This document shows positions 1-64,000 of a stretch of 64,000 nucleotides of DNA, piece after piece. Origin of the DNA: Candidatus Latescibacterota bacterium (GTDB taxonomy: Bacteria > Latescibacterota > UBA2968 > GCA-2709665); assembly GCA_965237675.1 (NCBI GenBank), contig OZ250150.1, positions 768,001 to 832,000 on the forward strand. The letters are read 5' to 3'. The notes under the pieces are model-generated. The model was not told the DNA's origin. It made no database searches and saw only the letters and a program-made list of their open reading frames with translations. A program made the position numbers and the translations under genes. How positions within the stretch are numbered: the stretch's first letter is position 1; each line of letters begins with the position of its first letter.

Positions 1-109
1 GGATCCCCGCAAAGGTATCCTCGTCGAGCGGATCTGAAAGATCGACACCCGTGACTTCAGCCCCCAGGGCGCCGGATATGGGTTTGACGTCGGTCTGGCG
101 CAACCTCAT
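1..109 (-). CDS. TauD/TfdA family alpha-ketoglutarate dioxygenase, N-terminus only (runs off window)
   Basis: Manual translation from ATG at 109 gives MRLRQTDVKPISGALGAEVTGVDLSDPLDEDTFAGI; the P-x-x-G-A-L-G-A-E-V-x-G-V-D-L motif is the typical TauD N-terminus. Not in the ORF track because it is truncated. Confidence 0.8.
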   Translation of the reverse strand, partial: MRLRQTDVKPISGALGAEVTGVDLSDPLDEDTFAGI

Positions 110-330
110 GTCCTCATTCCTGCCGCTTCGTTCGGTTGAACTTGGGCGTTCAAACCCGGTGGCCGGGTTCGCTGAGCTAAATTATCCGCGAAAACCGGTG
201 GTATTGTCTTATAAATGGGTCACACCTGTCCCAGATCGGTTTCTGTCTCGGGCAGCAGTGGCCTTGTAGTTTGCTTAATTACCGCGAAACTTGCGACCCG
301 ATTGCGATCGTTTCCGCACTGCTCTATACG

Positions 331-420
331 TTCTGTGCCTTTTGTGCTTTTTGTGGCCATTGTCCTGCTCAACCAGTTTTGGCGCGCAAAAGCAATTGCC
401 ACAAGAGGCACAAAAACACA
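331..420. repeat. Intergenic inverted pair of short 9-mer tandem repeats
   Basis: TTCTGTGCCTTTTGTGCTTTTTGTGGC at 331-357 is roughly complementary to GCCACAAGAGGCACAAAAACACA at 398-420. Confidence 0.6.
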
Positions 421-668
421 TTAGATCACACCGGTCCAAAACCGATTCCTGTCTTGGACAGCAGTGATACTGGGTTGTTTTTCAATAATGTTAGCGTAGC
501 ATATTACGACAACCTTTTAAATCTCGGAATCCGGTTGGTCAGACCGATGTTGCGCGTTCTATAGTGGGCGGATTCATCGATATAATCCGGAGCTTTCCAG
601 CTTTTTGGGTCTTTATCCTGTCGATCCTGTCCATCCAAGTTAATTTCGATTTAGGGAATAAAAAAAGG

Positions 669-1445
669 CTAGTCCGACATCCCGTCGATTGCGCTCATCT
701 CGCCATCGGACAAGGTCCATTCAAAGACATCCAGGTTGGCCCGGAGATGCGGTTCCGTGCTGGCTTTCGGAATGACGTTCATGCCTTTCTGGATCAACCA
801 CCTGAGCGCGACGTGCGCGGACGTCCTGGTGTGGTTGCGGGCGATATTCGAAAGTACGGGATCCTGAAGGATATTCTTCTTTCCCAGTGGCGAGTAGGCC
901 GTTACGGCCACCTTGTGATCCAGGCACCACTGCAGCACGTCGCGCTGTTCATAGCCAGGATGGGTTTTGATCTGGTTGACGCTGATCGGCGCTTTCGAAA
1001 TCGAACGGGCTTCTTTCATTTGCTCGACGGAGAAGTTGCTGACACCGATACTTCTGGCCTTGCCGGCGTCGACGATCGCGTTGAAGGCGCCGATGGCTTC
1101 TTCCATAGGTACATTATCGGGCGGCCAGTGTACCAGCAGCAAATCCACGTAGTCCATCTGCAGATACTGTAGATTCTCATCCGCCTGTTTGATGGCGACG
1201 TCGTAATGCAGGTAGTCCTTGCCAACTTTGGTCGTCACATACAGCCTTGAACGGTCGAAGCCGGCTTCCCGAAGCGCTTCGCCGATCTCCCGCTGATTCC
1301 CGTAGATCCAGGCCGTATCGAAGTGAGTGTAGCCGAGATCGAGGGCCTTTTTGATCACCTGCTTGCACGGTTCGCCTTTCAGCGGATATGTGCCGAGGCC
1401 CACAACCGGCATGGTGTGACCGGAAAGCAGTGTCAAGGATTCCAT
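669..1445 (-). CDS. Aldo/keto reductase (2,5-DKG reductase-like)
   Basis: Motifs GLGTY, FDTAWIYGNQ, YVDLLLVHWP, IGVSNFS, AYSPLG, IPKAS. Start taken at MESLTL, downstream of the ORF-track start. Confidence 0.95.
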   Translation of the reverse strand: MESLTLLSGHTMPVVGLGTYPLKGEPCKQVIKKALDLGYTHFDTAWIYGNQREIGEALREAGFDRSRLYVTTKVGKDYLHYDVAIKQADENLQYLQMDYVDLLLVHWPPDNVPMEEAIGAFNAIVDAGKARSIGVSNFSVEQMKEARSISKAPISVNQIKTHPGYEQRDVLQWCLDHKVAVTAYSPLGKKNILQDPVLSNIARNHTRTSAHVALRWLIQKGMNVIPKASTEPHLRANLDVFEWTLSDGEMSAIDGMSD

Positions 1446-1611
1446 CGTCTTCTCCCTGATGTCGAGGTGGCGAAGTGTAACATTATCGCGTGCAAACGAG
1501 TTGAGGGGCAAGGAGCGGATACCTGGTGGCCGCAGCCTGTAAATTACGAAGAAACACGGGGCGACGGCAAGTTGTAACGGAGCCGGGGGCAACGAACAGG
1601 ACGCCAGTCCT

Positions 1612-2388
1612 TCAGCGAGGTGTGACGATATTGGGGCGGTCGTAGGTATCGGGTTCTTCGCGGAGCGAGTAACCCATGTCTTCCAGCCGGTAACGAGGGT
1701 GGTAACCGAGGACCTTCGCCGCCCTGGAGAGATCCCAGCGGCGCCGGCTGCTTTCTCCCACGAGGGTGATTATTTCGTAGCCGATGTCGGGAGCTTTCAG
1801 GGCGAGTTTGTAGGCCTGTATGAGGTCGGGAAAAGCGAGCCACTGGGGCAGAACGGGTGCGTTCCTGATTTCCGGTTCGTCAAGGTCGACGGGTTTGGGG
1901 ATACGCATACAGAGAACCGAGAGGTCATGCATCGTGGCGTAGTATTCGGCGATTTTTTCGCCCAGATATTTGGTAAGCGCGTAGCTCCCTACGGGTTTCG
2001 CCGGCGCGTTGCCCTCAACCCACTGCGGCGCGGGATAGCCCCAGACGACGGTCAGGCTGCTGGTGTAGATCACCCGCTTGAGCCGATGACGCCGGGCGGC
2101 CTCAAAGAGGTTATAGGTGCCTTTGACGTTGATATCCATCCGCTGGCTGTTGAAGGCGTCCTCTTCGTAGTCGCCTTCTCTTCCAGTGGCGATGGCCAGG
2201 TGGATGGCCATGTCCATCCCTTCCGCGGCATCGCAGACCTGGTCGATATCCGTAACGTCTACCTGATGCCAACGGGGGTCATCCGCAATAGAACGCCGGC
2301 TCAGGAGGCGCAGTTCGTGATCGTTCTCAAGCGCGGGTACCAGCCTGCTGCCAATGACGCCCGTGGCGCCTGTGATGAGGATTTTCAT
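1612..2388 (-). CDS. NAD-dependent epimerase/dehydratase (uronate dehydrogenase-like)
   Basis: N-terminal GATGVIG Rossmann motif, TSS, YALTK (YxxxK). Confidence 0.9.
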   Translation of the reverse strand: MKILITGATGVIGSRLVPALENDHELRLLSRRSIADDPRWHQVDVTDIDQVCDAAEGMDMAIHLAIATGREGDYEEDAFNSQRMDINVKGTYNLFEAARRHRLKRVIYTSSLTVVWGYPAPQWVEGNAPAKPVGSYALTKYLGEKIAEYYATMHDLSVLCMRIPKPVDLDEPEIRNAPVLPQWLAFPDLIQAYKLALKAPDIGYEIITLVGESSRRRWDLSRAAKVLGYHPRYRLEDMGYSLREEPDTYDRPNIVTPR

Positions 2389-2937
2389 AGGTGGGTAGTT
2401 TCAGAATACGTTGGGGATCCCCGTCCGGCGACGCGAAACAGGAGGACTCGTGAATTGGGGGAACCGGCAATGGGTGAGACGTTTCTTGCCTTTCCAATAT
2501 GTTAGGATGTCTGCCTGGAAGGTATGTAGATTACACAACTGAACAGCTTTAAATATTCCCCCTTATCAAGGGTGGGCTTGGCGCGATAGACTCACAGATG
2601 GATCGAATAGCATCTCAGTCCGAAACTAAGGATTAATCACGGGGATTTACTGCTTGACCGGGCCGTAGCGCAACACTACACTTTCTTGCATACGCGAACG
2701 TCAGATTCAATTTATGCCATCGCCCCGGAACCACCTAATATCGCTATTGGCGGAACAAATCAGCGAGATCTGCCAACAATGGCGCAGGGGTGCCAAACGA
2801 AATATAGCGGAGGTGGATGCTTTGGTCAATTCAACATCACTGAACCATTAGGCGTGAAGAATCGATCGAAGACAGGGGAAATTACAGGAAGAAGTGCATC
2901 GACTACTGTAAAGCACATAACTGAATGGAGTGATCCA

Positions 2938-3621
2938 ATGCCTATCCAACACACACTCTGGACAATCGACAATCCGCCGGTGGAAGTCGAGACATCCAAG
3001 CTTGCCGATGAGAAACGGCTGGAGGATATGATTGAGTCCAAACTTAGTATCCTTTCAGACGATTGGATGCTGATTGGTCGACAGATAGAAACGGATACTG
3101 GTGGACGAGTCGATCTACTGGCCATTGCATCGGACGCATCTCTAGTGTTGATTGAATTGAAACGCAACAAAACCCCACGCGACGTGATTGCACAGACACT
3201 TGACTACGCCGTTTGGCTGAAAAAATTAGATCCTGAAGATGTAACCGAACTCTATGAAAGATACAATTCCGGCGCGTCGCTCAGTAAGGCCTTTCAAGAT
3301 CGATTTGAAAGGGTCCTCGACGACGACGAAGAGCCAATTAATCATACCCACCAACTCGTCGTGGTCGCGTCAACCCTCGATCCAAGCAGCGAACGCATTG
3401 TAACGTACCTCCAAGGCTGGGGCGTTCCCATCAACGTGCTCACCTTCGAAGTTTTCCGTCATGGCAATACGCAATTCCTCAGCCGGGCCTGGTTGCTACA
3501 ACCGCTGGATACTATGGAATCCGCCACCTCCGGTCCCCGCGAAAGGCTCGCGTGGAACAATGAGTTCTATGCTTGCTTCGGTCACGACGAAAATCGCGAT
3601 TGGGACGAGGCAGTAAAATAT
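2938..3621 (+). pseudogene. NucS/DUF91-like PD-(D/E)xK endonuclease gene, 5' part, interrupted by IS1595 element
   Basis: GRVDLLAI...LVLIELKR nuclease motif and Q-x-x-x-Y (AQTLDY). The frame reads DEAVKY up to the target duplication, then enters the IS end. Confidence 0.85.
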
Positions 3622-3685
3622 GGGAATTATAACCCAAAGTGCCAAAAAGCAAAGCTTGGAAAGAGAAATCGAATAAGAAATCTGC

Positions 3686-3874
3686 CTACGCCCCCCGATT
3701 CTTTAGCCACGCTTTCCACGCCTTTTTCGTTTCCTCCCCCTTGCCTGATTCCACCAACGGCGGATCATCGGGAAAGATCGCCCGGACCGCTTCCTCTATC
3801 TCCGCTTTGCTCGACTGATACTCACTCCCGACAGCCTTGACAACCGGTTTCTTCTTTGCGGTCTCGGAACCCAT
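3686..3874 (-). CDS. Small hypothetical protein (IS passenger)
   Basis: 62-aa ORF with AAGGA-like RBS, directly downstream of the RelE-like gene. Confidence 0.5.
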   Translation of the reverse strand: MGSETAKKKPVVKAVGSEYQSSKAEIEEAVRAIFPDDPPLVESGKGEETKKAWKAWLKNRGA

Positions 3875-3892
3875 AGTGTTTTTCCTTTTTCG

Positions 3893-4228
3893 TTATTTCT
3901 TGTCGTACGCGCCTTGCCGATGGTCCATATCTACGACATAGATTTTCCCCGAAAAACGTTTGTAAAAAATCCGATAGGGCCTCTTTTCAATCCTAAACAT
4001 GGGATCATCAAAAGGTCGTCCTTGTATCTTTTTCGACCCCTTCAGGCTTAGAGGATTTTTGAGACTTTCAATTTTCTCGACGGCAGAACGCCTAACCCTC
4101 GGTTGCAAAGCATCCAAAAATCCCCGGACAGTATCCCGAATGACAATTTCTTGCTCTGCGGGTTCAGGTTGTCCTGTGCCTCCTGTCAGCAAAGGAGCCT
4201 TCCTGGAACCTCCACGTGCTTTATTCAC
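3893..4228 (-). CDS. RelE/ParE-family type II toxin (IS passenger)
   Basis: Pattern FLDAL...VRR...KIESLKNP...SKKIQG...FRIEKRPYRIFY...IYVVDMDHRQGAY matches the RelE fold signature. Confidence 0.75.
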   Translation of the reverse strand: MNKARGGSRKAPLLTGGTGQPEPAEQEIVIRDTVRGFLDALQPRVRRSAVEKIESLKNPLSLKGSKKIQGRPFDDPMFRIEKRPYRIFYKRFSGKIYVVDMDHRQGAYDKK

Positions 4229-4530
4229 CGACTGTCCCTCTTGGCTTTCTTGAAATATCTCTGTGTCTCCTTAGTGGAAAGCATCCTGCTCTTTCCCGTC
4301 CGAAGTTCCTCATCAATTTCTAAAGACCGGGACAGAAACGGATCTTCCTCCTGTTCCACAATAACATCATCCTGACGAGCACCACCCCGCACCCGTGCAA
4401 TGAATCCAAACACAACATCTGTAACGCCCATGACAACCCTCCTTGTCGTTCTCACTCTTATCGACACGGACAGCAACGAATATTCGCCAGAACAGCCAGG
4501 ACAATCATCGCGCCCATCATTGTAATCCAC
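4225..4530 (-). CDS. Putative antitoxin / hypothetical (IS passenger); start uncertain
   Basis: Overlaps the toxin start by 4 nt (GTGA). Acidic C-terminal helix EEDPFLSRSLEIDEELRTGKSRMLS resembles RelB-type antitoxin tails. Confidence 0.5.
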   Translation of the reverse strand: MDYNDGRDDCPGCSGEYSLLSVSIRVRTTRRVVMGVTDVVFGFIARVRGGARQDDVIVEQEEDPFLSRSLEIDEELRTGKSRMLSTKETQRYFKKAKRDSR

Positions 4531-4593
4531 ATTACGAGGACGATCTTATCTGCCCGGCCCTCTTTCATGATCTCTATTCCCTACCTCTCCGCT

Positions 4594-4728
4594 TTAAAAA
4601 CCGCTCCGTGCGCTCCCGTAAGCCCTCAGAATCGTCTTTCTCTTCCTTGTCCGCATCCAACCCTCAACAACCTCTTTGGCGTCCTCTCCCGCCCTTACGC
4701 GCTCTATTAACTCTGTTGCCTTGTTCAT
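4594..4728 (-). CDS. Small hypothetical protein, weak Phd/YefM-like motif (IS passenger)
   Basis: MNKATELIERVRAGED; GGGG-type RBS upstream; first gene after a sigma70-like promoter. Confidence 0.4.
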   Translation of the reverse strand: MNKATELIERVRAGEDAKEVVEGWMRTRKRKTILRAYGSARSGF

Positions 4729-4746
4729 GGTAAACCCCCTGCTAAA

Positions 4747-4775
4747 ATTGTCCAGAAAATTCTTGCGTCTTGTCA
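4747..4775 (-). promoter_or_regulatory. Sigma70-like promoter for the passenger TA operon
   Basis: Minus strand TTGACA, then about 18 bp, then GACAAT. Confidence 0.5.
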
Positions 4776-4863
4776 AGTGAGAATATTATATTGCGCTCGT
4801 TGCCCGACACTCTTTTTACACGGCATAAAGTAAAAGTCCGCCACCAAAAGAGGAGGAAATACC

Positions 4864-5745
4864 ATGCAACATTTATTCGGCTGGCTCTTTATTGCGACCT
4901 TTATTGTCACGATAGTCGGCCTGATAAAACCCTCCGCTTTATGCATAAAACGTCTTGCGACTCGACTTAGAGTCTTCTGGACGGGAACAACTGCATTATT
5001 TGTATTCTTCGTGCTCTTTAGCGCCGTTTCTCCAGAGACGGAAGACGCCAAACAAAGACGATTGGCTGAAGAAACGGAAGCCAAAGATCAAGAACGCGTT
5101 ACGGCTTTGCATGAAGCAGAACAAGCCAGAGCCGATGCAGAAACGCAAGCTAAGATCGAAGCAGAACTGGCCGCCGCCGAAAAGGCCAAAGAACGTGCCC
5201 GAAAAGACAAAGAGACACGAGAAGCCTTAGAACGCAAAGCAAACTTGGAGCGTGAAGCCAAAGAAAAAGCAGAATCCACACCCCATTTTTCCTTTACTGT
5301 AGACCAGTTCATGAATCGGTACACAAAAACAAGAAAAGTGATTGGTATCCGTCCATATTTCCTTCGGGAAACAAAAAAAACTGATTATGACGAATTTCAG
5401 GTGTTGATCCTGCAACCCAACGAAGACTCGCAATGGTACTTCTCAGTAAAAGTATCGAAAATTATAAATACCGTAGTGGCTTTTGAATATGTGCGTTTCA
5501 TCGTGAAAGGCGACGACCCAGGAGAACTCACAAAACAGTTTTTAACGGAAACCGTTGCCTTCATTGTAGGCATTGAGGATTTCGATCTGCCTGATGACAG
5601 ACTTGGGAAAAGACTCGATGATCTTGACTTCAATTCAGTCATGACAGAGGGACAGGAAACAAAAGCCTATGGCGAAAACGTCGTCTACAAAGCCGTATTC
5701 GTAAAAGCCGTATCAATGTTATCGTTGTCCGCAACGCCCCGATAA
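4864..5745 (+). CDS. Membrane-anchored coiled-coil hypothetical protein (IS passenger)
   Basis: GAGGAGG RBS, two N-terminal hydrophobic segments, Ala/Glu/Lys-rich coiled coil, globular C-terminus. Confidence 0.8.
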   Translation: MQHLFGWLFIATFIVTIVGLIKPSALCIKRLATRLRVFWTGTTALFVFFVLFSAVSPETEDAKQRRLAEETEAKDQERVTALHEAEQARADAETQAKIEAELAAAEKAKERARKDKETREALERKANLEREAKEKAESTPHFSFTVDQFMNRYTKTRKVIGIRPYFLRETKKTDYDEFQVLILQPNEDSQWYFSVKVSKIINTVVAFEYVRFIVKGDDPGELTKQFLTETVAFIVGIEDFDLPDDRLGKRLDDLDFNSVMTEGQETKAYGENVVYKAVFVKAVSMLSLSATPR

Positions 5746-5759
5746 ATCTACACCGTCTC

Positions 5760-6104
5760 ATGAGCCAGGAGATACAAATGACCCAAGAATCCGAAGACGA
5801 AAAAATCGACCGGTTGTTTAAAGAACTTGGAACCCGCGTATACGCTGTCGAATGTATGATAGTAGGACTATGCCTACGTTTAGCGAGCACGCTTTCCGAA
5901 GACCCTAAAGCCGAAGTCGAAAAACTCAGAAACAATGCTCACCATATAATGAATCAATTTAACCTACTCCCCAATCTCTACGATTCAGAGTTTCATGGAA
6001 TTGCGGAGGCAAGATTGCATCTCCATGACCGTCTTACTCAGGTGAAGTCAAATATGGATGCTTTCCTCTCGCAACCCGCGCCTCAGACTCGGCACACACC
6101 TTGA
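5760..6104 (+). CDS. Hypothetical protein (IS passenger)
   Basis: 114-aa helical ORF immediately after 4864..5745; CAGGAG RBS before the second Met. Confidence 0.55.
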   Translation: MSQEIQMTQESEDEKIDRLFKELGTRVYAVECMIVGLCLRLASTLSEDPKAEVEKLRNNAHHIMNQFNLLPNLYDSEFHGIAEARLHLHDRLTQVKSNMDAFLSQPAPQTRHTP

Positions 6105-6225
6105 GGAACTCCTCCCTCGCCTCAAGATATGCCTCGTCGCTCGGATAATTTTCCGGTATAAATATGTCTGTATTCGGAATTCTCGGAATATCCTTTGCTA
6201 CTTCACTTGTTGGCCTCAAACTCAT
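6034..6225 (-). CDS. Small hypothetical protein translationally coupled to the transposase
   Basis: ATGA overlap with the transposase stop; 63 aa. Confidence 0.45.
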   Translation of the reverse strand: MSLRPTSEVAKDIPRIPNTDIFIPENYPSDEAYLEAREEFLKVCAESEARVARGKHPYLTSPE

Positions 6226-7166
6226 GCCGTCAGTTCCTCATATTTAAGCCGCTTGCCGATCATGTCCCGGACGATCCACCCCATCTGGACAATCGTATCG
6301 GCCTCGCGGGCGTTGTGTCTTCCTGCAAACTCCGCAACGTACCGCCCAAGATGTTTTACGCTCAGCCGGTGATACGTTCCGTGATAACCCCTCTTGAGTA
6401 ACGCCCAGAAGGACTCCAAACCGTTCGTAGACGCTTGCCCGTCCACGTACTCCCCAGCACTGTGTTTCACCTGTTTGTGATGCACGCCGGACAAGCCTTG
6501 GTACGCAGTCGCTTCGTCCGTAAACACCTGCGCGCCCGGCGCAACCCTGTGATATACAAACTGCTTCAAAGTCTTACCGTCAACAGCCGCCGCAACCTCA
6601 GCGTCAATACGGCCCGTCTCCCGGTCTTTCGCCCCCACCACCGCCGTCTTGCCTACCGTACCACGTCCGGCGTGGAGTTTCTTTTTGGCATGTTTGTTCT
6701 TCTCTTTCCCGCCGATATACGTTTCATCTACCTCTACCGGCCCGGAGAAGAAATCGCCCTCATTCTCGAAAGCCTTGCGGATGCGGTGCGCCAGGTGCCA
6801 TGCGTTCTTCTGGGCGATGTCGAGATCCCGGTGTAACTTCATTGACGATACACCTTTGATGTTTGTGGTGAAAAGGTAGATCGCAATAAGCCAGTCATGG
6901 TATCCCAATTTGGAAGATTGCATGACCGTTCCAACACGGACGCTAAAACGCTTCCGGCAACCGTTACGTCGGCACCGCAAGGGCATGGACTTATGGGCCG
7001 TCCCGATCTGGATGTTGTCATAACCGCAATAAGGGCACCGGGGGCCTTCCGGCCAGCGGATGCGGGAGAAGAACACTTCCGCCGCTGCATCGTCGGGAAA
7101 CACCTTGAACAGTTTCTTGAGAGAAATCCCTTTTCTGTGATTTTTCCCCGGCCCCTTCGGTCCCAT
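6222..7166 (-). CDS. IS1595-family DDE transposase
   Basis: Zn ribbon CPYCG...CRRNGC, GVSSMKLHRDL HTH, VEVDETY, FTDEATAY, TNGLESFWALLKRG, HLGRYVAEF. Start at MGPKG (7166) or GTG (7181). Confidence 0.95.
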   Translation of the reverse strand: MGPKGPGKNHRKGISLKKLFKVFPDDAAAEVFFSRIRWPEGPRCPYCGYDNIQIGTAHKSMPLRCRRNGCRKRFSVRVGTVMQSSKLGYHDWLIAIYLFTTNIKGVSSMKLHRDLDIAQKNAWHLAHRIRKAFENEGDFFSGPVEVDETYIGGKEKNKHAKKKLHAGRGTVGKTAVVGAKDRETGRIDAEVAAAVDGKTLKQFVYHRVAPGAQVFTDEATAYQGLSGVHHKQVKHSAGEYVDGQASTNGLESFWALLKRGYHGTYHRLSVKHLGRYVAEFAGRHNAREADTIVQMGWIVRDMIGKRLKYEELTA

Positions 7167-7195
7167 CTCATCAACCCCCACAAAGGAGAACTACT

Positions 7196-7441
7196 ATGCC
7201 TCAAAACGAAAAACACACATGGACAACAGGTGAACTCGCCGCTACTTCTTTTCTTGCCATACGGGAAATCATTCGATCCCTCGACGACGAAACTCGACAA
7301 TCTCTTTCGGAAAACCTTCATCGTCGAGCTCTTGAGATTCAACAAGGGACATTATCAATTCATTTTCCTGGGCAAATTGACGGTGTTGTCGCCGAGAGTC
7401 TTCTATTGCTCTCGAAATACTCTGCCACTCCTGAATCCTAA
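7196..7441 (+). CDS. Hypothetical protein divergent from the transposase (IS passenger)
   Basis: AAGGAG RBS at about 7183-7188; 81 aa. Confidence 0.5.
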   Translation: MPQNEKHTWTTGELAATSFLAIREIIRSLDDETRQSLSENLHRRALEIQQGTLSIHFPGQIDGVVAESLLLLSKYSATPES

Positions 7442-7501
7442 TAGCGTCCATTCCCATCGAACATCACTCCTTTAAACTTGTATCGTCTTTGTTTACAATT
7501 A

Positions 7502-7530
7502 AATATAACGATTTTATTAAGGCTTGTCAA
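7502..7530 (-). promoter_or_regulatory. Inward-facing sigma70 promoter just inside the right TIR
   Basis: Minus strand TTGACA-17 bp-TATATT, pointing toward the transposase. Confidence 0.7.
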
Positions 7531-7570
7531 GCTAATTCTTGGCACTTTGGGTTATAATTCCCTAAAATAT

Positions 7571-7975
7571 GGCTTCATTTCCGGTGGCGGAGGTAAGTGG
7601 TATAGTAGCTCGCTAAAAATGCTGGAGAAGGGTGCCCGTGTCTGGGTAAAGATTCCTGGCAAGGGGTTCGTGGGCGTAGCCCGAATTAAAGGGTCAAGGC
7701 AATCAGCTACGGAGTTTAAGCTTGATGACGGACGTCCAGCGCTTGAAGTGTTGCAGGCGAAACACCACCGCGATGTCGGAGACGACCCCGAATTGATGGA
7801 ATACTTCGTGCCGGTCAAATGGCTCGATACTGTTTCAGTTGGCAAAGCCGTTCGGGAGCCTGGTATGTTTGGCAACCAGAACACTGTCTGTAAACCCAAA
7901 TCGAAAAAATGGCAGCCAACAATCGATAAATTGAAAGACGTTTTCAGAAAGTTTGACGACGAGTTTGAAATGTAA
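7571..7975 (+). pseudogene. NucS/DUF91-like gene, 3' part
   Basis: Continues in frame after the target duplication: (KY)GFISGGGGKWYSSSLKMLEKGARVWVKIPGKGFVGVA. The joined product is 362 aa. Confidence 0.85.
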
Positions 7976-7982
7976 CATTTCG

Positions 7983-8107
7983 TAGGAGCCTGTCGAAATC
8001 CCTCAGGCAGACACTCACGTCATATTATATATAATGGAATTTCGTAACTTTATATCGATATTTAGTATATCGACGCCTACGACGGGAGGTCCTCCGAAGG
8101 GCTCCTG
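7983..8107. mobile_element. Possible small MITE remnant
   Basis: Imperfect inverted ends GGAGCCTGTCGA and TCCGAAGGGCTCC, preceded by TAG, with an AT-rich core. Confidence 0.35.
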
Positions 8108-8811
8108 GTCAACGGCACCGAAATTGCATACATCGATCTCCAAGACAAACTGGTACCCGCGTTCATCGGTTCGTCATTCACAACCTTGTAGATTGGTGCA
8201 AGTCAAACAAACACGCAATGATAAATGCCTGATAGTATTAAAATTCCACTTGTGATATCGATAGATTTATCGATACTATTTACTGCAAAGGAAAACGAAT
8301 CTGCAACGAAGTTCTGGCACGAGCGATATTTACATGGGTCAGATCCAAAGATTCCTGAAAAGAGCCGTGCGTGGGTTTTTGCTGTTTCTGGGTTTTCAAG
8401 TGCCCTGTAAAGTATACGAAATGGTCGAATTGTGATATTCGTAGTGCAGTCTGCATTATGCGTGTTCGGTGGACGTGTTGTGGATGTTCTGCCATGGCGG
8501 GGGGCGAGGTTTAAGGTGGCGCAACTGAGAATAATTGCCCAAATTGAGCAAACGGAATCCACGCCCCAATAGGAATTACACATTCGCCGCCACGGACCTA
8601 ATGGTGCTGAAAATGAGATTTGGCAAATGCCCTCGGTAGCTACGCTGCACGTCTAACCGATACCCATTGCGGGGAATCGAGGCAATGGGACGCGAACGCA
8701 TTGCGGTTCCTTCTGACGGAGCCGAATCGATGAGCGGACCTGTATCCGTTATGCGATCGAATTCAGCGAAATGTCCGTGTTAGTTGACAGCTACTGGAGA
8801 GAGCCGTTAAG

Positions 8812-9513
8812 ATGCGAATCGAGCCGGAAATCAGTGGCGTAACTGTCGTCTTACTAGGCGATTTCAACCCGGCAATTTTCACACCGGCATGGTTCGCACT
8901 GCACGGCCTCCTCCCCGAAAGCGTCGTCGAGGACGCCGACTTGCAGATCGCCCACCCGCATGTGACGCAATTCGCGGCCGACTGGCTTCGCCTGCACGTC
9001 ACGGCCGCTCGTTTTCTCGTCGAGACCTTGCAGTCACCACACGTTCGCCTGCGCGACCTCGTCGCACGGACATTCAAGGAGTACCTGCACCATACGCCCG
9101 TTAGGGCGTTTGGAATCAACCGTGACGTTCATTTCCGGGTGAAGAGTTTCGCGGAACGGGATCGAATTGGCAGGATACTGGCGCCCGTTAAACCTTGGGG
9201 GACTTGGGGGCACGCTCTCGGACTGGATGGCGAGAATAATGGTATGAGGTCGCTAACGATGTCGCAAATGGACCCCGGGGGAAGGCCATCCGGGGGTAAA
9301 ATCAACATTACGATCCAGCCGTCCAATAAAATTGACAAGGCTCGACCTGGTGTCTACGTGGGAGTCAACGATCACTATGCTATCGAGGATTCCGAGTTGG
9401 AAACGGCCAAACATTTGATGGATCTATTCGATGGCAATTTTGAGACCTCTCTTCAGCGTAGCGACGGCATTATTGACCACATCATGTCCTTAGCAGAGAA
9501 AGAGGAGAAATAG
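8812..9513 (+). CDS. Hypothetical protein (possibly TIGR04255-like), gene 1 of three-gene operon
   Basis: GGAGA RBS; conserved-looking VVLLGDFNPAIFTPAWF, HTPVRAFGIN and VNDHY motifs. Family assignment is from recall only. Confidence 0.8.
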   Translation: MRIEPEISGVTVVLLGDFNPAIFTPAWFALHGLLPESVVEDADLQIAHPHVTQFAADWLRLHVTAARFLVETLQSPHVRLRDLVARTFKEYLHHTPVRAFGINRDVHFRVKSFAERDRIGRILAPVKPWGTWGHALGLDGENNGMRSLTMSQMDPGGRPSGGKINITIQPSNKIDKARPGVYVGVNDHYAIEDSELETAKHLMDLFDGNFETSLQRSDGIIDHIMSLAEKEEK

Positions 9514-9516
9514 CTC

Positions 9517-10122
9517 ATGTTGCCTGCGGCTCGATCCACAGCGATCCAACACGCCAATTGGCATGAAGGCCTGACTGATATTGATGAAGATGCCGTGAGT
9601 CAAAGCGTCGTCCCGAATGCGCACCAAGCCATCCGCTCCGCCGTAGAGCAAAGCACGAACTCAGCGACAACAAGCGTCAATGCCCAAGATCCGGAAGCGG
9701 TGACGATGCCACTATTTAACAATCGTGAACAGGCCGGCGATCTACTCTCCGGTATAGTTTTGCTGCTCGAACCGCAAGAACACCGTCCTGCGCCTGTGAC
9801 CTTCCACGCCTTACAAGAATGGGAAGGCTACGTCACTGAGATTAAGGAAACGGAGTTCACAGCACGCCTGACCGACCTGACGTCCGGGGCGAATTATGCG
9901 AGCGAAGAAGCGAATATACCGCTGGACGAAATATCTGAAGACGACGCGGCCAAGATGCAGGTCGGTAGCATCTTCCGCTGGGTAATCGGCTACGAGCGCA
10001 GGGGGGGTTCGAAAAAGCGGGTTTCCCAGATCGTGTTGCGCGACCTTCCCATGATCACGAAGTCCGACCTGCGAGATGGGCGGGAATGGGCACATAGTAT
10101 CGTAGCGACTTTCCAGCAATGA
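9517..10122 (+). CDS. Hypothetical protein, gene 2 of three-gene operon
   Basis: Starts 3 bp after gene 1. Low-complexity N-terminus, then a beta-rich domain LQEWEGYVTEI...FTARLTD...GSIFRWVIGY. Confidence 0.8.
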   Translation: MLPAARSTAIQHANWHEGLTDIDEDAVSQSVVPNAHQAIRSAVEQSTNSATTSVNAQDPEAVTMPLFNNREQAGDLLSGIVLLLEPQEHRPAPVTFHALQEWEGYVTEIKETEFTARLTDLTSGANYASEEANIPLDEISEDDAAKMQVGSIFRWVIGYERRGGSKKRVSQIVLRDLPMITKSDLRDGREWAHSIVATFQQ

Positions 10123-11213
10123 CGGATGCCGCCACATCGTTAGACCGGCCGGGTGAGGACGAGATTGAGGTTGTTTTACTTGGACCCGGTTATGGCGAAA
10201 GCATCGTCCTGCATACAGGCCATGGTAGTTGGGTGATCGTTGATTCCTGCATCAACACCGAAGGAAAACCACGCGCGCTAGAGTACTTAGACAGCATTGG
10301 TGTCAACGCGGGGCAACAGGTTGATTTGGTTGTAGCGACGCACTGGCACGACGATCATATACGTGGGATGGCAACCCTCGTCGAGGTCTGCAGCAGGGCT
10401 GACTTCTGTTGTGCAAACACACTCCTCAACAAGGAGATTCTCGCAGCCATCGACGCTTTGGAGGCACGTCACCTAACCGTGGAAGGTTCAGGCGTTCGAG
10501 AAATCTACCACATTCTTAAATGGCTTCAGTCGAAGTCGTTTCGACCGAAGTTTGCGTCGGCCAATCGAAAGATTCATTCACAAGGCAAGTGTGAAATCTG
10601 GTCTTTGTCGCCGAGTGACGCCGCGTTTCAGAGTTTTCTGCAAACGGTCGGCGCTCTATTCCCCAGAGAAGGTGAGACGAAGACCCGGATTCCATCCATT
10701 TCCCCGAACGATTTTTCCGTCGTCCTGTGGATCGATATTGACGATGTTGTCGTCCTGTTAGGATCGGATCTGGAAAGAAATGGATGGATTGAAATACTGA
10801 ATAGCAGGGAACGTCCGAAAGAGAAAGTGTCGGTATTTAAGGTTCCACACCACGGATCAGAGGGCGCGGATGAACCGAAGGTGTGGAAGAGTATGCTTGC
10901 GTCAGATCCGTACGCACTCCTCGCACCGTGGCGTAGAGGCAACCGCACCTTACCCAGCCAAAAGGATGTACAGAGGATACTTTCTTATACTCCAAACGCC
11001 TATGCGAGCGCGAAAGGGGATCGGACTGCTCGTTCTCCCAGATACGCCAATCGTGCGGTTGCCCGAACTATCCGAAGTACCGGAATCAAGCTTCGAGAGT
11101 TGGATATGTCGCCAGGCGCGATTCGCCTGCGGCGACCTATCAATTCGAGTAAACGCTGGCAGGTCGAGACGTTCGGAGCCGCCTGCCATCTCGAAGACTT
11201 TGCGGTTGAGTGA
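10119..11213 (+). CDS. MBL-fold metallo-hydrolase (ComEC/Rec2-like putative nuclease), gene 3 of operon
   Basis: GYGESI, IVDSC, THWHDDH (HxHxDH), LLGSD and KVPHHGS motifs; ATGA overlap with gene 2. Confidence 0.9.
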   Translation: MTDAATSLDRPGEDEIEVVLLGPGYGESIVLHTGHGSWVIVDSCINTEGKPRALEYLDSIGVNAGQQVDLVVATHWHDDHIRGMATLVEVCSRADFCCANTLLNKEILAAIDALEARHLTVEGSGVREIYHILKWLQSKSFRPKFASANRKIHSQGKCEIWSLSPSDAAFQSFLQTVGALFPREGETKTRIPSISPNDFSVVLWIDIDDVVVLLGSDLERNGWIEILNSRERPKEKVSVFKVPHHGSEGADEPKVWKSMLASDPYALLAPWRRGNRTLPSQKDVQRILSYTPNAYASAKGDRTARSPRYANRAVARTIRSTGIKLRELDMSPGAIRLRRPINSSKRWQVETFGAACHLEDFAVE

Positions 11214-11460
11214 AGTATCTTCGACAAATGGCCACGGTCGATTGCCGACACCGGCCTTATTGGAGGCTCGCTTCCGCTCGCGTATGCTGAGCGCAAAGCG
11301 AGCACGTGCGATTTTTGGTTGAAATAGCAGAGACTTTTTGTTTGGGATCCGATTCTTAATCAGTCAGTATGCGCCGGCAAAGGATGAGATCGAAGCAAGG
11401 CCGACCGGATCGCTCGTGGGAGAAACGCCAGTAACCGTTGCCGCAAATGTTGTCTAATTG

Positions 11461-11497
11461 AAAAACAGCCGATCTCCTTTGGATCGGCCTTTTTTAT
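11461..11497. terminator. Bidirectional intrinsic terminator
   Basis: AAAAACA-GCCGATC-loop-GATCGGC-CTTTTTT between convergent genes. Confidence 0.7.
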
Positions 11498-11600
11498 TGA
11501 TTTGGCGTTGTTTAACCGAAGCGGATTCTATCATATTACACGGTAATACGATGTAACGCACCGGATTCTTGCGCCAGGAGCATGGAAATCTTTTCCTTCC

Positions 11601-12743
11601 CTACAGGCTGGCGTACGCCAGACCCAGAACGGCGATGATGCCTGTGGAGACGAGGCCCAGTGCAAAGGGGCGAACCCCTCCGGTCTTGAGCGCGCGGAAC
11701 TCGGTGATAAGGCCCACGGCTGCCATCGCTCCCGTAATCAGCCATTTGCCGGCGGACGCCAGCAGCAATCCCAGGTGGAATGTGCGGTCTCCGCCGCCGA
11801 GCAGGAAACGGTCCGTCATATGGACGGTGACTTCCGGTAGAAATCCCGTGGTTCTCAGAAACGCCAGCGCGAGGAAGAAGATGACAAACGTGGGAATCAG
11901 CCTGGCGTAGTTGACCCTTTGCCCCACGTAGACCTCCTGTTTGCGCCGCTGATGGGCGTACACCACGCCAAGAATAAAGAGCGCGGGACCAAGCAGTGAG
12001 ATCCGGGTGAGTTTGACAATTGTGGCGATTTCACCCGCGGACTGCCCGCCGGTGGGGTGGGCGAATCCGGCCGCGATGACCTGCGGCGTGGCGTGTATGG
12101 CCAGGCCGCACCATTCCCCGTAGGTCTCGGGTGACAGCAGAAGTAGCGTGCCCACGACCGGGAAAAGCAACATGGCCATGACGCCGAGCAGATTGACGGC
12201 GGCGATCGAAATCGCGATATCTTCTTCATCGGATTCAATAACAGGTGCGGCGGCAACGATGGCAGCGCTACCGCAGATGGCGGTGCCAATACCGATCAGC
12301 ATGGCCAGCTTGCGTTTGACGCTGACAAACCTGGACAGATACGGGGTCGCCAGAACGATGGCGGCGATGATGAACGCGGCGCCCACCAGAACCCGCATCC
12401 CGACCATCAGGAGGTTGTAGAAGTCCAGTCCAGCGCCCAGAAGGACGATGCCCATGGGCAGGATCCTTCTGATGACAAGGTCTGCCCCGGTCTTGAGCTG
12501 CGCGGTCGCGGGTATCAGGTTCCGAAGGATGAGGCCGAATAACAGAGCGAGGAGGACGGCGCTGATGGGGTGGCGGTTGTCGGACAGGGTGAACGGTGGG
12601 ACCGGATACTGGTGCAGGACGAACGCCAGCCATGTAAGCGCCGCACAGACCGCGATACCGGGCCAGGGGCTGGCGCGGTTCCACATGGCGAGTTTTTTGC
12701 GGAACTGTCTTTCGAAGGCATCTTCACGACGGCTAAGATCCAA
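11601..12743 (-). CDS. YeiH family putative sulfate exporter membrane protein
   Basis: GTAICGSAAIVAAAP and ATIVKLTR motifs, many TM segments. TTG start with GAAGGAG RBS (alternative ATG at 12686). Confidence 0.9.
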   Translation of the reverse strand: MDLSRREDAFERQFRKKLAMWNRASPWPGIAVCAALTWLAFVLHQYPVPPFTLSDNRHPISAVLLALLFGLILRNLIPATAQLKTGADLVIRRILPMGIVLLGAGLDFYNLLMVGMRVLVGAAFIIAAIVLATPYLSRFVSVKRKLAMLIGIGTAICGSAAIVAAAPVIESDEEDIAISIAAVNLLGVMAMLLFPVVGTLLLLSPETYGEWCGLAIHATPQVIAAGFAHPTGGQSAGEIATIVKLTRISLLGPALFILGVVYAHQRRKQEVYVGQRVNYARLIPTFVIFFLALAFLRTTGFLPEVTVHMTDRFLLGGGDRTFHLGLLLASAGKWLITGAMAAVGLITEFRALKTGGVRPFALGLVSTGIIAVLGLAYASL

Positions 12744-12775
12744 GCGTTCGGGTCTCCTTCGTTTATCCTTTGGGA

Positions 12776-13729
12776 CTACAACAGGACGCCGGTCTGGTAG
12801 TCCTTTTCCTGATTGAAGTACTCTTCCACGCTGAAGTAGCGGGTTCCCGTGTCGCACAGAATCGTGACAACGTTCTGACCCGGGTCGAGGCGTTCAGCGA
12901 CCTGTCGGGCCGCGACCACGGCCGCGCCGGAAGAGATACCCACGAGGAGAGACTCCTCTCTGGCCAGGGCCTGGGTCATATTGAAGGCCGCGCGGTCCTC
13001 CACGGAGATAACGTCATCGATGATGCCGCGGTTGAGAATGGCAGGGATAAACCCCGCGCCGATCCCTTCGATGGCGTGGGGGCCGTGCGATTTCCCGCTG
13101 AGCACCGCCGAGGCGGCCGGCTCGACGGCGACGATGCGGACGTTCGGAATGGCGCCCTTGAGGGCCTCGCCCGCGCCGGTTATCGTGCCGCCGGTGCCGA
13201 CACCGGCGACAAACGCCGCGATATTTCCTTCCACCGTCTCCAGGATCTCGGGACCGGTGGTCTTCCGGTGAACGTCCGGGTTCGCCGGGTTTTCGAATTG
13301 CCGGAGTTCGATGCAGTTGGGGTTCTGCGCAACGATCTCCCTCGCTTTTCGTACGGCGCCCGCCATGTCCTGGTCGCCTGGCGTCAGCATGACTTCCGCG
13401 CCATAGCGGGTCACGAGAGCGCGCCGCTCGAAGCTCATTGTCTCAGGCATCGTGAGAATGAGACGGTAGTTGAACTGTGCGCAAATCATCGCCAGTCCGA
13501 TGCCGGTATTTCCACTGGTAGCCTCCACGATGGCCATCCCGCGTTTCAGCCTGCCGGTTCGTTCGGCATCCCGGATCATACTCAGGGCGATGCGGTCCTT
13601 CACGCTGCCGCCCGGATTAAGGTATTCGAGCTTGGCGAGAATCGCGGCGGCGCCGGGCGGCGAGAGATTGTTGAGCCGGACCATCGGGGTCCGGCCGATG
13701 AGGTCCGCGATCCGGTTGTGCATTGCCAT
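12776..13729 (-). CDS. cysK: Cysteine synthase A
   Basis: IGRTPMV, KLEYLNPGGSVKDR (PLP lysine), EATSGNTG, GVGTGGT, GISSGA. Confidence 0.95.
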   Translation of the reverse strand: MAMHNRIADLIGRTPMVRLNNLSPPGAAAILAKLEYLNPGGSVKDRIALSMIRDAERTGRLKRGMAIVEATSGNTGIGLAMICAQFNYRLILTMPETMSFERRALVTRYGAEVMLTPGDQDMAGAVRKAREIVAQNPNCIELRQFENPANPDVHRKTTGPEILETVEGNIAAFVAGVGTGGTITGAGEALKGAIPNVRIVAVEPAASAVLSGKSHGPHAIEGIGAGFIPAILNRGIIDDVISVEDRAAFNMTQALAREESLLVGISSGAAVVAARQVAERLDPGQNVVTILCDTGTRYFSVEEYFNQEKDYQTGVLL

Positions 13730-14058
13730 GGGGTTGCTCCGGAAAAATATGAAGACGCGACCGGGCCGCGCCTGCCGCGAATTGCGGGTAGAGTACCAAG
13801 AATGACATGGGGTGTCATCGGGAAACGTGACCGGACCCGGCAGAAACCGGTCACCCAGTCCCGCTCGCCGGTCCAGGCGGAAAAACCGTGTCGTCGCGGA
13901 AAAGCCCACGTTCCATCGGGCAGCCGGTACGAATCGTTTCGGTCCACACGCGGCGCACAAAACAAGTCGTTTTTCTTTTTCCTTTTTCCCGTTTTCCTGC
14001 TTACTTTGCTCCTAAAGGGCACAATTCTCAATTCGACGGGAACGAAAGGAACTTTGAA

Positions 14059-17000
14059 ATGAAGACCGGTCGCACTTTACATGCGGAGGATGCGGTCCGC
14101 CGGATGAGGGACCACGTGGAGCGGTTTCCGGCTGCGAAGAAGATCGCGAATGAGATTGTCGACCGTGCGGAGGTCTGGGCGGAACTGGATGATGCCTTTG
14201 TTCGCGACCTGCCGCCCCCGGCGGACATATTTCGGGGGTTTCTGCCGTCGTTTGGCGGGTGTCCGGTTCACGGCGAGGCGGTTTTCCAGGCGCCGGGCGG
14301 GCCCTGGCAGGCGGATGTCTTCAACCGTCCGTGGAAAATAAAATGTTCCGTGGGCGGCGAGGAGTATCCTTCGAACGACTTTATGGCGTTTCACAGAACC
14401 GGAGACCGGTCCTTGCTTTCCGGCGACTATGCGGACGACGGGCTGGGGTGGGATCCTGGAGACGGACGACCCCGGTTCTGGTTCGTGGCGCACTACTGTT
14501 ACCGTCTATGGCACCGGTTGATTCCGGCGCTTCAGGATCTCGGGCGGGCGTACCTGATAACCGGAGACGCACGGTACGGCCGTAAGGGGGCAATCCTGCT
14601 GGACAGGATGGCCACGCTGTTTCCGACCATGGACCATGCCGCGCAGTCCTGGTACGGCCTGAACTATCAGAAGGGATATACGGGGCGTTTTCTGTACGCC
14701 GTTCAGGAGTCGTTTAATATCGGACTCTATGCCGAAGCGTACGACAATCTGTATCCGGCATTGCAGTCCGACAGTGAAGTGCATGCGTTTCTGGACAAGG
14801 AACCCGAAGCGTTGGTCCGGCACGTGGAAGACAATCTGGTGCGGCAGTCGGTGCGGGATATCTGGGAGGGCAAGATCCGGGGGAACTACGGGCTGCACCA
14901 GGCCTCGGCGGTGAAGGCGCTGGCGGTACTCGACGACGAGGCATTTACGGATTGGGCGATAAATAAACTCCAGGGGTACACGGGATGCGGACCCAACACG
15001 GAGGTATGGGCATACGGCGTGGAGGGATGGGATCACGCGCTGGACAATTTCCTGTTCCGAGACGGGGTGTCGTTCGAGGTGGCCATCGGGTACTCGGCGG
15101 GCTGCTGGACGCGGTATATGCTGGATACGGACCTGGTACTGAAACGGCTGGGCAAACGCCGGCTGCCGGGCGAACACGTGCGTTCGCTGGGAAGCTGGTC
15201 CCGAAGACTGGCATGCTGGGACGGAAAGTTGCCGGCAATCGCGGATACGGGCGCGGAGGTAACCTATCCTCAGTTGGACCTCTCATCGCTGCAGCGGTTC
15301 TTCAGGGGTTACGGATGGCCGGAGTACGCCCGTGCACTTTTGAACGAGGGCGTGACGGACGAAAACGGGTTCAGGAGTTACGACGATCTGTTCGAAGTAC
15401 CGCTGGCGAAAGCCGAACTGGAACGCGCCGCCGCGAAACTCCCGAAATGGCCCGAGGAAAGCGATAACCTGGGTGGGGTGGGATTTGTGATTCTGCGCAG
15501 CGGACGTGCGGAGAACCAGTTGGCGGCGGTGCTTCAGTACGGCCACGCCAACGCCGGCCACGCGCATCGGGACCGGTTGAACCTGGAGGTCATCGCGGGC
15601 GGCAAGAGGGTTGTGCCCGATACGGGCTATCCCACCCACGCCGCCGAACATCCGGACCCGCCGGCCTGGGAAAAGAATACCGTCAGCCACGTCACCGTGG
15701 TCGTGAACGAGAGCCGGCAGGATACGGCGGACGAAGGCCGCCTGGAACGGTTCGGAGCAACCCCTCGTGTGCAGCACGTGGAACTGTCGGCGCCGAGGGC
15801 CTACCTGGATGCCGACGTGTATCGACGCGGGGTGACGCTGTTGAACCTGGCGCCGGACCTGCAGATCCTGGTGGACCTTTTCCGCGTAAATGGCGGATGG
15901 GCGCACGACTATTCGTTTCATGGGTTCGATGGGACGTTCTCAACCTCGGGCGTCTCGTTTCAAGCGCAGAAGGGCGGCACCTTGGCGGGCCCGGACGTCC
16001 CGTTTCGAAAGCTTTACGACGATCCCGAACTGGAACGTCACGCCGCGATGCCGGGCCTGCCGGGGACAAAAAGCAAGCGCAGCTACCACTCGTACCGGGG
16101 CAGCGGCTTTTCCTACCTGTACGACGTGCATCGCGGGCAACCGTCGGGTGAATTCCGGGCCGAGTGGCGGGATGAGGAGATGGGATTGCGGATGATTGTG
16201 CCGGATGGGGTCGCTCAGGAGGTCGTTACGACCCATGGAAAACCGCCGGTCAGGCCGGGTGCGGCCGAACACCTGGACTATGTTCTGCTGCGGAATCGCG
16301 GAGACCGAGAACGAGGCGGCCTGAACAGTCTGTTCGCCGTTGTCTGCGAGGCGTATCGGAAAACCCCCAAGTTGACGGGTGTGAGGCGCCTGGACCTGGT
16401 CGCAGGCGAGGACGCAATCGGTTTGGAAATCTCCTGGAAGGGTGGAAAATGTTATCTGCTAAGCGGGTTGGAGGACGAGGGGAAATCCGTGTTCGAGGAC
16501 GGCATTGAACTGGACGGCGGTCTCGGGGTGCTGGCCCTCGACGCGAAGGGCCGTCCGTCATGGGCGTGTTTATCGGGAAAGAGGCTGGGAGCCGGCAACG
16601 TCGATGTCAAGGGCGCGGGCACCTGGCGAGGGCGGATTGCCGGAATGGACGCCGGGAACTGCCGGGTGACGGTAACGTCGGACGCCGGAGGCGCGCCCAG
16701 TGCGGGCGAGACGCTGATGGTGTCGAACCCACCCCACGCATGCAATTTCCCGGTGAGGTCGGTGGAGCCGGCGGGTGACAGTTGGTTGTGCACTCTGGAT
16801 GCGGAGCGGCTGCACATCGGGCGATTTGTGGTGGAGGCGGAAACCGACGACGGATTGCTGACGCGGACGTGGATTCACAGGGAGTGGGAGGATACGGAGG
16901 ACTCGGGATGTCACTATTTGAAGGGAGCTCGTTTGGCCTACAAGGGGCGGCTCCACACCATCGAGCGGGTGATACCGCGAGAGGAGGGCGGACACCGGCT

Positions 17001-17115
17001 GGTGCTTCGGGACGCAATTCCGTGGCCCGACGCGCCGGACGACATGCCGGTGATCTACGACCTGGGGCCGGGGGATTCGTGCGTTGTGCGGCCGATGGTG
17101 CTCGTGGAACTTTGA
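14059..17115 (+). CDS. Heparinase II/III-like polysaccharide lyase
   Basis: GHAHRDRL, DTGYP and NTVSHVTVVVN motifs; helical N-terminal half. AAGGA RBS. Confidence 0.8.
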   Translation: MKTGRTLHAEDAVRRMRDHVERFPAAKKIANEIVDRAEVWAELDDAFVRDLPPPADIFRGFLPSFGGCPVHGEAVFQAPGGPWQADVFNRPWKIKCSVGGEEYPSNDFMAFHRTGDRSLLSGDYADDGLGWDPGDGRPRFWFVAHYCYRLWHRLIPALQDLGRAYLITGDARYGRKGAILLDRMATLFPTMDHAAQSWYGLNYQKGYTGRFLYAVQESFNIGLYAEAYDNLYPALQSDSEVHAFLDKEPEALVRHVEDNLVRQSVRDIWEGKIRGNYGLHQASAVKALAVLDDEAFTDWAINKLQGYTGCGPNTEVWAYGVEGWDHALDNFLFRDGVSFEVAIGYSAGCWTRYMLDTDLVLKRLGKRRLPGEHVRSLGSWSRRLACWDGKLPAIADTGAEVTYPQLDLSSLQRFFRGYGWPEYARALLNEGVTDENGFRSYDDLFEVPLAKAELERAAAKLPKWPEESDNLGGVGFVILRSGRAENQLAAVLQYGHANAGHAHRDRLNLEVIAGGKRVVPDTGYPTHAAEHPDPPAWEKNTVSHVTVVVNESRQDTADEGRLERFGATPRVQHVELSAPRAYLDADVYRRGVTLLNLAPDLQILVDLFRVNGGWAHDYSFHGFDGTFSTSGVSFQAQKGGTLAGPDVPFRKLYDDPELERHAAMPGLPGTKSKRSYHSYRGSGFSYLYDVHRGQPSGEFRAEWRDEEMGLRMIVPDGVAQEVVTTHGKPPVRPGAAEHLDYVLLRNRGDRERGGLNSLFAVVCEAYRKTPKLTGVRRLDLVAGEDAIGLEISWKGGKCYLLSGLEDEGKSVFEDGIELDGGLGVLALDAKGRPSWACLSGKRLGAGNVDVKGAGTWRGRIAGMDAGNCRVTVTSDAGGAPSAGETLMVSNPPHACNFPVRSVEPAGDSWLCTLDAERLHIGRFVVEAETDDGLLTRTWIHREWEDTEDSGCHYLKGARLAYKGRLHTIERVIPREEGGHRLVLRDAIPWPDAPDDMPVIYDLGPGDSCVVRPMVLVEL

Positions 17116-17127
17116 TGGCAGCGAACT

Positions 17128-17240
17128 AATGTCCCGTCCCAGAAATATGTCACCATTCTTCCAACGATTCATCCCGTCTGACTGCGTTGCCTTCGCTCGT
17201 CGGCCGAATTTAGGCAATCTATTTCCGGGACAGAACACTG
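17128..17240. mobile_element. MITE family A copy 1
   Basis: Ends GTCCCGTCCCAGAAATATG and CTATTTCCGGGACAGAACAC; homologous to copies at 36.4, 46.4 and 55.8 kb. Confidence 0.75.
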
Positions 17241-17311
17241 GCTGAGGTTCGAAGTCCCTTTACCCGTTCATTTGAAACGACACAAAGACTTAGAGTTAAG
17301 GAGGGAAGCAG

Positions 17312-18346
17312 ATGACGCAGCGCGTGGGTGTGATCGGCCTCGGTATTATGGGCAATAGCGTGACGCAGGTCCTGCACCGGAATCCGCAGGTTGAGTTGGC
17401 GGCATTCTGCACGCTGGACGCCGAAAAGCTCCGCAAGGCACAGGCCGAATTTTCGGTTTCCGGCGGGTATGTGAATTATCACGAGATGCTGGAGAAGGAA
17501 ACGCTGGACATGGTCTACATCGCCACGCCGGACTGGGCCCACCGCGATCCGGTCATTGCCTGTCTGGAGGCGGGTTGTCACGTGCACGTGGAGAAACCGA
17601 TGACAACGGACCTGAGCGAGGCCACTGAAATCGTGGAGAAAGTGAAGAGCACCGGACTCAAGCTTCAGGTCTCGTATAACCACCGGTGGCTGGCGCCTTA
17701 CAATGCCACGTGGAATATGATCCGGGAGGGAGATATCGGCAAACCGCTGATGGGTTATGCGCGAAAAAACAATCCCATTTCCGTGCCGACGGAGATGCTG
17801 CCGTGGTCAGCGCGGTCTTCTCCCGCGTGGTTCCTGTCGGCGCACGATATCGACCTGATGTGCTGGTGGTTCGATCAGAGTCCGGTCGAAGTCCACGGCT
17901 ACGGAATCAAACAGGTGCTCGCGGCCAGGGGCATCGATACGTACGACATGCTGCAGGGGCTCGTGAAGTTCGACGGCGGATCCATCGCCACGTTCGAGTC
18001 GGCCTGGATCTACCCCAATACCCATCCGTCGATGCCGGATTCCTTCATGGAGGTGATCGGCGAGAAGGGCCATGTACACCTGGACCGGAAGGCCGAGGCG
18101 ATTGAGATGAGTACCGAGGAGAAGTTTAAATGGCCGCGGTCACTGCTGAATTACAAGGTGTTCGATAAATGGGTGGGCGCGTTTCCGTCTTGCGTGAACA
18201 GCTTTGTGGATGCCGTCATTGAGGACCGGACGCCTTTCGTGACGGCGTTGGACGGCTGGCGCGCGACGGCGGTACTGGAAGCGTGGCACCAGTCCGCGGA
18301 ACGAGGCGGCATCGTGCGGGTGGCGGATGCACCCGCGTGGCCGTAA
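17312..18346 (+). CDS. Gfo/Idh/MocA family oxidoreductase
   Basis: GVIGLGIMG, IATPDWAH, HVHVEKPM, HDID. Confidence 0.95.
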   Translation: MTQRVGVIGLGIMGNSVTQVLHRNPQVELAAFCTLDAEKLRKAQAEFSVSGGYVNYHEMLEKETLDMVYIATPDWAHRDPVIACLEAGCHVHVEKPMTTDLSEATEIVEKVKSTGLKLQVSYNHRWLAPYNATWNMIREGDIGKPLMGYARKNNPISVPTEMLPWSARSSPAWFLSAHDIDLMCWWFDQSPVEVHGYGIKQVLAARGIDTYDMLQGLVKFDGGSIATFESAWIYPNTHPSMPDSFMEVIGEKGHVHLDRKAEAIEMSTEEKFKWPRSLLNYKVFDKWVGAFPSCVNSFVDAVIEDRTPFVTALDGWRATAVLEAWHQSAERGGIVRVADAPAWP

Positions 18347-18361
18347 AAGGGGATCTGGACG

Positions 18362-19210
18362 ATGTCAAAACCAGAAAAGCGGATCGGGTTTGTGGATTAC
18401 AATCTGGAGAACTTTCATTCCAATGTCTACCTGAAGCTTCTCCGCAATGAACTGAAGCATCGGGGGTTTATCGTCGCCGGTTGTACGGGGATGCGCCCGA
18501 GAGCCGGCAGGACGTGGGCCGAGGCGAACGACGTGCCCTATTTTCCCGATGCGGCCGGGTTGAACGAGGCGGTGGACTATTTCATGGTATTGGCGCCGTC
18601 AACGCCGGAAACGCACCTTGAGCTGTGCAGACAGGTATTTCCATTCGGTAAGCCCACGTACGTGGACAAGACCTTCGCGCCGGACCTGCGAACGGCCAGG
18701 CGAATTTTCGCGCTGGCGGACAGGCATCGGGTGCCCATGCAGACGACATCCGCGTTGCGCTATACCGAGGTGCAGGACTATGTGGAGGAGGTCGGGCGCG
18801 GTCAGGTCCGGCACATGGTAACCTGGGGCGGCGGAAGGTCCTTTGCCGAGTACGCGATCCATCCGCTGGAATTGGCCGTCAGCTGTATGGGGCCAAGCGT
18901 GCACAGGGCCATGCGCCGGGGCGCCGGCAAACAATCCCAGTTGCTGCTGGATTTATCGGGCGGACGCACGGCCGTGGTGAATGTATATACCGGAGCGAGC
19001 ACACCCTACGCGGCTTCCGTGACCACCGCTGCGGCGACACGGCACTTCCAGGTCGACTCCGGTCGCATTTTTCTGAATACCGCGGATGCCGTGCTGGATC
19101 TGTTCGAGCTTGGGGAACCCGGAATCGACAGGAAAGAGACCCTGATCATTCGCAGGATTCTGGATGTCGCCGGACAGAAGCGGGCGCTGTCGGGCTTTGT
19201 GAGACTGTAG
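18362..19210 (+). CDS. Gfo/Idh/MocA-like oxidoreductase
   Basis: PTYVDKTFA, SALRY and YAIHPLE motifs. Confidence 0.8.
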   Translation: MSKPEKRIGFVDYNLENFHSNVYLKLLRNELKHRGFIVAGCTGMRPRAGRTWAEANDVPYFPDAAGLNEAVDYFMVLAPSTPETHLELCRQVFPFGKPTYVDKTFAPDLRTARRIFALADRHRVPMQTTSALRYTEVQDYVEEVGRGQVRHMVTWGGGRSFAEYAIHPLELAVSCMGPSVHRAMRRGAGKQSQLLLDLSGGRTAVVNVYTGASTPYAASVTTAAATRHFQVDSGRIFLNTADAVLDLFELGEPGIDRKETLIIRRILDVAGQKRALSGFVRL

Positions 19211-19409
19211 ACAAGACGGGGAGAGGGAAGAGGGGAGACGGGAGAAGTGCTGGTAACTATTCCGTATGAGACGCCCCGGAATCAACTCACGCTGTTGTTC
19301 TACGAGAAGTGGATTGCTGAATGCGGCGCGAGACCGGTGGGGTGTGGCGGGGTCCTCTTCCTTCTACCGTCTCACGTCTTCCCGCTCTTGAAAGAAGGGC
19401 GCCGCTCGG

Positions 19410-19630
19410 CGCGGGGCCGGGGGTAGAGGTCCCCCGCAGCCGTCGTGGATTGGCATCGCCAGGCCGTATCGCAATCCGCTTTTAGCTTTTCGATTTTAGC
19501 TGACAGCTGACCACTGATAGCTGATAGCTCTGTCTGAGGGGGCCGGGGGGAGAGGTCACCGCGCTGACGTCAATTGATTGGGTTTTTGCTTCAAGCTGAT
19601 AGCTGTAAGCTGATGGCTAATAGCTGCTGT
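19410..19630. repeat. Duplicated unit plus heptamer (AGCTGAT/AGCTGAC) tandem repeats
   Basis: GGGGCCGGGGG(T/G)AGAGGTC occurs twice, about 126 bp apart. AGCTGACAGCTGACCACTGATAGCTGATAGCT at 19498-19529 and AGCTGATAGCTGTAAGCTGATGGCTAATAGCT at about 19594-19625. Confidence 0.75.
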
Positions 19631-19685
19631 TGCTGCTTCTCGACGGCTAAAGTCTGGCGATCAATTGCCGGAACAAACAACGGCG

Positions 19686-22400
19686 TCAGTCCCCCTTTAC
19701 GAACCCGGCGGCCCGGAGGAGGGTGACGGCGTCGCAATGGGTGGCGGGGTAGTCGCGTACGGTAATGGACTTCTCCGTAGCGGCTTCGATTTCGTACCCG
19801 GTGTCGTCACATAGCAAATACGTCCCGGGAAGGGTATGGGGGTCGGGCACGGCGTTTCGGACGTGGTAGGTGCGATCGGTGACGTCGGTGACCTCGAGGG
19901 AGATCTCCGCATGTTCGATGGTCAGCGCGTGCCCGTTGCAACGGATTTCGGTACCGCGCAGCAGATAGGCGCGGAGCAGGCGGCCACGGTCATCGACGGA
20001 CGCAAAGGCGAACCGGCCAGTGATCGATAAGGGACCGACCTCATGGGTGCCGCCCTCGGGGGCGGAGAGAATATAGTCTGTACAGCCATGCCGTTCGACC
20101 GCGACCGCCATGGTCCCGTTGGCAGGATCGTCGAGAACCAGGCGAGACGACTGGACGGGCGTACGATCGACGTAGGGAGAAATCACCGAGGCGAACCGGC
20201 TGTTCAGGTGCGTGTCGTCGCTGCGTTCCGCCAGGACCTGCTGGACAGGAGGGGCATTGAGCTCATCGCCCAGGTCCGAGCGCCATCCCGGCGCGTCCAC
20301 GAGAAGAAGACGATGGATGGGGTTGAGCAGCGTGAGGTCCAGTCGCACGTCCTGGTTTTCCCATGTCGCGGTGAATGGCTCCTGAGGCCGGTCGGCGCGG
20401 ATGTTGTCCAGCCACTCGAACGGTTCGTCGACGGGTTTCAGGTCGGCCCCGATAATGCCGGCGAGGCGGCCGTTGCTGTGGAAGCCGTACTGGTGCAGCG
20501 TGCCGCCGTCGATTCGGAAAAAGTCGACAGCGTAGGTCTGATCGCCGGGGATCTGAACCAGGACGCAGGTGCGCCGGTACAGATGGCACTGCCGGTAAGG
20601 CGTTGCCGACGCCTGCACGACTTCCACGCCCGCACCCATGCCGAAGAGTTCCAGCGCTGCCGGTTTATTGCTGCCGATCTGGTTCTGGCCGTCTACGGTG
20701 ACGATGTTGTGGGAAAGCGTGCTGTTGGTCCATGCGTTTCTGGGGTCGTCCCAGATATAACCCCTATCCGCCGCCATCTCCCGTCCATGGGCGATATAGA
20801 TGATCCCCAGGGTGTCGTTGTGGCGATGGCCGCCGTGCGCGTAGCCGTTGAGGTAGAACGCAGTATGGCCTTTCGGGTTTCCGCCGCGAAGAACGGCAAC
20901 GTGCCATCCCGGAAACCATTCCGTACGTTGGGGCAGGTCGGTATCCTCGTCCACTTTCAAATCGGGATCCCGGTGCCAGAGGGCGTATTCTTCCCCTTTT
21001 AGTGACAGTGGCGCACCCTGAGATTTCTCCAGCAGGCCGGCGTAGCGGCTGCCGTAGTGGGCGGCCAGGATCTCGGCGTAGATCGGGTCGATGGTCCGAC
21101 CTTCCCTGGAGTCTCCGATGACGGGCTCCCGAAGGTTCGGATCCAGCATGCGAACCATGCTCTCCAGGGCCAGACGGTAGCGGTCGAAGTGTTGAAAAGG
21201 ATCCAGGTCTTTGAGGGCTGGGCCGGTCTCCGGTTCGTAGCCGTCGGGATCGGCGTATCCGTCGAGAAGTTCCGGTATTTCGCGCAGCAGGTCGAGATGC
21301 ATGGAGGAATAGCTCGGGGATTCCGTGCAGAAGCCATCAAAATGGAAGGCGTCTTCCATGAGCGCTTCAAACGCCTGAATCGCCCGGCGTACGCTCTCCG
21401 GTTTCTTGAAGAGAATGCCCACCGCGGCGCTGAGTGCCCGCCCCGGACCGCATTTGTTGTTGATATCGTTCCAGTTTTCGGTGTCCGCACAACCGGCCAG
21501 GATGAGGTCGTCGACAATGCGCCGCTCCATTTGGGAACTGATGACGGGAGAGCCATCCGGATGCCGCGCCGTTCGGACCAGGTCGTAGGCCAGCGCGACC
21601 CGGAGAATGTATCCGCCATCGGAGCCGCTGCAGCCAAAGCGTCCGGCGCCCCAGAAGCCGTTGTTGAGTACCGCGTGGTTATCCACCCGGTGACGGCCTT
21701 CAAAGGCGGAGATGATGGTTTCAACGGGAAACCGGCCGGCGGGTGGGTATTTGCCCATGGATGCCGCGGCTTCGGCGGGTGGACAATCCGCAACGGTACC
21801 GTCGTAGGAATGGAACAGCCAATTGGGATACCGCCGCGCCATACAGTCCATAATCCACGCGCTCCACTGCGCGTACTGCACGTCGTCGGTGAGTGCGTAC
21901 AACTTGGCGAGAGGAAGCATCTGTTCGAAGCACCAGCGGCTTTTCTTTGAGCGGATGACGCCGGTCCAGCTTGTGTGGACGGGCCATCGGACCCATTTGA
22001 ACGCGTGTTCGCCCGATCTGTCTTCAGGGTGTGCGCGTTCCGCATCGGTGAGATAGAAGGTGAACGTCTGGTTCATCCTGGGTGCGGTGACGCTGCCGGT
22101 CTCGGGATAATCGGCGTTGGGGTACTCGGTTTTGCAGTATCTGCAGATAAGCCGGTCCGGATCGGTCGGGTCCCAGTCGTAGATACCGCATTCGCCCATG
22201 GAGGAGAGACGGTCCACACAGGCTGGGCAGTTCTGGCCGTACTCGGGCCATGGGGTGAGTTCCGGCATCATCGCCTCGACAAAATCCATGTCCCGGCCAG
22301 TGAGGTAGTCGACCTCTTTTTTCCAGTCTTCGACGATGGCCTGCGCCCAGGAATAGCGACGCACGTTCTCTCGTGCGATTTCTACGTTGAGAAGGGGCAT
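19686..22400 (-). CDS. Heparinase II/III-like polysaccharide lyase
   Basis: ESPSYS, GGHRHNDTLG, DRGY and STLSHNIVTVDG motifs; AGGAG RBS before MPLLNV. Confidence 0.85.
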   Translation of the reverse strand: MPLLNVEIARENVRRYSWAQAIVEDWKKEVDYLTGRDMDFVEAMMPELTPWPEYGQNCPACVDRLSSMGECGIYDWDPTDPDRLICRYCKTEYPNADYPETGSVTAPRMNQTFTFYLTDAERAHPEDRSGEHAFKWVRWPVHTSWTGVIRSKKSRWCFEQMLPLAKLYALTDDVQYAQWSAWIMDCMARRYPNWLFHSYDGTVADCPPAEAAASMGKYPPAGRFPVETIISAFEGRHRVDNHAVLNNGFWGAGRFGCSGSDGGYILRVALAYDLVRTARHPDGSPVISSQMERRIVDDLILAGCADTENWNDINNKCGPGRALSAAVGILFKKPESVRRAIQAFEALMEDAFHFDGFCTESPSYSSMHLDLLREIPELLDGYADPDGYEPETGPALKDLDPFQHFDRYRLALESMVRMLDPNLREPVIGDSREGRTIDPIYAEILAAHYGSRYAGLLEKSQGAPLSLKGEEYALWHRDPDLKVDEDTDLPQRTEWFPGWHVAVLRGGNPKGHTAFYLNGYAHGGHRHNDTLGIIYIAHGREMAADRGYIWDDPRNAWTNSTLSHNIVTVDGQNQIGSNKPAALELFGMGAGVEVVQASATPYRQCHLYRRTCVLVQIPGDQTYAVDFFRIDGGTLHQYGFHSNGRLAGIIGADLKPVDEPFEWLDNIRADRPQEPFTATWENQDVRLDLTLLNPIHRLLLVDAPGWRSDLGDELNAPPVQQVLAERSDDTHLNSRFASVISPYVDRTPVQSSRLVLDDPANGTMAVAVERHGCTDYILSAPEGGTHEVGPLSITGRFAFASVDDRGRLLRAYLLRGTEIRCNGHALTIEHAEISLEVTDVTDRTYHVRNAVPDPHTLPGTYLLCDDTGYEIEAATEKSITVRDYPATHCDAVTLLRAAGFVKGD

Positions 22401-22566
22401 GACAACTCCTTTATTACACGTCAGGACCGAAACACACGGCACGGTGCTGATGGAACCTGGCCTGAAAAATTCATGCAATTGTCACGGTTAGCAGCGTAAT
22501 TCGCGGATCAATCAACTCCACCGCCACAGAATGGATTTTCGAGCCGTTGAGAAAGCGTTTGTGAAG

Positions 22567-22590
22567 GTGGGGCAGACATTCCTGTCTGCC
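22567..22590. repeat. REP-like palindrome
   Basis: GTGGGGCAGACATTCCTGTCTGCC, forming a GGCAGACA/TGTCTGCC hairpin. Confidence 0.6.
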
Positions 22591-22669
22591 GTGCTCATTG
22601 TGCTTCTGCCGGAATGCGAACGGGAGACAGGCTTGCGCCGCCTGCACTTAGCTTGTCGAAGAGATGCCA

Positions 22670-22722
22670 TCCGGGCGACTCGTCGGCCGAATTTTGGTGA
22701 TCTATTTTCGGGACATAACGCA
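22670..22722. mobile_element. MITE family A partial copy
   Basis: CCGGGCGACTCGTCGGCCGAATTTTGGTGATCTATTTTCGGGACATAAC matches one end of the family. Confidence 0.55.
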
Positions 22723-22736
22723 CGCGCACGGAACGT

Positions 22737-23951
22737 CTATTTCTCCATGAAAGGGCCGCGCTGTTCGAGGCGTTGCAGCGTCTCTTGAAACGCCTCCGTG
22801 CCGTCGTCCTCCCACACGTCCAGACGGATGCCACGGGTATTGCCTTCCGGGAAGCCGGTGACGCGGGCGACGTTCGGAAATCCCTTCGTATAAAGCCTGT
22901 TTCCGCCCGGCAGGTGCAGGATGCCGATCGTGGTTGGGATAACCGTGGGTTTGTTGGCCGCACATACGGCCAGAGCGTCTTCATCGACCTCGACGCCGAG
23001 GCCGGGGCCCTCCGGTACCGGAGACGAACCGGCCGCCACCTCGATTCGCTGGCTGACAACGTCTTCGTCGTACTGATCGTCCAGGTTGGTGGAATGGGCC
23101 ACGTTCGGAATAACGGCGCCCATATGCAGGGCCATCGCCTTTGTGAGGGTACCGCCCGTGAGCTGGATGACCGACGAGACATTGGCCAGTGCCGCGGCAA
23201 AGCCGCGCACGATAGTGGGGCCGATTCCGCCTTCGCCGATCATATAGGCGTCGGCGCAACCCCGGATGATTTCCTGGCCGCCACCGAGCTGAGGGACGTG
23301 CATCAGCAGAGGAAAGCTGGTCTTCTGCCGCAGCAGGCGCCACCCTTCCACGTCGGACAGAACGAGAGGATCCTCGATCATACCGACCACGGGTGAGCCT
23401 TCCAACTCCTTCAGAATTCTCAGGACGGCCGCAAGCGGCCGATTGTGATTGAAGTCGTAGTGCATCTTGAATCCCGGCGGCGCCACCTCCTCCACCGCCC
23501 GGGTCTGTTCAAAAACGTCATAATAGGCGGACGTATGGATCTTGAAGATCATATATCCCTGGTCAACCGCCCGCACCACCTCCTTGGCCAGGTCTTCCGG
23601 TGACGCAGGGCGGGTCCACGCCGCCACGGGCACCCGGTCGCGTATCTTCTGGCCCATGAGCTTGTACGCGGGAATCTCCAGATGCTTGCCCATGGCGTCG
23701 TACAGAGCGCCCATCAGGCCGGAATTGAGATCGGCGTTGATAAAGTCGAAGGGGTCGCGGCCGACAAGGTGCTCGACAGTGGATCTGTCGGGCGCCTCGC
23801 AGCGCGCGTCGCCGTACCCGACGATGTCGTTGTCCGTTGTAATTTTGAAAACAGTGCGATGGTTCAAGTTGATGAACCGCGCTTTCTGATCGGCGTTCCG
23901 GTCGGCGATTCTCGGATAGATGGGGATGATTTCGATGTCGGTAATTTTCAT
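22737..23951 (-). CDS. Mandelate racemase/muconate lactonizing (enolase superfamily) enzyme
   Basis: MKITDIEI, ALYDAMGK, YDFN, IEDPL, PEGPGLGVEVD. Confidence 0.9.
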   Translation of the reverse strand: MKITDIEIIPIYPRIADRNADQKARFINLNHRTVFKITTDNDIVGYGDARCEAPDRSTVEHLVGRDPFDFINADLNSGLMGALYDAMGKHLEIPAYKLMGQKIRDRVPVAAWTRPASPEDLAKEVVRAVDQGYMIFKIHTSAYYDVFEQTRAVEEVAPPGFKMHYDFNHNRPLAAVLRILKELEGSPVVGMIEDPLVLSDVEGWRLLRQKTSFPLLMHVPQLGGGQEIIRGCADAYMIGEGGIGPTIVRGFAAALANVSSVIQLTGGTLTKAMALHMGAVIPNVAHSTNLDDQYDEDVVSQRIEVAAGSSPVPEGPGLGVEVDEDALAVCAANKPTVIPTTIGILHLPGGNRLYTKGFPNVARVTGFPEGNTRGIRLDVWEDDGTEAFQETLQRLEQRGPFMEK

Positions 23952-24039
23952 GATGAATTCCTTAATAACGGGATAACGGGAAGATTACGGCCTGGAATCG
24001 CGGCAATGTCCGTATATCAGGGTTGTCGAACTCCGCTCG

Positions 24040-24123
24040 TCAGACCTCAGCGGGCCTCGTAATATCGACGCGGGGCAGTATCCTGCGCAAGAGGGATCTT
24101 GACCGGTCCGCCGTGGACCGGAT
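24040..24123 (-). pseudogene. Relic duplicate of the 3' end of the DapA-like gene
   Basis: Translates IRSTADRSRSLLRRILPRVDITRPAEV*, versus IDPSTSGQLRSLLRCILPGVDITRPVEV* at 24966-25049. Confidence 0.8.
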
Positions 24124-24254
24124 TTGCGCTGTGCGCCTATGCGTGCTATATATCGCCGTGTTACCTTGACAACAAGGATGTTTCGATAATATCACTTGAC
24201 TTCCATCTATTCAAAGACCGACATTTGCTCGATGGAGAGAGGAATCCACATATC

Positions 24255-24920
24255 ATGGCTGTAGAGGTAGGACAGTTGGCGCCCAACTTCGGGGTCTCAA
24301 GCTGGGTGCAGGGCGCCCCGACCAACTTCGACCGGGAGAGGGATCACATCGTGGTGCTGGAAGTCTTCCAGGTCAATTGTCCCGGATGCTTCATGTATGC
24401 CATTCCTGATGCGATACGCGTGTACAACAGGTCCAAGGACGACGGGGTGCGCGTCCTTGGACTGGCCACCGCCTTTGAGGACTTTGACAAAAACACGCTT
24501 GACAACCTCAGGCTCCTGGCTGAAACCGGTCAGGTGATAGGGGAGACCAGGAGTGCCCTTGCCATGAGCGGGCAGTTGCACGAGGGTGACAGGCTGTCCT
24601 ACAGGATCCCGTTTCCGCTCGGGATGGACCACCTTACGAGGATGCCCGGCGAACCCGGCCACGAAGCGATTATGGACGTGATATACCCCCAGATACCCAA
24701 CTTCGACTCGCAGCCTGAGAACTACAGGGTGCAGATCATACAGAGGGTGAAGGACTATCTGAGGGCAAAGGAATATTCGGCCGAGACGTTTGAGAAGTTT
24801 GACCTGCGCGGAACGCCGTCCACCATACTCGTCGACCGCAAGGGAGTCCTCAGGGACGTCTCTTTTGGCCGGACGGACCGCCTTGGGGAGATGATCCAGG
24901 GGATCCTCAGCGAAGACTGA
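24255..24920 (+). CDS. Thioredoxin-fold redoxin (TlpA/AhpC-like), thaumarchaeal-type sequence
   Basis: FQVNCPGC (CxxC), ATAFED, RGTPSTILVD; unusually frequent AGG and ATA codons. Confidence 0.85.
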   Translation: MAVEVGQLAPNFGVSSWVQGAPTNFDRERDHIVVLEVFQVNCPGCFMYAIPDAIRVYNRSKDDGVRVLGLATAFEDFDKNTLDNLRLLAETGQVIGETRSALAMSGQLHEGDRLSYRIPFPLGMDHLTRMPGEPGHEAIMDVIYPQIPNFDSQPENYRVQIIQRVKDYLRAKEYSAETFEKFDLRGTPSTILVDRKGVLRDVSFGRTDRLGEMIQGILSED

Positions 24921-24965
24921 GTCCGCGAGAGCGCATCTCAATCGCGGCTGATTGGATGTCGCTTT

Positions 24966-25886
24966 TCATACCTCGACGGGTCGTGTAATATCCACGCCGG
25001 GCAGTATGCAGCGCAAGAGGGATCTTAACTGACCTGAGGTGGACGGATCGATGTTGGCGCCGGGGTGGCGGACGTAGCTGCTTCTGATCAGCCCGCGCAG
25101 CCGGAAAATCTCCTTACGGATCGCCACGCCGGGTTGCTGTTCAAAGACGATGAGTGGCAGGTAGCGGCGATAAATGTCGTGCACGGCGTCGAAGTCGCTG
25201 CTCCGTGCAGCCCGGACCATGGCAATCAGAACTTCAGGGAAGGCGAAGCCGGTCATGAAACCGTGGGCGCCGCGGGCCAGGTCATATGCGGCGTAGAGGG
25301 CGCCAAGCCCGGTGAGTACGGTTACTGAACGGTCCCCGATGCCATTCAGGATGGCGGTAATTCTGGGCGGGGTGGGTGTTGCCTCTTCCTTGATGCATGC
25401 CACACGCGGTATCTCGCGGATCAGACGGTGAATGAGGGAGACAGACATGTGGACCTGGGTGGAGGCGGGGTGGTCCTGCACGACGATGGGAATGGAGATT
25501 CCCTCGGAAACTTCGCTGAAGAATTCAAAGATGCGGTCTTCGTTGGGAACCGGTTCTCGCATCGGCGTGACCATCACGCCAGCCGCACCGAGAGATTCGG
25601 CCATCCGGCTGAGTTCCAGGGTAGCCTGGGTCCCGCTGTGGCTTGTGCCGACGATAACCGGGATGCTGCCGTCCAGGGCGTTCACGGCGGTCCCGATCAG
25701 CCGCTCCCGTTCGGCATCCAGCATCCGGTTGGATTCACCCAGTACGCCGATCATCGTGACGCCGTCGACGCCGATGTCGGCCATAAAGCGTACCGTCCGG
25801 TCGAAGGATTCCAGGTCGAGGTCGCCGCTGTCGTCAAACGGCGTAACGAGGATGGGAAAAACGCCTTCGAAGGTTACGGTCGCCAT
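24966..25886 (-). CDS. Dihydrodipicolinate synthase (DapA/NAL) family lyase
   Basis: GVFPILVTPF, GVLGES, VVQDHP, IKEE, GFMTG. Confidence 0.9.
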   Translation of the reverse strand: MATVTFEGVFPILVTPFDDSGDLDLESFDRTVRFMADIGVDGVTMIGVLGESNRMLDAERERLIGTAVNALDGSIPVIVGTSHSGTQATLELSRMAESLGAAGVMVTPMREPVPNEDRIFEFFSEVSEGISIPIVVQDHPASTQVHMSVSLIHRLIREIPRVACIKEEATPTPPRITAILNGIGDRSVTVLTGLGALYAAYDLARGAHGFMTGFAFPEVLIAMVRAARSSDFDAVHDIYRRYLPLIVFEQQPGVAIRKEIFRLRGLIRSSYVRHPGANIDPSTSGQLRSLLRCILPGVDITRPVEV

Positions 25887-26083
25887 ATTTGAATATGCTG
25901 CCTTTTGTCCGTCATCATGGTAGCAATTCGAAAAAACGGTGCGGTCCAAGGAGAAAACAGGGGTTCACACCGGGCTCCAGGGCACCGGTTTCGATCGTCC
26001 AACGGGGCTGACCGGTCTGATTCCGTAACGGTATGTCGGTGATATCGGATACCCGGGCCTGGGTGTTAATTTTCGACCCGCAT

Positions 26084-29000
26084 TCAAGCTTTCAATACGT
26101 GGAGGCCGCCATCCTCTGAACAAACAACGATTTCAGGGATGCCGTCCCCGTCGACGTCCGCGGGAACAATATCCAGGATGGGGCCGCCGGCTTGAAATCG
26201 GCCGACCTGGCGTCCATCCGCATTGGCGAGGAGGCGCACGGTACCGTCCTCGACGCCCGCCGCGACTTCGAGTTTTCCGTCGCCGTTGAAGTCGGCCGCC
26301 GCGATGCAGCGAACGACTTCGCCGAGGTCGGCGCGCCAGTGCAATGTCTTACCATCGCCCTTGACGACGTAGACGTTGAAACTCATGGACGATGCGACGA
26401 TTTCATCCAGGCCGTCGCCATCCATGTCGGCCATCAGGACCCGGGTGACTTCGTCGCCCGTGTTGAATTGCGAGATGAGAGCCCCGTCGGCGTTGAGAAG
26501 GTGGATGTGGGTGTCCGCGCCGGCGAAGGCGACTTCCTTCAGACCGTCGCCGTCGACGTCGGCGGCCGCGGCGCAATTGGCGCGAGGGCCCGTGGACGGA
26601 TGATAGGACCAGCGGATTTCGCCGGTCCCGTCGATGCAGTGCCAGCGGTGGTAGTCCGTCCCGGCGATAACCTCGTCCCGGCCGTCGCCATCCAGGTCGG
26701 CGGCGCAACCGGTGGACGAGGGGCGCACGGTCATCTGGCGCCAGAGTTCTTCCCCCTCGTGGGTGAAGGCGTGATAGCGCCACGATTCCACGGCGGCGAT
26801 GACCTCGAGGTTGCCGTCGCCGTTGATGTCGCCGGTGAAAACGGACCGCACGACGGGATCCTGGAAGTAAAAGGGGATTTTGACGTCCCATTTCAACTTC
26901 CCCCTCGCGTCGAGGACGTACACCCGGGTGTCTTCCGAACCGGCGATGATTTCTGGCCGCCCGTCGTTTTCCAGGTCAGCGGTCCACACGGAGCGGACAA
27001 CGCCGCCGGTGGGATAGTGCCACAGGGAGCTACCGTCTTTATATGCGTGAATCGAATGGGTGCGGCCGCCGGCAACGATTTCGTCCTTACCGTCGCCGTC
27101 CAGATCTGAGGCCCGTACAGACAGCAAAGCGCTGTCCTCCCTGCGAGACCAGAGCGCGGGAAGATCCGGAATGCGGCCCCTCCTGCGCGAGGTCCGGAAG
27201 CGTGGCGCGAAATGCGGTCCGCTCTTTTTGGCCGCGGCCCTGCGGAGTCTCGCCAGGACCGGGGAGTTCAGAGCGATGCGGTGTCTACCTCCCGGCGCAC
27301 GGAACGTGACGGCGCCGTTCGAACCATCGGCGGCGATCGGCTTGCCGTCCACTTCGACCTCCGCTCCGCTTCCCGCGGACAGAGTAATTGTTGTCGGAAC
27401 GGAGGTGACGAGAGTGCCCCGCGCCACTGACAGATCGTATTCGAGGGACACGGGATGGTCACTCTTGAACGTGGTATCTTCCCACGCAACTTCCGTTCCG
27501 TCCACAATAGCAATTGTGCACGGTGAGATCTGAAATTGGGCTGCCGCAACGGTGGGCCCGGAAGGTAGCGCCAGCGCTCTGCCGGACGTGCCGACGCCGG
27601 CAAAGAGGGTTTCCGATCCGCCATCGATGCGTACGGCATTCTCCGCGATCCGTGTCATTCTCAGCTTCTGCGGATTGCAATAAAGCAGGTTGAAATAGCG
27701 GTAGGGTTCCCCTTTTTTGAGATGCACGTCAACGATCTGCTGAAGTACGCGTACGACGGGTTCGGCGTGGGTGTAGTCGGCCCAGTTTTTCCCGGTAACG
27801 GGGTCATCCTCGAGCTTGAGCCTGGGACCGGGCAGACCATGGATAAAAAAGGTTTTGCCGCTTTGTTCGACGGCCAGGCCGCCGTTGCGACACTGCACCG
27901 AGCCCAGGGTCTGCCAGACGGCGCGGAAGCAATAGTCCGCTTCTTCAAGCGCTTCCATTTCGTCGACGACCAGGAAAAAGGCCCCCCGGTTCCACAGGAT
28001 ATTCCGGCGCCAGTCCACGCCGCTGTACGAACGAAGGGTAGTCTGAGAGAATCCGGTATTCACATTGGCGGAAAATCGTTCCAGTTCCGCAAAGGGCGGG
28101 ATTTCGGCGGATTGCCCGTTTTTGAGAACGAGGACACCGTTGTGGAACTTGGGCAGCGATTTGATGTAGTCGCAATCGGCCAGCCAGATGCGGTTATTCT
28201 GGGTCAGGCGGCAGATCGAGTTGCCGTCGTAATGTTTGTGGCCGCCGTTGGAGAGGCCGTCGAGAAAGAGATACTGGTTCTCAGGGTCGAAACCATCCCG
28301 GAAGACGACCTTGTCGAAGGTCTTGTTCAAAGGCAGATGGTCGCTGCCACTGTTGGATTCGTAATAGAGCGGATCCACCGGGTAGACCTGAGCGCCCTCC
28401 ATGTCCGTGGGTTCGACCGGATCGACGTCTCGGCTGTGTTCATATGGATGCGATTTGGGGGCCATGGCCCTTTTCTTGTCGAGCATCCACTGGTAACGGC
28501 CGTCGCCGGTCACGCAGACCATGGCTCGCAGGTAGGGCACTTCAGTCCACGTTCCGAACGGGGAGGCCGTGTCTCCGTTGGGCACGGCGCAGCCCAGGTT
28601 ATCCGTTGTAAGGATGGCGTAATCGCCGGCGCGCTGCGCATTGCCGGTATCGAAGAAAGTCATATCACCCGAACTGAGGGTGTAGCGCATCGCGTGGAAG
28701 TGCGTGCGCCACTGGTAGTGGCCGCAGTCCTCCAGGGGTTTGAAGGCGTTGACCTGCGCCCTGAAGCATTTCTCCGAGATGGCCAGCCACCGGTAGGCCT
28801 GCGTAGCTTTGTAATATTTCTTAAAATAGACCCCGGCATAGTGCAGGCCCAGGGCGGCGTACGTGGCGTGGTTGTGACGGACGTGCTCATTGTCGACGTT
28901 GCCGACGTGCGATACGCAGTCTGTGATGAACTCGAACAGGATGCGGGTAATCCGCAGGCGGTCTTCATCGGAGATGACAGGGCTCTCTTCCACGAGGTCC

Positions 29001-29809
29001 CATCCCGGCATGACGTACTGCAGCGCGAAGTCCGCGTCGAAACCCCACACGCTGCCATAGTTGTCCGGATCGGACCTGACATGGTCGTACATCCGGTAGA
29101 CCAGTCGCTTATAAATCTCCGCGTAGACGTTGTTTCCGGTGAGCCCGTAGTGCAGGCCGCGCTGGCCGATCCGGCCCCACAGCCCGGTATGACATCCCCG
29201 CTTGAGGTCATCGTCGGCTTCCGCCATCTCGGCGTCGGGATCCGGTTCGACGCGGATACCGGCAACATCCCGGGCATCCGCACCGCATCGAAGATCGAAT
29301 ACGGGACCCAGGGTGAGGGTAGACCCCGCCTTGAGGCGATCCAGCAGGATTCCTGTAGCGGTTTCGACACCGGACAGGTCGCTGCCGAAGACACCCACGG
29401 CATTCCTGCCGTTGCCCCAGGGATCATGAATTGTATGAAGAAGATGGCCGCCTTTACCGGGGTAGTGGTCGTCCGCCGGGGTGTAGCTGTAGCCGTAGAG
29501 CCGGAAGACCGCCCGGTTGGTGTTCACGTTGCCAAGCAGGATGAGGTTTCTTCGCGGAGTCTTTGAGACGGCGGCATGGTCCAGTATGGGAAGTTCGGCG
29601 CCGGAAAGGTCGTGGATTTTTGTCTGGACTGACTCGGCAAGGGCGGCGTACCGTTCATCCGACGGACGCACGATGGCGGCCATGGGTCGCCCGTCTTCCA
29701 CCAGGCTGGTGTCCGGGTACCGCGGCTTGGGCTTTTTGAGGCTTTTGAGAGATGGGTTCCGAGGTGGCATGCCGGGCTCCTGAGAGAGAGTCGAATCGTG
29801 GGTCTGCAC
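26084..29809 (-). CDS. Heparinase II/III-like protein fused to C-terminal FG-GAP/VCBS repeats; start may be 29770
   Basis: HNHATY, GGHKHYDGN, FHNGV; about seven DLDGDG(K/R)DEIV-type repeats in the last ~350 aa. Confidence 0.85.
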   Translation of the reverse strand: MQTHDSTLSQEPGMPPRNPSLKSLKKPKPRYPDTSLVEDGRPMAAIVRPSDERYAALAESVQTKIHDLSGAELPILDHAAVSKTPRRNLILLGNVNTNRAVFRLYGYSYTPADDHYPGKGGHLLHTIHDPWGNGRNAVGVFGSDLSGVETATGILLDRLKAGSTLTLGPVFDLRCGADARDVAGIRVEPDPDAEMAEADDDLKRGCHTGLWGRIGQRGLHYGLTGNNVYAEIYKRLVYRMYDHVRSDPDNYGSVWGFDADFALQYVMPGWDLVEESPVISDEDRLRITRILFEFITDCVSHVGNVDNEHVRHNHATYAALGLHYAGVYFKKYYKATQAYRWLAISEKCFRAQVNAFKPLEDCGHYQWRTHFHAMRYTLSSGDMTFFDTGNAQRAGDYAILTTDNLGCAVPNGDTASPFGTWTEVPYLRAMVCVTGDGRYQWMLDKKRAMAPKSHPYEHSRDVDPVEPTDMEGAQVYPVDPLYYESNSGSDHLPLNKTFDKVVFRDGFDPENQYLFLDGLSNGGHKHYDGNSICRLTQNNRIWLADCDYIKSLPKFHNGVLVLKNGQSAEIPPFAELERFSANVNTGFSQTTLRSYSGVDWRRNILWNRGAFFLVVDEMEALEEADYCFRAVWQTLGSVQCRNGGLAVEQSGKTFFIHGLPGPRLKLEDDPVTGKNWADYTHAEPVVRVLQQIVDVHLKKGEPYRYFNLLYCNPQKLRMTRIAENAVRIDGGSETLFAGVGTSGRALALPSGPTVAAAQFQISPCTIAIVDGTEVAWEDTTFKSDHPVSLEYDLSVARGTLVTSVPTTITLSAGSGAEVEVDGKPIAADGSNGAVTFRAPGGRHRIALNSPVLARLRRAAAKKSGPHFAPRFRTSRRRGRIPDLPALWSRREDSALLSVRASDLDGDGKDEIVAGGRTHSIHAYKDGSSLWHYPTGGVVRSVWTADLENDGRPEIIAGSEDTRVYVLDARGKLKWDVKIPFYFQDPVVRSVFTGDINGDGNLEVIAAVESWRYHAFTHEGEELWRQMTVRPSSTGCAADLDGDGRDEVIAGTDYHRWHCIDGTGEIRWSYHPSTGPRANCAAAADVDGDGLKEVAFAGADTHIHLLNADGALISQFNTGDEVTRVLMADMDGDGLDEIVASSMSFNVYVVKGDGKTLHWRADLGEVVRCIAAADFNGDGKLEVAAGVEDGTVRLLANADGRQVGRFQAGGPILDIVPADVDGDGIPEIVVCSEDGGLHVLKA

Positions 29810-29878
29810 CCGTTAATGGAGTTCGGTCTACGTATCGGCCGGGACACCGTGCCGCCTCCGAAACGGGTAAGATCTTCC

Positions 29879-30661
29879 CTACTGTTTACCGATGAGTTTC
29901 TTCAGGTAGGCGATTTCATGTTCGGCGGTCTCGTAGGGCGGATGATGGCTGCCGTGTTCGATCGAAATATAGCCGTCGAAGCCCTTGGATTGGAGTCGAC
30001 GCAGGAATGCGGCGAAGTCCACGTCGCCGGAGTCCAGAAACGTGAGCCGCGGCCAGTTTCCCAACCAGTTGTGGGCGTGTAGATGGACAACGTGTTCACC
30101 GAGTTGCTCGGCGGTATGAAAGACGGATTCGCCGACGAGCGGGGTCTGGAGGTTGACGACGAGGTTGTCCATACCCACGTCATCGAGTAGTTTCAGAGTA
30201 CTCGGACTGGTGTCCGTTAGGTTGGGGCCGTGGTGGATGATCTGGTGGGTTTCCAATGGGAAGACGATATCGTGGACGGCGCCCATTTCACAGATTTTCT
30301 GCAAGCCCCTGACACAGGCGTCCCATTGCCGGGCTGCGGCGTCCGCACTCCCCACGTTGCCGGTGTAGGTGCGTATAAACGGACAGTTCAGTTCGACCGC
30401 ATAGCCGATGAAGGTTTCAGCATCCCGGATACTCTGGTCCCACGTCGCCCGGCTGGTGGTGAAGTCGAAGTAGGGGCAGATTTGCACGATCTGAAGGTTG
30501 TGTTCGGCCGCGGTTGAACGGACCCACCCCAGATCCGCGTGGCAGAGGTACTGTTGCCACAGTTCGATGCCGTCATAGCCCAGTCCGGCAAGGTAGGGGA
30601 TGGCTTTTTCCTGGTCGGCCTGCGTATTGCCGAAGGCGTTGGTGCAGAAAGCGGATTTCAT
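29879..30661 (-). CDS. Sugar phosphate isomerase/epimerase (AP endonuclease 2 TIM barrel)
   Basis: GYDGIEL, LETH, HLHAHN, GFDGYISIEH. Confidence 0.9.
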   Translation of the reverse strand: MKSAFCTNAFGNTQADQEKAIPYLAGLGYDGIELWQQYLCHADLGWVRSTAAEHNLQIVQICPYFDFTTSRATWDQSIRDAETFIGYAVELNCPFIRTYTGNVGSADAAARQWDACVRGLQKICEMGAVHDIVFPLETHQIIHHGPNLTDTSPSTLKLLDDVGMDNLVVNLQTPLVGESVFHTAEQLGEHVVHLHAHNWLGNWPRLTFLDSGDVDFAAFLRRLQSKGFDGYISIEHGSHHPPYETAEHEIAYLKKLIGKQ

Positions 30662-30808
30662 CGGATCGAAAGGGCCGAAAATGCAGCCGCAGAGGTGTCT
30701 TGTTGGGTAATATCATACCATGGGTTCAGCAGGTCCGTAAAATAGAAGGAACCCTGGCAAAGTCAAACGCTAATTGGATGGAGTTCACCCGCCATATGGG
30801 AGGAGTTT

Positions 30809-32392
30809 ATGTCCGGACCCTTTGACTACGGGATCATCTACAACTGGGACGGGGCGCCACACGGCTATTCCGAAGTGCCGCAGTCGATGGACGCGTTCCT
30901 GGAGAAAACCTACGCACCCCTCGAGGAGACGCAGGTGGGGGCGTTGTTCTGGTGCATCGGCGAGCACGCTGCCCGTTGGCCGGACTCCGAGCTGGAACTC
31001 CTGGGAGACGTCCATGGGCGAAGGTACGAAAACGCCTCGGCCTATACCCACACTGAAAACATCCGCCGGATGCTCGAGCGGGGGGAGGATCCGCAGGCCT
31101 CGCTGATCGAACGCGGCCACGCCCTGGGCATGGATGTCTACGCATCCGTGCGCATGAACGATAATCACTTCGACGGGGCGCAGGTGGAAGACCTGCCCAC
31201 GCTCCACCACTCGGAGTTGACGCGGATGCGCCGGGAACACCCGGAGTGGGTGCTCGGCGATCGGACGTCGGAGTGGTTCGCGCTTTCGTGGAATATGGCT
31301 GTCCCGGAAGTCCGCGAGCACCGGTATACCCATATCGAGGAGATCGTTACGCGGTACGACTGGGACGGCGTGGAACTGGACTGGCAGCGCCATGCGTTTC
31401 ACCTTCCCGAGGACGAGGCCTACCGACTGCGGTACGTGCTTACTGATCTCCAGCGACGGGTCCGGCAACTCACAGACGACCTGGCGAAGCGGCGAGGCAG
31501 GCCGTACTATCTGGCGGCGCGCGTGGCCGGTTCACAGGAGATGTGCCGCCGCATCGGCTACGATATTCCGGTGTGGATCGAGGAGGGGCTGGTGGACATC
31601 CTGATTCTGGGAGGCGGCGCGGTAACCGACGCGTCTCCGGAGGTGGCCGAGTTTGTCGGTATGTGCCGGGACAGGGGGATCGCAGTCTATCCTGGATTTG
31701 ACAGCGGGTTGCCCGACCCGTTTGTGGGCCCCGAAACGCTTGACGCCAAGGATCGAATGCGCACGCGTGCTATAGCCGCCCGCTACCATCGCGCCGGCGC
31801 CAACGGCATCTATGTGTTCAACTGGCATGCCAACCGGGACTCCAGGCGGGAGTTGCTTTCGCAGATCGGCTCAGTCGAGACGCTTCGCCGCACCGACAAG
31901 ATCTACGCGGCCACACACAGGTTCATCCAGGAAAAGGGACCCTGGCGCGGCGCCTATCGCATCGACCGGATCCTGGGCGAGGTGCCGGTGGCCCTCAAGG
32001 AAACCATGACGGGCGAGATGCCGGCCATCACCCTGGACATTGCCGAGGACGTCGAAAAAGATAGTCCGGCGCACCTGGAACTCCGTGTCCGCCTCGACCA
32101 GTGGGTGGTCGGCGATCAGGTTCGGGTATTCTGGGACGGGCGAGAACAAAGAGACCCTGAAATCCGCTACTGCGTAATGGACAACACCAATCCTCCGGGC
32201 GGCGCCTTCCAGCCTCCGCCGGGCATTCGCCGCATTTCCGACGTGAGCCGAGCGGCATGGCTTTGCTTCCCGCTTCGCCCCTCGGAAATCGCCCAGGGGA
32301 AGCATGCCGTCAGGGTGGGACTGATTGAACGCCATCCGCAATTGGCGTGCGATCTTGTCCTGACGGACGTGGAAGTGGTCGTTCGATACTGA
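30809..32392 (+). CDS. GHL10/DUF187-like TIM-barrel glycoside hydrolase family protein
   Basis: YNWDG, ASVRMNDNH, YDWDGVELDWQR, GIYVFNW; C-terminal beta-sandwich. Confidence 0.75.
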   Translation: MSGPFDYGIIYNWDGAPHGYSEVPQSMDAFLEKTYAPLEETQVGALFWCIGEHAARWPDSELELLGDVHGRRYENASAYTHTENIRRMLERGEDPQASLIERGHALGMDVYASVRMNDNHFDGAQVEDLPTLHHSELTRMRREHPEWVLGDRTSEWFALSWNMAVPEVREHRYTHIEEIVTRYDWDGVELDWQRHAFHLPEDEAYRLRYVLTDLQRRVRQLTDDLAKRRGRPYYLAARVAGSQEMCRRIGYDIPVWIEEGLVDILILGGGAVTDASPEVAEFVGMCRDRGIAVYPGFDSGLPDPFVGPETLDAKDRMRTRAIAARYHRAGANGIYVFNWHANRDSRRELLSQIGSVETLRRTDKIYAATHRFIQEKGPWRGAYRIDRILGEVPVALKETMTGEMPAITLDIAEDVEKDSPAHLELRVRLDQWVVGDQVRVFWDGREQRDPEIRYCVMDNTNPPGGAFQPPPGIRRISDVSRAAWLCFPLRPSEIAQGKHAVRVGLIERHPQLACDLVLTDVEVVVRY

Positions 32393-32533
32393 CACAAACG
32401 TCCCACGCCATTCAAATTCCGTGATGGAGCAGGCAGCTTTAGGTCTCCCACATCGGGAGAACGAGACGCTTCAAAAAGCCGCCGAACACGGACAGGCGGG
32501 ACAAACGGCAAATTCGGAAAGAAGGGAGATGCT

Positions 32534-33118
32534 ATGGCTGTTACCGATACACTGCGCGAGAAAGTTCGCGCCGAGTTACCGGAGGCCGGGGAAATCGTCG
32601 ATGCTGCGCTGAGGGAGAAGGTCATCGAGGCGTGGGCGGCGGCGCTGGCGGCCAGCAGCTTCGGATCGATTGCCGAGATCCGGCCATCCGGAAATCCCGA
32701 TACACCGCCCCTGAAAAAGGGGACGCAGACCGACCACATCCGCGGGGTGACCCGCCTGGCGATGCGGATGGCCGACGAACTCGCAGCGATGTTTCCGGAT
32801 CTGGGAATCAACAGGGACATCCTCATTGCCGGCGCGATCTGCCACGACGTCGGCAAGCCCTGGGAGTTCGATCCGGTAAATCAGGCGCGCTGGAAGCGCG
32901 CGCCGGGGGCAGCCGGGTGGCCATCCATACGCCATCCGGCCTACGGGGTACACGTGTGTCTGAGCGTGGGGCTGCCTGAGGAGGTTGCCCATATTGCAGG
33001 CGGGCATTCGGGGGAAGGAGAACTGGTGGTGCGGAGCCTCGAGAATACCGTCGTGAACGCGGCGGACTACGCCTTCTGGCGGGTGCTGCGGGCCGGGGGG
33101 CTGTTGGCGGAGGACTGA
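32534..33118 (+). CDS. HD-domain protein
   Basis: QTDH, ICHDVGK, RHPAYG, H...HS and AAD metal ligands. Confidence 0.85.
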   Translation: MAVTDTLREKVRAELPEAGEIVDAALREKVIEAWAAALAASSFGSIAEIRPSGNPDTPPLKKGTQTDHIRGVTRLAMRMADELAAMFPDLGINRDILIAGAICHDVGKPWEFDPVNQARWKRAPGAAGWPSIRHPAYGVHVCLSVGLPEEVAHIAGGHSGEGELVVRSLENTVVNAADYAFWRVLRAGGLLAED

Positions 33119-33220
33119 GAAACAAGCCGTTCTGGAACCGTGGCGGCGCGGAAATCTCAGAGAAAAAACAAGAGGAGCGCACAGCCTGAACGCTCCGGCC
33201 CGCGTCCGAGGGGTATTTGA

Positions 33221-34687
33221 TCAGTCCCCGGGGTTCGCTGGATACGTACCGTATTCGACGAAGATGTCCACGTCTTCGACCACGATCCCACCTTCGAAGC
33301 CGGGAGGCCTTTCCTGCAGGGATATTTCAAGCAAATTGTGGCCCTTCCGGGGACGGGCCTTTTCCAGGTCGAACTCCAGCAGTTGCCCCGCGTACGGATC
33401 CCGGGATCGGATCGGGGCGCGGCGACAGGACCCGGTGTCCAGCCGGGTGTCATTCAGGCGGATCTCGAGTCTGTCGGCCGAGACGAGATTGTTTATGCCG
33501 ATCCGGAGGCGGATGCTCCGTATGCGGTCATTTTCAGGGTCGTCGGCGATGGAGAAAGGGATCTGACGGAATTTTTCCGGGTCCGGTGAGGGGATCTCGA
33601 GGGGCAGCGAGGCGCCGTAGTCAAATTCGGATGCAGCGTCACAGCGGCGGCGAAGGAAGTAGTGTTTATCGGCTTCATGTACGAGGCTGGAATCGCCCAG
33701 TTGAGCGAGGAGACTTCGCCCGGATTCACCCAGAGGCCAGGGAAGAAACCAGGTGTAGAGGCCGTCGACGTCGAGTTCCCGGAAATTCGCGGCGGCCGCC
33801 CGCATCATGGCGGCGGTGGCGTTGTCAGCCGGCTGGAATCGCCGGCTTTCGTCGCTGCTGTAGGGTTGAAGCATGCCGTAGACCGAAACGTCGTATTCGT
33901 GCGCGGCCTGCACGAGCCAGCCGATGGGCATATTCGCGTCCAGGACGAAGTCAATGTAGAGCATGGGAACGACGAAGTCGACCAGGCCTTCCCGGAGCCA
34001 GGTCTGCACGTCCAGTCCGGTCTTCAGGTTCAGTTCTTCGGTGGGGTAGACCCGGGCGCCGATCTGGGCGGGAACCCCCGGACGGCCGCGGACGATCTCA
34101 GCGGCATCCCGGACGAAGTCGGTCATAACCGGTGTGTATTCGGACACGTCCTCGGGCCCGAGCCAGAAGGGACTACCCCCGGGAGCGGCGGCGAAGTCCA
34201 GTTCCACGCCTTCGACGGGGTACCGTGTGGCGAGTTCTTTCAGTACGGCCCACTGATGGTCGCGCACTTCGGTGTGGAAAAAACCCCGCCCTCCGGTGTC
34301 GAGCGCGTGCTCCTGGGCCATGCCTCCGTAGCCGCCCATGCGCAGGCTTGCAATGAAGTCCATGCCTTTTTCGTGGGCGCGGTCGACAAGGACGGCGAGA
34401 GGGTCGAGGCCGCGGGCGATAAGGCTGTGCATGTTCTCCCAGGCGCGCCATTCGTGGGCGTGTTGAAAGGGACGCCGATCTTCACCGAACACGAGGCCGA
34501 TCCCGGAGGGGTAAAAGAGCCCATCGGAACGGGAAACACCGTAGACGAAGGTGTCAACCGCGGTGCCGGCGACTTCATCTACGGGCGCCCAGGCGTCTTC
34601 CAGCCGCATCGGCGGTTCGAAGACAAATAGGTAGTAGTGGCGTGCGTCGTTGAAGTAGATGGTGCGGCGCTTTCTCATCACTGACAC
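33221..34687 (-). CDS. GHL10/DUF187-like TIM-barrel protein (paralogue)
   Basis: YFNDARH, ASLRM, YPVEGVELDF, DGLY; C-terminal beta-sandwich. Confidence 0.75.
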   Translation of the reverse strand: MSVMRKRRTIYFNDARHYYLFVFEPPMRLEDAWAPVDEVAGTAVDTFVYGVSRSDGLFYPSGIGLVFGEDRRPFQHAHEWRAWENMHSLIARGLDPLAVLVDRAHEKGMDFIASLRMGGYGGMAQEHALDTGGRGFFHTEVRDHQWAVLKELATRYPVEGVELDFAAAPGGSPFWLGPEDVSEYTPVMTDFVRDAAEIVRGRPGVPAQIGARVYPTEELNLKTGLDVQTWLREGLVDFVVPMLYIDFVLDANMPIGWLVQAAHEYDVSVYGMLQPYSSDESRRFQPADNATAAMMRAAAANFRELDVDGLYTWFLPWPLGESGRSLLAQLGDSSLVHEADKHYFLRRRCDAASEFDYGASLPLEIPSPDPEKFRQIPFSIADDPENDRIRSIRLRIGINNLVSADRLEIRLNDTRLDTGSCRRAPIRSRDPYAGQLLEFDLEKARPRKGHNLLEISLQERPPGFEGGIVVEDVDIFVEYGTYPANPGD

Positions 34688-34744
34688 TTCCTGTCAAGTC
34701 CGGTCGTGCTTCACCGGATGAAAAAGGGCTGTGATCCGCTGCAA

Positions 34745-36328
34745 TTACTCCCCCGAAGGCTCGGACGGGCCCAAATCCGGATCATCGATCCGGTGGAAGT
34801 TCCTGCCCATGAGGTACTTGATCTCAAGTTCCACGTCGCGAAGATAGATTTGTGCCGTAACGTCCGGGTCCCGTTCGAGCAGGAAAACCTCAAGCGTGTT
34901 GGTCCCTTCTATGGGCCAGCGGGCGCGGTCCGGCCGGAAGACGAACCAGTAGCCGGAGTCGGTCCGGTAGCGGGGGGCGCTCATCCGGTACATCTCGTTG
35001 ATTCTGCGTAGTTGTCCGTCCGGAAGGTCTTTGCCGTTGAGGCGGAAGCGGAACCGGTCGCGTTCCGTGGTGTTCATGATCCTTACGCGCAGAACCACGT
35101 CGTACACCCGTCCGGTTTCGTGCCAGCGGGGAAGGTCGTCGCTGATCCTGAATGCGACGCGGGTCGGTTCTTCCACGGCCAGAGCGGCGGGCAGGTGCAT
35201 GGCAACGCCGGGTTCGGTGACGGGTCTGGGGTACCGGCCGGTCTCGGTTGGAACATAGTAGTGCTTGTCCCTCGGGGCCATAACGTCCGGGTGCGGAAGT
35301 TCCCGCAGCTTCTCGTAGAAAGATGCCAGGTAGGGCCAGTTGCCGAACCAGTGGGCCAGGTAGAGGCCGTCGACACCCTGGGTCCAGAAGTTGCACGCTG
35401 CCGCCCGGATCATTTCGATGGTCGCTTCGGCCAGTCGGTCGGAATCCACGTGGCTGTGCAGAGCGGCATGGACCCTGCAGCCGGTGCCTTTGGCCGCGTC
35501 GACGAGTGGGGCGAAGTCGACGGTCGAGTCGAGAAGCTCCGGGGTGGAGAACGTCTGTCCGATGAGTACGTCCACGATTCCCCGCCGAAGCCATTCCCGC
35601 ACGTCCATACCCACCTGCAGACAACCCTCGACACTGGCCGGAATGCGGATGGCGAGTTCACGTCCGCGGCCGCTATTCTTCACGGCATGGTGGACCCGAC
35701 CGATCCATTCGGTCATAATTTCACATCCTTCTTCGACCGCATCGGGGTGGAAATAATACGGCGTGTAGTTGAGTTGCAGTTCGAACCCGTCGACGGGGTA
35801 GACGCTCAGGGTTTCCTCTATGACCGCGTACCGTTCGTCCCGCACTTCCGGGTGCACGAAGTCGAGGCAGTTCACGCCGGGAAAATCAGGTTCGAGGTCT
35901 CCACGGGCGCCGATTTCCAGGTGGGCGTTTTCAAATCGGAAGTCGGAGCACCGGACATCCTCTTCGGGATCCCCGCGCCCCTGCTGGACCAGAAGGGTAG
36001 GGTAGACGAGCATGCCTTTGTCGTGGGCCCGGTCGCAGATAAGGCGCAGAGGATCGTGGCCTTCCCGGATGAGACGCATGGCGTTCCGGCTCGCCCTGTC
36101 GAAGATGAGGTGGGACCATTTCTTCACGTTGTGGCCCCAGACTTCGCCGACTTTCGTGTCGTGGAGGAAAGTGCGGCCGTCACCCAGACAGAACATGATT
36201 GCGTCCACGGGAGTGCCCGCCAGCTCGTCCACGCCGGCTTCGAATTCCTCCTTCTGAATGGGCGGCTCATACATATAGATGAGAGGGTGGCGGCCGTCGT
36301 GGTAAAACATCATGCGTGGCTGTGGCAT
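34745..36328 (-). CDS. GHL10/DUF187-like TIM-barrel protein (paralogue)
   Basis: YHDGRH, LDFVHPEVR, YPVDGFELQL, GVDGLY; GAGGA RBS before MPQPR. Confidence 0.75.
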   Translation of the reverse strand: MPQPRMMFYHDGRHPLIYMYEPPIQKEEFEAGVDELAGTPVDAIMFCLGDGRTFLHDTKVGEVWGHNVKKWSHLIFDRASRNAMRLIREGHDPLRLICDRAHDKGMLVYPTLLVQQGRGDPEEDVRCSDFRFENAHLEIGARGDLEPDFPGVNCLDFVHPEVRDERYAVIEETLSVYPVDGFELQLNYTPYYFHPDAVEEGCEIMTEWIGRVHHAVKNSGRGRELAIRIPASVEGCLQVGMDVREWLRRGIVDVLIGQTFSTPELLDSTVDFAPLVDAAKGTGCRVHAALHSHVDSDRLAEATIEMIRAAACNFWTQGVDGLYLAHWFGNWPYLASFYEKLRELPHPDVMAPRDKHYYVPTETGRYPRPVTEPGVAMHLPAALAVEEPTRVAFRISDDLPRWHETGRVYDVVLRVRIMNTTERDRFRFRLNGKDLPDGQLRRINEMYRMSAPRYRTDSGYWFVFRPDRARWPIEGTNTLEVFLLERDPDVTAQIYLRDVELEIKYLMGRNFHRIDDPDLGPSEPSGE

Positions 36329-36404
36329 CTTGCGTTCCTCACTTGCCGTAACTGGACGGGTCCCGGCGCACGTCGGGAAGCACGGGCAGGAACGGGGTCG
36401 GCTC

Positions 36405-36567
36405 GTGTTCTGTCCCTGAAATAGATTGCCTGAATTCGGCCGCCGAGTCGCCCGGCTCGCAAGGCGCCTGAGCGAGTCGACCTGCACAAGGTCGGCGAAC
36501 GAGGGGAACGCAGCGAGACAGGATGAACCGGCGGATGAATGGTGACATATTTCAGGGACGGGACACC
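36405..36567. mobile_element. MITE family A copy 2 (about 163 bp)
   Basis: Ends GTGTTCTGTCCCTGAAATAG and CATATTTCAGGGACGGGACAC; highly similar over its length to 46415-46577. Confidence 0.85.
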
Positions 36568-36583
36568 AGGGTCCTGTCCCGCA

Positions 36584-38740
36584 TCAGAGCCCAATCTCCT
36601 GGGTCGGTTGGTTTGAGATGGCGATGCTCCGCCCGTTTACCGTCAGGTGGCTGCCGCGCTGAACGAAGGCTTTCACGGGGCGGCCGTTCTGAAATTCGAT
36701 GGCGGCGGTGTGACCCGAGAAGGAGACTCCATTGGCCGAGACGGTGATGCCGGGAGCGCCATGGAACACGAGGTGGTGGTGGTCCCCCGTAGTGATTTGC
36801 AGCGCGCGAGGCAAAATCGGAGATTCGGCACGGCCCTCAATCTGACACTCGAGCGTCGTGACGCTCGCACCGGGACGCATGCCCTGATACGGCATCAGGA
36901 GGACGTCGAATGGGACGACGGGCTCCACAACGCCCCAGCCTCGAAGGGCGATGAAATACCGATCCGGCCACGGCGTGGAGGGCGGGTCGCCGGAGTAAAC
37001 CGGGATTTCCCGTATCATTTCTTCCAGGTAGTCGATTCCGGCGTACCCGTATTTGAGCTGTCTGGGGTTCGCGGGCGCAACGAGAAGGCCGGCGTCATCA
37101 CCTTCGGCAGCGGCGACAGTACCGTGTGTGGTGAAGGGAAAGACGCTATGTAAGTACCAGAGCGCGCTTCTCCGACGATGGGAGCACGCGACGGCGTCAG
37201 ATACCAAGAAACCCCATGGTTTCAAAAAGAGGATGCGGCGTTCGATGGTGACTTCCGCGCTGGCTTCGTACGCGCGGTGCCTGCCGGAGAAGAAATCGAA
37301 GGAAACGGTGCTGCCGAACTGGATGTGCTCGCCGCGGATTTCAGGGCGGGCGGAAGGAGCCCCTTCGACGACGACGTGGTTGTGCGCCTGCTCCGATCGG
37401 AAGTACATGTCCCACGGGGCATCGTAGGGGCCGAAACGGGAGACTTCGGCAACAAGGGGGATACCGCCGGCGTAGAGGTTGATGTCCAGTATGCCCATGT
37501 GGCTGTGGCCGCCGGGCCATTGCCCGTGGTTGACGAGCATGAAGGTGTCCTCCGGCTCCCAGCCGGAGCGCATCACGCAGAATTCGCTGGACTCCAGGCG
37601 CAGGCTCTCAAAACCGGGTTTGCGGGGTGCAGGGTCGATCGCGTCCAGATTGTGGCGGATGGGCCACAGATACGCGGCGTCTCCGGTGAAGGCGCCTGCC
37701 TGTTTCAGAAGCTCCGTCCCATCCATGAAGCTGCCGTCGTTGATACCCGGCAGTTCGCCCCCGGGTCCGGCCATCTTGAGGAACCAGGCGTAGGCATTTG
37801 AGGTGCGCTCCCGCCAATCCAGGGTCTGAGGCGGCAGGAGATCCGGGTTGGCCTCGGCCAGGAGGGTGGCCTCTTCCAGGTGGCGCAGGCAGCCGCTTCC
37901 GTAGGAATAACAACGTTCGCTGTGGCCGCCGTCTGCGTAATAATCCTTCTCCATGTGCTGCTCGAGGTAGTGCGCACCGACGGTACGGAAGGCGTTGGCT
38001 TCAAGGAATTCAGGCAGAAGAAAACCAATGATGAGCATAGCCGAGATGCCATGCACCTGCCAATTTCCTGCACGATAGCCCTTGGCATTTTGTTCCATAG
38101 TCAGCCAGCGGCCCGCGCCCAGGAACGACTTGAAGAACAGGCGGACGTGGTCCGCGGAGAGCAGGTGGCCTTTTTCCAGAAGCTTGACGGCGTAGAGGAA
38201 GTTCACGAACCGTTGGCTTCTTACGGAGAGGCCCAGTTCGTAAAAGACCGGATGCATCGGACGGGCGCCTGTGATTTCGTGGCGGACGGCGTACCATTGT
38301 CGGAATATTTCCAGGTAGGATTCGATGTACCGCTCGTCGCCCGTGTCCAGGGCGGCCCGAGATAAACAATCCATCCACCCGAGGTAGTGGAAGCCGTATT
38401 TGGACTGGTCGCCGAACCAGGCGTTAAACTCGACGGGACGGGAGAAGTCGAGTTCTACCTGGCCGAACTGCCAGCGCCCGCCGTTGAGGATGGTGTCGGC
38501 CAGGTCCCGGTTGGCGGCGATTCTCGGCCGGAGTTCGTCCAGGGAATGCGCGAAGGGGTTGACCGGTTTACCTCGAGCCAGAAAATGCCGCCACCAGGCG
38601 TCGAATGCCTCGTCGTAACGCCTCGAATCCGCGGCCGCGCGGATCTTCTCAAGGCCGGGGCGGTCCGTATCCAGGGCTTCGAAGAATGAGGCGTCGGTAA
38701 TGTGAACGATCCTGTCGGGGAATTCGTCGTGATGGAACAT
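36584..38740 (-). CDS. Heparinase II/III / alginate-lyase-like protein
   Basis: GNWQ, DGGHSERCYSY, PGINDG, MRSGW, GHSHMG, AHNHVVV. Confidence 0.85.
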   Translation of the reverse strand: MFHHDEFPDRIVHITDASFFEALDTDRPGLEKIRAAADSRRYDEAFDAWWRHFLARGKPVNPFAHSLDELRPRIAANRDLADTILNGGRWQFGQVELDFSRPVEFNAWFGDQSKYGFHYLGWMDCLSRAALDTGDERYIESYLEIFRQWYAVRHEITGARPMHPVFYELGLSVRSQRFVNFLYAVKLLEKGHLLSADHVRLFFKSFLGAGRWLTMEQNAKGYRAGNWQVHGISAMLIIGFLLPEFLEANAFRTVGAHYLEQHMEKDYYADGGHSERCYSYGSGCLRHLEEATLLAEANPDLLPPQTLDWRERTSNAYAWFLKMAGPGGELPGINDGSFMDGTELLKQAGAFTGDAAYLWPIRHNLDAIDPAPRKPGFESLRLESSEFCVMRSGWEPEDTFMLVNHGQWPGGHSHMGILDINLYAGGIPLVAEVSRFGPYDAPWDMYFRSEQAHNHVVVEGAPSARPEIRGEHIQFGSTVSFDFFSGRHRAYEASAEVTIERRILFLKPWGFLVSDAVACSHRRRSALWYLHSVFPFTTHGTVAAAEGDDAGLLVAPANPRQLKYGYAGIDYLEEMIREIPVYSGDPPSTPWPDRYFIALRGWGVVEPVVPFDVLLMPYQGMRPGASVTTLECQIEGRAESPILPRALQITTGDHHHLVFHGAPGITVSANGVSFSGHTAAIEFQNGRPVKAFVQRGSHLTVNGRSIAISNQPTQEIGL

Positions 38741-38843
38741 GAGGTCTCCTCTGGTAGACGAAAACGCGCCATCTGCCGGGGCGCAAGCATACCGTATGAC
38801 GATATGATACCCACGGTGGTGGCAACCGGAAGTACCCGCCGGT

Positions 38844-39746
38844 CTACGGCTGGAAAGGTCGGCCGGTTCTTTTCAGGTCTTTCGTAATGCCGATCTGGCA
38901 GGTGACGTAGGCGTTTTCTCTACGGAAACCCTGCGTGTTCAGTTGCCCGGCGGCGTACCCCGGGCGGGCGTCACCGATGGTGCCGACAATGAGGTTGGCG
39001 TGTTCCACGGTTGTGGCGTATCGGTCGGCGATAAGACCGACCATGTCAGACCAGGCGATTTTCAAGGCTTCTTCCCAGTTTGCGCCCATGCCGCTGGTGA
39101 GGATTTCGTCGGGGGTTTCCACAACGGGACCGCCGGTGGGAAAGCCGGGGGACCGGTCGAAGCGCAGGGTGAGCGCGGCGTCGATTTCAACGCCGGTGGC
39201 GGTGAGTTCGCCGTCGCCCATGCGGGCGTGGACATCGCCCACATAGAAGTGACCGCCGTATCGCTGAGACCGAATATGTACGGTGCTGCCTGGACAGATG
39301 GTGTTGTAGTCCATATTGCCGCCGTGGTTCCACGGTCCCGTGTGTTCGGAGACCGGCGCCAGTTGGATGACGCCGATCATGGGGCGGGCCGGGACCACGA
39401 AGTCCGGCGGGAAGTGCAGGAGCCCGTCTCTGACGGGGGCGACGGAGCGAAGGCTGCCGCGAAACGGCCCGCCGTTGTTGTAATAGCCGTAGGGACCCAC
39501 CTCGATGTCGATGACTTCAATGGAAACCCAGTCGCCGGGGACGATACCGTCGATGAGAAACGGGCCTCCCTGGCGTGAGCCGCGCGGCGTGGTGGTTTCC
39601 GGAATGACGCCGGGCTTGAGGTCCCCGTCGGCCCCGCCGGGCGTCTCGATGACAAGGGTTTCCCCGAGTTCGATCGTGCCGCGAACCTGGCCTCGCTCCA
39701 AGGCTTCGGACCCTGTCAGATAAGGTTCTCGGGTAAAACGGCGCAT
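38844..39746 (-). CDS. Acetamidase/formamidase family protein
   Basis: GPFLIDG..PGD, PMIGVI, HGGNMD, VGDVHARMGDGE. Confidence 0.9.
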   Translation of the reverse strand: MRRFTREPYLTGSEALERGQVRGTIELGETLVIETPGGADGDLKPGVIPETTTPRGSRQGGPFLIDGIVPGDWVSIEVIDIEVGPYGYYNNGGPFRGSLRSVAPVRDGLLHFPPDFVVPARPMIGVIQLAPVSEHTGPWNHGGNMDYNTICPGSTVHIRSQRYGGHFYVGDVHARMGDGELTATGVEIDAALTLRFDRSPGFPTGGPVVETPDEILTSGMGANWEEALKIAWSDMVGLIADRYATTVEHANLIVGTIGDARPGYAAGQLNTQGFRRENAYVTCQIGITKDLKRTGRPFQP

Positions 39747-39971
39747 AGGGAATCTCCTGTTCGGGAGCGCCGAGGCCCTTTTACAACTGCCGTTCCGCAC
39801 CGGCGTCCGGGTGTTCCCGGGGGTCGCGTTCCCCGGGGATCATGTTGACTCGGGTGAAACTGTAAACGCGTCGAAACCACTTGATAAACCGGTCTTGGAG
39901 AGGCATAATAGGTATTGAGAATCGGGGCGTCAAGGTTTTGAAGCAGGGACCCATGAATAGGAGCGGTGGAC

Positions 39972-40751
39972 ATGCGGATCGACGCGCATATGCACGTCGC
40001 GGGAAATCTGGCGTCGGTGGGCTGGCGGGGCAAGTGGACGGATGACCGCGCGGTCATCGAGGCGGCTGATCGGCTGGAGATCGACCAGCTTTGCTGTTCG
40101 ATACCGATTCAGGGTTTGAATACCGCCCGGACGGACGGAATGCGCGAGGTGAACGATAGCGTCCTGTACGCCATGCGGCGGTTTCCCGGGCGCATTCTCG
40201 GATATGTATTTCTGGACCCCCGGTTTCAATACGAGGCACGAAATGAGATCGACCGGTGTATTCTGAATCACGGGATGATGGGAGTGAAGCTCTATAATCA
40301 ATGTAAGTGCTGGGATCCCCTGGTGTTGCCGATCGTGGAGCGGTGCATCGATCTGGGGGTGCCGATTCTGCACCACGGGGGAAAGCAGACGCCGGTCTCC
40401 GGCAGGCCGTGGCAACGCAATCGCTCGGATAGCGGGGATTTCGCGCGGCTCGCTCGCAGGTATCCCGAAGCCGTTATTATTGAAGGGCATCCCATTGTGG
40501 GAGACTGGGAATGGGCGATCAAGACACTGCGGGAAGTCCCGAATGTGTACGTGGATACGAGCGGTAGCCTGAACGACGACGGTTTTGTTGAAATGGCGGT
40601 GCGCCAACTGGGGGCGGGTCGCGTGCTGTTCGCGACGGACGTGGCGATGGAGGCCGGGGTGGGCAAGGTGCTGGGTGCCGCAATTACGGACAGACAACGC
40701 GCGAGGATCTTCGGAGAAAACATGAGACGAATTCTGCAACATCGAGTGTAA
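39972..40751 (+). CDS. Amidohydrolase family 2 protein
   Basis: IDAHMH, GVKLY, PILHH, GH, VYVDTSG, VLFATD. Confidence 0.9.
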   Translation: MRIDAHMHVAGNLASVGWRGKWTDDRAVIEAADRLEIDQLCCSIPIQGLNTARTDGMREVNDSVLYAMRRFPGRILGYVFLDPRFQYEARNEIDRCILNHGMMGVKLYNQCKCWDPLVLPIVERCIDLGVPILHHGGKQTPVSGRPWQRNRSDSGDFARLARRYPEAVIIEGHPIVGDWEWAIKTLREVPNVYVDTSGSLNDDGFVEMAVRQLGAGRVLFATDVAMEAGVGKVLGAAITDRQRARIFGENMRRILQHRV

Positions 40752-40769
40752 CTATTGAACAGGAAGCGC

Positions 40770-40797
40770 TTGACGGTACATCGTTTTTGTTTATATT
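40770..40797 (+). promoter_or_regulatory. Sigma70-like promoter upstream of the radical SAM gene
   Basis: TTGACG-16 bp-TATATT. Confidence 0.5.
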
Positions 40798-40906
40798 CCT
40801 TTTGCCTCACTCCTGAAGAAGCGTATTAATTCGTTGTTCCGGTGTAAGCTTACGTTACATAATGCGGCAACAGGGTCGTTGCTGGATATAATGAAGGGAT
40901 CTACAG

Positions 40907-42844
40907 ATGAGTTATCGTGACCGCGTCGTTTCAGGGGCTGCCAACGTCGCCTGGAATGTCTTCCAGAGCGTGAATACGCGGCTTCCCGAAAGCCAGCCAT
41001 TTCAACCTGCCTGGGCTTCGGCGCCGCTGTTGAAGAGTTATCAGCGTTCCATGCCGACACTGGGTTTTCCACGCCAGACCGACTCGCTCTGCCCGGATTG
41101 CGTGAAGGAGGTACGGACCGCCATTATCGAAGGCCGGCGGGACGTCTCGGAACTGGTACACGGAAACCCCGGAGAGATCCGTGCACAGATCCTGGAAGAG
41201 AACGGATGTATTGTGATGCGCAAGACCTGTACGGTCCACGGCACCTACGAAGACGTTTTATCAATCGATCCGGAGTTTACACGCCTTATCGAGGCCAGGT
41301 TTCCAGGGCGCGATTACCGCACCTGGGGAGATGCGCATGTGCACCGGCACGGTACCTCCAGCATAAAATACGGGCGGGGGGCCGTACTGACGATCGACCT
41401 GACGAACCGCTGCAATATGATGTGCAATCCCTGTTTTATGGACGCGAACCAGGTGGGTTATGTCCATGAATTGACAATGGACGACGTGAAACGGATCCTG
41501 GATGCATCGATTTCCTTTAAGCCGCGCCGGCAGATGTCGGTACAATTCTCGGGCGGAGAACCCACGATTTCACCGCATTTTCTCGATGCGTGCCGGTATG
41601 CCAAAGAGGTCGGCTATTGGTGTGTGCAGGCCGCAACCAACGGGCTGCGCTTTGCCGAAGAACCGGATTTTGCCTTCGAGGCGAAGGCGGCCGGTTTCGA
41701 CATGGCGTACCTGCAGTTCGACGGCGTAACGAATGCGGCCAACCAGCATCGGCACATTTCCAATCTGTTCGACGCCAAGCTGTTGGCAATGGAGAACCTC
41801 TCCCGCGCCGGAATCGATATCACGCCGGTCACGACGGTTCTGAATACCATCAACAACGATCAGGTCGGGCCGATCCTCCAATTCTGCATCGACAACAGCG
41901 ACAAGGTCGGCTCAGTCTCCTTCCAACCCGTGTCATTTACCGGGCGGGACGAAGATATATCCGACGAGATGCGATACCGCCAACGCTACACCATTGCCCA
42001 CCTCGCTCACGATCTGCAGACGTGGTCCGAGGGGAAAATCGACGCCCACCGGGATTGGTACCCGCTGGGGGCGGGGACGCTGTTTACCACGCTTGCCGAC
42101 CATTTGCGCGGGCAGGACGTCGAATTCGGCGGTCAGACATGCTCCTGTCACCCCAACTGCGGTTCCGCGGCCCATATTATCGTGAATGAGAAGACCAGGC
42201 AGTGGGCGTCCATCACCGAGTTCTTCAATCAGGGACAGTTTATGAAGGACATCGAAGTGATGACCGATACCGCGCGGGACCCCAAATGGATCAAGGTCCA
42301 GGTCGGCATGTCGCTGCTTCGGAATTTCAACCCCAAGAGAGCGCCGGCCGGGTTTGGCCTTCAAGATCTTGCGCGGATTCTGGACCGCAGAGTGGGGGGT
42401 TCCATCAGCGGCGGTCCGAGGCCGGCCGACAGGCAATGGCGCATCATGTGGGTAGGCGGAATGTGGTTCCAGGATCTGTGGACCTACGATTTCCGCCGAA
42501 CCGAAATGTGTGTGATCCCGTACGGCACCCAGGAGGGCGAGATCTCCTTCTGTGCGTATAACACCGGAGTCGGCTGGCGTCAGATTATAGAGAATATGCA
42601 TATGACCGCCACAACGGCCAGTTGGTTCAAATCCAAAGGCCGGCACCCCATCTACGCGGGCGACCGCGACATGCCGCTTCCGGAGACGGACCACACGCTG
42701 CGAGTCCGGGAGACGGAAACCGGCGAACTCGAGCTTCCGGTCATAAACGACAGCCAGGGGGGCAACGGGTGCTGCGGTTCCGAAGAGGACACCATTCGAA
42801 AGATCATTGCCGCACCCGAAGCGCGGGAGCCGGTGGCCTCCTGA
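40907..42844 (+). CDS. Radical SAM enzyme, tetraether lipid synthase (Tes/GDGT-MAS, MJ0619) family homologue
   Basis: N-terminal SLCPDC...KTCTVHG metal site; NRCNMMCNPCF radical-SAM motif; SGGEPT; YLQFDG; auxiliary CSCHPNCG, CVIPY and ISFCAYN cysteines. Confidence 0.85.
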   Translation: MSYRDRVVSGAANVAWNVFQSVNTRLPESQPFQPAWASAPLLKSYQRSMPTLGFPRQTDSLCPDCVKEVRTAIIEGRRDVSELVHGNPGEIRAQILEENGCIVMRKTCTVHGTYEDVLSIDPEFTRLIEARFPGRDYRTWGDAHVHRHGTSSIKYGRGAVLTIDLTNRCNMMCNPCFMDANQVGYVHELTMDDVKRILDASISFKPRRQMSVQFSGGEPTISPHFLDACRYAKEVGYWCVQAATNGLRFAEEPDFAFEAKAAGFDMAYLQFDGVTNAANQHRHISNLFDAKLLAMENLSRAGIDITPVTTVLNTINNDQVGPILQFCIDNSDKVGSVSFQPVSFTGRDEDISDEMRYRQRYTIAHLAHDLQTWSEGKIDAHRDWYPLGAGTLFTTLADHLRGQDVEFGGQTCSCHPNCGSAAHIIVNEKTRQWASITEFFNQGQFMKDIEVMTDTARDPKWIKVQVGMSLLRNFNPKRAPAGFGLQDLARILDRRVGGSISGGPRPADRQWRIMWVGGMWFQDLWTYDFRRTEMCVIPYGTQEGEISFCAYNTGVGWRQIIENMHMTATTASWFKSKGRHPIYAGDRDMPLPETDHTLRVRETETGELELPVINDSQGGNGCCGSEEDTIRKIIAAPEAREPVAS

Positions 42845-42870
42845 CAGTACCGCCCACAGACGTCGAACCG

Positions 42871-42902
42871 ATCCGGGCAGGAGTTGTGTCCGGATTTTTT
42901 TC
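42871..42902 (+). terminator. Intrinsic terminator after the radical SAM gene
   Basis: ATCCGGGCA-loop-TGTCCGGAT followed by a T run. Confidence 0.7.
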
Positions 42903-43057
42903 GGGGTTCAGGTTTCTCATGCGCCGGCGCGCGAATACCCGCGGGAGCCCAGCGTCAATTCGAGTCGGAAACAGGGAGGTACGTCAGACCGCGGTAAGTT
43001 TCGGGTTTCGCGGAAGGCGGTCCCTCGCCGCACCACGCCGGAGCTACGGCAAACGGA

Positions 43058-43086
43058 TTGACAAATCTGCGACAAATATGTATCAT
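43058..43086 (+). promoter_or_regulatory. Sigma70 promoter of tig-clpP-clpX
   Basis: TTGACA-17 bp-TATCAT. Confidence 0.75.
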
Positions 43087-43139
43087 TCGCGTTTGGATCG
43101 TTCCGAGATTGACGGCGACAATATCGACCCGTTGGAAGG

Positions 43140-44459
43140 ATGCCGGACGTTATGACGGTGACCGTTTCAGAGTCGGGTACGTGGCACAGGACGCTCGAGG
43201 TCGAGGTACCCGGCGAGGATGTGCGCCGACGAATCGAGACCGCATATAAGAAATACAGTAAAACGTTGAGTTTGCCCGGTTTTCGCAAAGGAAAAATTCC
43301 TGTAAATCTGATCAAGAAGCGATTTGGAAAGATGATTCAGGGCGAGGTTCTGCAGGAGGTGATGCAGGAGTACTACCGGGAGGCCAGCAAATCCGAGGGG
43401 TTGACTCCGATCACGGAAGCCACCATCGAGGACGTCAACTACGAGGACGGGCAGCCGCTGACGTTCAAGGCGTCCGTGGATGTAAAGCCGGAGATCCTTG
43501 TCCAGGACTATAAGGGCCTGAAAGCCACTCGCCCGGTGTTCGAAGTCGCCGATGCCGATGTGGCGGAGCAACTCCAGCGTGTGCAGGAGCAGAATGCCAC
43601 GGAGCAGGAGGTCGACCGGCCTGCCGCATTGGGCGACATGGTCGTTGCCGATCTGCAGGAACTGGATGAGAACGGGCTGCCGATTATCGGTCGCAAACAG
43701 GAAGAACGCCCGTTTCATATTGGAGGCCGGAATGCCAATCACGACCTCGACAACCAGTTGGTGGGCATTTCCACGGGCGAAACCCGCCAGATTCGTCTGA
43801 CTCATACGGAGGAGGTCGAACACGACGCCCACACTCACGGTTCACACCACCAGGAGGGCCGGGAGATTCGCCTGATGTTTTCCGCCAGGGAGGTCCGGGA
43901 ACGCAAGCTGCCGGAATTGGACGATGAATTCGCCCGGGACCAGGGTCAGTTCGCGTCGCTGGACGAACTCAAGGCTCAGATCCGGAAGGATCTACAGGCG
44001 CAGGCCAATTTCGGCTCCCGGCGCTACCTAGAAGGCCACATTGTAGACGAACTGATTCGAAAGAACGGTTTTGATCTGCCTGAGATCATGGTGGAGAACG
44101 CTCTGGACACGCTGCTGGAAGACCACAAGAAGGAACACGAAGGGCACGATCACGATATCGATGAAGAGGCGTTTCGCCGGGAAAGCCGGGAGGGCACCAT
44201 TCGCGGGTTGAAGCGTCATATACTATTGGAGGCGATTCAGAAGCAGGAAGACCTGGTGGTGGAAGAGGCGGAGATGGACCGTCACCTCGACACGATGTCG
44301 CGTCGATATAATACGGAACGTGAGCAACTCCGCCAGATACTGAAGCGGTCGGATCAGATCGAAAAAATCGAATCGAACCTGCTCACGGAAAAGGCGTTTG
44401 ATTTTCTGATTCAACATGCAGAAATTGAAGATGTTAAGGAGAAATCGGATCGCCTGTGA
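43140..44459 (+). CDS. tig: Trigger factor
   Basis: LPGFRKGKIP ribosome-binding motif, LPELDDEFA; position upstream of clpP-clpX. Confidence 0.95.
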   Translation: MPDVMTVTVSESGTWHRTLEVEVPGEDVRRRIETAYKKYSKTLSLPGFRKGKIPVNLIKKRFGKMIQGEVLQEVMQEYYREASKSEGLTPITEATIEDVNYEDGQPLTFKASVDVKPEILVQDYKGLKATRPVFEVADADVAEQLQRVQEQNATEQEVDRPAALGDMVVADLQELDENGLPIIGRKQEERPFHIGGRNANHDLDNQLVGISTGETRQIRLTHTEEVEHDAHTHGSHHQEGREIRLMFSAREVRERKLPELDDEFARDQGQFASLDELKAQIRKDLQAQANFGSRRYLEGHIVDELIRKNGFDLPEIMVENALDTLLEDHKKEHEGHDHDIDEEAFRRESREGTIRGLKRHILLEAIQKQEDLVVEEAEMDRHLDTMSRRYNTEREQLRQILKRSDQIEKIESNLLTEKAFDFLIQHAEIEDVKEKSDRL

Positions 44460-44499
44460 CAGGGATCCGGGATCGGAAAGCGAGGGAGAATAGACGCTT

Positions 44500-45114
44500 A
44501 TGGCACTTGTACCCATGGTATTGGAACAGACGGGGCGCGGCGAACGGTCCTACGATATTTTCTCGCGTCTTCTTGCGGATAATATTATTTTTATCGGGTT
44601 CCCCATTAACGACACCATTGCAAACCTGGTGATTGCGCAGATGCTGTTCTGCAGTTCGGATTCACCGGATAAGTCGATTCGGCTGTACATCAATTCGCCC
44701 GGTGGCAGCATAACGGCGGGGCTGGCCATTTACGATACCATGCAATACGTGCCCAACGAAGTCGAAACGGTGTGCGTCGGGCAGGCGTTCAGCATCGCCG
44801 CCGTGTTGCTCTCGGGAGGCACCAAGGGGGAGCGGTACGCGTTGCCGAATTCACGCATCCTGGTCCATCAGCCCATCGGCGGCGCGGGTGGACAGGCTTC
44901 GGACGTGGAACGCCACGCCAAGGAGATTCTCCAATGGCGGGACCGGCTCAATGAGATTCTGGCGGAGCAGACCGGACAACCGATCGAACGCATTGCCAAA
45001 GATGCCGACCGGGATTTCTTTATGTCGGCCGAAGAGGCACGTAACTACGGTCTGATCGATGAGATGCTGGTTCCCAGTAAGGAAGACGCCCTCGTGATCG
45101 AAGACGACGAGTAG
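44500..45114 (+). CDS. clpP: ATP-dependent Clp protease proteolytic subunit
   Basis: [36 protein letters not shown]. Confidence 0.97.
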
Positions 45115-45175
45115 ACCGCGCCGGGGTGGCGGCGAAATCGCCGGATATCAGCCTTCGCGGTATCCTGGATGACAT

Positions 45176-46417
45176 ATGAAACGACGAACTTCAAGGACCG
45201 ACGTCCAGTGCTCTTTCTGTGGCAAGGGCAACGACCAGGTCGACAAGATCATTACGGGAACTTCGGTGCACATTTGCAGCGATTGCGTCAAGCTGTGCAG
45301 CGAAGTACTGCAGGAGGATGCCAGGCAAAAGCCGGTATCATCCCTCCAGAAGCTGCCCAAACCGACGACCATCAAGACCCGGCTCGACGACTATGTGATC
45401 GGGCAGGAGGCGGCCAAGCGTACACTTTCCGTTGCCGTTTACAATCACTATAAACGGATCCGGTCCCGGGTGGCTGCGGACGACGTTGAACTCGAAAAGA
45501 GCAATATACTGCTGGTCGGGCCCACCGGCACCGGGAAGACCCTGCTGGCCCAGACGCTCGCACGCATTCTGGATGTTCCGTTTTCCATTGCGGACGCAAC
45601 AATTCTTACGGAAGCGGGATACGTGGGCGAAGACGTGGAGAATATCCTGGTTCGTCTGTTGCAGGCGGCAGATTACGACGTGGCGCAGGCGGAGATGGGC
45701 ATTCTCTACCTGGACGAAGTGGATAAGGTTTCGAGGAAGTCAGCCAATCCGTCAATTACCCGTGACGTATCCGGGGAAGGTGTGCAACAGGCCCTGCTGA
45801 AGATTCTGGAGGGCACCGTCGCCAGCATACCCCCGAAGGGTGGACGTAAACATCCCGAGCAGCCCCTGATCCAGCTGAATACGCGGAATATACTGTTTAT
45901 CTGCGGCGGGGCATTCAACGGCCTGGAAGAAATCATCAGCAACCGGATCGGAAAAAAGACAATCGGTTTTGGCGCGAAGAACGGCCCCCATGAAAAACGG
46001 AACGCGGGCGCGTTGTTTGGAGACGTGGAACCGGAGGATCTCATCAAATACGGCCTGATTCCCGAACTGGTCGGGCGGCTGCCCATCTCCTGTTCCCTCA
46101 ACGATCTCGATGAGCCGGCGTTGTACAAGATTCTGACAGAGCCGAAGAATGCGATTATCAAACAGTACCAGAAACTCTTCGAAATGGATGGCGTCGACCT
46201 GGAATTCGAAGATGCGGCCCTGAACGAGGTGGTACGGCGAACCGTGCAGAAGGGCACGGGCGCCAGGGGCCTGCGATCCGTTCTGGAGGACATCATGATC
46301 GATCTGATGTACGACATTCCTTCCAATCGGGACCGAAAGCCGGTTGTGATCACAAAGGAGATGGTTGCCGGCAGGTTCAAACCCCAGCTTCACATCGAAG
46401 AGAAAAAGAGCGCATAG
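45176..46417 (+). CDS. clpX: ATP-dependent Clp protease ATP-binding subunit
   Basis: CSFCGK...CSDC Zn finger, [27 protein letters not shown] loop. Confidence 0.98.
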
Positions 46418-46577
46418 TGTTCTGTCCCGGAAATAGATTGCCGTAATTCGGCCGCCGAGTCGCCCGGCTGGCAAGGCGCCTGAGCGAGGCGACCTGCGCA
46501 AGGTCGGCGAGCGAGGGGAACGCTGCGAGACGGGATGAATCGGCGGATGGATGGTGACATATTTCTGGGACGGGACA
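46415..46577. mobile_element. MITE family A copy 3, starting at the clpX TAG stop
   Basis: Ends TAGTGTTCTGTCCCGGAAATAG and CATATTTCTGGGACGGGACA. Confidence 0.85.
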
Positions 46578-46660
46578 AAAGTTGGGTTTCACCCTTCGTG
46601 CGCCTTCGGAACCGGGGTCCATAGCCCCGGTTTTCTATGTGTCTACCCCGGTTACCCGTT

Positions 46661-47248
46661 ATGCAGATCCGTTCCGCCGATTTTGTCACCAGCGTCGCCC
46701 ATCCCGACCGTCTTCCGATGGAAGGACTGCCGGAAATTGCGTTTGCCGGCCGCTCGAACGTGGGGAAATCCTCCCTGCTGAACCGGCTGTTGAACCGCAG
46801 AAAACTGGCCGGCATCAGCAAAACGCCCGGTAAGACGCGCACCTTGAACTACTACCGGGTCAACGAGACGTTACATTTCGTGGACCTTCCCGGGTATGGT
46901 TACTCAAAACGAGGGCAGCAGGAACGCAGGCAGTGGGCCGACCTGATCAACGGGTATCTGGAGGCCCGGACGTCATTGCGAGGCATATTGCATCTCATGG
47001 ATGCCCGGCACGATCCGACCGCGCGCGACGTGGAGATGGCCGTATGGCTCATGCAGTTCGGCCGGCCGTTTCTCGTGGTTGCCACAAAGGTGGATAAGCT
47101 CTCCGGGAGCCGGCAAAAGTCCCGGCTGGACCGGACGCGAAAACTGCTTTCCCAGCAGGGCGATTTCAATTTCGTATCTTTTTCGGCGGTGTCCGGACAG
47201 GGTCGGCAGGCTGTCTGGAGGTGGATCCGGGATGTCATCGAACAATAA
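46661..47248 (+). CDS. engB: Ribosome biogenesis GTP-binding protein YihA/YsxC
   Basis: GRSNVGKSS, SKTPGKT, DLPGYGY, TKVDK. Confidence 0.95.
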   Translation: MQIRSADFVTSVAHPDRLPMEGLPEIAFAGRSNVGKSSLLNRLLNRRKLAGISKTPGKTRTLNYYRVNETLHFVDLPGYGYSKRGQQERRQWADLINGYLEARTSLRGILHLMDARHDPTARDVEMAVWLMQFGRPFLVVATKVDKLSGSRQKSRLDRTRKLLSQQGDFNFVSFSAVSGQGRQAVWRWIRDVIEQ

Positions 47249-47292
47249 ACCCGCGCGGGACGACGAAAACGGTTTGCCTCACGGGCATTGAT

Positions 47293-48432
47293 ATGAGGCT
47301 GCAACGGCTTTTTACACCGGGTCCGACGCCCATACCCGTAAGGGTGCAGGCCGCAATGGCCGGTCCCCTTGTCTATCACCGGGGACCGGACTTTCCCGCG
47401 CTATTGCGGGATGCGGTCGAAGGGCTCAAGGAGGTCTTTCCCACCTCTTTTGACGTGTTTGTACTGACCTGCTCGGGCACCGGCGTGATGGAGGCGGCGG
47501 TAGCCAATACCCTCTCCGCCGGAGACCGGGCTCTGGTTGTGCAGGCTGGGCAGTTCGGCGCGCGGTGGACGGACCTCTGCCGGGCTTACGGGGTCGACGT
47601 GGTCGAACGGAGGTTTCCCTGGGGCGAGGCCGTGGACCCGCAGGCGGTGGCGGAGGTCCTTCGGGACGATCCCGGCATCCGGGTCGTGTTCGCCACCCAC
47701 AGCGAGACGTCCACCGGCGTATTGCACGACATCGCCTCGATTGGCGCGATGGTGAGGGAAACGGATGCGCTGCTGGTGATAGACGGTGTCTCGAGCGTGG
47801 CGGCCCACCCGTTGCCGCTCGAGGCCTGGAACGTGGATCTGGCGGTAACGGCATCCCAGAAGGGGCTGATGCTGCCTCCCGGGATGGGAATCGCTGCGGT
47901 GGGGCCGCGGGTCTGGACGGCCCGCGAGCGATGCCTGCTCCCGAAGTACTACTGGGACCTGGAACAATACAGGATATCGCTGGCCGAAGGCCGGGCGCCG
48001 GCCACGCTGCCGGTTACGCTCCTGGCCGGATTGCGGGTGGCGCTACAGATGCTCCGTGAGGAAGGCATCTCGCAGGTCTGGGCGCGGCATGCCCGGCATG
48101 CGCTGGCGGTGCGGTGGGCGGCCGGCGCGCTGGGACTGTCGTGTTTCGCGCGGCGCCCTTCAAACGTGCTGACCGCGATTGTCCTGCCTGAAAATGTGGA
48201 TGGCCTCGAGTTGATGGAAGAAATGCGGCGCGGATGCGGTGTCGTGGTTGGCGGGGGGTTGGGCGATTTCAGGGGCCGTATGGTGCGGGTGTCCAACCTG
48301 GGACACGTGGATGATGCAGGCATTCTGGAGGCCGTCTCTGCGCTTGAATTCGGTCTGAAGGAGACTGGATGGATTTTTGACGTGGGAGCGGGTGTGAAGG
48401 CCGCTCAACGAGCGCTAAACGCGAAAAAGTAA
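47293..48432 (+). CDS. Class V PLP aminotransferase (alanine-glyoxylate/serine-pyruvate family)
   Basis: FTPGPT, SGTGVMEAA, HSETSTG, ASQKGLMLPPG. Confidence 0.93.
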   Translation: MRLQRLFTPGPTPIPVRVQAAMAGPLVYHRGPDFPALLRDAVEGLKEVFPTSFDVFVLTCSGTGVMEAAVANTLSAGDRALVVQAGQFGARWTDLCRAYGVDVVERRFPWGEAVDPQAVAEVLRDDPGIRVVFATHSETSTGVLHDIASIGAMVRETDALLVIDGVSSVAAHPLPLEAWNVDLAVTASQKGLMLPPGMGIAAVGPRVWTARERCLLPKYYWDLEQYRISLAEGRAPATLPVTLLAGLRVALQMLREEGISQVWARHARHALAVRWAAGALGLSCFARRPSNVLTAIVLPENVDGLELMEEMRRGCGVVVGGGLGDFRGRMVRVSNLGHVDDAGILEAVSALEFGLKETGWIFDVGAGVKAAQRALNAKK

Positions 48433-48523
48433 ACATGTCCATCGGACACCGTAAAGCATGAAAATTGTGGCGTTGACAGACGTGCGAACCTCTAAGCGAT
48501 AAGCGCTTGGCATTCAGCGGTCA

Positions 48524-49267
48524 GCCGCTTCAACCCTCGAGGCGCAGGAGCGCGTGGCGCGCCAGGTCGCGCAGGGGGTGCTCGAGGTCCTGATGGACAG
48601 GCCGGCGCAGCACACGGTGAATATGCCTTCGATGGATCCGGCAACCTATGAGATCGTCCGTCCGTACTTGCTGCTGGCAGAAAGGGTGGGCGCGTTGCAG
48701 GCTCAATTGAGCCGGGGAAGCCTGCGTCGGATTGCGATCGAGTATCACGGAGATATGTTGAACTACGCGACGTCTCCGATGACGGCCGCCGTCCTGAAAG
48801 GGGCCATTACGAATCTGACTGATGAACCCGTAACGTACGTGAACGCGCCTCTTTTCACGCAAAAACGCGGGGTGAAGATAGACGAGACCCGCAGCAGCGC
48901 ACACAAGGATTACACCAATCTGATGACGGTGGATTACGAGACGTCGGACGGAAAAACCTCCATATCGGCCACGGTATTCGGCAGCAGCGACGCCCGGGTC
49001 GTGCGTATCGATCGGTTCGAGGTGAAAGCCAAACTGGAAGGAAATATGCTGTTCTGCTGTAACCGGGACATACCCGGTGTGGTGGGCTGGATCGGGACGC
49101 TTCTGGCCGAGGAGGAACTCAATATCGCCGATATGGCGCTGGGACGGGACATCCGGGGCGGGCAGGCCATTATGGTCATCAGCCTGGATTCTCCGGCATC
49201 GGATGCCGTGCTGAATCGTATCGCCGAGGCGCCTCAGTTCCTGTGGGTGAGGCAGGCGAAATTTTAA
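48524..49267 (+). pseudogene. serA: 5'-truncated D-3-phosphoglycerate dehydrogenase (ASB + ACT domains only)
   Basis: The frame begins ASTLEAQERVARQVA, the motif that normally follows the catalytic His (HLGAST), then VTYVNA and NRDIPGVVG..IGTLL..NIADM. The catalytic and NAD domains are absent. Confidence 0.8.
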
Positions 49268-49365
49268 GAGCGGTGAGACGTTAGACGTGAGAGGGTAGAA
49301 GACCACATAACCCGACCGGCTTTATGATGTTTTGCATGTAAGGGTTCCGCTGTTTGGTTTTCGGT

Positions 49366-49491
49366 CTTTGCTTCAAGCTGATTGCTGACGGCTGACAGCC
49401 GCTCTTTCTGGCCGCTGATTGCTGTTTTTCCTTAGTGTCTTTGTGTCTTTGTGTGAGTTGATGTTGGATCTAAGCTGACTGCTGATCGCTG
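49366..49491. repeat. Heptamer (GCTGAT/GCTGAC) and nonamer (CTTTGTGT) tandem repeat cluster
   Basis: TTTGCTTCAAGCTGATTGCTGACGGCTGACAGC shares its start with the 19.59-kb copy; CTTAGTGTCTTTGTGTCTTTGTGTG; AAGCTGACTGCTGATCGCTG. Confidence 0.7.
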
Positions 49492-49671
49492 TGTTTACGG
49501 AAAGACGGGAGAGGTGTTGATAACATTGTACAATGACACGTCCGCAAACGGACTTTCATTGTGATAAACGAGAAATCGATTGCGAATGGGAGCATGAGAC
49601 CGGTGGCAGTGCGGCGGGGCCCTCTTCCCTCTCCCGGCTTGCGTCTCACCGCATTTTCGAGGAGATAGATC

Positions 49672-50952
49672 ATGTCCGTGCGCGTTGTGCTGGGGGCCCA
49701 GTGGGGAGACGAGGGTAAGGCAAAGGTGGTGGACTATATGACGGCGGACTCGGACGTCGTGGTACGGTACCAGGGGGGCGCCAATGCGGGACATACGATC
49801 AAGGCGGGAGATCTGGAATTCGTGTTTCACCTCATCCCCGCGGGGATTGTGCATCCGGACAAGACATGCGTGATCGGCAACGGTGTGGTCATGGATCCCG
49901 AGGCGCTGTTCCAGGAGGTAGAGGAACTGGAATCGAAGGGCGTTTCCATTGAAAACCGGCTGTTCGTGAGTCCGAATACCCACCTCGTCATGCCGTATCA
50001 TAAGCGCGTCGAGCAGGCCAGCGAGGCAACGGTTGGGTCGGGCGCGATCGGGACCACGCTGCGCGGTATCGGGCCGTGTTACCAGGACAAAGTTAATCGG
50101 TCTTCTGGCATTCGCGTCGGAGATCTGTCCGACACGGACGCGCTGCCCGACAAGGTGCGGGAGAACGTGCGTCAGAAGAATGAGATCCTCAAAAATGTGT
50201 ATGGACAGGACGGGCTGGATGCGACTCCGATCATTGAGGCGTATATAGCGTTCGGCGAGCGCCTGGCGCCGTTCGTCACGGATACGTCCGTCTATCTCAA
50301 TGATATGATCGACGAGGGCAAGGACGTGCTGTTCGAGGGATCCCAGGGCACGTTGCTGGATATCGATCACGGGACGTATCCGTTCGTGACGTCCTCCAAT
50401 ACCACCGCAGGCGGCGCGTGCACGGGCGCCGGTATCGGCCCGACCCGGATTTCCGAGGTCATCGGAGTCGTGAAGGCGTATACCACGCGGGTGGGCAATG
50501 GACCGTTTCCGACCGAACTGACCGGCGCCATGGGAGATCGCATTCGGAAAATCGGACACGAGTACGGGGCGACCACGGGCCGGCCGAGGCGGTGCGGTTG
50601 GCTGGATGCCGTGATTCTGAGGTTTGCCGCGCGGGTGAACGGACTGTCAGGGATCGCGGTGACCAGGCTGGACATACTGGATCCTCTCGAAGAGATCCGG
50701 ATCTGCACGCACTATATCTACCGCGGAGCGCGGTTGAAACATTTCCCGAGCGACGTAAAGGTGCTGGCCGAATGTCAGCCGGTCTACGAAACGTTGCCCG
50801 GTTGGCGGGCGCCCACCAGCGATGTGAGGCGGTGGGAGGATCTTCCGGAAAACGCCAGGCGGTACCTGGACAGAATTCAGGAGTTGAGCCGCACCCCCAT
50901 TGCCATGGTGTCCGTGGGGCCGGACCGCAAGGAGACGATCGTCGTGGATTGA
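49672..50952 (+). CDS. purA: Adenylosuccinate synthetase
   Basis: QWGDEGKAK, GGANAGHT, GTYPFVTSS, TTGRPRRCGW. Confidence 0.98.
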   Translation: MSVRVVLGAQWGDEGKAKVVDYMTADSDVVVRYQGGANAGHTIKAGDLEFVFHLIPAGIVHPDKTCVIGNGVVMDPEALFQEVEELESKGVSIENRLFVSPNTHLVMPYHKRVEQASEATVGSGAIGTTLRGIGPCYQDKVNRSSGIRVGDLSDTDALPDKVRENVRQKNEILKNVYGQDGLDATPIIEAYIAFGERLAPFVTDTSVYLNDMIDEGKDVLFEGSQGTLLDIDHGTYPFVTSSNTTAGGACTGAGIGPTRISEVIGVVKAYTTRVGNGPFPTELTGAMGDRIRKIGHEYGATTGRPRRCGWLDAVILRFAARVNGLSGIAVTRLDILDPLEEIRICTHYIYRGARLKHFPSDVKVLAECQPVYETLPGWRAPTSDVRRWEDLPENARRYLDRIQELSRTPIAMVSVGPDRKETIVVD

Positions 50953-51163
50953 TCACGTATCGGGATCGCCGGTCCACACCGATTCGGATACATGTCCGCG
51001 GTCTGGTCCAGTCTGTTCGAATACGTGTTTCTATGCGGGAGTTTCCCGATATCTTCGATTTTCGTGCGCCGGGATATGGGTTGACCAGCCTGGGAAGTTT
51101 GTTATATTTTCACGAACGTCAGTGTAACGACCGATTGACGCCGATAGCAGAGAAAGGTAACGG

Positions 51164-51745
51164 ATGGGCGCCGTGTTCGTCGACAAGGAAGCGTTGATTG
51201 CCAGGGCGAAAACAACCGGGGATCTGGCGGGAGAAGATCTGACGGGCATTGACTTTGAAGGTGAGGATCTCTCCGGCGTCGATTTTTCATACGCGAAGCT
51301 GGACAACGCCCGGTTCAGAGATGCAACGCTCCTGGAAACGCGGTTTCACAACGCGAGCATGAAGGGAGCGGACCTCAGTGGAGCGAAAATGAACGGGGCG
51401 TATCTCGTCGCCGCCGATCTGCTGGGCGCGAACCTTGCGGGGGCGATGATGGACGACGCGTTTCTTTCGGGGGCGGTACTCGGAGGAGCGAATTTCGCGC
51501 GCGCGAGTCTGAAACGCGCCCGCCTGGGTGTGGTGCATGCATCGTTCCCGAATCCCTCGGGGCGGCCAACGAGTTTCAAGAATGCCGACCTGGAAGGGGC
51601 GGTGGTGGGCGCGACGGACTTCAGAGGAACGGATTTGCGGGGCGCCAATCTGAAGGACGCGTTCCTGTATGAGGCACGCCTCCGTGGGGCGATCGTGGAT
51701 AAAAAACAGGTTGCGGAAGCCGTTACGAGGCCAGAATCGTTTTAG
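51164..51745 (+). CDS. Pentapeptide repeat protein
   Basis: Repeated A(D/N)LxG-type pentapeptides throughout. Confidence 0.9.
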   Translation: MGAVFVDKEALIARAKTTGDLAGEDLTGIDFEGEDLSGVDFSYAKLDNARFRDATLLETRFHNASMKGADLSGAKMNGAYLVAADLLGANLAGAMMDDAFLSGAVLGGANFARASLKRARLGVVHASFPNPSGRPTSFKNADLEGAVVGATDFRGTDLRGANLKDAFLYEARLRGAIVDKKQVAEAVTRPESF

Positions 51746-51943
51746 CGTGAATTATTCGCAAAGAGTTGTGGGATCGGGTTGGTAAGAGTGATGTCGCACA
51801 GTCTATGATGGACGGATTCATCGCTATAACCCGGAATAGGGAGCATTCTTCCTGCTTTTCGTTTTTATCCCTTCCATTCTGTCCATCCATGTAAATTCCG
51901 GTTTCTGAATTTTTAAGGTTTGTAGGCGGAAGTGGTTTTCGTT

Positions 51944-52966
51944 ATGGCGGACGTTGCGACCGACAGATTGGGCAGACCGCTCAGGGATCTTCGGATTTCG
52001 GTGACGGATCGGTGTAATTTCCGGTGTCCGTATTGTATGCCGGCCGAGGTCTTTGGAGAGAACTACACGTTTCTCCCCAGAGCCGAAATATTGACGTTCG
52101 AGGAGATTGAACGGCTGGTGTGGCTATTCGCGGGTCTGGGGGTGCGCAAGGTCCGGGTCACCGGCGGCGAACCGCTGCTCCGGAGGGAAATCGAAGCGCT
52201 GATCGGATGTCTGGCGGCGGTAGACGGGATTGAAGATCTCACGCTCACGACCAACGGTTATCTGCTGCCGAAGAAGGCGGGAGAACTCAAAGAAGCGGGG
52301 TTGCACAGAATTACGGTAAGTCTGGATTCCCTGGATGAAGACGTATTCAAGTTGTTGAACGGCAGGGGTTATCACGTATCGCAGGTGCTCGAGGGAATCC
52401 GGGCGGCTGAAGAGGCGGGGTTTTCTCCGCTGAAGATCAACGCGGTGATCCAGCGCGGTGTGAACGACCATACCGTTGTGGATCTCGCCCGGTACTTTTA
52501 CGGGACCGGGCATATTGTCCGGTTCATCGAGTATATGGACGTGGGCAATCGAAATGGCTGGCGCCTGGATCACGTGGTCCCCGCGGCGGAGATCGTGCAG
52601 CGCATCCATGAGGAAATGCCGGTAGCCGCCGTGGCGCCGAATTACCCGGGTGAGGTCGCGCGGCGGTTCCGATATCTGGACGGGGGCGGGGAAATCGGCG
52701 TCATTGCCTCCGTCACGCAGCCGTTCTGCGGCGACTGTACCAGGGCGAGGCTGTCCACCGACGGAAAGGTATATACCTGTTTGTTTGCCGGAACCGGCAT
52801 GGATCTCAGGGGACCCCTGCGGGACGGGGCGAGCGACGACGAACTGAGGGCGACGATCTCTGAAATATGGGATGGGCGCGAGGATCGGTACTCGGAGATG
52901 CGGACGGCCGAGACGACGGAAATGCCGTCGTATTCGAAGGTGGAAATGTACCAGATCGGGGGATAG
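51944..52966 (+). CDS. moaA: GTP 3',8-cyclase
   Basis: LRISVTDRCNFRCPYCMP, TGGEPL, PFCGDCTRAR..C, C-terminal IGG. Confidence 0.97.
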   Translation: MADVATDRLGRPLRDLRISVTDRCNFRCPYCMPAEVFGENYTFLPRAEILTFEEIERLVWLFAGLGVRKVRVTGGEPLLRREIEALIGCLAAVDGIEDLTLTTNGYLLPKKAGELKEAGLHRITVSLDSLDEDVFKLLNGRGYHVSQVLEGIRAAEEAGFSPLKINAVIQRGVNDHTVVDLARYFYGTGHIVRFIEYMDVGNRNGWRLDHVVPAAEIVQRIHEEMPVAAVAPNYPGEVARRFRYLDGGGEIGVIASVTQPFCGDCTRARLSTDGKVYTCLFAGTGMDLRGPLRDGASDDELRATISEIWDGREDRYSEMRTAETTEMPSYSKVEMYQIGG

Positions 52967-53130
52967 CAGCCCGTTGAAAAAGTCCATCCGGGCTGCGTCC
53001 GGCCCTTATGGCCGAATGACTGCGTTGCACTCCCTCCCCGAATCCCCCGATTCGACGCGGTCGCGCGCCTTGTCTTCGGCCACAATGTCTCGGCCTCGCC
53101 TGCCGAGCGACTTTTTCAACGGACTGTTAG
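52964..53130. mobile_element. MITE family B at the moaA TAG stop
   Basis: 18-bp TIRs CAGCCCGTTGAAAAAGTC (52967-52984) and GACTTTTTCAACGGACTG (53109-53126), one mismatch; flanked by TAG and TTAG. Confidence 0.8.
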
Positions 53131-53342
53131 CGGACACGTCTGAATGCAATACGCGGGTGCCGGTCTGTCAAACCGCGACCAGCGGAGGCTGATTTCTCAC
53201 GTAGAGAGAGACGATTGTCTCTCTTTTTTGTTGACAGTGTTTCCTTTCGCCCTATCTTTAATAATCATATATACTATAATCTTGATCAGAATACTCAACA
53301 ATTCAGCTCGCCTCACAGGACCCGCTGGGAGAAACTTAAACC

Positions 53343-53420
53343 ATGAAGGGCAAGATAAGCATTATCACGCTGCTCGTCGCTGACATGAAAAAATCCATAT
53401 CGTTCTATCGGGACGGACAC
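53343..53420 (+). pseudogene. VOC/glyoxalase family N-terminal remnant
   Basis: MKGKISIITLLVADMKKSISFYRDG, the typical ITL.V.D...S..FYRDG start; homology is lost thereafter. Confidence 0.6.
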
Positions 53421-53520
53421 TGTTTCCGGATTATTTCGTTGACTTCACAGGGTGAGTTCAATAGATTACGCGCTTGATCAATGTGGTCGCCTTTCCAATC
53501 TGGAGCCAGGAGGCGTTGAC

Positions 53521-55776
53521 ATGTCTGAATCTACAACCTGGAAGGAAGTTCTCGCGGATCGGATACCCGACGAACTGGGCCGGGAAGTCGATATATTCGC
53601 CACGCAAATCGAGCTTCGGAAACAGGGCAAAATCGAAGATACCGTTTTTGCCGAGACCCGGCTGCGCAGAGGGGTTTACGGACAGCGTTACGATAACGGC
53701 AAACGCTTCGACGGGAGCAACACCCAAGTTCTGGATTTCCCAAGCGGGGAGCTGGTGAAAGGTCCGGATACGGTGTGGGACGCGCCGGGGATGCAACGGA
53801 TCAAGATTCCGTTCGGCGGGATGACCGCGGACCAGCTGGATATGCTGGCCGATGTGGCGGAGGAGTATTCGGATGCGATCCTGCACATTACCACGCGCCA
53901 GGACGTCCAGTTGCACTATATGCACATCGAGGATACTCCCGATCTCATGTACCGCCTGGCGTCCGTGGGCATCACAACCCGAGAAGCCTGCGGCAATACG
54001 GTCCGGAACGTGACGGCCTGTCCCCTCTCCGGGGTGTGCCGGACCGAAACCTTCGATGTGACGCCTTATGCCAGGGCGTGCTCCAGATTCCTGCTGGGGC
54101 ACAAAGACGCGCAGGACTTCGGACGGAAGTTCAAAATCGCCTTTTCCGGTTGCGAACACGAGGCATGCGGGCTTGCAAATATGCACGATATCGGCGCCAT
54201 TGCGGTTACAAAGACAGTGAACGGCAGGGAGAAACGCGGGTTCAGGTTCTACGTGGGCGGGGGGTTGGGCGCCGTTCCCCACCAGGCCAAGCTGTTTGAG
54301 GAATTCCTTCCCGAAGAGGAGCTTCTACCCGTCTCACAGGCCATCTCCCGGGTGTTTGCCCGCCTCGGCGTAAAGCGGAATCGGGCGCGCGCGCGGCTCA
54401 AATTCCTGATCGCCAAGTTGGGACTGGAGGCGTTCAAGCGCCTGGTGGAGGAGGAACGGAAGGTCCTGCCTGACGACCCGGAGTGGACGGCGTTTCTTTC
54501 GGATCTGCGCGCATACGACGAAAAGCCTTTGAAAATCGCGCAAGCGATGAACGGCGCCGCCGTGGCCGACGGTTTCGACGACTGGGCGCGAACCAATGTC
54601 TACTGGCAGCGGCAGAATGGCTACGCGGTGGTTACGGTAACCCTGCCGCTGGGCGACCTGACGTCGGACCAGACGCGGGCCCTCGCCAATATATCAAGAC
54701 GTTTCGTGAACGATACGGTCCGGGCCACTGTGGAGCAAAACATCGTGTTCCGCTGGGTGAGCGAGGCGGAGCTTCCCGAACTCTACATCGCGCTCGCCAG
54801 GATCGGGTTGAATGAACCCGGCGCCGGAACGATTGTGGACGTGACGGCATGCCCCGGAACGGATACGTGCAAGCTGGGCATCGCGTCGTCCCGCGGGCTG
54901 GCCGGCGAACTACGCACGCGCCTGGCCGCGAAGAGTGTGGAAATGGATGCTGCCGTGAAAGGGCTCCGAATCAAGATCAGCGGCTGCTTCAACTCGTGCG
55001 GGCAGCATCACGTCGCGGATCTGGGATTCTATGGGATCAGCCGCAAGGTGAGCGGCTACACGGTGCCGCATTTTCAGGTGGTACTCGGAGGCCAGTGGAC
55101 CGGCAACGCCGCGTCCTTCGGACTGGCAATGGGGGCGGTCCCTTCCAAGCGGATCCCCGACGTGGTAGCGCGAATCAGCCAGAGCTATATTCAGGGGCGA
55201 ACCAGGGACGAGAGTTTTCAGGATTACGTCAGGCGGATCGGCAAGGTGCAGGTGAAACGCATGTTGGACGACCTGACCGACGTGCCGCCCTATGAGATCG
55301 ACTCCTCCTACTACATGGACTGGGGAGACAGCCGGGTGTTCACAACCGGAGACATGGGGAGGGGCGAGTGCGCGGGCGAGGTGGTGCCACTGGTCCAGTT
55401 TGAGCTTTCCAGTTGTGAGCGGGAGGCCTTCGAGGCCCAGGTGCAGCTGGATAACGGCCACTACGAAACGGCTTATAAACAGGCATACAGCGCCATGGTT
55501 CACGCCGCCAAGGCCCTCGTAAAAACGCAATTTCTGGATGTTCCGGAGGATCCCGATACGATCGTGTCCGAATTCCGCACGCGGATCGTCGACACCGGAC
55601 TGTTGCACGACAATCCTGTAACCCGGGGCAAGTTTGCCAATTATCTCTTTCTCGCCCAGAGGCGCAACGTTGAATCCTACAGTGAAGACCTGGCGCACCG
55701 GTTCATCGAGGAAACGCAGCTTTTTATCGAAGCCGCGTATGCCTGCTACGGGCGGATGAACGTGGTCAACAACTAG
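53521..55776 (+). CDS. Ferredoxin-dependent sulfite/nitrite reductase hemoprotein with C-terminal HEPN-like extension
   Basis: HITTRQDVQ, ACGNTVRN, RKFKIAFSGC, ACPGTDTC, KISGCFNSCGQH (siroheme/4Fe-4S); AGGAGG RBS. Confidence 0.9.
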   Translation: MSESTTWKEVLADRIPDELGREVDIFATQIELRKQGKIEDTVFAETRLRRGVYGQRYDNGKRFDGSNTQVLDFPSGELVKGPDTVWDAPGMQRIKIPFGGMTADQLDMLADVAEEYSDAILHITTRQDVQLHYMHIEDTPDLMYRLASVGITTREACGNTVRNVTACPLSGVCRTETFDVTPYARACSRFLLGHKDAQDFGRKFKIAFSGCEHEACGLANMHDIGAIAVTKTVNGREKRGFRFYVGGGLGAVPHQAKLFEEFLPEEELLPVSQAISRVFARLGVKRNRARARLKFLIAKLGLEAFKRLVEEERKVLPDDPEWTAFLSDLRAYDEKPLKIAQAMNGAAVADGFDDWARTNVYWQRQNGYAVVTVTLPLGDLTSDQTRALANISRRFVNDTVRATVEQNIVFRWVSEAELPELYIALARIGLNEPGAGTIVDVTACPGTDTCKLGIASSRGLAGELRTRLAAKSVEMDAAVKGLRIKISGCFNSCGQHHVADLGFYGISRKVSGYTVPHFQVVLGGQWTGNAASFGLAMGAVPSKRIPDVVARISQSYIQGRTRDESFQDYVRRIGKVQVKRMLDDLTDVPPYEIDSSYYMDWGDSRVFTTGDMGRGECAGEVVPLVQFELSSCEREAFEAQVQLDNGHYETAYKQAYSAMVHAAKALVKTQFLDVPEDPDTIVSEFRTRIVDTGLLHDNPVTRGKFANYLFLAQRRNVESYSEDLAHRFIEETQLFIEAAYACYGRMNVVNN

Positions 55777-55905
55777 TGTTCCGCCCCCGAAATATGTCGC
55801 CATTCTTCCCTGTCTGCGTGCGTGAGGCAGCACGCACAGGCAGGCGCCGGTTCAACCCGTCTCGCCGGCCGAATTTCGGCAATCTATTTCCGGGACAGAA
55901 CACCA
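55774..55905. mobile_element. MITE family A copy 4, starting at the reductase TAG stop
   Basis: Ends CTAGTGTTCCGCCCCCGAAATATG and CTATTTCCGGGACAGAACAC. Confidence 0.75.
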
Positions 55906-55953
55906 GCCGGGCGGGCCGTCGGCAGGGATTTCCCTGTATTGAGATTCTGACTT

Positions 55954-56535
55954 ATGAACGCGTATCGAATTCAAATCAAATTCTACCTCGAGCGCGGTCA
56001 GGATGTGGCCCCGGAAACCTGGTTCCGGGTTTTCAACACCTGGATTCCCGAGACCAGAGACGAGGTGCTCGTGGACGTGGCGGACTATAGCCACGTGCAC
56101 GAGGGGCCGGTGACCCTGCTGGTGGGACACGAGGCGAACTATAGTATCGACCGTTCAGATGGAAAAACGGGGCTCCTGTATGACCGCAAGCAACCTGCCG
56201 GCGGTAACTTCGCCGACCGGCTGCGGAGGGCTTTCGTTTCGACCCTTAAAGCCTGTCACAGGCTCGAACGGGATTCCATACTGGCCGGAAGCGCGAAATT
56301 CAGGACGGATGAAGTTCGGATTGTGTTGAACGACCGGTTACTGGCCCCCAATTCGGAGAAGACGCAGGCCGCCGTACAGACGGATCTGAACCACGTGCTG
56401 AAGCGACTCTACAACGGCCACGATTTCGATATCGAGCACAATTCAGACCCCAGGCAGCGGTTCACCCTGAAGATCCATTCCGGCTGCCAGGAAAGCGTTG
56501 CTTTCTTGCTTCGACGTCTCGATGCCGATGTTTAG
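55954..56535 (+). CDS. Conserved hypothetical protein downstream of the sulfite reductase
   Basis: 193 aa; conserved-looking DVADYSHVHEGP, VGHEANY and NDRLLAPN motifs. Confidence 0.8.
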   Translation: MNAYRIQIKFYLERGQDVAPETWFRVFNTWIPETRDEVLVDVADYSHVHEGPVTLLVGHEANYSIDRSDGKTGLLYDRKQPAGGNFADRLRRAFVSTLKACHRLERDSILAGSAKFRTDEVRIVLNDRLLAPNSEKTQAAVQTDLNHVLKRLYNGHDFDIEHNSDPRQRFTLKIHSGCQESVAFLLRRLDADV

Positions 56536-56545
56536 CTTTTGGGGC

Positions 56546-56573
56546 TTGACAAACCGAAAGAAAGTTCTATATT
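56546..56573 (+). promoter_or_regulatory. Sigma70-like promoter of ferredoxin
   Basis: TTGACA-16 bp-TATATT. Confidence 0.6.
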
Positions 56574-56727
56574 TCGGAAGAGATTTTCTCCGGCAAGGCG
56601 TTGTAAAGCGGTGGCCTTCGTGAAGATTCCCGGCATCCTTCCTTTTTGGGCGGATTCGATCTCACGAACCTGTGTCCAAATGTATAAGATAAACGTGTAG
56701 ACCGACTCAAGGAAAGGGGTGAAGAGA

Positions 56728-56991
56728 ATGACGTATATTATCACCGAGCCATGCTTGGACGTGATGGATAGGGCATGTGTGGAGGTCTGCCCGGTCGACT
56801 GTATTTACGAGCCCGAAGCAACGAGCCTGCCGGAAGACGAGCAACGTCAGATGCTCTACATCCACCCGGATGAGTGCATCGACTGCGGGGCCTGCGAACC
56901 CGAATGTCCGGTTGAGGCGATTTTTGCGGAAGAGGATACACCTGAAGAATGGAAAGAATACATCGAAATTAACGTGACGGCTTTCGATTAA
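56728..56991 (+). CDS. fdxA: 7Fe (3Fe-4S/4Fe-4S) ferredoxin
   Basis: [23 protein letters not shown] and [21 protein letters not shown]. Confidence 0.92.
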
Positions 56992-57029
56992 AGCGTTCCG
57001 ACTTCTTCGCTCGTTCAAACGACGTGGAG

Positions 57030-57063
57030 AAAATGCCAGGATCCATCCGGTCCTGGCATTTTG
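57030..57063 (+). terminator. Intrinsic terminator after ferredoxin
   Basis: AAAATGCCAGGA-loop-TCCTGGCATTTT. Confidence 0.7.
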
Positions 57064-57290
57064 CAATTGGAACCGCGGGTGGCGCCGTCTGTTTTGACAC
57101 GTCCGGCAAATACGCGATTAATAAATCAGCCAGTGTTCAGTTCGAAAGATAGTTTGCTGAAATTCGGCCGGCGAGAAGCAGCAGCTATTGGCTCTCAGCG
57201 GTCAGGGAAAACAGCAGTCCGCTATCAGTCGTCAGCTTAAACCGGTTAACGATACGGACAGCCGAAGTCAATTCACGGTTGCCCGGTTTT

Positions 57291-57320
57291 CGTAGGGGCG
57301 ACCGGCCGGTCGCCCCTACA
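57291..57320. repeat. REP-like palindrome
   Basis: CGTAGGGGCGACCGGCCGGTCGCCCCTACA: GTAG-led perfect hairpin. Confidence 0.75.
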
Positions 57321-57816
57321 GATCCCGAGCGGCGGTTCCTGCGAGGACACCTCACGTCCGCATGGTGGCGGAGAGGGGGGTTTTTCCACGCTAATCCGTC
57401 CAGCATTGAAGCAACATGGGGCGGTATTCGTACGCAGGTCACAATCGCTAATCTACGCCACAGACGAGATTCGTGGAAAAACCGGCTCCGCGCCGAGCGG
57501 CGCCCTTCTTTTTCGCCCTTTTTCTTGGGCGATGCAAGAAAAAGGGCAATGGAATAGGAGACGTTAGGGAGTGGGGAAGATTCTGAGTCACCGGTAACAA
57601 AACGTGGGCATTTCGACAAGCTCGTTTCGACAATCTCAACACAAGCAGCACCTGCAACGCAACCAGCGCAGACATTCCGACACGCTCAATGCAAGCAATG
57701 CAGCGAGACGGGTTGGACCAAATAGTGACGTTTTTCAGGGAAAGGACATTTCGCCCGGCCTCAAACTCAACTGTCAATAAGGCGAACTTTACATTTCACA
57801 AGGAAGGACGAAGGCG

Positions 57817-60800
57817 GTGATGCAAGTAACCTCCAGAACCGGGCTGTACCGACCGGAATTCGAACACGATGCATGTGGCGTTGGTTTTGTTGCGGATATC
57901 GGAGGCAATCGTAACGGAGAAATCATGCGCCGCGCCGTGCTTGGGCTGGCCAATCTGACCCATCGGGGCGCGATGGATGCGGATGCGAAAACCGGGGACG
58001 GGGCCGGGGTGCTCACCCAGATTCCCGGGCGGTTGATCGTGCGGGAGGCTGAACGTCTGGGATACAGGGCGCCCCGCGCCGAGGACCTGGCCATCGGCAT
58101 GCTGTTCCTGTCTCAGGACAGGGTGACGAACGACCGGTATCGGATCATCGTCGACGAAGCAACCGATCACTACGGGCTCGTGCTGATTGGATGGCGGTCG
58201 GTGCCGGTGGACCGGACGGTCCTCGGCGACAGGGCGGCGGAGCTGATGCCGGATATTCAGCAGGTGCTTATCGCCCGTGGAGAGCGGATGTCCGACGCGG
58301 AGTTCGAGCGTGCGCTGTATCTGGTTCGACGGCAGGTGGAGAGATCCGTGCGGAGGCACGGAATGGAGGGTTGCTATATTTGCTCGCTGTCCAACCGGAC
58401 CATCGTTTATAAAGGGATGATGGTGGCCGCGCAGCTTGCGCGGTTTTACAGGGATCTTCAGAATCCTGACTTCGATACCGCACTGGCCGTTTTTCACCAG
58501 CGCTACAGCACCAACACGCTGCCCGACTGGTTCCTTGCACAACCGTTTCGATATCTCGCCCACAACGGCGAAATCAATACCCTTCGGGGCAATGTGAATT
58601 GGATGCGGGCGCGCGAGGCGGAGCTCAAATCCAGGGCCTGGGGCCGGTATCTGGATCGAATCAAGCCCATTATCGACGAAACACGCAGCGATTCGGCAAT
58701 GCTCGACAATGTCTTTGAAACGCTCGTGGTGGCTGGACGGGATCCGATGCACGCGATGATGATGCTGATTCCGGAGGCATATCGGGAAATACCCGACATG
58801 CCGGAGGATCTGCGTGGCTTTTATGAGTATAACGAGTGTCTGATGGAACCCTGGGACGGACCCGCCGCGGTCGCGTTCAGCGACGGCGCGGTCGTCGGCG
58901 CAACCCTGGACCGGAATGGGTTGCGGCCGGCCCGGTATAAGATCACGGATAGCGGTCTGATCGTTATGGGTTCCGAAGTCGGGATGCTGGAGATAGACGA
59001 CCGCCATGTTGTGGAGAAGGGTCGTCTCGGGCCGGGAGAGATGATCGCGGTGGATACGCGCAAGGGCACGCTGCTGAAAAACGACGAAATCAAATCCCAT
59101 TATGCAGGCCGCCGGCCCTACCGGCGTTGGGTGAGAGAGAACCTGGTCCGTTTCGAACCGTCGGATACCCGGCGCGAACCGTTTCCCGCGGGGGAACAGA
59201 CGGATTTTGAACGGAGGCAGTTGGCGTTCGGGTACACGGCCGACGAAATCGAATATGTCCTGGTGCCGATGGCGAACGACGGCAAGGAACCGGTCGGATC
59301 CATGGGAGACGATACGCCTCTGGCCATGTTGTCGGAGCGGCCCCAGCTTCTGTACAACTTTTTCTCGCAGCGGTTCGCGCAGGTTACGAATCCGCCGATC
59401 GATCCCCTGCGGGAAGAACTGGTGATGTCGCTGGACCTACACCTGGGGCGTCGTCGGAATATCTTCAGAGAGAAGGCGCCGTACGCACGGCTGATCCGCA
59501 TCCCCTCCCCTGTGCTGCTGGATTCTGAATTGCGGCGGCTATCCGGATCCGGGTTGCCAGGGTTCGACGCCGAGACGCTGCCGGCGCTTTTCGCTCCTTC
59601 CGAGGGAGCCGAAAGCCTGCGAAGGGCGCTGGACAGGATATGTCTGCAGGCGGTGCGCGCGGTCGAGTCCGGCAAGACCCTGTTGATTCTGAGCGACCGC
59701 GGTGTCGATTCGAACCAGGCGCCCATTCCCATGCTCCTGGCCGTGGGCGCCGTACATCATCATCTCATCCGGCAAGGGAAGCGGATGCAGGCGAGCCTGA
59801 TTGTGGAATCGGGCGAGCCCAGGGAAGTGCACCATATCGCCGCCCTGATCGGATACGGCGCCAGCGCAGTGAATCCTTATCTGGTTTACGAAAACCTGTA
59901 CGAACTGATCCGGGCCGGCAGGCTCGAAGACGAAATCACCTACGCGACAGCGCTGGCCAACTACCGGCACGCGTTGGAGGCGGGCATCCTGAAGGTGATT
60001 TGCAAGATGGGCATTTCCACGTTGAGCAGCTATTGCGGGGCGCAGATTTTCGACGCCGTCGGCCTGCATTCGGACGTGATTGACCGTTATTTCACCGGCA
60101 CGGTTTCGCAGGTGGGCGGGATTGGACTGGCGGACATCGCGGAGGATGCGGCGGAAAGACACCTGCAGGCGTTCCAGCCCGAGCGGTCGCCCGCGTTAAA
60201 AGATGCGGGCATCTATCGGTTCCGGCGAGACGGCGAGTACCATGCCTTCAATCCCCCGGTTTTCAAGGCTATCCACAGTGTGGCCAAAACCGGAAATTAT
60301 AAGGATTTCACGGCTTATTCCCGGCTGGTGGAGGGGCGGCCCGCGGCTTCGCTGCGGGACCTGATGGCATTTCGAGAGGGACACTCCGTCCCGCTCGAGG
60401 AAGTCGAGCCGGTTGAAGCCATCCGCAGGCGCTTTGTGTCCTCGGCGATGTCGCACGGAGCGCTTTCACGCGAGGCGCACGAAACGCTGGCCATTGCGTT
60501 GAACCGCATCGGCGCCAAGAGCAATAGCGGCGAGGGCGGAGAAGATCCGGCCCGGTATCGACGGCTGCCCAACGGAGACTGGCCCAACAGCGCCATCAAG
60601 CAGGTGGCGTCCGGCAGGTTTGGCGTCACGCCGGAGTACCTTGCATCGGCCAAAGAACTGGAAATCAAGATGGCGCAGGGTTCCAAACCGGGCGAGGGCG
60701 GACAGCTTCCGGGGCACAAGGTGTCCGCGGAGATCGCGCTGATCCGGCATTCGGTTCCGGGCATTACGCTGATTTCGCCGCCCCCCCATCACGATATTTA

Positions 60801-62424
60801 CAGTATCGAAGACATTGCACAGCTGATTTACGATCTGAAACGGGTAAATCCCCGGGCAAAGGTATGCGTCAAACTGGTCTCCGTGGCCGGCATCGGCACA
60901 ATTGCAGCGGGTGTGGTCAAAGGGTACGCGGACGTGGTCCATGTCAGCGGACACGACGGCGGCACCGGCGCCTCGCCCCTGGGCGCCATCAAACATTCGG
61001 GCGGGCCGTGGGAACTGGGCCTGGCGGAGGTCCAGCAAACGCTGGTGATGAACGACCTGCGCGGGCGCGTTGTGCTCCGCGTGGACGGCGGGTTAAAGAC
61101 AGCCCGGGACGTGGTGGTCGCGGCGGTTCTCGGCGCCGAGGAGTATGGGTTCGGCACGGCGGCCCTTGTGGCCATGGGTTGCGTGATGGCCCGGCAGTGC
61201 CATCTGAATACCTGTCCGGTGGGCGTGGCCACGCAAAAACCGGAATTGCGGGAAAAGTTCGACGGCTCGCCGGAGAATGTGATTCGCTACTTTACCAACC
61301 TGGCCGGTCAGGTCCGGGAGGTCCTGGCGGGGCTGGGATATCGGTCGCTGGAGGACCTGATTGGCCGGACCGAGCTTCTGGAAGCCAGGGTGGACGCGGA
61401 GAAACCCCGGTGGCGGGGGATCGACTTGAGCGATCTTTTGGCCGATCCGGATCCGGCCGGCACCCGGCCGAGGCGGCATACCCGGGAGCGCAACGACCGG
61501 CCCGATGCGTCAATCGACGACTTGCTGCTGCAGGATGCAATGGACGCAATTAAGGAGAACAGCTCGATCACGCTGAGTTACGATATTCAGAACACGCGAC
61601 GCGCGGTCGGGGCCAAGCTGGCCGGAGAGATCGCATTTCATTACGGAGACCGGGGCCTTGACAGCACCGTCGAATGCCGCTTCCGTGGCAGTGCGGGACA
61701 GAGCTTCGGAGCTTTCTGCATACGCGGGCTTCGGCTGGTCCTTACGGGTGAGGCCAACGACTATGTCGGTAAAGGGATGCACGGTGGAGAACTCATAGTG
61801 CGGCCACCCGGCAACGCCGGATTTCCGAGCCACAGGAATGCCATTGTAGGCAATACGGTGATGTACGGCGCCACCGGAGGCGTGCTTTACGCCGCAGGCT
61901 GCGCCGGTGAGAGATTCTGCGTGCGTAACAGCGGCGGTCACGCGGTCGTGGAGGGAGTGGGAGACCACGGGTGTGAGTACATGACCGCCGGGGTGGTGGT
62001 TGTGCTGGGAGGTGCCGGGCGGAACTTCGGCGCCGGAATGACGGGCGGAACCGCTTATGTGCTGGACGAAGAGGAATCGTTTGAGAATCGATACAACCCG
62101 CAGCTTGTCGGCATCCATCGCGTCGAACAGCCGGGGGACGTCGGCCTGCTGAAAAAAATGATCGGACGGCACCTCGAAAAAACCAACAGCCGCAGGGCGA
62201 GTGCCATCATCACCCGATGGGACGAGTTTCTGCCCAGATTCTGGAGAATTTCGCCGCACCCGCCGGACCACGGCGATGAATTGGTCATTCCGGATCGCTA
62301 TCGAGAAACACATCGGGAAGCCCGCCGCCAGAAAGCGCATGGCCAGCGGGACAAGCGGCCTTCCGGAAATGCGTACAGCCGGCCCGCGCGCGCGGCGACA
62401 CCCGGCGGTGCGAACGAAGGATAA
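57817..62424 (+). CDS. gltB: Glutamate synthase large subunit
   Basis: HDACGVGF, HQRYSTNT, HNGEINT, EPWDGPA, SNSGEGGE, KMAQGSKPGEGG, CVMARQCHLNTCP, GXGXG domain. Confidence 0.97.
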   Translation: MMQVTSRTGLYRPEFEHDACGVGFVADIGGNRNGEIMRRAVLGLANLTHRGAMDADAKTGDGAGVLTQIPGRLIVREAERLGYRAPRAEDLAIGMLFLSQDRVTNDRYRIIVDEATDHYGLVLIGWRSVPVDRTVLGDRAAELMPDIQQVLIARGERMSDAEFERALYLVRRQVERSVRRHGMEGCYICSLSNRTIVYKGMMVAAQLARFYRDLQNPDFDTALAVFHQRYSTNTLPDWFLAQPFRYLAHNGEINTLRGNVNWMRAREAELKSRAWGRYLDRIKPIIDETRSDSAMLDNVFETLVVAGRDPMHAMMMLIPEAYREIPDMPEDLRGFYEYNECLMEPWDGPAAVAFSDGAVVGATLDRNGLRPARYKITDSGLIVMGSEVGMLEIDDRHVVEKGRLGPGEMIAVDTRKGTLLKNDEIKSHYAGRRPYRRWVRENLVRFEPSDTRREPFPAGEQTDFERRQLAFGYTADEIEYVLVPMANDGKEPVGSMGDDTPLAMLSERPQLLYNFFSQRFAQVTNPPIDPLREELVMSLDLHLGRRRNIFREKAPYARLIRIPSPVLLDSELRRLSGSGLPGFDAETLPALFAPSEGAESLRRALDRICLQAVRAVESGKTLLILSDRGVDSNQAPIPMLLAVGAVHHHLIRQGKRMQASLIVESGEPREVHHIAALIGYGASAVNPYLVYENLYELIRAGRLEDEITYATALANYRHALEAGILKVICKMGISTLSSYCGAQIFDAVGLHSDVIDRYFTGTVSQVGGIGLADIAEDAAERHLQAFQPERSPALKDAGIYRFRRDGEYHAFNPPVFKAIHSVAKTGNYKDFTAYSRLVEGRPAASLRDLMAFREGHSVPLEEVEPVEAIRRRFVSSAMSHGALSREAHETLAIALNRIGAKSNSGEGGEDPARYRRLPNGDWPNSAIKQVASGRFGVTPEYLASAKELEIKMAQGSKPGEGGQLPGHKVSAEIALIRHSVPGITLISPPPHHDIYSIEDIAQLIYDLKRVNPRAKVCVKLVSVAGIGTIAAGVVKGYADVVHVSGHDGGTGASPLGAIKHSGGPWELGLAEVQQTLVMNDLRGRVVLRVDGGLKTARDVVVAAVLGAEEYGFGTAALVAMGCVMARQCHLNTCPVGVATQKPELREKFDGSPENVIRYFTNLAGQVREVLAGLGYRSLEDLIGRTELLEARVDAEKPRWRGIDLSDLLADPDPAGTRPRRHTRERNDRPDASIDDLLLQDAMDAIKENSSITLSYDIQNTRRAVGAKLAGEIAFHYGDRGLDSTVECRFRGSAGQSFGAFCIRGLRLVLTGEANDYVGKGMHGGELIVRPPGNAGFPSHRNAIVGNTVMYGATGGVLYAAGCAGERFCVRNSGGHAVVEGVGDHGCEYMTAGVVVVLGGAGRNFGAGMTGGTAYVLDEEESFENRYNPQLVGIHRVEQPGDVGLLKKMIGRHLEKTNSRRASAIITRWDEFLPRFWRISPHPPDHGDELVIPDRYRETHREARRQKAHGQRDKRPSGNAYSRPARAATPGGANEG

Positions 62425-62482
62425 TACCGGCTTTCTTCCGGATCCCGTACTCCCAGGATCTTATAGAACAGGAAGGGTCCTT

Positions 62483-63238
62483 ATGGTGGATATGACAGGC
62501 AAGGTGGCGTTGATTACCGGATCTTCCAGGGGCATCGGACGTGGATGCGCGGTGGAGATGGCCCGTGCCGGAGCGGATATCGCGGTGAACTACCATTCAC
62601 ATCCTGAAGACGCGGAGACCGTCGCGAACGAGGTCCGGGCACTGGGTCGGGAAGCACTGGTCGTGCAGGCGGATGTGGCGGATCGGGCGGCCGTGGACCG
62701 GATGGTGGACGCAACCGTAAGCCGTTTCGGCAGGCTGGACATTGTCGTGGCCAATGCCTATTACAGCAAACGTGAGCCCTTTCTGGAACTGTCGACACAG
62801 GCTGTTCGGCGGACGTGGGAGGTCTGTCTGTGGGGCAGCTTCCACACCGCCCAGGCCGGCGCCCGGCAGATCGTGGACCAGGGCGGAGGCGGCAGCATCC
62901 TGTTCATCAGTTCCGTGCTGGCGGAGGTGCCGATGCCGACGTCGATGCCGTACAATACGGCCAAGGCCGGCATCAACCAGATGTGCCGGACCATAGCGGC
63001 GGAGTTGGCGCCGCATCGTATCCGCGCGAACGTGATTGAACCCGGATATACCGACACGCCAGGCGAACGGCAATTCGCCACCGACGAGCAGATCAGTGAG
63101 GCGGCCAGGGGTTTGCCGTGGGGCAGGCTGGCAACCATCGAAGATCTGGGAAGGGCGGCGACGTTTTTGTGTTCCGACGCCGCCGATTACATCACGGGTA
63201 CGATTCTTAAAGTGGACGGCGGGTTCTGCCTGAAATAG
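62483..63238 (+). CDS. Short-chain dehydrogenase/reductase (glucose 1-dehydrogenase-like)
   Basis: TGSSRGIG, VANA, ISS, YNTAK, EPGYTDT. Confidence 0.93.
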   Translation: MVDMTGKVALITGSSRGIGRGCAVEMARAGADIAVNYHSHPEDAETVANEVRALGREALVVQADVADRAAVDRMVDATVSRFGRLDIVVANAYYSKREPFLELSTQAVRRTWEVCLWGSFHTAQAGARQIVDQGGGGSILFISSVLAEVPMPTSMPYNTAKAGINQMCRTIAAELAPHRIRANVIEPGYTDTPGERQFATDEQISEAARGLPWGRLATIEDLGRAATFLCSDAADYITGTILKVDGGFCLK

Positions 63239-63332
63239 TCGATACGGACCTCTCCACCCGGGGTGTAGGGGACCGGATGAGGCAGCGGGTCACGCGACGG
63301 CGATTCGCTCCACGATAATTCGGAGGAACGGC

Positions 63333-64000
63333 ATGCGGTTCGTTCGGAATACGATCTTTCTGTTGGTTCTCCTGCGGGGGGTTTCGATTCCCGCGGCTGA
63401 CGTGGTTGTGGAGATGCATCAGGACGAAATCGAAACGGAGTTGCGGTACCGCGTCGGGGTGATCGACGCGGAAACCCGTACGGTTGATTGGGGTGAGGTC
63501 GGGGCGCACGACGATGGACGGGCGCCATCGGTCGCCGTGGACGGCGACCTCGTGGTCGAGGTACACCAGTCCCATTTTGGTACGAATCTGTGGTATAAGG
63601 TTGGCGAGGTCGACGCGAGGACAAAGGCGATCCAGTGGGGCGAGGGGACGAGGTTCGACGGCGGCCAGTTTCCCATGGTCGCGCTGGAGGGCACGGTCGT
63701 GGTGGAGGTGCATCAGTCCCACATTGGCACGAATCTGTGGTACCACGTAGGGATCGTGGATCCGCTCGAGAAGACAATTGAATGGGGCGAACCTCAGAAA
63801 TACGACGGGGGGCAGTTCCCGTCGGTGGCGCTGTCGGACGGAGCGGTCGTGGAAGTCCACCAGTCCGAAGAGGGCGAACGTCTATGGTATAACGTGGGGA
63901 CCGTGGATACCACAGCGAAGTCCATTGCGTGGGGCGACGCACAGGAATACGACGGGGGTCATACGCCGTCCGTCGATATGGACGGTGGCGTGGTCATGGA
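63333..64000 (+). CDS. Secreted-looking tandem-repeat (beta-propeller-like) protein, runs off window
   Basis: Manual translation: hydrophobic N-terminus, then about 50-aa repeats VVEVHQS....LWY.VG.VD...K.I.WG....(Y/F)DGG..P.VAL (at least 4). GGAGG RBS; not in the ORF track because there is no stop. Confidence 0.8.
   Translation, partial: MRFVRNTIFLLVLLRGVSIPAADVVVEMHQDEIETELRYRVGVIDAETRTVDWGEVGAHDDGRAPSVAVDGDLVVEVHQSHFGTNLWYKVGEVDARTKAIQWGEGTRFDGGQFPMVALEGTVVVEVHQSHIGTNLWYHVGIVDPLEKTIEWGEPQKYDGGQFPSVALSDGAVVEVHQSEEGERLWYNVGTVDTTAKSIAWGDAQEYDGGHTPSVDMDGGVVM

Follow-up and report, generated by a model that had tools for sequence, protein, structure and literature searches.

The DNA examined here is a stretch of 64,000 nucleotides (the window) from a Candidatus Latescibacterota bacterium, and the three small adjoining genes at positions 8812-11213 raise the question of whether they form a genuine module, whether such a module could serve in defence, as an earlier note made from the letters alone had proposed, and how it would relate to the systems already described. 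The features of the window that bear on this question are given below.

2686-3840: 384-aa ORF whose NucS_C match is weak (E 1e-4, 22.8 bits, under the cut-off of 24)
6222-7181, minus strand: IS1595-type transposase (Pfam 9.8e-40)
8492-8730, plus strand: DUF7680 pseudogene (identified by blastx with 18 DUF7680 proteins of related loci)
8812-9513, plus strand: g1, ORF of 233 aa, no family assignment
9517-10122, plus strand: g2, ORF of 201 aa
10119-11213, plus strand: g3, ORF of 364 aa, soluble MBL-fold hydrolase of ComEC-nuclease type
11468-11488, no strand assigned: hairpin with T-runs on both strands (consensus scan), 255 bp past the g3 stop

All three ORFs of the trio are intact and co-directional, with a 3-bp gap at the g1/g2 junction ('TAG ctc ATG') and a 4-bp overlap at the g2/g3 junction ('ATGA'), and both the ORF coordinates and the junction reads agree with the arrangement that the earlier note had described. 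The lower-GC island reported there is likewise present, the GC content being 0.44-0.55 across about 2.5 to 11.5 kb of the window versus 0.60-0.63 beyond, and the trio, a single copy in this genome, lies inside it together with the transposase. As for the neighbours that had been named, the insertion sequence is indeed there, whereas the NucS-like nuclease comes down to the sub-threshold match listed above. The 165-aa ORF further upstream (7478-7975) was considered as a member of the trio and rejected, none of the 80 related loci described below carrying it. The hairpin is a possible, weak candidate for the end of the operon, given that the terminator-like sites in the region (5 versus 4.3 +/- 2.5 in shuffles) are no more numerous than in shuffled sequence; the combined promoter and terminator scan did not beat shuffles.

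Conservation was followed from two directions. The order g1-g2-g3 is kept in all 80 loci found with g1 as the seed, which represent many phyla (the labels include Latescibacterota, Gemmatimonadota, Acidobacteriota, Alpha- and Gammaproteobacteria, Binatia, Dehalococcoidia, Spirochaetia, Nitrospirales, Rhodothermales and others); the trio is full-length and tightly spaced in 70 of them and truncated, interrupted or loosely spaced in the other 10, one of which is cut by a contig end. When the search was seeded with g2 alone, g1 and/or g3 stood in the expected place at 38 of 39 metagenome loci, with each absent partner falling off a contig end. Across the 70 full-length, tight loci, identity to the window's g1 and identity to the window's g3 co-vary (Spearman 0.66); the percent identity of g2 shows no co-variation with either, and is uninformative since the HSP spans differ. 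The arrangement is far beyond chance, and the test of gene order across phyla that had been put forward for this operon has come out in its favour. Identity across phyla is 51-77%, which points to horizontal spread, and within the window's own phylum the distribution is patchy, g1 being present in 28 of 168 genomes. Plasmid occurrence is rare (one of 72,556 plasmid records), the single case being a 30%-identical trio on an Adhaeribacter swui plasmid, where the genes are annotated as hypothetical, hypothetical and MBL fold metallo-hydrolase. In 50,697 phage records, tblastn returned zero matches to g1, the g2 C-domain or g3, an absence that contrasts with the PHROG match of g3 (phrog_28593, 1.7e-33) and with an ESM Atlas lead (0.93) from g2 to a virus-rich cluster. 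These data support a real cassette that has spread horizontally and whose third gene is of the MBL nuclease type; it is also unnamed, as had been suspected, in that the Pfam, NCBIfam and PADLOC models leave both g1 and g2 without a name.

The third gene belongs to the MBL superfamily (Pfam Lactamase_B, PF00753, 27.7 bits against a cut-off of 22.7, E 3.1e-6), and the ComEC-type motifs noticed in it beforehand (THWHDDH, GSD, HHGS) are intact, with H75-W-H77-D78-D79-H80, D217 and H244-H245-G246, which comprise the HxHxDH block and the downstream Asp and His, invariant in 28/28 aligned homologues. Its closest solved sequences are ComEC MBL domains (9ic4_A, 4.9e-10; 30bt_A, 3.8e-8), and its matches in PADLOC, all partial, are to the LmuA-type MBL (3e-16), RTasMBL (6e-15), PDC-M48B (7.6e-7 and 9.4e-7) and Avs1a (1.3e-4). 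It falls well short of the dedicated family models, scoring 27.3 bits against 190 for the ComEC equivalog TIGR00361 (residues 195-256 alone match, to the C-terminal part of the model), 22.3 bits against 420 for the AVAST type 1 equivalog Avs1a (NF041809) and 25 bits against 220 for the 6A-MBL system MBL protein (NF058524, residues 65-90 alone); the first of these agrees with the earlier statement that g3 lacks membrane and competence domains. From the HxHxDH motif to the catalytic Asp, g3 is about 40 residues longer than the ComEC domain, and this additional segment is well conserved and is not a variable loop. The invariant catalytic residues, the ComEC domains as nearest relatives and the matches to Lamassu-, DRT- and Avs1-linked MBL models, of which the linked proteins are DNases according to the available parts of two sources (PMC12799240; bioRxiv 10.1101/2025.11.14.688446), together underlie the reading of g3 as an effector, and it is presumably a DNase.

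The first gene is without a match in Pfam, NCBIfam, PADLOC or PHROG, and a profile search of PDB sequences gave matches solely at E>=0.4. Its homologues with E<=0.001 number 706, the 120 of them listed being 61-100% identical and devoid of any Pfam domain, and a 50% representative library holds 2310 clusters at E<=0.001. The GDFNPAIF..AWF motif that had been pointed out in it is present, N19, P20, I22, F23, T24, P25, W27 and F28 being invariant in 26/26 aligned sequences; further invariant polar residues are H94, H107, D187, H188, H223, S147, S171 and S226, and the translation contains no cysteine. The model of g1 (pLDDT 81.9, pTM 0.81) has a two-layer alpha+beta fold with internal pseudo-symmetry. 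Its fold matches are middling (Foldseek/PDB to AdoMetDC and TBP, E 1e-5, TM 0.33; the best VIA-wide Z is 7.8, to the McsB kinase domain, guanidino-kinase-like). A function taken from the AdoMetDC, TBP or RepD-type resemblance was considered and set aside, because scores such as TM about 0.3 and Z 7.8 lie in the range that the tool calls common. An assignment to TIGR04255, prompted by an ESM Atlas lead (0.97) to a cluster automatically named 'TIGR04255 family protein', was also rejected as unsupported by hmmscan and hhalign: neither g1 nor 8 diverse g1 homologues have any NCBIfam hit, the TIGR04255 model does match another gene of the window's genome, and hhalign of g1 to that gene gave a probability of 0.6% with an alignment of low diversity (Neff 1.8).

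The second gene is divided in two. A 34-sequence alignment and the model show about 90 variable, predicted disordered N-terminal residues followed by about 110 conserved residues forming a small beta-barrel with a helix, with pLDDT of about 81-95 over residues 91-200 and <50 over 1-34 and 46-82. Within this conserved part lies the QEWEGYV...FRWVIGY signature singled out previously, of which E101, W102 and G104 and F153, W155, I157 and G158 are invariant in 34/34 sequences. The top VIA match is the EF-P/eIF5A OB domain (Z 7.4, rmsd 2.5, 63 aligned), followed by Unr cold-shock domains, SSB and PriB, and Foldseek matches are weak (E 0.012 and above), so that the modelled domain may be described as OB/cold-shock-like, with the fold matches of both g1 and g2 below the level that would imply homology. 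Family searches of g2 in Pfam, NCBIfam, PADLOC and PHROG gave phrog_29493 at E 0.003 and nothing else but a PADLOC hit to PD-T7-1 at 0.037, g1 and g2 being otherwise free of PADLOC matches at E<=0.1, PDC-M48A included, and a profile search of PDB sequences with g2 returned nothing. In three loci a g2 homologue lies directly upstream of PtuA (Septu).

That g1 and g2 work as a pair is suggested by complex prediction. The model of g1, g2 and g3 scores 0.70, a mark reached by 58/80 solved complexes and 2/110 mismatched pairs, versus 0.33 for the best of three controls; the benchmark counts hold only roughly here because self-made alignments and three chains were used. The runs share at least 83% of contacts with a partner pLDDT of at least 83, and the predicted interface lies almost wholly between g1 and g2 residues 93-183, plus g3 residues 117, 119 and 121. 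The score is still 0.33 when an unrelated protein stands in for g3, and few g3 contacts are confident; control of g3 by the pair is therefore a proposal that goes beyond the model. Together with one natural g1-g2 fusion (P0122, 438 aa), the prediction suggests the OB-like domain of g2 as the binding site of g1. The earlier proposal of a g1-g2 pair controlling a nuclease is in this way supported as regards the pair. Its further suggestion of toxin-antitoxin-chaperone logic finds no counterpart, since a SecB-like chaperone and a recognisable antitoxin would be expected and neither g1 nor g2 matches any chaperone or antitoxin family in Pfam or NCBIfam; SecB is also absent among the fold matches listed for g1 and g2, which is by itself indecisive.

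The genomic context of the trio is what is new with respect to the earlier note. At 33 of the 80 loci a DUF499-centred, BREX-related system (PADLOC 'Hma') surrounds or adjoins the trio, with at least one component beside the three genes within 6 kb: DUF7680 at 32 loci, HmaC at 25, HmaB at 23, the HmaA N-terminus at 14, and HmaC together with HmaB at 20. The place the trio takes is the slot from the DUF7680 gene to the N6-methyltransferase, and in 20/80 loci it stands between HmaC-DUF7680 and HmaB in a single co-directional array. The neighbouring genes match PADLOC HmaC (8.6e-99) and HmaB (3.2e-74) and Pfam DUF499, DUF7680 and DUF1156, intact DUF7680 homologues reaching 2.6e-44 with PF24728. 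In sister genomes the same slot holds Septu (PtuA 2.3e-110, PtuB 7.2e-55), Menshen (NsnA 2.5e-120, NsnB 2e-104, NsnC 9.4e-112) or PDC-S28 (1.3e-84), and a further occupant is a PIN + DUF4325 set; the cassettes are set apart by scars consisting of HmaB N-terminal and DUF7680 C-terminal gene fragments. The slot thus behaves as a small defence hotspot, which fits the frequent co-occurrence of Hma with Septu type I described in the part of PMC8565338 available. Auxiliary nucleases embedded in BR loci, namely HNH, HKD, PD-(D/E)XK, TOPRIM/OLD, HEPN, PIN and Schlafen, are reported in the available portion of bioRxiv 10.1101/2025.10.09.681413, in whose main text 'metallo', 'MBL', 'lactamase', 'ComEC' and 'DUF7680' have 0 occurrences.

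The window itself retains a trace of this setting. Just upstream of g1 lies the DUF7680 pseudogene, with two in-frame stops and truncated after about 60 codons (best blastx 53% identity over 66 aa, E 3e-16, with the stops inside the alignment; tblastn E 1.6e-7), and it is the sole find of its kind, HmaA, HmaB and HmaC being absent from the 64 kb by tblastn. This relic marks the window's trio as an orphan of an Hma-type locus. The DUF7680 gene carries stops, yet the 2.4 kb of the trio have none. Other copies stand free: 47 of the 80 loci have no Hma gene within 6 kb, and a comparison of two genome lists for the 168 genomes of the phylum gives g1 in 28, DUF7680 in 15 and both in 7. The neighbours of these 47 loci were scanned as 150 flanking ORFs (simple ORF picks, up to two per side and up to a total size limit, with ORFs >900 aa left out), and the majority of these 150 have metabolic or housekeeping roles (acetate kinase, CCG/4Fe-4S, rhamnose mutarotase, enolase superfamily, tRNA synthetase); 38 PADLOC families were matched among them, none by more than two proteins, which places the free-standing copies outside classic defence islands. 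The proximity to known defence genes anticipated for this operon is accordingly borne out for the 33 loci with Hma components and weak for the free-standing copies, and the same division applies to the broader claim of an undescribed defence system, which is favoured by the Hma slot and its Septu and Menshen residents and disfavoured by the housekeeping neighbourhoods.

Taking these observations together, we regard it as moderately probable that the three genes make up a self-contained defence cassette, so far unnamed, that targets nucleic acid and whose g1-g2 pair controls a DNase, the window copy being an orphan of the Hma slot. Its spread over many phyla and its frequent position inside an anti-phage system make an undescribed immune module the probable interpretation. 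In mechanistic terms, g3 would be a metal-dependent DNase of ComEC/MBL type, and g1 with the OB-like domain of g2 would form a heterodimer that senses infection and/or restrains g3. The cassette would usually reside in a variable slot of the DUF499 system that has the DUF7680 gene on one side and the N6-methyltransferase on the other, alternating or stacking there with Septu, Menshen and PDC-S28 and being exchanged by recombination that leaves fragment scars, and it could also persist alone; in the window, the flanking DUF7680 gene would have decayed and the ATPase, methylase and helicase been lost, leaving three intact genes. The reading draws on the cohesion of the trio in both searches and the co-variation of g1 with g3, on the shared slot and the relic, on the invariant catalytic residues and ComEC-type relatives of g3, on the complex score and the fusion, and, as regards autonomy, on the mere seven genomes that carry both g1 and DUF7680. 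Against it count the mostly housekeeping neighbours scanned around the 47 free-standing copies, the lack of a g1 or g2 model in PADLOC v2 and the partial nature of the g3 matches, the ten truncated, interrupted or loose copies, fold matches below homology level and the scarcity of confident g3 contacts. A more specific extension, in which a protease-free g1-g2 gate and sensor licenses the ComEC-type DNase, a novel mode for MBL effectors otherwise known solely as zymogens cleaved by proteases, in which g2, as a portable OB-fold adaptor, is used by Septu too and plugs swappable effector cassettes into the DUF499 (Hma/BR) platform, and the DUF7680-methylase slot is a recombination-driven exchange site with scars, is in our view rather doubtful.

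The same slot could be read the other way, with the trio as a non-autonomous accessory effector arm of a DUF7680-type Hma/BR system in which the DUF499 ATPase, DUF7680 or the helicase would call in or license the nuclease, and with the window copy a functionless relic that has not yet acquired stops. The co-directional position between HmaC-DUF7680 and HmaB, the retained pseudogene and the auxiliary nucleases inside BR loci all suit this account, and the ten truncated, interrupted or loose copies mean that the window copy could be such a not-yet-decayed relic. Even so we consider it unlikely: more than half of the loci have no Hma gene nearby, a DUF7680 match accompanies g1 in just 7 of its 28 genomes in the phylum, the stops in the window are in DUF7680 and not in the trio, and Septu and Menshen, which are separate PADLOC systems, occupy the slot as well, so that its residents need not depend on Hma. 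An arrangement wholly independent of immunity would be a selfish, toxin-antitoxin-like addiction module, with g3 the toxin, g1-g2 the antidote and post-segregational killing in place of any phage-defence role. Small, tightly overlapping genes, cross-phylum spread, single insertions amid housekeeping genes, the one plasmid occurrence and the predicted g1-g2 complex would all be expected of it, but family searches of g1 and g2 turn up no antitoxin and no DNA-binding repressor, the plasmid and phage records searched are nearly or entirely devoid of the trio, and the strong tie to an Hma slot that Septu and Menshen also use goes beyond what an ordinary addiction module would call for, which makes this quite improbable.

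Slightly less credible still is a protease gate, in which g3 is a pro-nuclease like HamM, the Avs-linked MBLs and CanC, and g1 or g1-g2 is a new type of protease that cuts and thereby activates it upon infection. The precedent comes from the available parts of PMC12799240 and bioRxiv 10.1101/2025.11.14.688446, in which the ComEC-type MBLs known from defence systems start as zymogens that a trypsin-like, caspase-like or subtilisin-like partner cleaves, and Canu is likewise a three-gene system with the nuclease last, and both the invariant His, Asp and Ser residues of g1 and the roughly 40 additional residues of g3 would fit. However, g1 and g2 match no protease family, a cysteine-free g1 is not a caspase, its fold resembles AdoMetDC, TBP and guanidino kinases and not proteases, the additional g3 segment is conserved where a variable loop would be expected, and g3 scores far below the Avs1a cut-off. 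Housekeeping DNA uptake or processing, by a ComEC-like nuclease with an OB-fold single-strand binder, accounts for the nearest solved relatives of g3 and the barrel of g2, and is nonetheless extremely improbable in view of the patchy presence in the phylum, the single copy in a low-GC island with a transposase, the cross-phylum identity that points to horizontal spread, the lack of membrane or competence domains and the embedding in defence loci.

Should the trio, as the preferred reading of a self-contained defence cassette has it, protect against phages, it would represent a new defence module in which an MBL nuclease is controlled without a protease, and would widen the range of licensing modes for a common effector. 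The DUF7680-methylase slot, with its Septu, Menshen, PDC-S28 and trio occupants and its recombination scars, bears on how composite immune loci are assembled and, as a defence hotspot, could be mined for more unknown cassettes, while g2, which recurs alongside the MBL trio as well as Septu, prompts the question whether sensor or adaptor parts are shared. The plasmid of Adhaeribacter swui KCTC 52873 offers the trio in a carrier that is cultured and not pathogenic, and hence a practical starting point.

Compared with known systems, g3 shares with the C-terminal MBL domain of ComEC the HxHxDH block and the ...FKVPHHGS... block, and differs from ComEC in being soluble, in lacking competence and membrane domains and in having about 100 extra residues. 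Like HamM (of HamMAB), the Avs1/2/4-, Lamassu- and DRT-linked MBLs and CanC, it is a soluble ComEC-motif MBL with a gene to itself in a small defence operon, and the trio has the three-gene, nuclease-last layout of Canu as far as that source describes it. Unlike the HamM, Avs-MBL and CanC modules, the trio has no adjacent trypsin-, caspase- or subtilisin-like protease among the Pfam, NCBIfam and PADLOC matches of g1 and g2, the partners of g3 being instead an alpha+beta protein free of cysteine and a protein with an OB-like domain. Those modules are also characterised by two disordered linkers that cover the active site and contain the cleavage sites, whereas the sequence of g3 shows the conserved segment of about 40 residues described above. 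Avs1a is set apart by the NCBIfam score given above, and Lamassu by an LmuA match confined to residues 16-176 and by the lack of an LmuB SMC-type ATPase in g1 or g2. A relation to PDC-M48 may or may not exist, given the weak, partial PDC-M48B matches of g3 and the absence of a PDC-M48A match for g1 or g2. The trio is not among the three core genes of Hma (HmaA helicase, HmaB methylase, HmaC ATPase), and the window, unlike an Hma system, which unites a DUF499 ATPase, a DUF1156 methyltransferase and an SNF2 helicase in one locus, contains none of them; it resembles Hma loci through the relatives in which the trio lies within or beside them and through its DUF7680 relic. In contrast to auxiliary cassettes of BREX/BR loci, the borders of the trio bear duplicated fragments of the HmaB N-terminus and the DUF7680 C-terminus, for which we found no description in the available portion of the literature on those loci. 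In the manner of the auxiliary effectors of BREX/BR loci, finally, the trio is inserted co-directionally amid the core genes of a methylation system, where it alternates with known defence systems.

The trio of g1, g2, and g3, the last of which encodes an MBL-fold hydrolase, sits at the right-hand limit of a lower-GC stretch of the window (about 2.5-11.5 kb; 0.44-0.55 vs 0.60-0.63 in the flanks), and the sequence features from which the earlier note proposed an undescribed defence or toxin-antitoxin-type system (reading frames, junctions, and motifs) were all found there. The region holds the following features:

2686-3840, + strand: 384-aa ORF, in the low-GC stretch, matching NucS_C below threshold (E 1e-4, 22.8 bits vs a cut-off of 24)
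3893-4228, - strand: 111-aa ORF, RelE/ParE-like by eye only
6222-7181: IS1595-type transposase, in the low-GC stretch
7478-7975, + strand: 165-aa ORF, in the low-GC stretch, matching only the C-terminal third of PADLOC candidate PDC-S11 (positions 226-355 of 358, 2.7e-47)
about 8492-8730: DUF7680 pseudogene just upstream of g1 (blastx identity as high as 53% across 66 residues, E 3e-16)
8812-9513, + strand: g1, intact ORF, 233 aa
9517-10122, + strand: g2, intact ORF, 201 aa
10119-11213, + strand: g3, intact ORF, 364 aa

A 3-bp gap (TAG ctc ATG) separates g1 from g2, an ATGA overlap joins g2 to g3, and the genome carries a single copy of the trio. The 165-aa ORF, which has the IS1595 transposase on one side and the DUF7680 relic on the other, looks like a fragment or short form of a defence candidate, and was found in none of the 80 related loci.

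These loci were retained from 141 g1 relatives in a scan limited to a single genome for each species and represent many phyla, judged from titles; at E<=0.001, g1 has 706 homologues in a 90% cluster library, none with a Pfam domain or informative name, and 2310 clusters at 50% identity. By tblastn, g2 and g3 lie directly downstream of g1, with their order kept, in all 80 loci, the trio being full length and tightly spaced in 70; the remaining 10 copies are truncated or interrupted, have loose spacing, or are cut off where a contig ends. A search of metagenome contigs seeded with g2 only gave 39 loci, reaching down to 36-44% identity with the window's proteins: 38 hold g1 and/or g3 as expected, with all missing partners falling beyond contig ends, and one has a PtuA-like gene in place of the partners. 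A distant trio (identities of 30%, 38%, and 30%) is carried by a plasmid from Adhaeribacter swui, a cultured species of the Bacteroidota (L219; NZ_CP055155.1, 3121-5471), where it is annotated as hypothetical, hypothetical, and MBL fold metallo-hydrolase, and adjoins a recombinase-family gene and a DEAD/DEAH helicase.

The main new finding concerns the context of the trio, namely a slot in Hma loci between the DUF7680 gene and the HmaB methylase. When the ORFs that we called in the sequence flanking the 80 loci were clustered, three neighbours recurred: upstream, the DUF499 AAA+ ATPase HmaC (about 1000 aa; PADLOC 8.6e-99; Pfam DUF499); directly upstream of the trio, a DUF7680 protein (about 160 aa; PF24728, 2.6e-44); and directly downstream, the DUF1156 N6-methyltransferase HmaB (about 980 aa; PADLOC 3.2e-74), after which comes an SNF2 helicase gene. 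This is the system named Hma by PADLOC (PMC8565338) and redescribed, in the available text of bioRxiv 10.1101/2025.10.09.681413, as a DUF499-centred BREX-related (BR) system. With the proteins of locus L060 as queries, at least one Hma gene adjoins the trio in 33 of the 80 loci (DUF7680 in 32, HmaC in 25, HmaB in 23, the N-terminus of the helicase HmaA in 14), and HmaC and HmaB occur together in 20. One locus (L007, 7272-10055) has g3 cut after about residue 128 and continued, in a single 927-aa frame, into HmaB from its residue 230, a deletion by which both genes are fused.

Sister genomes within the phylum of the window fill the same slot with Menshen (NsnA 2.5e-120, NsnB 2e-104, NsnC 9.4e-112), Septu (PtuA 2.3e-110, PtuB 7.2e-55), a PDC-S28 helicase (1.3e-84), or a PIN + DUF4325 set, and some slots hold two or three of these in series alongside the trio; frequent company of Hma with Septu type I is also noted in the available text of PMC8565338. 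Stacked cassettes are parted by short pieces of the HmaB N-terminus and DUF7680 C-terminus, as just before g1 in L103 (10838-10909 and 10958-11071), with further fragments at L103 13537-13715, L104 10802-11127, and L102 10050-10184, and, once in this L102-L104 set, a piece of the HmaC C-terminus. Such fragments would be scars of recombination between loci with differing cassettes.

The second gene is commoner than g1 and also occurs beyond the trio. A full-length g2 homologue lies directly upstream of PtuA and PtuB both within an Hma locus (L104, 7943-10797) and in a free-standing setting (L170, 8045-10656), and directly upstream of a PtuA-like gene at a contig end (L181, 5001-5972). Two different effector modules may share g2 as an accessory; one locus (L169) has g2 and g3 without g1. 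ORFs comprising only the g2 C-domain (about residues 95-200) adjoin DUF7680 or HmaB in Hma-Menshen loci (L171 8035-8340, L176 8149-8451, L177 8023-8328) and occur also in L173, L174, and L178; in some genomes of one genus these matches contain internal stops, and the ORFs may be either vestiges or a functional short version.

In the window itself, the DUF7680 pseudogene has two in-frame stops and keeps only the first 60 or so codons, HmaA, HmaB, and HmaC were not found within the 64 kb, and the sole DUF499 ATPase of the genome is distant (27% identity), lies roughly 1 Mb off, and has no trio beside it. The window trio, whose 2.4 kb are still open, is thus the descendant of an Hma locus that lost its other genes. 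The lone ATPase (G000:C1:1804924-1806117; L083 6028-17151; compared with L060 HmaC) precedes two ORFs, each about 1100 aa long, likewise has no DUF7680 at its locus, and probably marks another BR/Hma-type system.

As to whether the trio depends on Hma, we favour autonomy because 47 of the 80 loci have no Hma gene within 6 kb and because, when lists for 168 genomes of the window's phylum were compared (g1 in 28, g2 in 40, DUF7680 in 15), only 7 had both g1 and DUF7680, with incomplete MAGs and possible other DUF499 types weakening these counts. The defence-island setting suggested by the earlier note gained no support from the Hma-free copies: most of the 150 nearest flanking ORFs scanned at these 47 loci have metabolic functions, and any one PADLOC family matched two of the 150 at most.

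Neither g1 nor g2 has a name in Pfam, NCBIfam, PADLOC, or PHROGs, where two marginal g2 matches were the only ones obtained. The g1 model (pLDDT 81.9, pTM 0.81) shows two alpha+beta layers and is internally pseudo-symmetric, and the protein has numerous invariant polar residues and no cysteine; its nearest folds are AdoMetDC, TBP, and guanidino-kinase domains, with a Foldseek E of 1e-5 but match levels (TM 0.33, VIA Z 7.8) too low to establish homology. Kinship with a true TIGR04255-family gene of the same genome (G000:C1:608074-608766; L179 1483-2196, - strand; 36.3 bits vs a cut-off of 30) was rejected by hhalign; that gene has a same-strand 211-aa ORF on one side and a divergent 454-aa ORF, DDE transposase-like by eye, on the other. 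In the g2 model, about 90 N-terminal residues are disordered and variable, and the confident C-terminal part is a beta-barrel with a helix resembling OB/cold-shock domains (Z 7.4 to EF-P/eIF5A, then Unr CSDs, SSB, and PriB).

A three-chain prediction of g1 against g2 (88-201) and g3 scored 0.70 vs 0.33 for the best of three controls. Among solved complexes 58 of 80 attained that mark, as against 2 of 110 for mismatched pairs, the calibration being only approximate given our own alignments and the three chains. At least 83% of contacts were reproduced between runs, the partner pLDDT was at least 83, and the confident predicted contacts run nearly all from g1 (4-9, 73-93, 200-211) to g2 (93-101, 154-183), with only residues 117, 119, and 121 of g3 touching. 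A natural fusion (P0122, 438 aa) joins g1 (1-230) and the g2 C-domain (308-438) in one protein.

The third protein matches Pfam Lactamase_B (27.7 bits, cut-off 22.7) and keeps H75-W-H77-D78-D79-H80, D217, and H244-H245 invariant across 28 aligned homologues. When all PDB sequences were searched with a profile, ComEC MBL nuclease domains ranked first (9ic4_A 4.9e-10, 30bt_A 3.8e-8); identity as ComEC itself was rejected (TIGR00361, 27.3 bits vs a cut-off of 190). PADLOC gave partial matches to the MBL models under LmuA (3e-16), RTasMBL (6e-15), PDC-M48B, and Avs1a, and all NCBIfam defence equivalogs fell far under cut-off (Avs1a 22.3 vs 420, 6A-MBL 25 vs 220). Since characterised defence MBLs are, in the available texts of PMC12799240 and bioRxiv 10.1101/2025.11.14.688446, ComEC-related Zn-dependent dsDNA nucleases, g3 is by analogy most likely a metal-dependent DNase.

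The same texts describe these MBLs as zymogens whose opening depends on a trypsin-like, caspase-like, or subtilisin-like partner, whereas the trio has no recognisable protease, and for this reason we propose control by g1 and g2: a g1-g2 heterodimer would sense infection, perhaps via nucleic acid held by the OB-like domain of g2, and would then release or recruit g3. That g1 may be a cryptic protease is kept as a rival to this proposal.

We found no literature on TIGR04255 or DUF7680. The main text of the BR preprint (10.1101/2025.10.09.681413), as available, lacks "metallo", "MBL", "lactamase", "ComEC", and "DUF7680", and the available text of the protease-effector preprint (10.1101/2025.11.14.688446) lacks "DUF499", "Hma", and "BREX"; two modularity-screen papers, in their available portions, name MBL only with HamMAB or 6A-MBL. 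No description of the trio appears in the accessible text of these papers. We rate the trio as a defence cassette with a ComEC-type MBL effector of a known kind, in which the partners and the defined home slot are new.
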